A stretch of 64,000 nucleotides of DNA from contig NC_042999.1 in NCBI RefSeq assembly GCF_006345805.1, positions 17,608,001-17,672,000 on the forward strand, given 5' to 3'. A program made the translations under genes and the position numbers. Shown piece by piece: positions 1 through 64,000 of this stretch. This DNA is from Octopus sinensis. Taxonomy: Eukaryota. The notes under the pieces were generated by a model. That model was given only the letters and a program-made list of their open reading frames with translations, searched no databases and had not been told where the DNA came from. Position 1 is the stretch's first letter; the number at the start of each line of letters is the position of its first letter.

Positions 1-84
1 TATTTAAAGGAATTATTATAGTTTTCCCTTACAAGTTTTCCCACGCTGACTACTTGATAAATAATTATATAGATTTTATCCTAT

Positions 85-88
<4 letters not shown>

Positions 89-138
<50 letters not shown>
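89..138. repeat. (AT)n microsatellite
   Basis: Pure AT dinucleotide run. Confidence 0.95.
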
Positions 139-141
<3 letters not shown>

Positions 142-814
142 GAATTCGTATGGTTGTGTATAGGAAAATAAAGTATTCTGTGAAATCCCAGCTTCATTTG
201 ATTTTCACTTTTTATTATTCGCAATTGATACAAGTTTATTGAAATAAAGCAGTTCTTTCAAGTGCTGATGTAGTGATAGTCGTACTCGACAACAACTTTA
301 GTGAAATATTTGGTTTTACTCCTAAAATATCATCCGATGGGATCCAGCAGGCTGAATCTTACGTACTATATTTTGACCAATTACCATGTGGCTTGGATGC
401 CACGGTTCAGTGACTACGGCAAGTTCTAACTGTATTTCGACCAATCAGTATGTGGCTTAGACGTCACGACGTGGTGAGCACGTCAAGAATTCTTTATTTG
501 ACCAACCTAAAGGAATAATTCTTTGACTATATTTTGGAATGTGGAAAACTTGGAAGCCGTCTTATATTTATGATAAATTCTCTTCAGTCTGTAACCTAAC
601 ATCTGATGAGATGGTCGTGTCTACACCCACAAAGCAGTGGATACTGGGCAGAGAAGACAGAAGGTTTTATGACATCAACAACATTTTTACGTGTGTGTAT
701 GTGTCTATATATATATATATGTATAAACACATTCATATGCGTAAGTGTATTTGTATGTATGTAGTTGTGCATGTGTGATGTGCGTGTGTGCTCGAGTGTG
801 AGCGTCTGTGAGCG

Positions 815-1071
815 AGTATGTGTGTTTGTGTCTGTGTTTGTCCGGCACCAACGCTTGACAATCGATATTGGCGCGTTTCCTTTCTCCGTTCGCTAAAGAG
901 CAGGATAGAATAGGTGACAGGCTTAATAAACAAAAGAATAAGTTTTTGGGACAATTCGTTCGATTGAAATTCATCGACGCGTTGTCCTAACATGGCCACG
1001 GTCTAATAACTACAACAAATAAAATATAAAAGACATTTATATTTGTGTGTGTGTGTGTATGTGTGTGTATC

Positions 1072-1119
<48 letters not shown>

Positions 1120-1372
1120 TGTGTTTGTGTATGTGTGCGTGTAATTGTAAATTGTAAATTGATTCTTTTGCGAAAAATACTTTCTGCCGGCACGAAAAGA
1201 ATAAGTTTTGGGGACAATTGGTTCGTTTGAAATTCTTCGAACCGTTGTCCTAACATGGTCACAGTCTAATAAATACAACAAATGAAATATTAAAAAAAAC
1301 CGTACATTTGTGTTTGTGTGTGTGTGTAATTGTAAATTGATTCTTTTGAGTATAATACTTTCTGCCTGCACG
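815..1372 (+). mobile_element. 3' half of family-B SINE with local tandem duplication and (GT)n
   Basis: Matches the 3' half of the copy at 44339-44700 (gcttgacaa..cgat, gatagaata, aagaataag). Segment ~933-1195 is repeated at ~1196-1372. Confidence 0.65.
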
Positions 1373-2046
1373 TTTGAATCATTTTTATATCAATACTGCA
1401 GAACTGAAAAACATCGATGAATAAGATTTTTCAGAGCATGTTTATGAATGAAAATATATGGGAAGGGCCAGCAAATAAAATGAATAACGTTGTTTATTAT
1501 ATTATATACCCTTTTGAAGCTGTTTTATACATCCTTTCTGTAATATTCATACATTGTCATGAATACTTGAATCTATTTATGGAAATGGTAAGAAAGTTAA
1601 TGACGTAGTAAAACCTAGTCTTCGTTGAGAATGACTGTTAAATGCATTAATTTTGATAGTGATATGTTGTTATATTATTATATGACAGTGACAGAAGTGT
1701 AATTTAACATCAATCGTATCATATTGTATCACACGAGGCTCCAATGATCAAAGGGTATATTGTTTCTTTCTATCAGTACCGCGATAATATTTACTGTATT
1801 ATATTTAAACATATTAATGAAATGAGCTTGCATATTTAAAATATTTCTTTGCACTCGAGTCGTCGTTCTCATCTTCGTTTTCAAGAGTGGTGTATGAAAT
1901 GTTGTGGCTTCTTTTAAAGGGCATCGTCATAATATATTTACAGTTATGAAAATATACAAATTTAGTTGATTTATAGAACTGTAATATGAACTTAAGTAAC
2001 AGCAACTCTCTGAAATTTCTTGAATTATTTCAATGCGAAAATTATT

Positions 2047-2440
2047 TTCTTTACTACCCACAAGGGGCTAAACACAGAGAAGACAAACTGGGACAGACAG
2101 ACCGATTAAATAAGAAACTGGTACTTATTTAATCGACCCCGAAAGGATGAAAGGCAAATTCGACCTCGGCGGAATTTGAACTCAGAACGTAGCGGCAGAC
2201 GAAATACCTATTTCTTTATTACCCACAAGGGGCTAAACATAGAGGGGACAAACACGGGCAGACATAGGTATTAAGTCGATTACATCGACTCCAGTGCGTA
2301 ACTGGTACTTAATTTATCCACTTCGAAAGGATGAACGGCAAAGTCGATCTCGGCGGAATTTGAACTCAGTACGTAACGGCAGGCGAAATACGCTTAGCAT
2401 TTCGCCCGGCGTGCTAATGTTTCTGCCGGCTCGCCGCCTT
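2047..2440 (-). mobile_element. Family-A tRNA-derived SINE, dimeric form
   Basis: Reverse complement of ggcgagctggcagaaacgttagcacg...gagttcaaattccgccgaggtcgactttgcctttcatcctttcggggtcgat. Degenerate TSD tcaatgc(g/c)aaaat(t/g)att at 2030-2046 and 2445-2461. Confidence 0.9.
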
Positions 2441-3621
2441 CATGTCAATGCCAAAATGATTACATTTTATAAGATTTGCGGATTATTTATCTCAAACAAA
2501 CTTCTTTTCACTCAATGTATTTCATCATTATGTAACAAATAACGGACTATAGTTACAAAAACAATCTAGTTTTCGTCATTCAAATTTCCTCACGTATATG
2601 AGCTGCAGTCACTATTCTAATATTAGACTGATTTTATCAACTATACAAAAACGTGAATAATCTAATTTTCTATCGGACTAGACATTGGATGCTATTTCTA
2701 CAAATAATGTTCAAAATTGTTGTTTTATTTGGGGTAGGATTACATCATTATACATTGTTGGACGAATAAGTGGGTATTTATAATGCCCATATTTTTATCA
2801 AGAGTATCAGATACATACGATAAATAGCTTGGAATAGTAATTGAAACATGTACTTATAGCAATGAGCCATTACTTCCCGTTCTACAGTGTAAGCTAGTTA
2901 TGTAAAATTATATTAATAGACTCGTGATGTTATGCTGAACAAAATATCTATTTACAATTTCTTATATTTTTGTCGTCCATCTAATGATAATATTCCTGTT
3001 TATGGTTATCAATAATAAACTCTCTACAATCAATGTTTGTTTTGTAAATCAGGGATATTTTCAGTGGTGAGTTTTAAAGTGACGTCGGCGTTACTGAGAA
3101 GGAAACAAACAATGACTACATGGTACAAGAAGAGGGGCGTGAAGTCTGGGCACAGTAATGGAAATTTTTTGATCCCACTATATACGTACATGCATACACA
3201 CATATGCTCTCTCTCTCACACACACACAGCAACGAACAGGCACTTATACATATACTAAAGTATATTGTGCGTAGGTATATGTATATACATATATATACAT
3301 ACAAAAGACAGCCAGTCAGCCACTGTTGAAACAATCCTGTCACAACCTGGGACCTTGAAGATTGCTTTAATGCAAGAAAGTATACTAGTCCCTTAACATT
3401 TAATATTTGATATTCAATATTTCATCTATTCAATAAGACAATCAATACTTCATTTCATTTTACTCTCTATATATTATTTATACTATATATTCTATATTCT
3501 ACATTAATATTATAAAGAATATAAATAAAACATAAAAACAAAGAAATTTGGAATTTTTAAAAATAATATATATATACATATATGTATGTGTGCGGGTATA
3601 TATTATATGCATTTTTTAAAA

Positions 3622-3928
3622 CTTATTCTATCTGTTTCTTTTCGCCGAACCGCTAAGTTACGAGGACGTAAACACATTCATCGGTTGTCAAGCGATGTTG
3701 GGGAGGACAAACACAGACACAAACATGTACACACACATACGTATATATATATATATATACATGTTTATGGCGGGCTTCTTTCAGTTTCCGTCTACCAAAT
3801 CCACTCACAAGGCTTTGATCGGCCCGATGTTATAGTAGAAGATACTTGCCGAAGGTGCCACGCTGTAGGACTCAACCCGGAACCGTGAGGTTGGTAAGTA
3901 AGTTACTTACCACACGCCACTCCTGCGC
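3622..3928 (-). mobile_element. Family-B tRNA-derived SINE (3'-truncated)
   Basis: Minus-strand head gcgcaggagtggcgtgtggtaag...ttccgggttgagtcc with A/B-box-like motifs and internal (CA)/(TA) microsatellite; homologous to 14197, 44339 and 50045 copies. Confidence 0.88.
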
Positions 3929-5302
3929 ATGTGTATAATACATGTATACACGCGCACGTAAACACATACCTACAACACAGACAGATGCACGCACACACAC
4001 ACAGACACCCGCAGATATGCACCAAGATAGCTACTGAGTTATCTGGATTGAAATTTAATCACAATATAATGGAAAATACATTGATAACATGTCTCTATAC
4101 AGCATTGTAAATATACTTCTTATTGAATGCGAGGGTTGTATGTAGGATGTAGTTAGATACTACTTTCTCATAGTTTGCTCTCTCTCCTTCGCTTATGCTC
4201 TCCAGCACGATAACCGATTGTGTCAATAAATAGGAGCATTGACCTGAGAGACTGAAACCGAATGTTCTATTCACATTCACTGACTGCACGAGGAATACGA
4301 GAGTATAAAATTAAACACTGCATTATTACAAGTTGCTTCTCTTTAATTATGTACACTATATGGTCCCCAATGAATAAAACATGTTCTCTTTCTTGGTTCA
4401 GTATCCTAATTCGACTCTATGATTCCATTAACCTTTAGCTCACAAGCCTTCGGCATAATTTCAATAGCGTTAGTTCAACCTAAATGACCTTATATTATTT
4501 ACTCATTAAACTACGTGAACTGCACTTAATAAATATTTCATAATACTTTATCGTTTCACCAGAATTAAGCTAATAAACAGAATTAAGCCAATAAATGCAG
4601 TTCAAGTACTTACACATGCGGGATGAACATTTTGCTCTCCCTCAGAAGATAACGCATTCATTTCATGTATTTTGTTTCAAGATTGCATTTTATATCGGTG
4701 CGTTTGTGTGTTGGTTGAGAAGTTCAGAAACTGGAAGTGATGCATTATGTTTGTTAACTAAAGTTATTTCTTTAGCTTGAGACTTTGGGATTACTATATA
4801 AGTGGATCTTTCTGGCAATGGATGTTTATATCAGGGAGATAACCATTCACTAACGACGCGTAACTAGATTAGAAATTACAACTTAAAATTCAGGAACAAA
4901 AGTATGAAGATTCAGAGCAATTTTATCTGCCAGAACGTTCTTAAACTAGTTGTTATCAGTCGCATATAAGTGAACTTCATTCTTTTCAAAATTCATCCGT
5001 ATGTATCTCATTAATTAGATACATTACAGAGAGAGAGACTTCATTAAGATTAGAGATAAAATGAATGGCAATCCGAGGGAAATTCATGAAATGTATTTTT
5101 TCTGCATCATAAAACGTTGGTAATTTAGCATTCGAGAGAAGGAGGGTATGTTGCTGGTGTTTACGAGCAGAGTAATAGCCATTTTCAAGGGAATTCTGTC
5201 TCTATGAAAATGTTTAAAAGTAGCTAACTCTTTTGAAATAAGGTGAAATGATATTGCATTTATGTGTTTTCATTATATTGTTCCAGGAAGAATATAATAT
5301 AA

Positions 5303-5316
5303 TACACACACACACA

Positions 5317-5402
<86 letters not shown>

Positions 5403-5413
5403 AGATAGATAGG

Positions 5414-5495
<82 letters not shown>

Positions 5496-5500
5496 TAGAT
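5303..5500. repeat. Compound (CA)n-(TA)n-(GATA)n microsatellite
   Basis: Direct reading. Confidence 0.95.
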
Positions 5501-5624
5501 AAAACTTACTCGGAAGAGGATGCATTTCGTTCGATCATATAAGAATGTAAATAATATATAAATATATGCATATATACATTCATATATGTAGATATCTACA
5601 TATATATGTATATATCCATGCATA

Positions 5625-6230
5625 TATGGGTACAGGACATCAAAAAACGTTGAAAACAATGAGAAACGAAAACATGAAAAACAAAAACATCTAACTCACT
5701 TTTTATTCGAACAACGAAATAAACAAACAGAGAAAAAAGACGTGCGACATAAAGAATATTCCTCTTCATCAGTTGTTCTCTGTTTCATCTGCTCCGTGTT
5801 CGAAGGCAAGGACAAAACGCGACTTCATTGCAACAGTCCTTCCCGTAAAGCAAATTAAATAATATTGAGGATTTTTCTGCGGAGGGTGAAAGTGGTAGCA
5901 AGAAGAGGACAGTGAGAACAAAACAGTAAAAACAAACGGTAAGGGCCCTTCCTTTCTGGTTTTCTCTCCCACCCTTCCGTATTCTTCTCTTCTCCTCTTC
6001 CCCGTTCCCTCTCTCTCACTCCTCCTCCTCGAATATCTCGTCGCTGACATGTGACGAAAGGGAATCTATCTTTCGTCCCATTACCTTCCTAAAACGACAC
6101 GTGCTTATACATGTCTCCGTTCATAAACTCGTCTTCCTAGCGTTCCAAACTTTTCTTTCGTCTTGGCTTAACAGCCCTCACTGCTTATAATCGCTTATAG
6201 CTCAATGTTTGATTTTCCCACTACCATTTA
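5625..6230 (-). mobile_element. Probable Penelope-related non-autonomous repeat
   Basis: Non-simple block between microsatellites with CTGATGA on the minus strand (5766-5772). No complete hammerhead could be folded; call is by analogy to other blocks here. Confidence 0.3.
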
Positions 6231-7294
6231 TGAATAGGATAGATATATAGATAGATAGACAGTTAGATATATACACATAGATAGAGAGACAGGTATATAC
6301 GCATGTATATATTTATATATATATAGATATAATATATATTTATATATATATATGCATATATATATGTATATATATGTATATATATATATACATGTTTATC
6401 TATAGCAATATCTAACACCTCTCTCCCTCTGACTCCCTCTCTCTCTATATATATATATATATTTATATAAACACACATATATATATATGCATGCACATAC
6501 ATACACAGGCGTGCGAATACACACACACATATGTATATATACGATACGCACACTCAAAAGTACATATGTGAATGTATATTCCTCGCTACACAAACAGAAA
6601 CAGCACTTTGAATTAAATAAAAGCCGTACAGAAACCAGAGTGTGCTGTGTTCAGTATGACCTAATTTAAAGCGTTAATTTGAATAGTGATGTCCTCCATC
6701 CATTTTTGAAACCCCCACCCCATGAAATGTACAATGACAGGTACACACTTGCATGAAATGAGCTATATAAAGGTGTAATCAAATAGCTTGATCAGTTCCT
6801 CAATTATTCTCTGTATTGAAAATAACAACCATTAACGTAAGTGCAACATGAATATGGAACATTTCCATTTAAATGGTTTCTGATGCTTTTAAAAGGATAA
6901 ATTACTTAAGTGGGGTGTTAAACTATAATTACATATTTCTAACATAATTTCTTACATTTCTGTATATTGTAAAGCTAAAGAACTTTATGCACCCAATAAC
7001 TTACGTGACCTGATGGGAATATGATGAAAAATGTATTTTTGACCTTTATGCACTGGTCGTAGTCAGCCAAGTAAATGCTGTAAGATAAATAGATTTTTCT
7101 AGCTACTGCGGTTTTGTTTGAATTGAGCTAGATAGAATGCACCGATTGAAGCATAAACCTGCATACATATGCCATTTTATACACGTACCATATAGTTGAA
7201 CACCCACGCATAGAAACATACAGACATACATAGACACAAACAGACACACACACACACAGAGGCGCGCACACACATACACTATTTATATGAACAT

Positions 7295-7519
7295 AAGGTG
7301 GCGAGCAGGCAGAAACGTTAGCACGCTTGGCGAAATGCTTAGCGATGTTGCAGTATTTAGTCTGTCTTCAAGTTCTGAGTTCAAATTCCGCCGCGCTCGA
7401 CTTTGCGTTTCATCCTTTCGGGGTCGATAAATTAAATACCAGTTGCGTACTGGGTCGATCTAATCGATTTCACCCCCCACTCCAAATAATTCGAGCCTTG
7501 TGCCTAAAGTAGAAAATAA
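7295..7519 (+). mobile_element. Family-A SINE with alternative short 3' tail
   Basis: Family-A head and core; tail gatctaatcga..gccttgtgcctaaagtagaaaa. Degenerate TSD tatttat(a/g)tgaa(c/a)ata at 7280-7295 and 7520-7535. Confidence 0.88.
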
Positions 7520-7606
7520 TATTTATGTGAAAATATCTCCAGAACTTCGTTCATAAATACAATCACTATTCATCCACCCACTTTTCATATAATATATATA
7601 ATATAT

Positions 7607-7637
<31 letters not shown>

Positions 7638-7639
7638 TG

Positions 7640-7857
7640 AGAAAGTGTGTCATTCAATATGTGACCGCGTGTGTATCGTTGGAGATTTTCTTCTCCGTTT
7701 TCCCTTCCTTGGACTTTTCTATTTTCTATGTTTCTGACGAAGAGCTCCCCTCGAAACGTTAAATCATCCTTCTTTCTTTCGTTTCCTGAGCGTCCAATAA
7801 CACTATACTTGTTCTACGTCCTCGCGTTGTTGTGTTTTCATGTTTTGATTAACTTTA
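7640..7857 (+). mobile_element. Penelope-like terminal-repeat fragment in (TA)n
   Basis: Flanked by (TA)n on both sides; contains hammerhead motif 7730-7764; shares ttcctgagcg motif with the 26856-27055 block. Confidence 0.6.
7730..7764 (+). ncRNA. Minimal type I hammerhead ribozyme motif
   Basis: gttt-CTGACGA-a-gag(ctccc)ctc-GAAAC-GTT-aaat: helix I gttt/aaat, helix II gag/ctc, palindromic AACGTT at helix III. Confidence 0.6.
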
Positions 7858-8269
7858 TATATACATCATACATCTATCTATATATATATATATATATTAT
7901 ATATATATAGAGAGAGAGAGAGAGAGGAGAGAGAGAGAAAGAGTGAGAGAGAGATACACATAGATATAGATATAGTGTGGCTTGTTTGCAATTTTTCAAC
8001 CGAAAGGCAAATATATATACATCAAATAAGCGACTGAGGGCGTTATACATCATCAGTATTGCTAGAAATAAGAGCCAAAACAATTCTTAGCCACAATAAT
8101 GCACCGACATACTTACTGACAAGAGATTCGAGCTGTCTAAACACCGGTCAGTGTACCATTAGACATGATGCCCCAGAGTTTTCAAAGCAAAAGCCCTAAG
8201 ATCGATTCACGATGATTATATTTGAATAGTCAGCGCATATATATACATATATATATAGACATAAGTCTG

Positions 8270-8612
8270 GCAGGGGTAATCAGAAGTTTGTGTTGCAACC
8301 CAGTGGGTTCTGGTTTGGTGCTTGGGTATGTGTCTCTGCGCAAAAATGGCCTTTACTATCGTCACTGAGTGAGCAAAAACTGAGAAGGGATTTAGGAGAG
8401 AGAAACTGAAAGACACCCGTAATGTAAACATGTGCGTGTGTGTTTATGCGTGTGTTTGTGCGTATGAATGTGTGTGTGTATATGTGCCAGAAAAAGGTCC
8501 AACGGAATAAGTAGGAAGCTTAAAAGAAAGATTACTGGGGTCGATTCGTTTGAATCAAATTCTTCAAGGCGGTGCCCCAGGGTGGCTTCATTCTAATGAC
8601 TGAAACAAAAGG
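8270..8612 (+). mobile_element. Old, degenerate family-B SINE
   Basis: Residual gaaactgaaaga, internal (GT)n, gaataagta, ggggtcgatt, aaggcggtgccccag, aatgactgaaacaa. Confidence 0.6.
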
Positions 8613-8672
8613 TAACATGTGAATAATAATCAATGCACTCTCACTCAATTAAGCAAGAACAGATTCAAGTAG

Positions 8673-8780
8673 ACACTCACTCACTCAATCAATCAATCAC
8701 TCATTCACTTACGCAATCACTCATTCACTCATTCACTCATTCAATCACTCACTCATTCACTCACTCAATCAATCACTCAC
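8673..8780. repeat. (TCAC/TCAA/TCAT)n tetranucleotide repeat
   Basis: Direct reading. Confidence 0.85.
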
Positions 8781-8819
8781 AAAAGACCTCACTCATACAA
8801 TCTTATATTTTAAATTGTT

Positions 8820-9180
8820 CTTTTATTGGTTTCAGTCATTTGACGGCTGCCATACTGGAGCACTGCCTTTAGCTGAACAAATCGAACCCAAGACTTATTC
8901 TTTGTAAGCCTGGTACTTATTCCATCGGTCTCTAATGCCGAACCGCTAGGTTACGGGGACGTCATGCGATGGTGCGGGGGACAAACACCAACACCTACCT
9001 CACACACACGCACGCACATATATTTATGACGGGCTTCTTTCAGTTTCCATCTACCAAATCCACTCACAAGACTTTAGTCGGCCCGAAGCTAAAGAAGACG
9101 ACACTTGTACAAGATGCCATGCAGTGGGATTGAACCCGCAACCAAATGGTTGGTAAGAAAGCTACACAGCCACTCCTGCT
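8820..9180 (-). mobile_element. Family-B SINE
   Basis: Collinear with the 14197-14615 and 50045-50502 copies. Confidence 0.9.
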
Positions 9181-9492
9181 CTGTGTATTGAAATTACTCT
9201 GTAAACAAGACAATTGAATCGTTAACCGACGATATCTTTCCATGCCAAATATTCAAATAAACGACTCGTTGAAAATCGGTGTTACGTTTCAAGAATCTCC
9301 ATCTTTTTTTATAAATACGCAAAACCACTTCATATTTAGACGGACTTTTTCTCTGTAAACACAGGTGTGCTAAAAAACTATACACGTATACGCATACATC
9401 TACAAACTCAGACTATCATAAAAAACACATGGATTCTATCCATATACACACATTAAACACAAGAATATATTCACTCATTTCCATACGCACAT

Positions 9493-9746
9493 TATGTATG
9501 TATGTATGTATGGATGTATGTATGTATCTATCTATATATCTATCTATCTATCTATCTATCTATCTTCCTGCCTGTCTCTCTCTGTCTATCTGTCTGACTG
9601 TCTGTGTATCTCTACACTATATAATATATACATACAAGTTATCTCTCTTTCACACTCTCTGTATATTCTTATATATATATTTGTATATATATATATATAT
9701 ATGTATATATATGTATGTGTATGTATGTATGTATATACATGTATGA

Positions 9747-9777
<31 letters not shown>

Positions 9778-9929
9778 GTGTGTGTGTATGTATATATGTA
9801 TATATATACACATATTTATATATATATGTATATAAATATATACTCATATGTAAGTGCGAATACTTCTATATATATATACATTTATATACATATATATATG
9901 TAGGCATATCTCTCCCTGCCTATCTCTCT

Positions 9930-9965
<36 letters not shown>

Positions 9966-10050
9966 GTATTTGTGCGTGTGTGAGTGTACGTGTGTGTGTG
10001 TGTGCATGTATATGTGCATGTGTGTATCAGCATATCTGTGTATATGCACA
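9493..10050. repeat. Compound (TATG)/(TATC)/(TA)/(TG) low-complexity tract
   Basis: Direct reading; source of spurious YI/CV ORFs. Confidence 0.9.
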
Positions 10051-11564
10051 TTTTTGAGATGCATCGATAAAAAGATTTATTTTGCAACGCCTCACATAAC
10101 GATACTTTGTTCCAATCTTCTCCCATCAAGCCAGTTCAAGCGTAAACCACTTAAGGACCTTTTAAGAAACATGAAAGATTTTAACAGACAGGCAACTTGC
10201 CAGTAACTAAAAGCACTTGGCTTCGAATACGATCTCAACGAGAGATATCTCTATTTTAAGTTCTTAAGTATATGCAATTTCCTCATACGGAATTCTTTCG
10301 TCAATTATATTGAACAATATTTTGCAATTTGTACTGCCCAGCATTAAAAGTGAATGCGATATAAAATTAAAAAATAAAATAACCAAACGCAACAAAAATT
10401 CAAGAATGAACAATGAAATAAAGGGGCATATTTGTTTTCATCGTCTAACAGCCGATCGTTCAATTATGATGAGTGATTTCGACGTGTCCTATTATGTCAA
10501 TATTACTTTTGAATCGCAATTTATTACCTTGTCAGTTATTTAAAAACTTGTTGATATATTTATAAGTGAGTATAAGTGTGTGTATGAATGTGCATAATTG
10601 AGCGTGTGTGTGTGTGTGTGGTGTGTGTGTGTGTGTGTGTGTTTCACTTTCAAAACCTTGATAAGTTATTAGACAGCAAACGCCTAAGTCACGCATTTCA
10701 ATCAAAATACGTGCAAATTGATGTTGAAGTGTATTAAATAATTTCTCTTTAAAACCAATTACAGAAGTAACTAAACACCTACGGATTCCCTCTAAATCTT
10801 AAAAATATAATCAAGCTAAATTCTAATATTTTTACTATGCGGTACACAAAATATGTTCATGTAGCCCTTTACAAGTTGATAATTATTTACTTGCTTAAAT
10901 ATGTAGGGCTAATAAAGTAAGAATAGAATGAGAAAACACCTATTTATTAAATCACATTAACTCTCTTATTGTACACAAATGCCTTATTCATATAGATTAT
11001 TCCATGCAGTATTATTTTAGCATTTGCTAAGTAATATATCTTCTAAGTTTCGCACAATTATATTTAAGTAAGAGTAAATGCAACGCAAGATATAAAAATA
11101 TATGTCTTGAACAAGAAGAAATGGAGATAAATGTTCATGGCTTAGAATTCATTCCTAAGAACGTGTGAAGATATTAGAAGGCTCCAGGTGTGAATGCGGA
11201 TAAAGACTTGCTTAAGCGTCAACTAACACTATCATGAAGTTATTTCAACTCACTTCTTATTCCGTGCTATTAAAATATCTTGGAGAAAGAAACTTTACAT
11301 AATGTTCCATGTGATTCAACTATAATGGTTGTAAAAGGTTAGTACTTTACAGAGAGATCAAGAAACACGTAACAAGTCCATATACGATTTTGTATGACCC
11401 CACAGCAAGGACAAGGATCGACAAATCTCACAGTTATAATTCCTTTGGATACTAAACTAAACCATGCACCATATTCGATAAAGTCGTCGTCGTCGTCGTC
11501 GTCGTCATCACCATCAAAATCATCATCATCATCAACAACACTACCATCACTACAATATTCTCTC

Positions 11565-12147
11565 CTATTTCTTTACTACCCTCAAGGGGCTAAACACAGA
11601 GATGACATACAAGGAGAGACAAGCGGATTATGTCGATTATATCGACCCCAGTGCGCAACTGGTACTTATTTAATCAACCCCGAAAAGATGAAAGGAAATG
11701 TCGGCCTCAGTGGAATTTGAACTCAGAACGTAAAGACAGACGAAATACCTATTTGTTACTACCCACGAGGGGCTAAACATAAAATGGACAAACAAGGACA
11801 GACAAACGGATTAAGTCGATTATATCGACCCCAGTGCGCAACTGGTACTTATTTAATCGACCCCGAAAGGATGAAAGACAAAGTCGGCCTCAGCGGAATT
11901 TGAACTCAGAACGTAGCGGAAGATAAATACCTATTTCTTTACTACCCACAAGGGAACAAACAAGGACAGGCAAACGGATTAACTCGATTATATCGACCCC
12001 AGTGCGCAACTGGTACTTATTTAATCGACCCCGAAAGGTTGAAAGGCAAGTCGACCTCGGCGGAATTTGAACTCAGAACGTAACGGCAGACGAAATACTG
12101 CTAAGTATTTCGCCCGGAGTGCTAACGTTTCTGCCAGCTCGCTGCCT
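11565..12147 (-). mobile_element. Family-A SINE, trimeric form
   Basis: One head-bearing unit plus two headless ~185-bp units. Perfect 13-bp TSD tacaatattctct at 11551-11563 and 12148-12160. Confidence 0.92.
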
Positions 12148-12662
12148 TACAATATTCTCTACTACTACATTGTGTTATAGTGTCAATGATATGACCATGA
12201 TCTGTCGTCTTTACGTGTGTGATTCTTGTATTTAGCACAGTATCAACACAACTAACACTATAATTGTTATTTCACTGATAATAACAGCCGATCGGCTATT
12301 TGTCTGTTACTAATGTAATGCATGCTGTTCAACTCTATTAAATCTTACTTTGATGAACAGACTTCACCCACGTCCGTCAAAATTTATCGTGACTTACTAC
12401 TGAGACACCAAGCTATATTGATTTCAAACAGTGATATTTTTTGTTCAACTGATCAACAATTCAAAATCAATAATAACGACGGGAACCCCATCAACAGATA
12501 TTTATCATTTACACTACAATTCTCTGAAAATGACGTTGAAGAATTTCACGTTATTTCTCAAATGCGCTGATGCTCAAAAATAATACATAGCATTACTACT
12601 TCATATATATTTTAATTTCGCTAGCAATCACTTAATACGTGTAATTCTATTCATGACTAATT

Positions 12663-13065
12663 CTTATTTCTGTATTGCCCACAAGGGGCAAAGGAGGACA
12701 GACAACGGGGTAAGTCGATTATATCGACCCCAGTGCGGAACTGGTACTTAATTTATCGACCCCGAAAGGATGAAAGGCAAAGTCGACCTCGGCGGAATTT
12801 GAACTCAGAATGTAACGACAGACAAAATACCTATTTCTTTACTACCAACAAGGGGCTTAACACAGAGGGGACAAATAAGGACAGACAAACGGATTAAGTT
12901 GATTATATCGACCCCAGTGCGTAACTGGTACTTATTTAATCGACCCCGAAAGGATGAAAGGCAAAGTCGACCTCGGTGGAATTTGAACTCAGAACGTAAC
13001 GGCAGACGAAATACGGCTACGTATTTCGCCCGGCGTGCTAAAGATTCTGCCAGCTTGCTGCCTTC
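12663..13065 (-). mobile_element. Family-A SINE, dimeric form
   Basis: Two units. 12-bp TSD tcatgactaatt at 12651-12662 and 13068-13079. Confidence 0.92.
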
Positions 13066-13086
13066 ACTCATGACTAATTATATAAA

Positions 13087-13270
13087 AGGTGTGAGCTGTC
13101 AATGACATTAGCACATCGGAAAAAATGCTTAGCAACATCTCTTCCGGATTTACCTTCTGATTTCTTATTCTGCTGAGGTCGACTTAGACTTTCATTCTTT
13201 CGGAGTCGATAAAATATATGCCAGTCGAAAATCAGGATTGATTGCATTGACGTGCCCCATCCTCAAAAGA
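13087..13270 (+). mobile_element. Old degenerate family-A SINE
   Basis: Residual gagctg..ttagcac..aaatgcttagc..gaggtcgactt..tttcattctttcggagtcgataaaat. Confidence 0.7.
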
Positions 13271-13294
13271 TGCTTACTCCGTTGTTGATGCTGT

Positions 13295-13373
13295 CTTCTT
13301 CTTCTTCTTCTTCTTCTTCTTCTTCTTCTCCTTCTTCTTCTTCTTCTTCTTCTTCTTCTCCTCCTTCTTCTTC
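13295..13373. repeat. (CTT)n microsatellite
   Basis: Direct reading. Confidence 0.95.
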
Positions 13374-13649
13374 CAATCAGGACTCACGCCATTAGCCACA
13401 AAGAATAATCTCTAATTCGAGCCAACTCAAAGCTACTAAGAATGCGTGTGGCAACTTGAAGATCCACCCACCACACGCGATAGACTGGCGGTTGCACGGG
13501 CACGAAAGCTACGTTGTTATCCTCATTCCGTAAACGGTGGCTTTTAACGGGTGGAGAGCTAAAACATCCTTGGGTACAGAGGATTCTCAATCTAAACTAG
13601 CGTCTGAAATTTTTACCACACCATAGTGGATTACATCACGGTTCCTCTG

Positions 13650-13842
13650 CTTTGTGGCAGAAGTATGAAGAAAGAGTGAGAGAAAGTTGTGGTGAAAATG
13701 AACAGCGGGGTTCACCCGCCCCGCGCCAGTGTCTCGTGGAGCGTAGGTGTTTTTGCTCAATAAACACTCACAATATCCGTTCTAGGAATCGAAACCCGTT
13801 CTTACGACCGCGAGTCCGCTGCCCTAACCTGTAGGCCATTGT
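13650..13842 (-). mobile_element. Family-D tRNA-derived SINE, 5' part
   Basis: Reverse complement of caatggcc..ggttagggcagcggactcgcggtcg..gtttcgattcc; matches the 32322 copy. Confidence 0.8.
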
Positions 13843-14196
13843 TGCCGTTATTGCTCAGAGCTGTTCTGCGGCTCTGCTTGTTGCTGCCGGTGTGTTAGTA
13901 ATGTCAGATTGTTGTTTGATTAGGAAAAATTTTTAAGCTTCGAACGCAATTACTGCGAGTAATTATTTCAGCTGTGTGGTTCTTATCCTTCTTAGTTCAA
14001 ACCTTACCTTATTCAACATGGCATAGATTAAATAAAATGGTATTCAGTTTATTACTTTCGATTTAAACCATTAAATATTTTCAAGTATACATTGCTCGTC
14101 TTTTCTCTAAATGACATACCTTCAATGTTAGTGACTTGGCAGCGTGGTTATAGAGTCGGAGAAAGTAGATTGGGATATTTTATGCGTACATTTATA

Positions 14197-14615
14197 TACT
14201 CTTTTACTCTTTTTACTTGTTACAGTCTTTTGAATGTGGCAATGCTGGAGCACCGCTTTTAGTCGTGCAAATCGACCTCAGGACTTATTCTTCGGAGGCC
14301 GAGTACTTATTCTATCGGTCTCTCTTGTTGAGCCGCTAGATACGGGGACGTAAACACACCAGAATCGGTTGTCAAGCGATGTTGGGGGACAAACACAGAC
14401 ACGCAAACAAAATACACACATATACACACACACACATATATATACATATATACGACAGGCTTCTTTCGGTTTCTGTCGACGAAATTCACTCACAAGTGTT
14501 TAGTTGGCCTGCGGCTATAGTAGAAGACACTTGCCCAAGGTTCCACGCTGTGGGACCGAACCCGGAACCATGTGGTTGGTAAGCAAGTTACTTACCACAC
14601 ATCAACTCCTACGCC
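14197..14615 (-). mobile_element. Family-B SINE, full length
   Basis: Head aggcgtaggagt.., internal microsatellite, tail reading ctcttttactcttttt on the plus strand. Confidence 0.9.
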
Positions 14616-15120
14616 TATATATATCCTTGACTTTAAATCAAGCTGAGGTCCAATTTGACGTTCATCAATGCGGCGTTAATAACACGATGTATCAGTCAAT
14701 TACAGGAATCAATATTATCGATTACTTCCTCGTCACTAAGAAAACTTGCCCTATGAATCTGGCAGTATCATTAGCAAATCAGTCAAAATTGCTTAGTGGC
14801 ATATTTTCCGGCTTCTTACGTTGTATTGTCAGTTCCCGCCCAGATTAGTTTTGCCATATATCCTATCTGGGATTGGTAAATTAAATTATTAATCAAGTAC
14901 TAATGTCGTTGGTAGAAACTTGTTCCTTCCTGTAAGAATGAATGATGTTGGGCAAAAATCGGAGAGAATTTTCTTTATCGGAACATTTTCAACATTGTTT
15001 GGTGAGAGCAAGGGTGAAGCCATATATATATATATATATATATATACGTACATATACATATGCATATATACATATATGTGTGTGTATATATATATTTACA
15101 TATATGCATATACGTATATG

Positions 15121-15177
<57 letters not shown>

Positions 15178-15471
15178 AATGTGCATGTGTCTGTCTGTAT
15201 TTATATGTGTATAAATTTTTTTTCTATTTTTAAAGGCTAAACAAGGCAAATTATAAGAAATGATGTGGAAATAATCCACGTATTTTAGTCCTCATAATTG
15301 TATAGTGTTTGCTACAAAGAAAGTATAACCAGATAATGCTTCATGCGAACTCTTCTGCTCTTATATAAATATATATATACACACGCACACACACGCACAC
15401 AGCCATTTCTGCGCCTATATATATATATACATATATATATATACATAATATAATATAATATAATATAATAT

Positions 15472-15529
<58 letters not shown>

Positions 15530-15582
15530 ATGTATTTGAATAAATATAGATGCGCAGATCTCTATCGAACCCTTCTGCTATA

Positions 15583-15885
15583 TATGTGTATGTAAACTTA
15601 AAACGAGAGCAATAATTACGGGAAATCTCGACGGTGTTTGATTGATTCAATATGCCAACTGCTATTTCTTTCTCTAAAACATTTATAGATTTGCTTCATA
15701 AATAATATTATTCGGTATGCGTTACCATAACGATCATATCCGGCAAACTTTAATGCATGATATTTGGTGAGGGGGTTAAGATGACCACCATAATGAGGTT
15801 GGAAACGACTACGTTGGTTGGAGAGGTATCGGGTAAGAGGACTTCGGACATCATGATGACGTTTGTGATGGTGATGATGATGGTG
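15583..15885 (-). repeat. Left arm of ~300-bp diverged inverted duplication (partner 17672-17972)
   Basis: Reverse complement aligns along its length with 17672-17972, e.g. gatttcccgtaattattgctctc and tttatgaagcaaatctataaatgtttta. Confidence 0.9.
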
Positions 15886-16459
15886 ATATATGTATGTGGG
15901 TGTGTGTGTGTGTGTGTGTGTGTTGTGTGTGTGTGTGTGTGTGTGTGTAAATATGCTAATGAGTGTTTGTGCGTATACATGAGTGCAAATGTAGAGAGGA
16001 GTTATGATACTTCCATTATACACAGTACAAAGGTCGTGCTGAATTCCTACTTTCGATTAAAAGTTCACAAAGTTCCTATTGTTATAGAACTACGAACATG
16101 GTATATGCATTGTCTAATACTTTTCAAGAGTTTGCATACAAGACACTATGCAATAGCATAATTAGTTATAAATTCTTTAGTTTAAGGGGTGATATTTCCA
16201 CAAGTACTTGGACAAGTTTCGCACCAAGGCTGCTGCCATTTATCTGAAATATTTCCTTTTAGTGTTTCCTCTGACATCTTGTTTGTTTATAGATTTTCTT
16301 AAAACATTTACCTGTCGAAATGTTGGAAAACAAAATCCGTTGAAACTCCTCAAAGTAAAGAGGAAAACTATACATAGATATACATACTTATATACATACA
16401 TATGTCCAAATATATGTATATATGTATATATTTGTATGTATCTATGTATATATATATAT

Positions 16460-16521
<62 letters not shown>

Positions 16522-17445
16522 GAAATCCAGCTGTGAGTGGCAGTAAACGGAACAATTCAAGAGTAATTCTTGTGTTTGGTTTTACTGGAAAATAGTGCTG
16601 TCCCGGTTTTATTGCATTAGAAATAACTGGCTGTAATGGCCAGGGAATGTGGTGTGTATAGGTGACAAAATTAATGTTTTTATTCTCTTTGTTGCTTCCT
16701 TTGAACAATATTACAGAAGCCGGATAAGAGAAAACGAGAAAAAAACCTATCGGCCATTTTCTCCGACTTCAAGAAATTTGTCAGCCAAAAGGAATTGGCA
16801 GTGAAATAGTAAAAACGTAGTGAAACTGATGAGCGACTATCACTGTCAGATTCAATTATGTCTAAATATTGGTAAAAGGATTGGAGACGTACATATAATT
16901 TTATTAAGTTTGATGTTTTATTTATTAGTACACTTGTCTGTCTCTGAGTCGTGGAAGTTTTGCGTTGTGTACCGTAAAAACCTCTTTCAGTATCATTGTA
17001 AAAGGAAGGGTTAGCATTAGAAATTCTTTTAGATAATAATAAAATAAAATGAAAAAAAAAATACTGCAGAAGTTGTTTTGGCAATGAATTAGTTTATTTT
17101 ATTTATTGTACGAAACAATGGCGTGGGATTATACGATTTGAAATATTTCAGTATGTTTGTTAGTTACTGTTCATGTGTGTTATCTTTGTTGCTGTCCTCA
17201 TCATCCCCTTCACTCTTACATCCTTATCAACACAGTCGTAGTTATTCTCATTATTGTATCCATCTTACTATCCACATCGTCGAAGTTATCCTCCTCCTCA
17301 TCATCATTACAGGAAACCATGAACATTCATATCGTCATCATGCACAACATCATCATCATCATACTAATATCATCTCCATCATCGGCATCATCGTCATCAC
17401 TTTCATCATCACAATTGATATCAGCATCATCATCATGATCATCAT

Positions 17446-17671
17446 GGACATTGTTGTAGAGCTGAAAAAGAAGTAATTTCTACTCTTCTCCTCTGGAAGC
17501 CATCTACTCAAATACCAGAGGGCGCACACTCTCCTACCCTGATGTAATCTCCAGGGATACAGGCATCAAGCAACAGGATTTCCGTAATGCTATGATGGAC
17601 CGCGAAGTCTGGCGTAGTATGGTAAATTCCATTGTCTCGACCACGGTCGAACAATGATAATGATGATGATC
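17446..17671 (+). mobile_element. 5'-truncated RTE-clade LINE 3' end with (TGA)n tail
   Basis: Translates GHCCRAEKEVISTLLLWKPST/frameshift/TRGRTLSYPDVISRDTGIKQQDFRNAMMDREVWRSMVNSIVSTTVEQ*, typical of the RTE C-terminus (GH..R, LW.P, DTG, M.DR..WR). Stop at 17655-17657. Confidence 0.8.
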
Positions 17672-17972
17672 ATCATCATCACCACCATCACAAACGTCAG
17701 CACCATGCCCGAAGTCATCTTACTCGATACCTCTCCAAACAACGCCGTCGTTACCAACCTCATTATCGTGGTCATCGTCATCCCCTGCCAAAATATCCTG
17801 CATTAAAGGTTGCAAGAAATGATCGTTTATGGTAACGCGTACCGAATAATACTTATTTATGAAGCAAATCTATAAATGTTTTAAAGAAAGAAATAGCAGT
17901 TGGCATATTTAAACAATTAAACACCGTCGTGATTTCCCGTAATTATTGCTCTCATTTTAAGTTCATATACAC
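17672..17972 (+). repeat. Right arm of ~300-bp inverted duplication (partner 15583-15885)
   Basis: See partner arm. Confidence 0.9.
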
Positions 17973-17978
17973 TATATA

Positions 17979-18044
<66 letters not shown>

Positions 18045-18211
18045 TGCATACATATATACATACTGTTGTGTCTGAGGAAAGTCACTTGTTGTGCCTAATA
18101 ATTTAACACACTCACCGGTAAAGAATCTTGCAAACCAAATCCCAAAACGAATATATATTATATATATAATATATATATTAATATATATAATAGAGAGAGA
18201 GAGAGAGAGAG

Positions 18212-18388
18212 ATATATTGGTAAAACGGTAAAATAACAAAAGAAAGAAAGGGACCTCATATTATGTAAATAGAGGAAATTTATCTATAAAATAATATGTT
18301 ACATTACTCGATAGTCAAGATAAAACTCTGAGTTTCAGATGCCGAAGTTTTATCTTGACTATCGAGTAATGTAACATATTATTTTATA
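18212..18388. mobile_element. Fold-back Penelope-like fragment with perfect 43-bp inverted repeat
   Basis: Arms 18285-18327 and 18346-18388. The 18-nt loop holds GAAACTC on the minus strand (hammerhead 3' half). Embedded in (TA)n. Confidence 0.65.
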
Positions 18389-18438
18389 TATATATATATA
18401 ATATAATATATATATATATATTATATATATATATATAG

Positions 18439-18491
<53 letters not shown>

Positions 18492-18845
18492 TATACTAAT
18501 AATTAACGGTAATAATATTTGTTTAAATTTTTCATGTTCAGAGACATTTCTTTTATCGGAGCGATATGTTTAAAATAGGGAATGCGAACGAACAAACGTA
18601 GTGAATATTTTAGGAATAAATGATATAATGTTATTTTCAACTGAAAATCGCAGAGTATGATTGTGATACAAGTATCATTGAAATATATTTTACTTACTGA
18701 TGTATTCAACGAAACGCTAAGTGTATTTTTCATATCTTTATTGAATTGCTAGTATGTATCATTATCGTTAATTTTATGGTAGTTTTTGAGCAGTGGCTCT
18801 GATTTTAGCAAATAGTATTATATACCGTGCTGAATCTTAATTTAC

Positions 18846-18909
<64 letters not shown>

Positions 18910-19183
18910 CATATATAATTGTCACATATTGCATTTACAGATAAATTCCTCTACTTACATAATATCGGTTTCTTTCATTCTTTTGTTGTCTTACCATTTC
19001 TATCAATATTATATATACACACACACACATATATATATATATACATATATATCCATATACATATATATATATACATATATATATATATACATACGCATGT
19101 ATATATATATATATATATAATATATATATATATATTATATATATATATATATATTCATATACATATATATATTTACATATATA
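18846..19183. repeat. (AT)n-rich microsatellite tracts
   Basis: Direct reading. Confidence 0.85.
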
Positions 19184-19934
19184 CCTCCCTAGACATACAT
19201 AAGCAAACACCCACGCATACGCACGTATATTCGTGCAGTACAATGACAAATATTCATGCAGATGTTTGAGTGTGCGTTTCTGTCAATTGTGTGGGTGGCT
19301 GTGGATGTTTATCCATAAATATTGTAAGTAAAACAAAATATATGTAATTGCATGTTTAACGCTCTGAATATAGCTACGTTAACATTTTATTGTTTCATGC
19401 AAAATCAAACAGCAATTTTTATATTTTTATTTATCAGGTATTTGAATTTATTCATTATTTAAATTCTGTTATGAAAGAAGCGCTTAAACGTGTAAGGAAT
19501 GTTCTTATATTAGCGAACATTTATTTTTTATTTTTCACTTTAATATCTCAATCAGTGTAAATATTTTAATATCATGCCCTTGGCATAAACAGGCAATTTC
19601 AGAAACCTGATGCAAATGTTTTGTAAAGACCACTAAGTACATTTTCTTCAATATACCTAAGTATGCGTCGCTTGGCAGCTGATAGAATATATCGTTGCAC
19701 AGCTGTTAGTAGCAATTGATTTATATGACTACATATTTTGAGTTCAGGTTCCGCTAACGTAAAATATTATATTCTTAATCTTATGTAAATAAATTAAAGA
19801 ACAATCGATTTGCTTAAATTATGCGATAAAGTTATCATCCTATCAAAAATTACCTGGCGTTATATCAATGCCGAAAATATTAAGTGTATATCAGCACTAT
19901 ATCTAACAAAGTTTTCAATATTATCATTCCTCAT

Positions 19935-20169
19935 CATGACATTTCTGTGATACGCGATGCCTATTGATCGTTTTTTTTTTCATTTCATTCCTGTTTCTTC
20001 TTTCCCTTTTACGATCCCTTTTGATCGAAAACCTACGCCACTTTTTAAATTTATTTATTTTATTTTATTTTTAAAAATCTATTTCTTTATTTTCGTTCTC
20101 CCCATAAAGAAAAGTGCTACTTTGTAATCTGTCCCGTCTGTGTGCAGCCCTGTGTGGCTAATAAAGAAG
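19935..20169 (+). mobile_element. 5'-truncated 3'UTR of Tx1/L1-like LINE
   Basis: Homologous to 34395-34665 (tgacatttctgtgata..cagccctgtgtggctaataaagaa). 19-bp TSD caatatt(a/g)tcattcctcat at 19916-19934 and 20170-20188. Confidence 0.85.
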
Positions 20170-20564
20170 CAATATTGTCATTCCTCATTGATATATAGGC
20201 TTTAATTTATGACTTCGACTACGGTTTCTTTAAATAGGATTTTGTCTCTGATGCAGTTTGCGTGCAATATCTGTGTTTATATATATAGCCATATGCGTCC
20301 ATTGAAGTGAACTGTTGTTTAGCATCCCTCAAGGGAAACAAAGTATACAGATATGTTCGGCATGTCGAGTAGGAGCTGCATAGATTCAGTAATCTCATTA
20401 ATCCTCATTTGTATACATGGACAGTAAATTTGTTTGCGGTCTTTGATGTATTATGCACTGGATCTATGTGCTAACCTATGCTGTTACAATTAAGGTATCC
20501 AAATTCGTATCTAAATAATTCCGATCTATAAAGTATTTCGACACATATTTAGTTCTCATATTTG

Positions 20565-20722
20565 TTTAGAATTTGGACACAAGGCCAGCAAGATGAACAC
20601 GGGGTGGAAGAGTGCTTAATTGGTACATATTTCATCGATCTCAAAAGCAAAGTCGACCTCCGTAGAATTTGAACTTAGAATGTAAAAACGGACACAAAGC
20701 CGTTTAGCATTCTTGCTTGCGT
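20565..20722 (-). mobile_element. Degenerate family-A-related SINE fragment
   Basis: gcaaagtcgacctc..gaatttgaact.agaa.gtaaa motif. Confidence 0.65.
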
Positions 20723-21176
20723 GTTGTTGGAAAAGAAATTTATTAAAAGTGCATTTTATGAGATGAGAAGTTTGCTGTCAAGTACAAGAATAGAATCTCT
20801 GCACAAGGTTTTCTCATCATTGATTTAAACATCTTGTAATACAGAAAGGAAGCCCTCGTGTGGGAAGGGGGTGCGTATTTTCGGGGCCTGTAGTTATATT
20901 CTATTTGTGCTGTGGATGTTCATGAATATTTTATCAGAAAAATATGGTTTTAAGCCAGTTTTCAACATTGATTTGCAATAGATATTCCTGTAGTAGAGAA
21001 GGGCAATGCTTCATTGTGGTGTTCATTTATGCTTGTTTATTGTAATCTTTCTTTTAATTCGGGCAATGTTTAAAAACATGCTTAGGGCTCAAAAGTATCG
21101 AAATGTGTTGAAGGGCATATGATATTATCTTTGGAACATACAAGTGTGCCCATATAGACATACATTAGACGTGTGA

Positions 21177-21180
21177 ATAC

Positions 21181-21211
<31 letters not shown>

Positions 21212-21271
21212 CATACATACATACATACATACATACATACGTACGTACATACATACATACATACATACATA
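21177..21271. repeat. (TACA)n microsatellite
   Basis: Direct reading. Confidence 0.95.
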
Positions 21272-21543
21272 GTGTCTTCTAATTAAATTCCATATATGGA
21301 GCTCTGAAATCTCCTTTACCTTATTTCTATAATTAGAAAATTCTTTATTGTCTCTTTCCACTTATTCTTCCCTCTCAGAATCTTACAGTAGTCTGGAGCA
21401 ACCGAATCTTAGTTAGTCAGTTGATGGGTTCTACTACCTCAAATGTTCTTAAAATTTAAATCCACATCTTTGTCTATATATCTACCTTCTCTATAATGTT
21501 GCCACTTGATATGAAAATTTTTGTATTAATGGAAAACCTCTAT

Positions 21544-21634
21544 AATTGGCTGATGAGTACTCAGCATTTTAAAACTGTTGTAATACTTACAACATTTAAT
21601 AAAATGATGTAGTACGAAACGATCGTACTAAATT
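21544..21634 (+). ncRNA. Hammerhead ribozyme motif with extended helix II
   Basis: aattgg-CTGATGA-gtact[long hairpin]agtac-GAAAC-gatc-GTA-ctaaatt. Canonical core, palindromic ACGATCGT helix III, predicted cleavage after A21627. Confidence 0.75.
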
Positions 21635-21762
21635 ACCGGAGTCATTCTTGTTGCTTATTTTGATTATAATCACCCCAAGGATTTTTATGGATAACACCAT
21701 ACAGAATTCTAGTGCATCTAAATTAAGTACCATGTTCATTTGAATCTATATTTTGCTGAACT

Positions 21763-21827
<65 letters not shown>

Positions 21828-21834
21828 CTATTCC

Positions 21835-21978
<144 letters not shown>

Positions 21979-24823
21979 AAAAAATACTGAATAATATTAA
22001 TAAGCTGTTTCACAGTACCTTCTTTGACAAAGTATTTATCAAATACCTGAAAATATTTCGCCGCTTAAAATGAAGAGCTCGATAGGTTATATAAAGACGG
22101 ATATATATTTGTCACGTACCCTAATTCTCTTTGCTCTACCTGATACATCAGTATGTGGAGCTGAATTAAGTGCTGCAATGATCATATTAATATACCTATC
22201 AGTTTATATTTACAAACTTCAGTCTAGGTTTCTGAAAAGTAGGCCAACCTGTTTTATCATATTGGTTAAATGTTTTTATGTGCTTTCGCAGGAAACGGAA
22301 AAAATGACAAAACATTGTTAGATATAATTCCAGTATTTCAACGACGTTTCTTATCAATATGCAGCAAATAAAATAGCAAAGACCTTCTAACAATCAGAAA
22401 AGAAGCGTAAAATCAACGAGCGACATATTTCTGTTTTACTTATCTACATTTATCTATATTGAAAGGAGAAATATATTTCCAATTATCTAGATATTCGGCA
22501 TAAAAAATGTACTTGAAGCATTTCACAAATAAAAAGGAAAAAAAAGATCTGAGATTCGCACTTTAGTTTCATGCTTAACGCTGGTTTGTCTGGAGAAGAC
22601 ATGCGCATTTCTAATCTGAAACACTTTATATACCGATTTAATCGGGACCAGGTTATTAGTTTACCGTATATGATTTTACTTCTGAAGACAGTGGGCGTCG
22701 TCTAACGACATTATAACGACGCGATATTTCAAACTAAATTCTTATTATCTCGGTTGAATTAATTTAACTTTGCTTATAACGACCTTTGTGTTATCCTTAG
22801 GGTGACAATTACCCCTTAACGTCAGTATGTCTGTTCATTACGAAACATATTTGCTCTTCGAGAAGAAATTCTAAGCAATCCTACAGTGTTTCAACAAATA
22901 TCATTGTCTCAAAATTGATATTCCTTTTCACGATACATACAATGTTATTATAATCACAGGAGGCTTAACATTCAATTATATTATTGATAGAGTATAACAG
23001 ATTTAAGCTTCGAACTTACAGCTGAACTTCTAATTAATGCATATAGTATGAACAACAAACTGAAGTTTCTACCATGACATGTAATAATCTAAAAAAAAAA
23101 TTAAGTCATACCAAGGAACATGAGCATGAATATGAGAAGCTTCGTATGTGGGAAAATTTGTAGCAGTACAGAAACAATGATAGCCGAATTCAATTTCAGT
23201 CAATGTGGTAGGGATTGATTTCCGTTTCAAATACAAGTGTTGATATTATGTTACTAATATATTTTAAGGTTATGTAAAAATTTGGTAGAAATACGTACTA
23301 TTTGCATGTGGTTTCCAACATTTTCGATGTATGCTTTCACCCTTCACTTTTCATTATACGTGATCGAAATACGAATGCAAATTTCGTAAAAAAAGAAAAT
23401 CAATGGTTATTTCATCGTTTAATTACACCTGTAACTTACCTAACGATAATATTCGTACAGCCAAATATAATTCCTAAAGTTTAAAAGAAATCTCAATTAT
23501 TTAACATCAACGAAGGAATATTCGGGCTAAGAGTTATGACGAGTGGAAAGTTAATCTAAGATAAATTTAAGAAATGGTAGAAAAGTCACCATGAGAGAGC
23601 AATAGACATTAAGAACAATATACTAACCGTATGCACACAGTCTCCAGCTGTCAGAAGAGAAATTCAATCTACTTGAGACATAGTATGTGAAATTAAATAC
23701 GCAGCCAGAAGGACACTTTCGTATCTCTACAAAATCATGTAACGAAGATATTAATATCCTCAATACTGGACAATTTATTATAATGCGTGAAATTTTGAAG
23801 GTGGAGCAAAAGTTAAACATATTTATTATCAGAGTATTTGTAGTGAGAATGGATTTTTGCTATCGTCAAGAAAAATATTATTTCGTTACATGAGAGATCA
23901 ATTAATTAAATAGTGTTCAATACGACATATTTTTCTTTCTACTATGGTAGTTTTCTCAGTATATCAAATTTATTCTTCACTTGATTTCTATGTGTAGTTG
24001 GAGTTGTGGTGGTGGTGGTGGTGCGGAATCATGAAGTCAGTGTTGGTTAATACAGACATAACACAATACGACTGAAGTATTTCTCAGTAAATGTTTGATG
24101 TACCTCGAGTGACTAGATTTTCTGTGGATGTATTACAAAATCTCATGGTATCGGAAATATATTCTATAAAGCTTTCGCCTTGCAGAATGAGGAAGTGTAC
24201 TCCACATACACTATGCTACTTTATCTGACAGAGTAATGACACAGAAGAGACTGAGAGAAAGAAACGGGGGAGATGTTCTTACTTTCCGTCTATACATCAG
24301 GCAAGCAACAAAGGAAAAATTATGTGACGGATATTCAAGGACACTTGAAGAGGCTACAATCCAAGAACAGCTAATTCACATAGTGACTTAAACACCATAC
24401 TGTGCACAGACCATTATTTTTCTACCTCGAGTAGCATGGGATTTGCAGAATAAATTCAAACGTAAAAAAGGTTTCATTGAGTTTAGTGCACTTCATGGAA
24501 TTTGAGTCAAACAAAGCCAAACAAAAATGTATTGGTGATAGGTGTTTTGGATGGACTAATGCGCTGAAGAGAGTGCCGCTCTGGGAAAGTGTTCATCTCT
24601 TGAACGATGTGGAACTCAAATATCGAAAGTAATGACTGTTTGGATCGCTGCAAGATTAAATTTTAACAAACCTAGCGGCATTATAGGAATACACACGTGT
24701 ACAAATGCTCCCGTGCCACCATTTCCAACTTTATTTGCTATCCTTATATTATTTCTTTTGTAAGGATACCTTACCACTTTCAATTCTCTGCCCCCTCTCT
24801 CTCTGTATGTATATATATATATA

Positions 24824-25651
24824 TCTATATCTAAACGGCAGTTTGTCTGTCTGTGTGTCTGTGAGGTTGTACCCTCACCCTGACCACGGCTTTCAACCGA
24901 TTCTAATTACACTTGACACACATATAGCCCAATGCCATAATTCAAAACTAACGCAGCGAAAATTTTGAAAAGTTCCCCCAGTTCTGAAAAAAATTTGATA
25001 AATTCGACATGGAGTCGAGAATCTAAGTTTCTTATATGCAACACATTTTCTGTTGTAGTTTTCGCAACTTGCAATCGATTTTCACCAATCTCATGGTGAA
25101 GCTTAATGTTACCCTAAGAAACTTAATTCTGACGTTAGTTTTCCATGCAATACCTTACCATCAGAAAAAATCAATAAAATCATGCCATTTTGGGAAATCG
25201 CGTTCAAATTCAAGATGACATATTTTCGACAATATCTATCACAAATTGGCAGGATTTTTTTTTAAATTCCCAGCGAGCATCATGTCTGCTCCAAGGAGCT
25301 ATATGGCCCTTTTTATTCCAATAGGATACATTATTACTGGAAAAAAGTTGGTTAATTAAATCATATGTGGCACACATAGCAAACCGATTCGTGTATTAAA
25401 CACAAACCACAGACTGTCTAGGGGACTCAACTCGACCTTTTTAACTCTCTTGGAAGGTGCAATGATGTTTTCATGTTTTCGCCCAAAGGGACAGCTAGTA
25501 ACATCGTATACACAGATGTATTCGAGTGAAGAGAATACATTGCAACCTACACATGAGCCTTCGTTCCCTAGGGGGAAAGGACTAGATTGGGATTAGTCAT
25601 TGCCTACTAGGGGCTCTTACATACCCGGGCAACGCCGGGCTATGCTGCTAG
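24824..25651 (+). mobile_element. Non-autonomous Helitron
   Basis: 5' TC, 3' CTAG, GC hairpin cccgg-gcaacg-ccggg (25624-25639) about 12 nt from the end, inserted between A and T. First ~200 bp homologous to the 47606-47991 copy. Confidence 0.85.
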
Positions 25652-25673
25652 TATATATATATTATATATATAT

Positions 25674-25712
<39 letters not shown>

Positions 25713-25832
25713 ATGTATATATATTTATGTATATATATTTATATACATATATATATATATATAAATATATATATATATAATATATATGTTATATATATAT
25801 ATATTTATATATATATATATATATGCATATAT

Positions 25833-25865
25833 AATACAAAGTCCCTTATTTACGTTTATTATTAC

Positions 25866-25905
<40 letters not shown>

Positions 25906-25940
25906 TAGTAATAATAAACTCAAATAAGGGACTTTGTATT
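25833..25940. repeat. Inverted repeat bracketing an (AT)n tract
   Basis: aatacaaagtcccttattt..gtttattattactatat pairs with atatagtaataataaac..aaataagggactttgtatt. Confidence 0.85.
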
Positions 25941-26706
25941 TTAAGCGTTACAAAGTGTTCTGAACTTTGTAAAAATGTCTAAATACCAATTATCTTTTCC
26001 GTGTTATTTATCAGTGTCTCACTCTAGCCTAGTGGCCCTCGTCTATATGTCTCTCTTTGCAGCGCATTATATGGTATATCATAAATCTTCTGCGGTGAGT
26101 GTATATATTTGTGTGTGTGTGTGTGTTTGCGTGTTTGTATGTGCGTGTGCCTGTGTGCATATGTGTGTGTTTATGTGTATCCATATATTACAATAATTTC
26201 AATTACGAAAGTCGATTTTTCTTACTCTTCACGTGTTCAAATGCATTGATGCATTGGACTTCAAGAAATGCTGAAGTATCACTTTATACGCTCTTAATTA
26301 ATATTAATGTAATATCTGACACTAGATTTCCATTTTGCCTTAATACCACTAATATTAGTATGTCACTAATATTGTTCTGATACCATAAGTAAGATTCTGT
26401 TTAAAAAAATGTTATTCTATATTAATATTTCTTCCCAACGCGAACAATATGTTGCAAACGTATCACGCAAGACATAATGCTATTCAGCAATCAGTTACCT
26501 CATATCAATAATTGCGTTTCCTGATTTCAAACCATAATATTGGTTGTTGCCATTACTACTTCCATGGAGTTCAAAGACATGTGTAATGGTCTCATGCTGA
26601 GTGGGATCGACCTAGCAATTTGAAGTGTCTGTGTTACTAATGAAGTAAAATGACATACATTATGTAACATTTTCCTTCTCACACATATTGCTAACATACA
26701 AAAGAA

Positions 26707-26815
<109 letters not shown>

Positions 26816-26855
26816 GTCTTCTATCTATTCTATATCTGTATATATATATATATAT

Positions 26856-27055
26856 AACGGGAAGGTTTACGAAAATAAACAAAAGACGAAGGCAGGTAGA
26901 GTATAAACAAAAAAATGTATTAGTATAGCGCTCAGGAATAGAAATAGAAAAAGTCTTTTACGTTTCGAGCCTACGATCTTCGACAGAAAGAGATACACAG
27001 AAAAAAACAATGAGAGAAACAAGGAGAGAAAACAATGCATGAAGAAGCTAACGAT
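26856..27055 (-). mobile_element. Penelope-like terminal-repeat fragment with variant hammerhead (26955-26990)
   Basis: Minus strand cttt-CTGTCGA-a-gatc(gtag)gctc-GAAAC-GTA-aaag; flanked by (TA)n/(GATA)n. Confidence 0.55.
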
Positions 27056-28037
27056 CTATCAGATAGATAGATAGAAAGATATTCAACGTTGCCTACGTAA
27101 TATGAAATACACATTTACATAAACACATATGTAATGCATACATACAAGCACATAAATATATTTACACATATACATATATACAGCACCATATATGTGCACA
27201 TGCACAAATTCATGTAAGATGGCTTCTTTAAAAGTGAGTTTCTGAAGGTAGTTTTCATTGGTTTTGTTTTTTTGTAAGATTATACCCACTTAACCAATCA
27301 TAAATCATTCAATGTTATTTTTTAGTTACAAAGATTTGGAACACCTTGTAATGCGCAACGACGTGTCATTCGGAATGGATTTGAAGAACTGCTTTTCAAT
27401 AACGTAGCATTTTTACCTTAATGAACAAGGTGATATTGAGAGGAACACTGTCAATACAAATACCAACCAAGCCAAGACTTTTATGTCATGTAACACGATC
27501 TAAATTGTTTTTGCTTTCGTATGTTCTTTGCGTTTAAATAAAGACTTCGCCTGCAGTTATGACAAAGCAAATGAAATTCTTATTTTTGGCAATATGAAAT
27601 ATTTAACTACTGCGGCTAAGCTCATCCAAACTAAAACCTCTTTTTAATTTATGTAACCGGAATGTTGCTATTTGCCTGAAAGTCATGTCTCTCCTGAAAT
27701 ACTAGACGGTATTTTGCAGCCATTACCTACTGCCCAAAACCTACCTTGGAGACGAAGAAAAAAAGTAAACGAAGCTATATCACAGTGATTGCGATCCCTA
27801 ACTCTCACACAAGTGTTATATTCAACTAACGAAGGATATTCATCCCACTGGTTCAAGTAATGGTATACACAGCTTAAAAATATTTTAAACTCATATTTTG
27901 AAGATGAATTTCACAGAAGTTACATTATTTACATTTGTCCTCATCTTGTTTGTTGTTAATACAACGTTTCGGCTGATAAACCCTACAGACACCTTGAGGT
28001 GTCTTGGGGAGATTAACTACTACGCTATGATCCCCCC

Positions 28038-28110
28038 GGGCATATGCCGTAGTGGTTCAGAGCTCGGGCTACTAACCCCAAGATTCCGAGTTCGATTTCA
28101 AGCAGTGACC
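28038..28110 (+). pseudogene. tRNA-derived sequence (Pol III A/B-box-like), not a functional tRNA
   Basis: A-box-like TGCCGTAGTGG, anticodon-like arm ggg-CT-ACT-AA-ccc, B-box-like GAGTTCGATTTC; imperfect acceptor stem. Confidence 0.6.
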
Positions 28111-28138
28111 TGAACAATAATAATAATAATAATAATAA

Positions 28139-28177
<39 letters not shown>

Positions 28178-28253
28178 GATGATGCTGATGATGATGATAA
28201 TAACATCGAAAAGTACCTTAGGAATGAGAACTCAGATTCGAAATTTCCCCAAG

Positions 28254-28297
28254 ACACCTGATGAAGGCTGGAGGGTATATCAGCCGAAACGTTGTGT
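28254..28297 (+). ncRNA. Minimal type I hammerhead ribozyme motif
   Basis: acac-CTGATGA-a-ggctg(gagggtatat)cagcc-GAAAC-GTT-gtgt: perfect helix I (acac/gtgt) and helix II (ggctg/cagcc), AACGTT palindrome. Confidence 0.75.
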
Positions 28298-28896
28298 TAA
28301 CAATAAACACAATGAGGACAATTATCCGTCGAATGTAAATAATGTAAATAATATACATAATTCCTCATGTCTTAAATATAGAACCGTACGAATTTCACAG
28401 GTAGTTCAAATTATCATTAAATAATTAAAAGATATTTTAAAGTAATAAATGATCACCCTCTTTCATGTTAAGCATTAATATTGATATCTCTGATGAATGC
28501 ATAAATACATATGAGTTTTAATACATGCTTGTGAATGGCTACTGTAAACCTGAAAAAGCAAATGTAAATGTCTAGAATGCACGAAGTAATAACATTACAA
28601 AAGCTACTCTCGAGGAGAGGGAACTTAGCACAAAAATCAATCCGTATTGTAGAATAGAACAAATAAATATCATCAACAGGTGTAATCTCATTTCAAAGTA
28701 ATCCAGTTTCACCACACTTTAAAATTTACACAAATACACAGCGATGATGTGGTCCTGATACTGAAGAGGTGAGCCATTCTTGAAACACTCCGACTGAAAA
28801 CTACTAAACTGTTTCAATAGCCACAGTGAAGTAAATGTTTCTTTGTAAATGAAAGCGTATGTATAGATAAATGTTACACAAAACATTTGTATCTCA

Positions 28897-29575
28897 TTAC
28901 TCTTTTACTCTTTTACTTGTTTCAGTCATTTGACTGCGGCCATGCTGGAAACACCGCCTTTAGTCGAGCAATCGACCCCGGACTTATTCTTTGTAAGCCC
29001 AGTACGTACTTATTCTATCAGTCTCTTGCCGAACCGCTAAATGACGGAGACGTAAACCAACACACACACACCACACACACACACACACACTTATATTATA
29101 TAATATATATATATATATAATATATATATATAATAATAAATATTAGGGAATATATCCATTTACAGGGAAAAAAATCAGATTTAGGATTAAATCCAATTTA
29201 TAGTAAAATATTATAAAATTTATTTGAGACAAAACCACTATTTTGCAAAACAAACAAGGAAAGACTTAATCATACATAAAATTTAATAAATAGTCAAATT
29301 TTTGACTATTTATTAAATTTAATGTATTGATTAAGTCTTTCCTTGTTTGTTTTGCAAAATCAGTGGTTGTGTCTCAAATAATATTTTATATTATATATAT
29401 AATACATATATACGACAGGCTTCTTTCAGTTTCCGTCTACCAAATACACTAACAAAGCATTGGTCGGCCCGGGGCTATAGCAGAAGACACTTGCCCAAGA
29501 TGCCACGCAGTGGGACTGAACCCGGAAACATGTGGTTCGTAAGCAAGCTACCTACCACACAGCCACTCCTGCGCC
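28897..29575 (-). mobile_element. Family-B SINE interrupted by nested insertion
   Basis: 3' part 28897-29090 and 5' part 29405-29575; nested element sits in its internal microsatellite. Confidence 0.88.
29131..29395. mobile_element. Family-C Penelope-like fold-back element (~80-bp palindrome arms)
   Basis: Arms 29220-29298 and 29301-29381; homologous to 53360-53630 and 62848-63010. Confidence 0.8.
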
Positions 29576-29774
29576 ATGACATTAACAAAATATTTGGACG
29601 TTAACAAAATATTTTCACTTGTGATCTCGAATGAAAGAAATATAAATCAGTATTCAACATGACTTGAAAGAAAGAATTAGTATTACGCGGAGAAATTTCA
29701 CGGTTATTTTGGAAACTTCATATTTTTCTTAAGCATTGCCGTCTTGAGATCTAAAAAAGACAAGTTAATCTATA

Positions 29775-30260
29775 AATCTATTTGTCTGTCTGTCTGTTGT
29801 CTATCTATTTAGCTAGCTTGCTAGCTAGATAGACAACAGGTAGATATATAGACAGGTGGGTAGCTAGTTACTAGCTAGCTAGCTATCTTCCTACCTATCT
29901 ACCTACCTATGTATCTACCTGCCTACCTGCCTACCTAACTATCACTCTGTCTCTCTGTCTCTCTCTCTCTTTCTCTCTACATATCTGTCTACTTTATCTA
30001 CCTACCCATCTACCTACTATTCTATCTACCAACCTACTAAACGACGTACATATATACCTATTACCTACTTACCTACCGACCGGCCATCATACCTGTCTAC
30101 ATTTCCTACCTACCTAGCTACCTACCTTCCTATCTAACTACCTCCTTAATTACATACCTACACACTTACATACATACTTGTATACACATACGTACGTACA
30201 GACATATGTGTGTGTGTTAATTCATGTGTGTGCATGTATATATGTATGTATATATGTATG
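29775..30260. repeat. Degenerate (CTAG)/(CCTA)/(TATC)/(TATG) low-complexity tract
   Basis: Direct reading. Confidence 0.8.
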
Positions 30261-30567
30261 TGATCACGTGATCACGCGACCCACCAGACCATCAGATGTT
30301 GTTACACATCGCTGGTCACAATGCGTTCGCATTGTTTTAGCCTCCCAATGACGCCACCCCGCTGGCTAAGCGAGCAGGCCAACAGAAGAAAGAGTGGGAG
30401 AAAGAGTGTTGAAAGAGTACAGCAGGGATCCCCCCCCTGCCGGAGCCTCGTGGAGCTTTTAGGTGTTTTCGCTCAATAAACACTCACAACGCCCGGTCTG
30501 GGAATCGAAACCACGATCCTATGACCGCGAGTCCGCTGCCCTAACCACCGGGCCATTGCGTCTCCAC
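30260..30567 (-). mobile_element. Family-D SINE with tail type 2
   Basis: Head and body match the 32322 copy up to ctctttcttc, then a different tail (ctgttggcctgctcgcttagccagcgggg...). Confidence 0.85.
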
Positions 30568-31339
30568 TTGTATGTCTTATAATCCACTGAACGATAAAAT
30601 ACCAATCGAGTGTTTCTGACAATGTTTTTCACAATGAGATATTTTGCATCACCTACGGTGTTGTTTCTGCTGCTGCTGTTGCTGCTGGTCAGTTACAATC
30701 AGCCGATCAAACATTGAATAACTATACTGTCACATGAAAACCGCATCAAAATTTGAAAACAAATGCGAGAGGAGCCCCACGGTTATGTGTTGTATAGCAT
30801 ACTTATATATGAACTTTTTAAAAGGAGTGTATTTATATATATCGTTTAGAGATTCCGCATTTACCTGTAATGTCGCATGAGCTCAATTACTATTTATCAC
30901 GTATGTACTAGACATAAACTGATATAATGATATAATTATACATTTCGCAATTATGGGCGTAATTATGGACAATACATAACATCCAAAATTATGTCTTTCA
31001 CCACGCAATCCATGTAGTAATACATTCGTGTCTAAGCACAATGCTACTGTGATATTTAGTTTGTGCTAATTTATTAGTATAATTGATCAGAAGCCGACTT
31101 GGCCAAAGTTGCAATGTCCATGACCTCACATTGCAATTTATGCGTAGGCAAATATATAAGTATTGAACTCTGTTGTATACTTCCTGCCGCAACATCATAA
31201 ACAGTGTGTGTGTGTGTGTGTTCAAATGAGAGAGAGAGAGAGAGAGAGAGCGAGAGATGGAGACAGAGAGAGATTTAATTCTTGTTTCAAAAGTCCAAAC
31301 TGCTTTCTATCTATCTCAGAGAAAATGCAAATGCGATGC

Positions 31340-31687
31340 TGAGTGTTGAGACACCCTTCGGTCATTGAATGACCATGGGATTGCACCTAGAAAGTTTACC
31401 CTCCCAGGCACAAGTCCGGGCAAGGTTGGTTATGGAAGACCAGCAGTTGCCTCTGCATACCTGCCTCCCGTCTCCACACCACCAGTGTTATCCAAAGGAA
31501 AGGCTAAGGGGCCGATACAGCTTGGCACCTGTGACATCGCAACTCATTTCTACAGCTGTGTGAACTGGAACAACGTGAAATAAAGTGTCTTGCTCAAGAA
31601 TATAACACGCAGCCCGGTCCGAAATTCGGACTCACAACCTCACGAACATAAGCAAGACTCTCTAACCACTGAGTCATGTGCCTTCAC
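31340..31687 (-). mobile_element. Family-E SINE with tail type 4
   Basis: Head gtgaaggcacatgactcagtggttag..cttgagcaagacactttatttcacgttg like the 37555 copy. 12-bp TSD tgcaaatgcgat at 31326-31337 and 31688-31699. Confidence 0.88.
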
Positions 31688-32321
31688 TGCAAATGCGATA
31701 TAGATAATTCTTTTCATTAACGGAAGTACTATTAGGCCCTGTGCCTACATTATAAGGAATTAATATTTAACACTAACAAATATGTAGTGGAGAATACCTT
31801 ATCTGTTAGAACAGATTTATTAGCGGCAACAAGAAACCGCTGTATGCACTATTCGATTCAATATCAGAAAATTCTTCTCATTAGCTCATAAACTACTTCT
31901 TCTGAATCCTTTCAGATAATTAGAGGCTATATGGCTATGAACCACTAGGAGATCAAAATCGTAATGTACATATAATACTTGTCATCTTTGGAGAAGATTC
32001 CCCCTCCGAAAATTAACGATGATGTAAATCATGTTGTTCATATCATTGCTTTGCTGTGTTCGCCTGAAATATGCGAAACCAAGCTTCTCCAATACGGAAT
32101 AATACTGACGATGTGGATTAAACGCCGTAGCTCAATTTATAACCAACGCTTAATCTCTTCTTTCAGTTATCGGGTAGAATTTTACATTTTACTCTTTCAT
32201 TCTTTAACGTATTTCACTCATTGAAATGTGACCATGCTGGAGCATTACATTCAATACTTTAATCGAAATAACCGACCGACTCTAGCATTTATATATCTAA
32301 AAGTCTGGTACGTGTTGTTTT

Positions 32322-32614
32322 GTGGAGGCGCAATTGCCCAGTGGTTAGGGCAGCATGCTCGCGGTTGGGGGATCGTCGTTTCGATTCCCAGACCGGGCGT
32401 TGTGTGTGCTTATTGAACGAAAACACCTAAAGCTCCACAAGGCTCCGGTAGGGGGTGGTGACGACCCCTGTTGTACTCTTTCGCCCCAACTTTCTGTCAC
32501 TTTTTCTTCCTGTTTTTTTGAGTAACGCTGCGATGGACAGGCGTCCCGTCCAGCTGGGGGGAATACATACGCCATAGAAACCGGGAAACCGGACACAAAG
32601 GGCGCATAAAAAAA
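32322..32614 (+). mobile_element. Family-D SINE with tail type 1
   Basis: ggaggcgcaat.gcccagtggttagggcagc..gtttcgattcccag; tail gctgcgatggac.ggcgtcccgtccag; A-rich end. Inserted next to a decayed family-B 3' fragment (32180-32312). Confidence 0.9.
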
Positions 32615-32704
32615 TATTGTTTTAGTATTTTTGCCAAGTTACTAGGACATCCAGAGGCGAGCAAATCGACATTTGTCCTTGAGTTGTCGGGCGCCCCCAC
32701 CCGA

Positions 32705-32753
<49 letters not shown>

Positions 32754-32785
32754 TATTATATATATATATTATATATATATATATG

Positions 32786-32816
<31 letters not shown>

Positions 32817-33342
32817 ATGTATGTATGTAGGAAGCTACTCCAAGCATTTCCTACCCATCAAATTCACACGAGAGGCGTTATTCGAAAGGGTCCCACTGTT
32901 GAAAGTGCTTCTTAACCATGCACAAATCCATCAGTTTGCTAACAAGGCCTACAGCAACTGCACTTCAAATACAAATTGGCACTCTAACCCTAACCCTAAT
33001 TCTCTTTGTACTCTCTGTCGCGTTTTTGGCAATGCAACAACGAACTATTTCCAAATAAATAATTTCCTGTCGACAATTGCAGTCCGTAGCTCGGATCATG
33101 CAAATATGGCTGAATTGAACGTTGCTCTGACCTCTTTGAATGAAAAGTTGTGTTTCGTACTTGTTTCATTATAGTCTCTTGTACTTTGATGGAGAGTTCT
33201 ATAATTTTGGAAACTAGTTATGTATTAGGTTGGCCTTGTTTGATATATAATCGGTTTCATATATCTTGCTTTATAATAAAAAAAATCAGACATTTTCATC
33301 TTAGACTACTGTCTTGAGATTTATCAATTAATTTTGATGAAC

Positions 33343-33543
33343 AGTAGTAGCAGTAGTAGTAGTTGTTGTAGAGGAGATGGAGGAAGAAGGAGAAGAAGGA
33401 GAGTAAGGAGGGAAGAGAAGGAGAAGAAGAAGAAAAAGAAGAAGAAGAAGAAGAAGAAGAAGAACGAGAAGAAGAAGAAGAAGAAGAAGAAGAGGAAGGA
33501 GAAGAGAAAGGAGAAGAGGAATAATAATAATAATAATAATAAA

Positions 33544-33585
<42 letters not shown>

Positions 33586-33610
33586 GAAGAAGAAGAAGAA
33601 GAAGAAGAAG
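33343..33610. repeat. Compound (AGT)/(GAA)/(AAT)n microsatellite
   Basis: Direct reading. Confidence 0.95.
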
Positions 33611-33992
33611 CTTTATGCATGAAGGGGTGGATTTATTTCGCTTAGGCACAACAGAATTTTTTCTGCGTTTTCTTCTTCGTTTTCACTGTCCTCTTCTATG
33701 CCTTCATTCTTCTTCTTCATCTATCGTTGTATACCATTTATCTCTTCACCTACTCAATCATTTCAGATCTTCATTAGAATAATTAATATTTCAGCTTTGT
33801 ATTTTCTTCGTATTTTTCTTCATTGATTCAAATACGCTATTAAGAAAAAATATTTGTATTTTATGGTCTGTTTTTACACTTATCTTAAAGTGAATTGAAA
33901 TAAATACACTTTACCTTAGAGTACAAGATTCATGAAGCTTATGAACGGAGAATGTGGAAAGTTATATTCGAAATCTATCTGACTATCTATGA

Positions 33993-34667
33993 GCTATTTT
34001 TATCATACTTGTGGCTATGGCGAAAGAATGTATCTGGTGGACGCGTCTGAAAGGATTAGAGACAAACACTTTCCTCTCTGGTCAATCTCTCATCAACTTC
34101 TTCAAGTATCACTTGAAGAAAAAAGTGAGAGTAGAGAGGCAAGTTTTGTCTAGTGAATGTTTTAAAAAAAGATGGGTGAATGTAGCAAGGATGGCACGTA
34201 TGAATGACGAAGCCACCTTGACTATGATTCTATGAACCGTAAAAATTAATACAGAGAGTTGCTTATTTGCAAAAAAAAAAAAAAAAAAAAAAGAAATATA
34301 ACATGTGACTTCATTGACCGGGGTTACCGTGGTCTTTTCCGTAGGCTTTTCTTTCCACGGGTAAACCTCACCTGTCCCCCCTTTACACTTCATATTGACA
34401 TTTCTGTGATAACGATCCCTATTGATCAATTTTTTTCCTCTCCCCTTTTTTTTAACCCCCCCTTTTTTTTTGTCCTCTTTCTCTCCTTTTACGATCCCTT
34501 TTGATCGACCCCCCCTTTTTTATTTTATTTTTATTTTATTTTATTTTTTTCTTATTTTTTATTTTTTTTATTTTTTTATTTTTTTTTTTTTTAAACCTTC
34601 AAAAGAAAAGCTCTACCTTGTAATTTGTTCTATCTGTGTGCAGCCCTGTGTGGCTAATAAAGAAACA

Positions 34668-34668
<1 letters not shown>
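33993..34668 (+). mobile_element. 5'-truncated Tx1/L1-like LINE (ORF2 C-terminus plus 3'UTR)
   Basis: AIFIILVAMAKECIWWTRLK...FKKRW..* resembles L1/Tx1 C-termini (AK..IW..R; F...W); T-rich UTR; AATAAA then (TATC)n. Confidence 0.7.
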
Positions 34669-34728
<60 letters not shown>

Positions 34729-34780
34729 GTTTATCTATCTAATTATCTATAGCTATCTATCTGTTTATCTATCTATCTGT

Positions 34781-34832
<52 letters not shown>

Positions 34833-34839
34833 ATCTATC

Positions 34840-34870
<31 letters not shown>

Positions 34871-34872
34871 CT
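34669..34872. repeat. (TATC)n microsatellite
   Basis: Direct reading. Confidence 0.95.
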
Positions 34873-35308
34873 ATCACTTGAAAAGGTAAGTGAGAGTAGA
34901 GAGGCAAGTTTTGTCAAGCGAATGTTTCAAAAAAAGATGGGTGAATGTAGCAAGGATGGCACATATGAATGACGAAGCCACTTTGAGCATAATCCTATGA
35001 ACCCGGAAAAACTTAAAACAGAGTGTTACTTACTTGCAAATAAATGTGTTAACATGTGACATTAATGGCCGGGTTACCGTGGTCTTTTCCGTAGGTTTTT
35101 CTTTCCATGGTTAAACCTTCCCCCTTTAAACTTTACATCATGACATTTCTGCGATACACGATCCCTATTGATCGTTTTTTCTTTTCTTTTTTTCCTTTCT
35201 ACGATCCCTTTTGATTGATGACCTACCCTACTTTGTTTTCTCCCCAAAGAGCTCTACTTTGTAATTTGTCCCAAATATGCCCAATCCTGTGTGACTAATA
35301 AAGAAACA

Positions 35309-35310
<2 letters not shown>
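34872..35310 (+). mobile_element. Second 5'-truncated copy of the same Tx1/L1-like LINE
   Basis: Homologous to 34107-34668; begins and ends in (TATC)n. Confidence 0.8.
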
Positions 35311-35600
<290 letters not shown>

Positions 35601-35723
35601 TATCTTGCTATTTATATATCAGTTTGTCTATCTGTATATATATATATCATCCATATATCTGTTCCTTTATCTTTCCTTGTATATATCAATCTATTAATAT
35701 TCTCTATCACAGTCTTTTCTCTT

Positions 35724-35782
<59 letters not shown>

Positions 35783-35798
35783 TATATATGAGTGCGGC

Positions 35799-35834
<36 letters not shown>

Positions 35835-36724
35835 ATTTATCTCTGTCTATACACATATCTATCTTTATTTCTCTTTAACACAGTGTGGCATGCCTGTTTT
35901 GATCACGTACGTGTTTAGACGTACGTTTCTGATGTCAGTGTGGCTGCGTGTTGCAAAGAAGATAACTCTAGACATTCATCAAGGTATTAGTTAAGCACGA
36001 TTCTTCACAAAGAACTTATCGTAATCATGTGACAAAAGAAAACGAAACAAGTCTCATAATACATTGTGATAAACTGAATATATTTAAAATCGGTAACACT
36101 TTTATCAAAATCAGAATGCTGATCACATGATTTGTCTTGCTTTGATAAGCATTAAAAGTTAATATTATTGCTATTGCAAGCGATTTCCCAAGATATCTAG
36201 TTTTTCGTTACGTTATCTTAGTATTTGTAATATATATTTATTTAATGTTAGTTAACTATTTATTCATTTAGAAATAGTTTTTTAATGTATTTCTTGCTTA
36301 ATATTTGGAACAATAGTATATAATACACAGACAGGCATATTTACTTCGCGATTATATTGCACAACTACGAAAATGTGAATGCATACGTGTAGTTTAAGTA
36401 AGTACATTTACAATGGAATAATTACAAAACTGCACGCTCAACATGAACTCTACCGATCTGTAATAAACCGTCATCTAATTTCAATTGTTAATAGGCAACA
36501 ATTACAATAAATATTCACTAAGAAGTGTGTATAGGTAGAGGTCAGAGATTAGTAGAAAATCTATAGTATATACATACGTATATATGTATATATATACAAT
36601 ATACATATATATATGTATGTATATATGTATCTATATATGTATATATATATATATATATATATAATATACGTACGTATATATACATATATATAATATTTAT
36701 GTAAGCACATATCTATGTATATAT

Positions 36725-36778
<54 letters not shown>

Positions 36779-37554
36779 ATATATATATATATATATATAC
36801 AATCAACTTCATGTTTCATGTTGAAAATCTCCGATGTTCATGAAGATTCTTCTGTGGTTATTTCCAATTTCTTTTCTGCATAATGGAAAATGATTACAAG
36901 TAATGATTTCTTTATAGATAATGTAATACTTAATTATAATGGGAATTCATTGTTTCATAATCTTTGTTTTATTATTTTTTTGTATTTTTTTCTCAAATTT
37001 TACATATTTTTCATGTAGAAACAGTAATTTTCGCCATCGTGAAGTCGTATCACGATTTCGTTACCAACTGCAACAATTGCCAGAATATTTTGAACTCGAC
37101 TGGAACCAACTAATTTACCTTAGATTTCCATAATCTGACATCGTTCTGCTGAAAGTTCCAGAATAATTATTACTTATTCCACCTCCTCCACTATCAAACA
37201 TATACAGAAATAAAACTGAATTAAATGAATAAGTTTTGTGCCTTATCTCTGCAAAATTGCCAGAAGAAATGCCACGTAACCTGGCATCATGATTTCTAAT
37301 TTAGCACTTGATTCTCTTCATCGAAGCGTACTCATAGCTAACTTATATGTCACTTCAAACAATGCCTCTCTCAGTTTCAGTGTGTCCAACGCGCATTGAG
37401 AAAAGGAACTAAGTTAATAAATTTATATATATATATATTTAAACATTAATACTCATGAGAGATAATAGTGTTGGTGGCCGAAACATTATCATGTCTCATG
37501 AGTATCTACTTATATATATTTACATATCTTTTTATATATATTCATATTTTTAAT

Positions 37555-37879
37555 GTGAAGGCGCGTGGCTTAGTGGTTAGTGCATTCGGCTCACGCTTGT
37601 AAAGTCGTGAGTTCGATTCCTGGCGACGAATTGTGTCCTTGAGCAGGACACTTTATTTCACGTTGCTCCAGTCCACTCAGCTGACAAAAATTAGTAGTAC
37701 CTGTATTTAAAAGGACCGGCCTTATCACACTCTGTGTCACGTTGAATCTCCCTGTGAACTACGTTAGGAGTATAAGTGTCTGTGGATTGCTCAGTCACTT
37801 GCACGTTAATTTCACGAGCAGGCTGTTCTGATGATCGTATCAGCTGGGACCCTCGTTGTCGTAATCGACGGAGTGCTCC
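37555..37879 (+). mobile_element. Family-E SINE with tail type 3
   Basis: tRNA-like head (tggcttagtgg, gagttcgattcc); tail gtacctgtattt..cgacggagt shared with the family-D copy at 48949. Confidence 0.88.
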
Positions 37880-38370
37880 TATATTCTTAATACAACAATT
37901 ATTTTACACACGTATATATCTTCCTAAAGAATTTTCTAATATTGATTTCTTGATATTAATAATAATATATTATAAAATATATATAATCGCTCTTATACTT
38001 TTATACTATTAATACTGTGATACAATAGAGCACGCGATATAAATTCAGTATATAATATTCTCATTGAATATATTTAACTAGATTTTTTTTATAGAAATAA
38101 GACTAAATGAAATATACGTCCATATACTTTTTGAATCATAATTATGTATCCTCTATATGTTTTAGTAATATGCCTGTGATAATTACAAACGTTTGTATTT
38201 TATTATGAATAATATAGACAGAAATACGATTCATTTCGCTCTGGGAAATATTCTTAGGGAGATTTTACCTGTCCTCTTACATACCACTACAATCTGGTGT
38301 GGATGTTTTGACTTCCTCTCCATTTAAAGTTTCTATCCTTGTGCCTGAATTAGAAAGAATTGTGTATAAT

Positions 38371-38605
38371 AGGTGCAGTCGAGGCTGTGCGGTTAGAAGT
38401 TTGCTTCCCAACCACATGACTCTAGGTTCAGTCCCACCGCCTGGCACGTTAGTCAACTGTCTTATGTTATAGCATCGCGCCGACAAAATCTTTGTAAGTG
38501 AATTTGATAGACGGAAACCGAAAGAAGCCCGTCACATATATGTGTGAGTGTCTTTGTGTCTGTGTTTGTGCCCCATCACTGCTTGACAATAAACTGCTTG
38601 TGTTT
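38371..38605 (+). mobile_element. Degenerate family-B SINE, 5' part
   Basis: ggctgtg.ggtt.gaagtttgcttcccaaccacatg..ggttcagtcccac..gacggaaac.gaaagaagcccgtc. Confidence 0.8.
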
Positions 38606-38880
38606 ATTAATTTATAATCCATTAATATTAGTGATTAATCATGATTTCATTGGTTAAAGAGGTTGTACTGAAAAGGTATAAAATGATAGAAATTGAAGCC
38701 TATTTAAGTAATTAAAAAAAATATTTGAAAGAAACATCAGAGATATATTCTTACGAGTACACTTTGTAAAATAAATGATAATGATTTTTTTTTTCTGAGA
38801 AAAAAAATGAGTTAAAAAGGGTTTTAGAGCAACGGCCAACATAGAAACGTTTTGTTTCACTGAATATACTTTTGAGAGAT

Positions 38881-39265
38881 AGGCGACGAGTTGGTAGAAA
38901 CGTTAGCACGCCGGGCGAAATGCGTAGCCGTATTTCGTCTGTCTTTACGTTCTGGGTTCAAATTCCACCGAGGTCGACTTTGCCTTTCATCCTTTCGGGG
39001 TCGATTAAATAAGTACCAGCTACGCACTAGGGTTGATATATTCGACTTAATCCGTTTGTCTGTCCTTGTTTTGTTCTCTCCGTGTTTAGCCCCTTGTGGG
39101 TAGTAAAGAAATAGGTATTTCGTCTGTCTTTACATTCTGGGTTCAAGACTCAGCCTTTCATCCATTCGTGGTCGATAAATTAAGTAGCAGTTGCGTATTG
39201 GAGTCGATCTAATCGACTGGTCCCTTGCCCAAAATATTTCTGGCCTTATGCCTTCAGTAAAAAAA
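38881..39265 (+). mobile_element. Family-A SINE dimer (long-tail unit plus short-tail unit)
   Basis: Second headless unit starts after aaagaaataggtatttcgtctg. 17-bp TSD tgaatata(c/t)ttttgaga at 38861-38877 and 39266-39282. Confidence 0.9.
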
Positions 39266-39729
39266 TGAATATATTTTTGAGAATCAATTACAAATCAATT
39301 CAAGTGGTGCACACACACACATCAGTTGAATAAAGTTAAAAGTTATCTGCTTTTAACGCTTTTTACTACTGTATTTTAACAAAATTAGCACTTTCATACG
39401 TCACGTACCCATGATTTGTGTAACTGACAGTTGAATTCGCGACAACTTTTAGTATCTCTTAGAACGCTCCAACCTCCTGAATTTTTAGAATAACTTTCTG
39501 ATCAATCTGCAGGCTCCTAAGCATCACGGTTTTCCAGGCGTACCGATGTTCTCTAACTTGTTTATATTTATTAATCCACATCGTTAACTAGTTGTTATAT
39601 TATTACTGTTATTTCCGTTCAGAACAGGTTGGAACGTAAAAAAAAAATCAATATTATTTTATCTTTCTTCCAAATTTACTCTTGTCATTTATTTTGTGGA
39701 AGGGAAAAATTAGAAACTTTTTCTGACCG

Positions 39730-39961
39730 TATTATATACAGACCAGACATTATCAGAACGATCACGCATCAACAGACGACAAGTCCAGAACACTAATTTT
39801 CGTCAAATTCCATTGAGTGAACATGTAGAGACATGTTAACAGAAAATGTCAAGAAGTCAACTGTCAGCAATACACATTTGAAATTTGATGAGAACATGAT
39901 GTATGAAGTCGCACAGTTTGTTGAAATAACTTTAAAAAATGCGTTAAAACCAGACTTTAAC
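39730..39961 (+). pseudogene. Decayed GIY-YIG endonuclease fragment of a Penelope-like element
   Basis: YYIQT/frameshift/TLSERSRINRRQVQNTNFRQIPLSEHVETC* and downstream LKPDFN resemble the Penelope pattern YIGQT..L..R...H.......P.SEH...C...KP.LN. Confidence 0.55.
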
Positions 39962-40009
39962 TTTATTCAACTGATATACTATTCTATAAATATTCACGCA
40001 AATTAGAAG

Positions 40010-40049
<40 letters not shown>

Positions 40050-40283
40050 TCATTACTGATATAGGGTGAAAGATAATTAATTTAATAAAATCAACAAATT
40101 TCACCTAGTAGTATTTTGGTATGGAAAAGGACCATATTCGGTAAAAATTTATACAGAAAGTTTTTCTATATATAATTATAACAATAAGGATTTTGCAACA
40201 AGTTGCTTGACCACATACCGAAGAATTTTAGAAATAGCAGCCAAAGAACTACTATTTCCTTTCTCTACAAAAATAGTCCTCCA

Positions 40284-40484
40284 CAGACAACAATATTTGT
40301 AACTCACACACGGCAAAAAAAAAAAAAGAAAAACAATGAAATCAAGCAGTCTTCGATTAATTATGGACGTACGTTACTGGATTAGAACCATAAAATTCAT
40401 TTCCTTCATCGACATAATATTTCGATAAATAAATCTAGAACTCTTTTTTTTCTGCCATATGTGAGTTACAAATATTGTTGTCTG
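40284..40484. repeat. Inverted repeat, 25 bp perfect (about 45 bp imperfect)
   Basis: cagacaacaatatttgtaactcaca (40284-40308) / tgtgagttacaaatattgttgtctg (40460-40484). Confidence 0.85.
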
Positions 40485-41689
40485 AGATTTTAAGAGGTTT
40501 CATGTGAGTTGTAGAAAAATATCTAAAATTAACAGCCTCCTAATTATTGCATTTCTCATTGACTAACATCATCCATCTTCACATTCAAAAACGTGCTTTC
40601 AGAAGTTAATTGTGTATATTGTGTGTCATTTGTTATATTAAAATAAATGTAGCATTTTACTGTTTCTATGGACAACACTGCGAATATATTAGTAGTTCTC
40701 AATCTTCGTTATAATATTTATGCGCCTCTTTCAGTAATTATTTTTGGTTTGTTTCCATAGCTACACCTTTTCTTTACACTATTTAAATGTAATCTATACC
40801 TGTATACTTGCAAAATATAGAATTTTCACTGAACTTCATTATTATTTTAAGTTACTATTTCTATTGTTTTTTCACTACACGAAGCATATATTGCTTTTCT
40901 TAATAACTTTACTTTAAAATACAATTTACAAATTATTTTTAATTTGTTCAACAAACGCACAGTAACGATATATACATGCTAAAGTACTATATATTGTAGC
41001 AACAAACGTACAGTTGGTAAAATACATACTATAACACCGCATTTCATTATAAGCAGGACGTGACTGGTTTGACGTTCATGTCTTTATAATTAACTCCAAT
41101 TTACTGTTAATATTCTGCTGCACATCGCTACGTGATTTATATTACTGTCTCCGTGTTGATGACTTGTATGATGGCTCCAAGAACAAGTGGATCTCAGAAT
41201 AGAGAATGATTTGTTAATTTAACAAATATATTTTACGTTAGCAAAGTGGTTGAATTTTAGAAAATATTTTATGAAAATATCTTTAAATATATGAATATGA
41301 TCGTTATCGATCTTTAGAATGTTTCTTATTTGCCAATAGACGATATTTAGAAATGTTCTCAATACAAAATGGACTTTTAAACTGTTGCGTGGAGGCCCCC
41401 AGACGATGAAGTAGAGGGAGAAGTCTCGACGTCAAAAAGAGAGTAGCGGTTGAGAGCTGAGCAGAGTAGAGGTCATCCAAACGTACGACATAACAGAAAC
41501 GTTAGTTTAGAGTAAGGTGAGCAGGTAATACACACTACCCAGACATCATACTCTGAGCCATATTAACCCAGTGTCTATCGGTATAGGAAGGCTAATTATT
41601 AATAGCATCGAGAAGAGCTTGAATGTTATAAAATTACACCGGACTGCATGTTTAACTAAATGTATTATTGTACTTAAAGCATATCTTTA

Positions 41690-42450
41690 TTATTCTATTA
41701 TAATTGGCGCAAAATAAAAAGGGAGTGTTTCTAAAATTGCGAAAATATTCTTTATTGAGATATTCCTTATATTTGATCTCTATATATTTGATTTTGCCGC
41801 TTTGCTGTATTCTCAAGTATTTAGCTTTCTTCAACATGAAATGATTTATATTCTCATAATCATGCATATTTACTCCAGTACTTTTAAGGAACGTTTCTCC
41901 ACTTTATTCTTCGCATAGCTCATTTCTCGATTCCGAAAGTAATCCCTGTGTCACTACTAAATAACCTTACGTTTTGCACGAAAGAGTCCCGTTGGTTCTT
42001 ATAATTGACATGGAGATTAAATCATCCGTAAATATCAGATGATTTATTTCTCCACTTTATTTTCTCAGTGATTATAATACCTTAACTTTGTATTATATAA
42101 TCGACAAAAAGAACAATGCGATTACTAACAAAATAAATTTGGAAGGTTGTACCTTTGATATTTCCCTCAGGATCTCTATGTATACTAATCTCACTCCTCT
42201 AGTTGCTAACATTTCTTTTCAAAATCTCTATGCATTTTCTAACTGCCAACCAATGATGTTCGAGATTTGAATTGTTTTCGGCATCGCGTGATCCATGTGT
42301 TTTAGACAGGAGCGCAAGTTTTCTACACTTGATGTACGTGTTGCATATATTTATGAAATTCATTCTCATAGCCATCTTGTCGATAATCAACTTCTTCGTT
42401 CTTCCTCTTTTCCCAAGGGCTTTTCTGCTCGTTAGTTGCTAGGTGACATT
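41690..42450 (-). pseudogene. Decayed reverse transcriptase of R4/Dong-clade non-LTR retrotransposon
   Basis: With frameshifts and stops: NEQK, LIIDKM, INHLIFTDDL (42018-42047), DSFVQNVRLFSSDTGITFGIEK*A, KYLRI, KEYFR; matches the R4/Dong pattern INHLLFMDDL..TVRIFS.DIGMEFGIEKCA..YKYLGI. Confidence 0.75.
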
Positions 42451-42484
42451 GATATATTCTGAACATTACCAACCATATTTTGTT

Positions 42485-43085
42485 GCTGTTGTTATTAATT
42501 ATTCTTTTTATCTCAGGTTCTGTTGTTTCTTCCGGAGACTTACATGCGTAGCAGGTCTGCTGCCAACGGTTTCATGCCATCTGTTCTTTTCAACTATCTA
42601 ATACTTTCCTAAATATCATTTCTACTGGGCACTCTATTCTTATTTAATTTATAGTCTTTTGGTTGTCATCTAATACTGTTCCTAAGGAATCAGCGATAAT
42701 TGACACTGTCTTCATCTTCATTTTCCATAGCCGGGCAACTTCGTACTGAAGAGGGTTTCATTTATCTATTTCTTCGCCTTCTTGACTGTTCGTAGGTCAA
42801 AGGGACACGCAACATCAACTATATAGGACATGTGGTGCATCGTGTGGACCACCACTAGGTCTGGTCTGTTATGATTCTAGCACTTGGTTTGTTTGGATGG
42901 GGAAATCCCAGATGATTTTGCAATTCTCCAACTGCGCCACTGTCTGCGGTTTTTGCTCATACCCGTATTGCCTCTCTGTAACCCCTATTTTCGCAGTTTC
43001 CAGGGTAACACTTTCGCTATCTTATTGTGTTGTCACAGCTTGTAGTGGTTTGGGGCAATGGTTTCGTCCACTCTATTAGCGATTC
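42485..43085 (-). mobile_element. R4/Dong-clade 3' fragment: restriction-like endonuclease plus 3'UTR
   Basis: QHNKIAKVLPWKL, YEQKPQTVAQLENCKIIWDFPIQTNQVLE, HNRPDLVVV, YIVDVACPFD, LQYEVARLWK; stop at 42590-42592; ends in AAT/AAC repeats. Confidence 0.85.
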
Positions 43086-43103
43086 GTTACAGCGGAGACT
43101 CTT

Positions 43104-43272
43104 ACTGTTATTACTACAAATACCACTACTACTACGACTACTACTAATATTATTATTACTATTATTACTATTATTATTACTATTGTTATTATTATTATTA
43201 GTAGTATTATTATTATTACGATCATCTCCATCATCGTCGTCGTCATCATCATCATCATCGTCATCATCATAC
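43104..43272. repeat. (TTA/CTA)n then (CAT)n microsatellite
   Basis: Direct reading. Confidence 0.9.
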
Positions 43273-43296
43273 ATTACAGTGTGAGTTACATTGTAT

Positions 43297-43597
43297 CTAA
43301 ATGAAGAGGCATTGACGAGGAATATGAAAGGCACCCATAAGTATGATCTTTTTAATTAAATCCCTTATTTTGGGCCTGCTAGAGATTTGGTCTACGTACT
43401 TTGCTGCTCCCCCTTGATATCATTCCGAAACACTCCAATAACAATAAGTAATATTATTCTGTTGCGGTGCCACTTTCTTCCGATTACAATCTCCAGTTCA
43501 TTATATTTGCACAGTTTTATCAAACGTTTTCAGGCATCTGTTATTTCGGCTGCAACATCGATCAAAAGGCAAATTGTTTCAATATGATTTGTTCAGA
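43297..43597 (-). mobile_element. Second R4/Dong-type endonuclease fragment (different subfamily)
   Basis: TICLLIDVAA..IKLCKYNELEIVIGRKW..LIVIGVF/frameshift/..KYVDQI..IKKIILMGAFHIPR, matching the endonuclease C-terminus CLLIDVA..KYKDLEIEI.RMW..VIGALG..QK..L.GTAHILR. Confidence 0.75.
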
Positions 43598-43611
43598 AGA
43601 AAACTCTTTCG

Positions 43612-43817
43612 TATTATTATTACTATTATTATTATTATTATTATGATTATTGTTATTATTATTATTGTTATTATTATTATTGTTATTATTACTATTATTA
43701 TTATTATTGTTGTTATTATTATTATTGTTATTATTATTGTTATTATCATCATCATCATCATCATTATTATTATTATTGTTATTATTGTTATTATTATTAT
43801 TGTTATCATTTTTATTG

Positions 43818-43858
<41 letters not shown>

Positions 43859-43954
43859 GTTGTTGTTAATATTATCATTGTTATTATTATTATTATCATT
43901 ATTACCATTATTATTATTATCATTATTATTATCATTATTATTGTTATTATTATT

Positions 43955-43993
<39 letters not shown>
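43612..43993. repeat. Long (TTA)n-dominated microsatellite
   Basis: Direct reading; forms the 3' flank of the 43994-44106 fragment. Confidence 0.95.
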
Positions 43994-44106
43994 GATACTT
44001 TTCATCACAGGTTTTGTTGAAACACCTGAAGCCTTGCATGCGTAGCGGTCTTGCTACATGCTGCCTACGCTACCATACTATTCGTTCTCTTCAGCTATCT
44101 AATACT
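43994..44106 (-). mobile_element. Extreme 3' end (stop plus UTR) of the same R4/Dong-like family as 42485-43085
   Basis: Minus strand gtattagatagctgaagagaac..gctacgcatg..aacctgtgat.aaaag matches gtattagatagttgaaaagaac..gctacgcatg..aacctgagataaaaag at 42500-42606. Confidence 0.75.
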
Positions 44107-44338
44107 TACCTGATTATTCTGGCCTATTATTGTTGTCGGTCTTCTTCTTCATCTTCTTCATCTTCTTCTTCCTCTTATTATTATTTTCTTGATTTTTTGA
44201 TGTTTATCACTATTATTATTTGTAAATTTAATTTATAATATATATGAGAACACATACATTTTCCCACCCAAAATGTCTATCAAACCTCTAAATATGCCAC
44301 TCGTTTAAACACTGTAATAGCAAACGAAAATATACAAC

Positions 44339-44700
44339 ACAGGAGTGGCTGTGTGGTAAGTAGCTTGTTTACCAACCACATGGTTCTGGGTTCAGTCCCA
44401 CTGCGTGGCAATAGTCTCGGGCCGACCAAAGCCTTGTGAGTGGATTTGGTTAACTGAAACTGAAAGAAGACCGTCGTATATATGTATATATATATGTATG
44501 TGCGTGTTTGTTTGTATGTCTGTGTTTCTCCCCCTAGCATTGCTTCACAACCGATGCTGGTGTGTTTATGTCCCCGTCCCTTAGCGGTTCGGCAAAAGTG
44601 ACCGATAGAATAAGTACTGGGCTTACAAAGAATAAGTCCCGGGGTCAATTTGCTCGATTAAATGACTGAAACAAGTAAAAAGAGAGAGAAAGAGAAAGAG
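44339..44700 (+). mobile_element. Family-B SINE with internal deletions
   Basis: caggagtggctgtgtggtaagtagcttg..ggttcagtcccactgcgtggca..tgactgaaacaagtaaaaagag. Confidence 0.9.
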
Positions 44701-45632
44701 AACACAAGCCGAAATTAGGCAAATGAAGGTGCAGAAATAATGTGTAAATGAACAGTGTAGTGAAAATTGATATATCAAGACCAGTAGATTGAAAACTAAC
44801 GATATAGCTACAACTCCGAATCAAATTACAGAATTATTATGATTCTACTTTTTTTATATAGAAACATCTGACAAGGATAACTGTGGAAGAGACACACCAA
44901 CAGTTTTCTTTATTTATTTACGTCTTTATACTTGTCTTAATAGTTCTCAGTTCAAGTGAAGCTGCTAGATACTTTGATCTCTGCACAGCCTAAATCATTT
45001 CAATACACTTCACTTGTTGAGATCGACTACATTTCTTTTCCAAGTTATGCATCCTTGTAACTAATGCTGCAAATAATAAATAACTCCGACAAAAATGATA
45101 TTTACATAAAGTTAATGGAAATGTGAATATAAGAATGCTGTTCACGAGAGTGTGTACATAGTTTCCAGTATAATTTGTGTCGCACGTTTTCGTTTTACTT
45201 CTTTGATTTTCTTCGACTTTTTCTGTCTTTCTATATTCTCATTCGTCACTTAAAGAAATTTCAAGATTAACAATTAATATTGAAAATATAATATTTTATT
45301 GTCTGTGTTATCAAGAGGAAACATTTTAAAGACAATTTAATATACATTTGAAAAGATAAATCACAATGTAAATTATAATTCATTGTTAGGTTGCTTCAAA
45401 ATTATCGGTGAAATAAAAGTTTTTTTTTAAAAATACGCTGCAGTTAACTTTTTACAATCGAAAAAGAGAAGCATACGCACGTAAGTAATAATATATGTTC
45501 TGTGTATAGGAATACTTTATGTGTATGTATATATGGAAGTTTATTCATATTTATATAACACGTAACACAATTATTTTGTCATAATTCAACACTCCAATAG
45601 ACTATTTTCATATCTTAATTATCTTTAACAAT

Positions 45633-46003
45633 GTCATCATCGTCATCATGTACATAATCATCATCGTCACCATTATCATCATCATCATCATCATCAACGT
45701 CATCATCATCATCATCATCGTCGTTGTCGTCGTCATCGTCATCATCGTCGTCATCATCATCATCATCGTCATCGTCGTCGTCATCATCATCATCATCAAC
45801 GTCATCATCATCGTCATCATCATCATCATCAACGTCATCATCATCATCAACGTCATTATCATCATCGTCATCATCATCATCATCATCACTATCACTATCA
45901 TCATCATCATCATCGTCGTCGTCGTAATCATCATCATCATCATCATCGTGGACGTCGTCGTTATCGTCGGCGTTGTCGTCTTCGCCCACACCGTCGCCGT
46001 CAT
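45633..46003. repeat. (CAT/CGT)n trinucleotide repeat
   Basis: Direct reading; produces the poly-D/M/S ORFs. Confidence 0.95.
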
Positions 46004-47605
46004 TCACACTGTCATTGATTTCTTTCAATTTGTAAATGTTCTTTGTTTCTCTTATATATATATATTTTTTAAAAATCTATAATTGTTTTACTTCCTTGTC
46101 TGGAAATTTCATTGATTTTCGCAAATATCAATTTCAATGCAAGACATTAAATATTTGACATTCAAGTTCAATACAGCTCAATGTTGTAAAGCATTTTACC
46201 TATATAAACCGCATGACATCCATACGTATAATCAACATGCATGAGGCGGATTTCTTTTCAAAGTAAGTCTACAGTTCATATTCTCAAACCTTATCTTTAT
46301 CAATGACATCGGCATCATCATGTACATCATCATCATCCATAACGATTAACCATAAAATTAACAAGCGAGACCGCACTTCATTTGTTTTTCTCGCATAAAT
46401 TCCAAGTTTCCGAATGCTGTATTTTTCGTTTATTAAAGGGCGGTGCGTTGTGCTCTTCATCAAAACCGTCCATCCCACGTTGCAAAGACACAGTATTTCA
46501 TTTTGAAATCACTATATACATCGTAAAACTTTAAAGGTTTATAAGTCAATATAGGGCCAATTAATTTTAGATCGTTTAAATTTGAGAATTTTCACGCTGG
46601 GAAACCAGTTTTGTCACACAAAGAAATACAACTATATTAGAAGCAGTATTAGATAAAAGTGTTTGCACCTTAAATGATTATTTTTTTGTATTACCTTTCT
46701 TATATGGATAATGTTGATTCTTTTAAATTTTCCAATATAATTTGTTCCGATTTTGTGCCCGATAGTGTAAATGGTTATTTCTAAAACTAATAAATCTCAT
46801 ATTAACTATGCATTTTATTCATGGTATTTGTATTTTTATCGTAAGTAAATGAATAAAGGATTTTTGTCAATACTAATTTATTCCGCATTATCACATCAGT
46901 TATGTATTTTGAATTATCTTTCTTAACTCTTTTTTTCATAAAAAAAGCAGAATTAACACGAGTTTATATCATCGGTTACTGCTTACAGGTTGAAGTGATT
47001 TGGAAAACGATGACGAACACACAATGACGACCCATTTCTCTCTTAATAAAGTGATAAATACATGTTGCTTCTAAGAATTTGTTCTTCATTACCATTCCTG
47101 TCTTTGGTTGACTTCAGTCAGGTTTCTTATAAAAAAGTATCTATATTTTCATGAAAAAATATGTATCTAGTGCCCGATAATGCTTAAAACCAATCATGCT
47201 TAAACGTGCCATGTAATCTATGCGACTCATCTTGGTTTTGAAACTGTTACCAATATTTTGTTAAAATTGTACGTAACTTTCACACATCCAAGAACAGCGG
47301 AGAGTATTACCTACCTCAAATCCAAAAGTTCGTAATAAATAACATAGCTATCAAATTCTATGTGAATATATTTACTGAGTGGTTGATATTATGAAATTAC
47401 CTACGCGCGTAGCCAACGCAACCTATACTAACATGTATAGGAGTTAATTCCATCTAGAAGCAATTTCCATATAGGTAATCTAGAGATAAACTGAACTGCC
47501 CTGTCCACCTTAATGTCGAGAGGATTTTGATTATCGCCATATCAGAAGTGATAGAGTAAACATTATTATCAAGTAATTTTGAACTTCAGTTCCTTTCATT
47601 GTATA

Positions 47606-47991
47606 CTAGCAGTATCGCCCGGCGTTGCTCGGGTTTGTAAGGGAAATAACTATAAAGCATTTTTAGAGAGTTATAGCCAAAAAATAGCAAAAAAATGGGG
47701 AAAAAAATGATGGTAAATTTTTTTTTGATAGTTAAAAAGGTCGAGTTGCGTCCGCTAGACCATCTGTGGTTTGTGTTTCTGATTGTCGACCCCATGTCGA
47801 ATTTATCGATCTTTTTCAGAACTGGGGGAACTTTTCAAAATTTTCGCTGCGTTAGTTTTGAATTATGATATTGGGCTATGTGTGTGTCAAGTTTCATCAG
47901 AATCGGTTGAAAGCCGTGGTCAGGGTGAGGGTACAACCAAACAGACACACAGAAACACACACAGACAAACTGCCGTTTATATAGAGAGAGA
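47606..47991 (-). mobile_element. Non-autonomous Helitron, short variant
   Basis: Minus strand starts TC and ends cccgagcaacgccgggcgatactgCTAG; A|T target; homologous to the 24824 copy. Confidence 0.85.
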
Positions 47992-48948
47992 TGTAACTCT
48001 TATTACCCATGATTGTAAGATATTTCAGGTACAATTGAGAGTTATATGTAACTGGTCAATGGGGAACGTTGAATTCCATTCATTGGTACGTGATTAGGGA
48101 TTAAGTTCGAATCATATATAAGGGTAATTAAATATAATATTAAATGGTATTATCCTATGGGTTTCGTAGTGTGTAAAACAAATTAAATTGTGATATTTCG
48201 CGGAGATAGCAGGGGAAAATGACCCATTTTAAAATATCTTAAATAAGTGAATTTTATCTTGAAAAATTGGAATTTGGAAAACAACAGACACAAGACAATG
48301 CTTACTTTTCAATTCAAGCAATCTGAAATGCATAAAAGACTAATATTCTATTCAAATTATTAAAAATAATATGTACCTTAATAAAGAATCTCAACAGTCG
48401 AAAAATAGGTCCAAAGGAGCTAAAAGATATTTTGGAAAATAATTTACTAGACAACAAATTAGAGAACGCATAATGAATTGACATCACTGATTTAAAACCA
48501 TAAAACTTAGGACAGAAGTAAATATTTTCCTCAACATTTAAACAAATAATTTTATAGACATTGAAAAACTTCATAAAAAGATATTTCAATTGTGATTAGA
48601 AGATGAGTAGAACTTTTGTGAAACCGAAAATATAGCATCACGAAAGAATCTATAATTATCTTTCTAATTGCCCATCAGCTTAATATGAAACCCAACAGTT
48701 ACAATAGGTGGAAGATCAAATTGTGAAATTTATATTAATATATCTCAGATTTCAACGATAAGTTACAGAAGAGAACAACATTTTAATCTAAAATATCGTT
48801 GTTCATACTTAAGTGAAACCTTAATTTATATAACATCATATCATAAGTGTTGTGAGAATCATATCGATCAAACGACCCGCTGAAAAAATAACACGGAACA
48901 ATATACTCTGTTATACGGAAATTAATATATGACAATGATTAATTAACA

Positions 48949-49309
48949 CGGAGGCGCAATGGCCCAGTGGCTAGAGCAGCAGACTCACCGTCGGAGGATC
49001 AGGGTTTCGATTCCCAGACCGGGCGTTGTGTGTGTTTATTAAGTGAAAACACCTAAAGCTCCAGTGATCCCTGCTGTACTCTTTCGCCACAACTTTCTCT
49101 CACTCTTTCTTCCTTTTCTGTTGTACCTGTATTTCAAAGGGCCGGCCTTGTCACTCTCTGTGTCACGCTGAATATCCCCGAGAACTACGTTAAGGGTACA
49201 CGTGTCTGTGGAGTGCTCAGCCACTTACACGTTAATTTCACGAGCTGGCTGTTCCGTTGGTCGGATCAACCGGAACCCTCATCGTCGTAACCGACGGAGT
49301 ATTTCCAAA
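48949..49309 (+). mobile_element. Family-D SINE with tail type 3
   Basis: Family-D head; tail homologous to 37697-37875. Confidence 0.88.
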
Positions 49310-49319
49310 GAATTTAACA

Positions 49320-49636
49320 CGGAGGCGCAATGGCCCAGTGGCTAGAGCAGCAGACTCGCTGTCGGCGGATCAGGGTTTCGATTCCCAGACCGGGCGTTGT
49401 GTGTGTTTATTAAGTGAAAAAACCTGAAGCTCCACGAGACACTGGCAGGGGATGGTGGCGACCCCTGTTGTACTCTTTTGCCCCAATTTTCTCCCACTCT
49501 TTCTTCCTGTTTCTTGAGTAACGCTGCGATGGACTGGCGTCCCTTCCAGCTAGGTTGAACACATACATCACAGAAAACGGGAAACCAGTCCCATGAGCCT
49601 GGCTTGGCTTCAAAAGGGTGCATAAATAAAAGAAAA
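49320..49636 (+). mobile_element. Family-D SINE with tail type 1
   Basis: Homologous to the 32322 copy over its full length. Confidence 0.9.
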
Positions 49637-49669
49637 TTAATTCCCCCCCCCCCCCACACACACAGAATA

Positions 49670-50010
49670 TTCTTTTATTCTTCCATACGTCTACCTTCTT
49701 CAGTCGTTAGAGTGTGGCCATGCTGGAGTACCGCCTCGAAGAAATTTAATCGAATGAATCGTCCCCAATACTTATTTTGTAAGCCCCGTACTTATTCTGA
49801 CGTTCTATTTTGACGAACCACTTGGCTACAGGGATATTAACAAACCAACAAACATATACAAACACACCCACGGGTCGGCAAACACATACGAACTTACACA
49901 CAATCATATATACATAATCCTCTCACAAATCTTTTATCCGCCGGATGCTGTAATAGAATACACTTGCGGAAGGTGTCACGTAGTGGGAATGAACCCGGAA
50001 CAATTTGGCT
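49670..50010 (-). mobile_element. Old degenerate family-B SINE
   Basis: tggccatgctggag.accgcct, gtacttattct, cacttgc..aaggtg.cacg.agtggga.tgaacccggaac. Confidence 0.7.
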
Positions 50011-50044
50011 AATTAATTATAACTCCTACTTTAATTTAACTTTT

Positions 50045-50273
50045 TCTTTTATTCTTTCTTTTATTCTTTTTTTTTTTTGTTTCAGTAATTTGACTGCGGC
50101 CATGCTGAAGCACTTACTTTTAGTCGAGGAAATCGACCCCAAGACTTATTCTTTGCAAGACTAGTACTTCTTCTATCGCTCTCTCTTCCAGAACCGCTAA
50201 GTCACGTGGACATAAACACACCCGCATCGGTTGTCAAGCGATGTTGGGTGGACAAATACAGACATACAAGCAT

Positions 50274-50341
<68 letters not shown>

Positions 50342-50502
50342 GACGGGCTTCTTACAGTTTCCGTCTGCCATGTCCACTCACAAGTAATTGGTTGGCCCGA
50401 GGCTATAGTAGAAGACACTTGCCCAAGGTGACATGCAGTGGGACTGAACCCGGAACCATGTGGTTGGTTACCAAGCTACTTACCACACAGCCACTCCTGG
50501 CC
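50045..50502 (-). mobile_element. Family-B SINE, full length
   Basis: Collinear with the 14197-14615 copy; internal (CA)n(TA)n. Confidence 0.92.
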
Positions 50503-50860
50503 TATTACTGTCAATATTTTCTGAAAATATACTTTCATACTTCTTTGAATAGGTAACGTACATAGCAATACGTGTCTTGTTAACATGACAATTTGTAAAA
50601 TATATAAGTTATATCATAAACTTGAAAGCTATTACTAGTTTGTTCTCTAGACATTTTCCGGTCGATATGCAACAGGATATCTTACCTGAAGGCTAACAGC
50701 TAGATATCACACATGCACATAAAAATGATTTCCTTGCATCAGAATTGAAAGCAGCATGTAATAATGTGTTTTGGAACAATTTGATTGTCATAATATATTT
50801 TGCAATAATTTACCGAAATACAATACAAAGTGTGAATACAATTCTAAACTCTTCGCATAG

Positions 50861-50948
<88 letters not shown>

Positions 50949-53320
50949 CATGGTAGATAGAAAGATATAGCTGTATATATGCATATATGTATATATTAAT
51001 ATACACACGTATGTATATATATATATTTATATCTGTCTAGATAGATAGATTGATAGATAGATAAATAGATAGATTTACACATATATGCGTGTATTTACGT
51101 ATAATTATTTTTCCTCAAGTGTACCAAGCTAAAAGGTTTTTAAAGAACTAAAGCGTACATAAGCTCACAAGAGCACTCGTGCACATGGAACATATTCTCA
51201 CATACACATTTCCGAGTATTCGTGCAGTGATAATCAAAATTTATTGATTCAATTCCTAATACATATAGTTGTTGCATTCCTTATATTGACTTTTCCACAT
51301 GTGCATTTTCTTGTAGTTATATCGAACATCATAATGACCAGACTTGTACATGTATTACACATACATAAATTATGTTCTACGTTTCAAGTTTCAATTTTTG
51401 TCTTTGCATTCTATTTTCGAATGTAAGTATATAATTTAACCAATGAATTAAGGTCTTTAAATTTTTCTTCTTTTATTCACGATTAGCATAAATTCCAAAA
51501 ATAAAAATTAAATGAATTCTTTGTAAATTTCTTTAGAAGATTCGGCAAGAGGGTAAGTCATTTTACGCTTATAGATATAACGCCCATGTTAAAATGCTGA
51601 AGAAAATTTTCTGAGCTAATGACTTTCATAATGCAATTCTTTATTTGTAGCTTTCTCACAAGTTTTCTTTTAAAACAAATTGCTAAAATATTTACACTTC
51701 CATCCAAAATATTTCTTAATCATTTGATCCAATATACATCTCTAGTAGTTTTTATTCAATAATAATATTATAAATATTTTAGTGAAGAGAAATTTAGATT
51801 ACTCCAACAATGTGTAAAATTATTTTATTGTAATAATATTTAAGTCTTAATTGAGACTATGCACGTTCGTGGGTGCAGTGAAATACAATACACCCAATAA
51901 CTTTAGCCGAAAATGCAGCCGAAAATTCTCATATCATTTGCTTAAACCCAGACAATAACCATATTTATCACATGGTTCTAAATTGTTAAGATAGTTTTAA
52001 GATTTGCTCACGTGTGAAGAAAACCTGAAATCAAGTTTGCGTGAGAAATTGTGGTGTGTAGACTATGAAACTTTATCTTCAGTCCCGGCAAAGTTCTCGG
52101 CCCAAAAGTCTCGGACTAGTTAGTTTCGTCCCATTTCTGTAAAGTTACGCCCTGTGTTACAGACATCACATTGTCAAATTTCCTGAAAAGTTCCTCCGTG
52201 GATTATGAAAAAATAAGTATTATAGTTTGAATCGGAATTTACTGACACTAAAACGAGATGGTGATTTTTGGACGAAAAATTGATAATTATTCATGTATCG
52301 GAAATATCATTTTAATGATTGACGTTTTATTTGAATTTAGATGAAATGTCATTTTTATCTTGTTTAGGATCGCGGTCAAGTTCAGACAAAAACAATATCA
52401 ATCATTTTAATATCGATTTAAGAGATCGAACGCTAATAGACTTTCCAAAACATTTTTTGTACGAATGATTGATTTAGCAAAACATATTTATATAACCAAC
52501 ACATGAATATAATAAATTTTACAATATAATAAACATCATTTGGACAGAGATCATTCGGGAGATGACCGCTTGGCATTTAAATCTCATTCCGCACATTTTC
52601 ATCTAGATTCATCATTGTCTATTTCATTATATTTAGATATTATTGTGGAACTATTAAGCTGCCATATGCTTGTGAAATAAATACACATACAATTCTTCTA
52701 TGAGTTTCTTATAATTTTGTATATTTTATGTATTTACAAAATGAATTAAAGAGATATAACAAATCGGAACAGCGTAGCACAAAAGGTCATTAAACAATTT
52801 TTTGTGAACTACAATATCATATTTAACGTAAATTAAAACAGTTAATTTCTGTATGATTGGCTAATTGACAGGAACAAACTTATAAGTAAAAGAAATCTTG
52901 AACTTTAAAAACGTGCCAAAATATCGGTAAGGTTTTCAAAGATATAAATCATGAAACCAAAGCGAATAGAATACTTTTATAAAAAAGATATCGTATCAGA
53001 CAAATGAAATTCCGTTCTCATTTTGTATCATAGAGAGAAATAAAATAACCGGGTTTCACTGCTTGGAATTAAACAATAGCAATAAACATTTCTGAAATGA
53101 TTATTTTCAAATGTAATAATTCGTAGGTAATAAGTCTGATTTTAAGATATATGGTAAATCTACTTTTGAAATAGGATATATGAAGCTTATTGCCCATAAT
53201 ATTTACTGTAATTTGCAGATGAAGTCATGTGTAAGCGGGTATATTTAGAGTTACTTGAAGAACGATGACAGCTGAAACGTGCTTTTTATACATGTAATAC
53301 CTGGAAATAAACAGACAGCA

Positions 53321-53359
<39 letters not shown>

Positions 53360-53361
<2 letters not shown>

Positions 53362-53628
53362 ATATTAATTAGAGACAAAACCACTATTATGCAAATCAAA
53401 CAAAGAAAGACTTAATCCATACATGAAAAATTTTATATAAATCTTAATTATATTTAATTTATATAATTTTTTTATGTATTGGATTAAGTCTTTCTTTGTT
53501 TGATTTGCATAATAGTGGTTTTGCCTCTAATTATATTATATTATATTTTACTATAAAATTGGATTCAATCCTAAATCTGATTTTTCCCTGTAAATTTGGA
53601 TTTATTCCCTAATATTTATTATTATTAT

Positions 53629-53630
<2 letters not shown>
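53360..53630. mobile_element. Family-C Penelope-like fold-back element
   Basis: Arms ~53367-53442 and ~53457-53532 plus an extension that is the reverse complement of 29131-29215; embedded in (TA)n. Confidence 0.8.
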
Positions 53631-53668
<38 letters not shown>

Positions 53669-56600
53669 TATATATATGCGTGTGTGTGCGTATGTTTCTG
53701 TGAACACGAAGAGTATTGCTGTATTCATTAACTAGGAATCAAGAATTTCACTGACTTATGAAGAAAATGGAATTTTCTGTTCAACGTTAGAAACATTTAA
53801 ACTTTTAAACAATTGCAGAATATGCAACTTATCTTGAGAAATTCAATGGAATACGATGAATGGAGGAAATTCATTTATAAAGTATCTGTTTTGATGATAG
53901 AATTTCAATAGCGTTCTGCTAAAGTATTATATATATATATGTGTGTGTATATACTCATACATAGACTCACCCACGCAAATATTCAGCATTTGTATATAAT
54001 ATTCATAATTAGACATGCATAAATGCTCGTAAATGTGTATACATTCATACAAACTCACAGACATGTGTTAGTGTGTTTATATGTGCTGTTGAATACCGAA
54101 TGAAAACAATTATTACCAATACATTCCATCAGACGCACGTTTCAATTGGTTATGTAGCGAGTGGTTACGTAAGGTGATGATACACATTTATTAAGCTTTT
54201 CCAAGACGTTTCAAGTGGTAGGAATCGATACTTTCAAGTTTGGTGCCGGTTATAGGAATATGCTTAAGAAAATCCACTATAAGACACTGAAAAAAAAAAT
54301 AAATGAAATGAGATATTGAAAGAATAGAGTTACACAAGGGGCCAACAGTATGGAAAAGTAATTAAGATGCTAATTTTAAAAATGAGGCAAACAACGTCAA
54401 ATATAGATGAAATCTGGACGACGGAATAAAAACTATTGTTTAACATGTCAATTAATTCTCACGCTGCTTAAGGAGTTATCATCAGGTGTACATTTTATTC
54501 ATTAATGATAATTATGCTCTATTGCATAATCATTTCCGTGGGTATATAGTTTTTAATACAATTGCAGTTGCGTAAAAATTATATTTCATTGATTGCCTGC
54601 ATCTCAGTCCACAGTTAGTGAGTTAAAATAATTCGGAATAGACGATTCCCTTTTTATGACTTCATTCATTACAACAGCTTTCTAAAAAAAAAATACTTCT
54701 TGAATTAGGTCTTCATTAACTATTGAGGAGCTGTTTCCTTGGCTTTATATTACTAGAAACGGGCAATAATCCAGTGTTTATTGCAGTAGTGACTCATAGG
54801 ATCTGTGGCGCGTGAGTTTCAACGATTAATTAAAATACGAGAAATCTCAACAAACAAGCCACTTTGTCGACAGAAGTAGTGGATAATTATTAATGGTGCT
54901 GAGGGTACCATTAATAATTGAAATATTGTCAATTTGATTCCTGACTGAAATCGTTGTCTTATTTATAAAGAATATTTTAAAATCCAATTCGAAAAAAAAA
55001 CCCCTCTAATTGATGGTATTAACTCAGTCCTTAGAATATAAGTTATATTTCAACTAAAACTGAAGCGCCTGCATAGCATTTGATTTTGCAATTGATGATA
55101 CTTTGCGAAAGATTTTCTGGTATGGATGCATAATATATAGAAATACCAGAATTGCAGAGACTTAAACTTTTGGTCCTTAAAATAATTTGTGCAAGTTATT
55201 TCCATGAAGATTTGTAACGCATTAACAATTTTCTCTTTGTTGTATTCTCTTTGTTCAATTAATACGGTACAGGAATTCCTGTTGAAATACACTTTGGATT
55301 AATGTAGAGGAATATAAACAATTGTATTATTATATAAAAATTCCGGCTTATTATGTAATTCAAAATGAGAATAATTCGGAATCCTATTATTGGTGATATT
55401 GAGTGTACTTTTTCTTGCAAAGAAATGTAGTTTTTCTACAAAATTTACAGTAAATTTAGGATGAAACAAAATTGATTTTATTTGTTAAAATGTATATCTT
55501 CATCTTTTTCATACAAGTAACAGATTAGAACTTTGTAATTTAATCTCTAAAACTAAATAAATATTAACCTATTATTATACAGAACTCATACTGAAAATTA
55601 TTATTTTTAGATCGTTTACAAATCCTGTTTCAGAAAATATCTTGATTTTTGCATTTTAATTCATAAATTCCATTATGTAATATATTTAGTCACAAACTGT
55701 TATTAACAGCTGCATGTTATAGAAATTGTATTTGAGCCAAATATATACAAAATTGACTTTTTAATACTGGAAATTTATTAGATGAGAAAAAATACTTTTG
55801 AACTACATATTTGCATTAAAAACAAATTACATATATGTAAACATATTTATAAATTACTATTGTGAATTCATCATTATTGTATATCTAATTTAACAGAAAC
55901 AATACACAATGACACTTTATGATGGATATTATAATTAGAAATACTAATAAATTTATCAGAATATTATTTTCGATAGTGAAATAACTAAATAACTTCATAT
56001 ATTTACACGATTCACAATCAGTTTAAGTTCTGTGTAAAAGAAAACAATATATATTTAAAAACTTAGTTTGAATAGCATTTGATAATTATGTGATACGGAT
56101 TATATAATTAGATTTTCTGTATATAATTTTAAATACATTTAGGAAATTTTTAATGTATTTATTTCGTTCGCAGTAGGTTTATTTTGATTATTTTTGCGAA
56201 ATGGTTTAGTGTATGCTATTATGTGACAATGGTTTAAATTAATACTAAGATGGAAGCTAAAATAAATATAGTAATGTTATTTTAAGAGGGAATGTATAAG
56301 AGTGAATGGTATTCTTTTATTTAATTATATTTTAAGCTTTTCAATTATCATTAAACTTTTTAATATGGCCGTAATTGATGAATAATTTCTAGTATTCTAG
56401 AAAACTACTCATTTATGTACTTTTCTAATTCTGTAGATTTTATAGACCTTGTAGATGACATTAATTCACCAATTGAATTAAATTATGTTGCACTACATTT
56501 AGCTAATTTAATATTTCAAGGGCCAGTTCAGTCATGTTACCAACACTTGTCCTATAACGAACACATTAACGGAAGTGTAAATCTGCACAAACTAATACTA

Positions 56601-56934
56601 AAAATGATATTGGGAAATTTATATAAGTACGTGATTATTTTGATATAGTCTAAAATTATTGTGATTAAGAATATTTGTGTAGATTATCAGGCAATATCCG
56701 AAATTAATAATATTTGGCTAATGAAAAAAAATCTGTACAAACTTACTTTGTCACATCCAATTATACAGACTGAATTGAAACAAAGATATTTGAAATTTTA
56801 GTTTTTGCGTTATAATATGCATTGCCAATTTCATAGAATACTTCAATAGTACATATTCATCCTACGCTATGCAATATATATTCGTGTGTGTGCCTGTATG
56901 TGTGTGCGTGTGCGTGTATTTGTGTGTGCGTGTA

Positions 56935-57053
56935 CATATATCTATATCTATATATTTATATATATACATATACAATATATATATATACATATATATTATA
57001 TATATAATACTATATAATATACATATTATAATAATATATACATATATATATAT

Positions 57054-57085
<32 letters not shown>

Positions 57086-58868
57086 CATATATATAGAATA
57101 TATATACCTATATTATAATTACATATATATATACATATATATTAATATATATATAATATATATCATATATATATATATATATTATATAATATATATTATA
57201 CATATATATACATATATATATTAATACATATATATATATACACATATATATATATATACATATATATATATACACATATATATATAGACATATATATATA
57301 CACACATATATATATACATATATATAACATATATATACACATATATATATATACACATATATATATTACACAATATATATATACACATATAATATATACA
57401 CATATATATATATACACACATATATATATACACTAATATATATACACACATATTATATACACATATATATATACACATATATATATATACACATATATAT
57501 ATATATATATACATATATACATATATATATACATATATATATATTACATATATACATATATATATATACATATATATATACATATATATAGATACACATA
57601 TATATATATATATATACATATTATATATACATATATATATATACATATATACATATATATTATACATATATATATATACATATATATATATACATATATA
57701 TCATATATATATAGATACATATATATACATATATATATATACATATATTACATATATATATATTACATATATATAACATATATATATATATATTATATAT
57801 ATACATATATATATATACATATATATATACATATATATATATAACATATATATATATATACATATATATTATACATTATATATATACATATTATATATAC
57901 ATATATATATATTATACATATATATATACATATATATATACATATATATATATACATATATATAACATATATATATATATATAATATATATATACATATA
58001 TAATACATATATATATATACATATATATATACACATAATATATACATATATATATACATATATATAATATACATATATATATATACATATATATATATAC
58101 ATATATATATACATATATATATATACATATATATATACATACATATATATATAATACATTATATATATATATACATATATATATACACATATATATATAC
58201 ACATATATATATATACACATATATTACATATATATATATACAATATATATATATACATATATATATAACATATATATATACACATATATATATACAACAT
58301 ATATATATACACATATATATATACACATATATATATACACATATATATATACACATATATATATACATATATATTATACACATATATATAACATATATAT
58401 ATATACATATATATATACACATATATATATACAATATATATACACATATATATACACATATATATATACATATATATTACATAGATATATACACATAATA
58501 TATATACATATATATATACACATATATATATATAACATATAATACATATATATATACTATATATATATACATATATATACACATATAATACATATATATA
58601 TACATATATATATATACATATATATATATACATATATATATACATATATATATATATATACATATATATATTATACATATATATACATATATATATATAC
58701 ATATATACATATATATATATATATCATATATATACATATATATTATTAATATACATATATAGATATATATATATATATTACATATATATACATATATATA
58801 CAATATATACATATATATAATATATACATATATATACATATATATAACATATATATACATATATATAC

Positions 58869-58901
<33 letters not shown>

Positions 58902-59162
58902 CACTATATATAATATACATATATATACATATATATATATATATATAGACACATAATATACATATATATATATATATACATATATATTATATATACATAT
59001 ATATACACATATATATACACATATATATACATATATATATATATATACAATATATATACATATAATACATAATATATATATACATATATATACATATATA
59101 TAACATATATATACATATATATACATATATATACCACATATATATATGTACATATATATAAC

Positions 59163-59194
<32 letters not shown>

Positions 59195-61080
59195 TACATA
59201 TACATATATATTATACATATATATTACACATATATATAATTATACATATATATACACTATATATATATATACATATACACATATATATTATACATATATA
59301 TACATATATATATATATACATATTAACATATTATATATATACATATATATACATATGTATATATACATATATAGATACTATATATATATACATATATATC
59401 TACATATATATACTATATATATACAATATATATACACATATATATATACATATATACATACATATAATATACACATATATATACATACATATATATACAC
59501 ATATATATACATACATATATATACATCTATACATACATATATATACATATATACACATATATATACTATATATACATATATTACATATATATATATCTAA
59601 CATATACATATATATATATATCTACACATATATATAGGCCACATATATATACATATACATATTATATGCAATATATATACATATATCATATATATATACA
59701 TATATATATTATATAACATATATTATAGATACATATATATATAGATATACATATATATATACATATATATAATAACATATATACATATATACATATATAT
59801 ATATAACAATATCTACATATATATATATATAATATATATAGCATAATTATCTACATATATATATATATATAATACATATATATATACACATATCGTATAT
59901 ATATATACATATATATATCTATATACACATATATATACACATATAGATATACACATATATATATAGTATATACACATATATATATTATACACATATATAT
60001 ATATACACATAATATACATATACATAGCATATATATACATATATATATACTATATATATACATAATATATACATATATATAGATACATATACATATATAT
60101 ATACATATATATATACATACAAATATATATAATACACATATATATATAACACAATATATATATATATATATATACATATATCACATACATATATATACAT
60201 ACATATACATATATATACATATATATATACAATATATATATATATACATATATATACATATATATATATATATACATATATATCTACATACATATATAAT
60301 ATACATTATATACATACATATATATATATATATACATATATATACATACATATATATATACCTACATATATACATACGTATATATATACATACATATAAT
60401 ACATACGTATATATATACATACATATATATACATACGTAGAATATAACATACATATATTACATACTTATATATATACATACATATATTATATACATATAT
60501 ATATCATACATATAATATATATACATATATATACCTACATATATATATATATACATATATATACATATATATACATACATATATATATATACATATAGCT
60601 ATCATACATATATAGATATACATAATACATACATATATAATATATACATATATACATTACATATATATATATATACATATATACATACATATATATATAT
60701 TATCATAACATCATATATACATACATATATATATATATATACATATATACATACATATTATACATATACATATATACATACTATATACATACATATACAT
60801 AATTTATATATAATATTCTACATATAATACATACATATATCTATATATACATATATACATACATATATATATATAATATAATATATACATACATATATCC
60901 ATACATATACATATATATCATACATCTATACTATACATATATATATATACATATATACATACATTATATATATATATATACATATATATATACATATATA
61001 TTATATATATATCTACCTATATATATATATATATTACATATATATATATATATACATATATATTATCCTTATATATATAC

Positions 61081-61114
<34 letters not shown>

Positions 61115-61116
61115 CA

Positions 61117-61152
<36 letters not shown>

Positions 61153-61417
61153 CATATATATATACACATATATATATATTATATACATACATATATATAT
61201 ATATACATATATATATACATATATTATATACATATAATATATATACATATATATATCATATATATTTATATACATATATATATATACACATATATATATA
61301 TATATATTTATATACATAATATATATACACATATATATATATATATATATACATATATATATACACATATATATATATATTACATATATATACACATATA
61401 ATATATATATTATATAC

Positions 61418-61448
<31 letters not shown>

Positions 61449-61860
61449 CATATATAATATATATATACATATAATATACATTCACATATACTATATATAT
61501 AACACACTTATATATATATAACACACATATATATATATACATATATATATATATACATATACACTATATTATATATACATATATATACATATATATATAT
61601 ACATATATATACATATATATATATACATATATATACATATATATATATATCATATATATATATAATATATATATATTACATATATATACATATATATATA
61701 CATATATATACATATATATATATACATATATATACATATATATATATATATACAATATATACATATTATATATTATATATACATATATATACATATATTA
61801 TATATATATACACTATATACATATTATATACATATATATACATATATATATATAATATAC

Positions 61861-61898
<38 letters not shown>

Positions 61899-62096
61899 CA
61901 TTATATACATATATATATACATATAATACATATATATATATATATACAATCTATACATATATATATATATATACATATATATCTTACATATATACTACTA
62001 TATATACATATATATACATTATATACATATATATATACATATATATACATATATATACATATATATATATATATATACATATATACATATATATAC

Positions 62097-62129
<33 letters not shown>

Positions 62130-62143
62130 CATATATACATATA
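56935..62143. repeat. 5.2-kb degenerate (TA)n/(TACA)n simple-sequence block
   Basis: Continuous ATAT/ATAC repeats, nearly G-free on the plus strand. Confidence 0.95.
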
Positions 62144-62847
62144 AGAGATATAATATTATAACCTTTGCACTTTTTTTTTTAATGTCTCTACCCCCATATT
62201 TGCGTGAGTTGAATTGAGCAAACACTATATGAGAGAGGTTTTCTTTAAGTATTAGAAATAGTTTTAAAAAAGTTTTTTAGCTGCTATTTCTAATGAGTTC
62301 AGTATGCGGCAAAGTAATTTATTTTACTAAGCCCTTTTATATAATATATATATATACATATATACCTATCTACCCATCTACCTATCTATCAATCCCTCAC
62401 TTCACACACACACACACACACACATATGTGTATGTATTGTAGCCAGGAAAATATTAATTATTTATGAGAGTAAGCAACTAATGTTTTTTTTTTTCTGAAA
62501 CACAATATAATGCGGTAGTTTGCACATGAGACTATATAAGCAACCGAAAAATCTTGTGAAGCGCTGGAGGTCAAACATGTCACGCCAGACATATATGCAT
62601 AAATACAACCGCACAAACACGTACACATAAATGATGGTTTTCTGCAGAGTTTTCGTCAGGGAAATTCACTCACAAATCATGGATAAACCCAGGCCTATAG
62701 CATGCTCTAGGTTTTCGTGCAGAACTGAAAGGAAAGCAAGGTTTATACGAAATGAATGTATGTTATGTGTGTGCATGTTATGTGTGTTATGTCTGCGTGT
62801 GCATGTTTATATGTGTGTGTGTGTGTACATATATATATATATATATA

Positions 62848-63010
62848 ATTTGACACTGAATTATTGGAAGTCCACCTGAAGATTGTCGATCAAGACAAGA
62901 AACGATTGTAGTGGCGGTTTTTTTGACTATTTATTAAAATTTTATGTATTGATTAAGTCTTTCCTTGTTTGTTTTGCAAAATAGTGGTTTTGTCTCGAAT
63001 AATATTTTAT
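62848..63010 (+). mobile_element. Family-C Penelope-like terminal repeat retaining its hammerhead
   Basis: 62921-63010 matches the arm at 29301-29390; preceded by a hammerhead motif; between (TA)n tracts. Confidence 0.8.
62872..62914 (+). ncRNA. Minimal type I hammerhead ribozyme motif
   Basis: ccac-CTGAAGA-ttgtc(gatcaa)gacaa-GAAAC-gatt-GTA-gtgg: perfect helix I (ccac/gtgg) and helix II (ttgtc/gacaa); near-palindromic ACGATTGT. Confidence 0.75.
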
Positions 63011-63671
63011 ATATATATATATATATATACCTGTATAAATATATATGCTGTATGCAATGGGTAAATTGTTTCCATTTTATACTTTTACTTTCGCACTTGG
63101 GCATTGTTTGTAGAGTCACTTACGTTCTCTGTGTGAGAAAAACAGCATCATGATGCAGTTCACTCTGCCAGAAATTTAGAAGTGACATGCGCTACAGCAA
63201 AGCCTCTATCATTTTATTTTAGGAATTATTCATTGATTTCTTCTGCAAAAATTGGCGAAATGCTGACATATTTCCAATTGCGTATAATGTAATCTTATCT
63301 AAATCTGGAAAGGTTCTCATACACAATAGTGTTAACAGAAACACAGACTGTTTATATATTATTGCTGATATATTTACAAATATCAGCATGTTAAGATTTC
63401 TGTGTATCATTTGAAGTCTCTAGCAACACTTGCGTCAATGTTCAATCATGAGCTAGTAACCACAAGCAAATACACAATCTATGATACATATCCCACCTAA
63501 AATATATATCGAAACGCTCTACTGTCTCACTCAGTTATGTATTAAAAGGGAAAAGGACTCACTAATACTAAATTATTATCTTTCCGCAGCTCTTTCTTAA
63601 TTGACAATTTTATATTCCCATCACTAAGATCATTTTCAACGCTCTCAACGCCAAAATATCATAGTATATGA

Positions 63672-63902
63672 TGCGGCGAGCTGGCAGAAACGTTAGCACG
63701 CTGGGCGATATTCGTAGCCGTATTTCGTCTGCCGTTACGTTCTGGGTTCAAATTCTGCCGAGGTCGACTTTGCCTTTCATCCTTTCGGGGTCGATAAATT
63801 AAGTACCAGTTACGTACTGGGGTCGATGTAATCGACTTTATCCGTTTGTCTGTCCTTGTTTGTCCCCTCTGTGTTTAGCCCCTTGTGGGTAGTAAAGAAA
63901 TA
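63672..63902 (+). mobile_element. Family-A SINE, monomer
   Basis: gcggcgagctggcagaaacgttagcacg...ccccttgtgggtagtaaagaaata. Confidence 0.92.
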
Positions 63903-64000
63903 TATATCATGCGAAATATCTCCTTCTTTCTCGAAGATATACTTTATTGTGCGAATGATGTTACATATAATATTTCTTCAACACAGACTACAATACGGTC

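What the first reader, a model, noticed from the sequence alone, without database searches (positions are those of the whole stretch)
27890..28385. Composite non-coding element: tRNA-like Pol III cassette, (AAT)n and hammerhead ribozyme inside inverted repeats
Seen: a tRNA-like segment (28038-28110), then (AAT)n, then an intact hammerhead motif (28254-28297) in the same orientation. The whole is bracketed by ~120-140-bp diverged inverted repeats; the left arm carries a decayed antisense hammerhead (GAAACGTT kept, CTGATGA lost). Known: Penelope-like element (PLE) terminal repeats carry minimal hammerheads and often occur as inverted partial copies; SINEs use tRNA-derived promoters. Inference: this could be a SINE-like, Pol III-driven, self-cleaving RNA mobilised by a Penelope RT, an architecture I do not recognise as described. 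Alternatively a short SINE simply landed inside a PLE remnant.
Basis: partly seen in the sequence, partly recalled or inferred. Interest (0 to 1): 0.8.

Follow-up and report, generated by a model that had tools for sequence, protein, structure and literature searches.

The report
Penelope retrotransposon with tRNA-derived promoter
This stretch is the short end piece of a Penelope-type jumping gene present in thousands of copies; unusually, that jumping gene carries a tRNA-derived segment that likely served as its promoter, so its whole protein-coding unit may have been copied by RNA polymerase III, the enzyme normally used for small RNAs.

Summary
The motifs are real, but they are not a SINE inside a Penelope remnant. 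The tRNA-like head, (AAT)n and minimal hammerhead are the terminal repeat (pLTR plus tail) of an autonomous Penelope-like element (PLE). The head lies about 29 nt after the ORF stop in 27 of 30 ORF-3' loci, and the hammerhead body runs in frame into the ORF start in 18 of 30 ORF-5' loci; L295 is a natural full-length copy. The window copy is one insertion: a forward pLTR plus an inverted partial copy, with an 11-bp target duplication. Family-wide, 40 of 43 two-armed insertions have the PLE tail on one arm only. New: the tRNA-Arg-like head likely was a Pol III promoter. 60 of 66 copies reaching it start at its 5' edge, it does not fold like a tRNA, and the 2.65-kb unit has no TTTT shared among copies (0.31/kb versus about 3-4/kb in most other PLEs; none of 31 relatives is T4-free throughout). 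No RNA evidence was obtained; the family is old and broken. New variant of a known kind.

The parts
27906..27916 (+). left target-site duplication (13 bp with one mismatch: 27904-27916)
   Evidence: identical to 28390-28400; TSDs in 28 of 40 two-armed family insertions vs 4% of swapped controls
27920..28014 (-). inverted, internally deleted copy of the hammerhead/ORF-start body, ending at the short 3' site (no tail); hammerhead core decayed
28013..28037 (-). inverted piece of the head's first ~22 nt and the head-to-head junction
   Evidence: direct reading; same junction type in many copies
28038..28112 (+). tRNA-derived head, closest to host tRNA-Arg(TCT) among those sampled; part of the PLE pLTR; inferred Pol III type 2 promoter
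   Evidence: 47-50 of ~72 identities to L263; sits ~29 nt after the ORF stop in 27 of 30 loci
28045..28055 (+). A-box-like motif; this copy differs from most copies at head position +10
   Evidence: box consensus recalled
28089..28099 (+). B-box-like motif; this copy has T where most copies have the box's final C
   Evidence: box consensus recalled
28113..28199 (+). (AAT/AAC/GAT)n microsatellite of variable length; often a landing site for other elements
28224..28387 (+). 5' end of the PLE ORF (inferred ATG 28224), open through the hammerhead
   Evidence: frame continues into the PLE N-terminus in ORF-5' loci; similar N-terminus in relative P0003
28253..28298 (+). minimal type I hammerhead, predicted dimer-dependent, predicted cut after 28293
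   Evidence: motif and fold; class described in PMC4209133; activity untested
28355..28387 (+). PLE 'tail' between the short and long 3' ends (inferred two RT initiation sites; left limit approximate)
   Evidence: bimodal 3' ends; PMC11167929
28390..28400 (+). right target-site duplication

Best explanation
The window holds one ORF-less insertion of the terminal repeat of an autonomous Penelope-like retrotransposon, and the tRNA-derived segment in that repeat likely was the element's RNA polymerase III promoter. Shown: unit order is head, (AAT)n, ORF start with hammerhead, ORF, stop, 29-nt spacer, next head; insertions carry TSDs, inverted 5' arms and two 3' ends. Inferred: Pol III started a few bases before the head's +1 and, meeting no TTTT, read through the 2.65-kb unit into the next repeat. 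The PLE protein nicked both target strands and primed cDNA at the two internal sites downstream of the uncut hammerhead. Priming in the first repeat (or on short RNAs from solo repeats) gave the abundant ~330-nt SINE-sized copies; two cDNAs joined head to head gave the inverted structure seen here. The protein may have come from a different, capped RNA; only the template needs to be Pol III-made.
For: PLE identity: 27 of 30; 18 of 30; L295 full length; L143 ORF vs L091 PLE ORF, E 8e-43; 1665 relatives with RT domains. PLE integration: tail on exactly one arm in 40 of 43, either arm may be the long one; TSD score >=9 in 28 of 40 vs 4%. Promoter: 60 of 66 copies reaching head +3 start at -29..+3, 24 of 29 single-armed ones; full-length L295 and ORF-bearing L196, L197 start at the head (L202 is the same copy as L295); 20-mer counts fall 1.7-fold from hammerhead to head but 5-fold from head to ORF end; head folds no better than shuffles (z -0.51 and +1.47; host tRNA -2.61). 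Terminator absence: 23 T4 runs in 73 kb from 50 loci, none shared by >=12% of copies, 0 T4 and 13 T3 in 2634 columns (0.33/kb in 30 further, partly overlapping loci); near-full ORFs of other G000 PLE families 3.4-4.3/kb; null from their codon usage P(0)=0.012; 29 of 31 relatives have T4 between stop and hammerhead, and the other two have 9 and 11 in the ORF; 24 of 29 host tRNA genes have T>=4 within 30 nt, 14 exactly T4.
Against: No transcript, 5' end or Pol III occupancy data. One lineage only, so one event. 3 of 51 relatives of similar T content have zero T4 over 1.0-1.9 kb of ORF, including two of the closer ones, and several short G000 PLE fragments of 350-990 nt have 0-1. Shuffling the family's own codons shows no extra depletion (P 0.16-0.71) and the TTT deficit is not significant (p 0.09). 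A and B boxes are not better conserved than neighbouring columns. Some ORF-bearing copies extend upstream of the head (L193, L194, L195), and genome-wide counts put upstream extension nearer 20% than the 7% of the sample. A short palindrome at the head's 5' edge could favour junctions there. An uncapped 2.6-kb Pol III RNA is a poor mRNA (recalled).
Confidence: 0.6

Rival explanations
1. Ordinary Pol II-driven PLE whose pLTR holds a passively captured tRNA or SINE fragment; 5' ends pile up at the head because the small palindrome there stops RT or anneals two cDNAs, and the missing TTTT is chance.
For: D. virilis Penelope uses a LINE-like Inr/DPE internal promoter (PMC2377424); palindrome at the junction; zero-T4 ORF stretches occur in 3 of 51 relatives.
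Against: 24 of 29 single-armed copies also start there; head has no stable fold; T4 absent from ORF and pLTR together, unlike all 31 relatives.
Confidence: 0.22
2. The head is a Pol III promoter that makes only short SINE-like RNAs from solo repeats, while the ORF is made and copied from Pol II RNA.
For: Short copies outnumber ORF-bearing ones about fivefold; solves the translation problem.
Against: No subfamily of short copies; does not explain a T4-free ORF or full-length copies starting at the head.
Confidence: 0.12
3. The tRNA-like segment is an RNA processing signal (RNase P cut at +1) in a Pol II transcript.
For: Many 5' ends fall at -2..+3 (25 of 86).
Against: 17 of 86 keep a 3-7 nt leader; no cloverleaf; does not explain T4 loss.
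Confidence: 0.04
4. An independent SINE inserted into a PLE remnant at this locus.
For: 6 of 86 head loci have no body nearby.
Against: Several of those six run into other elements inside the AAT run, one starts the body and breaks off; no TSD seen around the head alone, while one brackets the whole composite; head fixed behind the ORF stop.
Confidence: 0.02

Closest known systems
Penelope/Poseidon PLEs, e.g. PAc of Anolis (PMC11167929, main text read)
   Same: RT + C-terminal GIY-YIG-like ORF, hammerhead overlapping the ORF start, two 3' ends inside the ORF start, uncut RNA as template
   Different: No tRNA-derived segment or Pol III promoter described; here the unit lacks T4 and starts at a tRNA-like head
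D. virilis Penelope (PMC2377424, abstract and one passage)
   Same: Internal promoter in the pLTR drives the downstream ORF
   Different: LINE-like Inr/DPE promoter with an intron, not A/B boxes
Truncated PLE ends with dual opposite-strand minimal hammerheads (PMC4209133, PMC8557442, passages)
   Same: Exactly the window's layout: inverted 5'-truncated copy, tail on one end
   Different: tRNA-like head not reported in the passages read
Schistosome SMalpha/Sjalpha SINE-like repeats (PMC6765202, passages; primary paper not held)
   Same: Pol III promoter followed by a hammerhead
   Different: Non-coding tandem repeats that depend on cleavage; here part of a coding PLE, dispersed, inferred uncut template
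Animal non-LTR retrozymes (10.64898/2026.07.22.740005, parts 1-3 of 5; PMC7761336, passages)
   Same: Short hammerhead repeats derived from PLE pLTRs
   Different: Defined as tandem arrays; these copies are solo or inverted with TSDs

Membership tests
EN+ Penelope-like element | Single ORF with PLE-type RT and GIY-YIG endonuclease | tested here: met
   L143 551-aa frame matches L091 PLE ORF (E 8e-43, RT part); relatives carry PF00078, some PF01541. L143 itself had no Pfam hit at E 0.1; its GIY-YIG motif is read by eye
EN+ Penelope-like element | pLTR-ORF-pLTR or partial tandem layout | tested here: met
   L295, L297, L303, L312, L168
EN+ Penelope-like element | Minimal hammerhead in the pLTR | tested here: met
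   (core intact in 27 of 45 short, 13 of 21 ORF-linked copies)
EN+ Penelope-like element | Inverted 5' copies and 30-40 nt tail at one end | tested here: met
   40 of 43
Poseidon clade | Placement in an RT tree with reference sequences | not tested
   Label rests on likeness to PAc layout and recalled domain features
tRNA-derived SINE | tRNA-related head with A and B boxes | tested here: met
tRNA-derived SINE | Non-autonomous lineage distinct from its partner | tested here: not met
   Head is part of the autonomous unit; no diagnostic sites
tRNA-derived SINE | Pol III transcription | not testable with these tools
   Indirect only
Non-LTR retrozyme | Tandem arrays of hammerhead units | tested here: not met
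   Copies are solo or inverted; rare direct pairs include flanking DNA (L036/L037)
Non-LTR retrozyme | Self-cleavage and circular RNA | not testable with these tools
   No raw RNA reads

The most novel reading that the evidence does not exclude
An autonomous, protein-coding retrotransposon swapped its Pol II promoter for a captured tRNA-Arg gene, purged every Pol III terminator from 2.65 kb, and thereby spawned thousands of SINE-sized copies from its own terminal repeat: a SINE born inside its partner, and a Pol III-transcribed retrotransposon ORF.
Probability: 0.5. Interest if true: 0.8.

Novelty: new variant of a known kind. Interest (0 to 1): 0.62.

Why it matters
If true, it shows that a coding retrotransposon can be propagated from a Pol III template, gives a direct route from an autonomous element to a SINE-like family, and offers a sequence test (tRNA head plus T4-free unit) to find others. 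Separately, the one-long-one-short rule with either arm long is genomic support for priming both target strands at two sites, as seen in vitro for PAc. Annotation tools would likely split this family into a SINE and a PLE.

Tried and rejected
ARAGORN and Rfam found nothing at the locus. GIY-YIG search gave other PLE families whose repeats do not match the body. No sister family among the top 30 loci found with P0086. No PDB match. No relative in viral contigs. No tRNA-like head seen in relatives from metagenomes and MAG contaminants (ARAGORN on 47 loci; box scans), but these are only 27-46% identical; DNA of the 54-68% relatives could not be fetched. Sequencing runs: no RNA holder listed; four guessed-RNA contig sets cover the repeat and the ORF but cannot show expression, strand or ends, so they are not used. 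A simple fold-back model (original arm always long) was rejected: among two-armed copies with the sense leader the forward arm was long in 5 and short in 7. The automatic TSD test missed the window's own TSD because the left arm was over-extended. Rows dropped: L110-L112 as duplicates of L109 and L105 as the other arm of L104; L001, L031, L037, L053; 14 refetched loci. Earlier-findings look-ups were empty.

Full report
Observation. The region holds, on the + strand, a tRNA-like head (28038-28112), an AAT/GAT run (28113-28199) and a minimal type I hammerhead (28253-28298). An inverted copy of the hammerhead region lies at 27920-28014 followed by an inverted piece of the head. An exact 11-bp direct repeat (27906-27916, 28390-28400) brackets all of it. 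ARAGORN and Rfam call nothing here. The window lies in G000, 2.72 Gb; I took it for a cephalopod from recalled repeat content, which no call tested.

It is a repeat family. Exact 20-mers occur 6231 times (hammerhead), 3719 (head) and 742 (ORF 3' end), reversed controls 0 for each. From the 1225 exact hits of a head 30-mer I examined 90 of the first 100 listed, all on contig C1; 86 remained after removing duplicates. 74 of 86 have the hammerhead body downstream, 6 only on an inverted arm, 6 none. Other elements often sit inside the AAT run.

It is the end of an autonomous PLE. Some copies continue upstream into a reading frame resembling a PLE C-terminus. Of 30 loci picked by that ORF end, 27 have the head within 150 nt and 19 have head and body. 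Of 30 loci picked by the ORF 5' part, 18 have the body directly upstream in sense, in frame. L295 is a natural head-body-ORF-head-body copy with a unit of about 2652 nt. The longest open frame seen, 551 aa in L143, matches another G000 PLE ORF at E 8e-43 and has 1665 relatives at E<=1e-20; relative P0003 keeps a similar hammerhead-overlapping N-terminus. This is the layout of Anolis PAc, whose ORF starts in the hammerhead and whose RT primes at two sites further down, using uncut RNA (PMC11167929). Body copies differ 6-8% from the commonest letter per column and no intact ORF was seen, so the family is old. Its DNA is also in contig sets of four other coded organisms.

Integration marks. 3' ends fall in two groups about 30-40 nt apart (87 loci with the window). 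Of 43 two-armed insertions with both arms reaching them, 40 have one long and one short end (22 versus 18 by arm; p 3e-9); the single long-long case is the window copy, whose left arm was over-extended by the aligner and is short by direct reading. 28 of 40 two-armed insertions have a flanking direct repeat scoring >=9, against 4% of swapped flanks. Inverted arms, one-sided tails and paired opposite-strand minimal hammerheads are described PLE features (PMC8557442; PMC4209133). Because either arm can be long, I infer two cDNAs primed on the two target strands and joined head to head.

The head. Among 15 distinct host tRNAs of six isotypes sampled, tRNA-Arg(TCT) fits best, 47-50 of about 72. 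It does not fold better than shuffles. 60 of the 66 copies that reach +3 start between -29 and +3 (two of them extend a little into the spacer), including 24 of 29 single-armed ones; 6 of 86 run into the ORF. In 30 hammerhead-picked arms, 7 start at the head edge, 6 inside it, 1 upstream, 10 end at the AAT run and 6 were scored as starting in the body. No site separates short from ORF-linked copies. The window copy has a change in each box and is probably not a working promoter.

No terminator. Pol III stops at T runs (recalled); 24 of 29 host tRNA genes have one within 30 nt, 14 of exactly four T. Across 50 loci and 73 kb of the family's sense strand there are 0.31 T4 runs per kb, none shared by 12% of copies, and no T4 in 2634 columns. 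Near-full ORFs of other G000 PLEs with the same T content have 3.4-4.3 per kb, short fragments 0-9.6. Among 94 outside relatives the median is 3.8; of 51 with 19-25% T, 3 have none over 1.0-1.9 kb. Between stop and hammerhead 29 of 31 relatives have T4, and the other two have many in the ORF. A null from other families' codon usage gives P(0)=0.012 for the 551-aa part. Against: own-codon shuffles show no extra depletion, the TTT deficit is not significant, boxes are not better conserved than their neighbours, and this is one lineage.

Mechanism. Shown: unit order, 3' ends, TSDs, 5' pile-up, T4 absence. Inferred: Pol III initiation near head +1, read-through of the unit, priming at the two sites on uncut RNA, short copies from priming in the first repeat or from solo repeats, and protein possibly made from another RNA. 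Confidence 0.95 for the solo-pLTR identity and 0.6 for the whole Pol III model.

Known context and novelty. Pol III promoter plus hammerhead is known in schistosome SINE-like repeats (PMC6765202 passages); pLTR-derived non-autonomous repeats are known (10.64898/2026.07.22.740005; PMC7761336); Penelope's promoter is LINE-like (PMC2377424). Passages of two cephalopod repeat papers did not mention this family (PMC13282606, PMC8967140). Ten searches listed no paper whose title or abstract start describes a PLE with a tRNA-derived pLTR; three returned nothing. Subscription journals, Repbase, Dfam and supplements were not seen, so the family may already be catalogued. Verdict: new variant of a known kind, interest 0.62.

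Noticed in passing
window 7655-7850: Terminal repeat of a second, T-rich PLE-like family with a minimal hammerhead at 7734; 2725 first-look candidates, flanked by TA repeats; one locus (L326) has a PLE ORF end next to it on the opposite strand.
   Followed up: partly
L091-L097: Intact 775-883 aa PLE frames of other families; L091-L094 are about 99% alike, suggesting recent activity.
   Followed up: partly
L002, L026, L041, L125, L005, L028, L055, L117 and others: At least three other elements repeatedly sit inside this family's AAT run; two look like LINE 3' ends (R4/Dong label recalled).
   Followed up: partly
window 29215-29386: Long near-perfect palindrome (33 nt arms 100%, 27 nt arms 96%), MITE-like.
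   Followed up: no
window 11564-12098: Three tandem copies of a 183-bp SINE-like unit.
   Followed up: no
window 56936-62143: 5.2-kb degenerate (AT)n tract, possibly an assembly artefact.
   Followed up: no
L423-L441: Animal PLE sequences lie in contigs of prokaryote MAGs, likely host contamination.
   Followed up: no
L279: Cluster of seven tRNA-Cys genes within 3 kb.
   Followed up: no
window 62659 (- strand): Weak hammerhead-core-like motif from the pattern scan, not validated.
   Followed up: no
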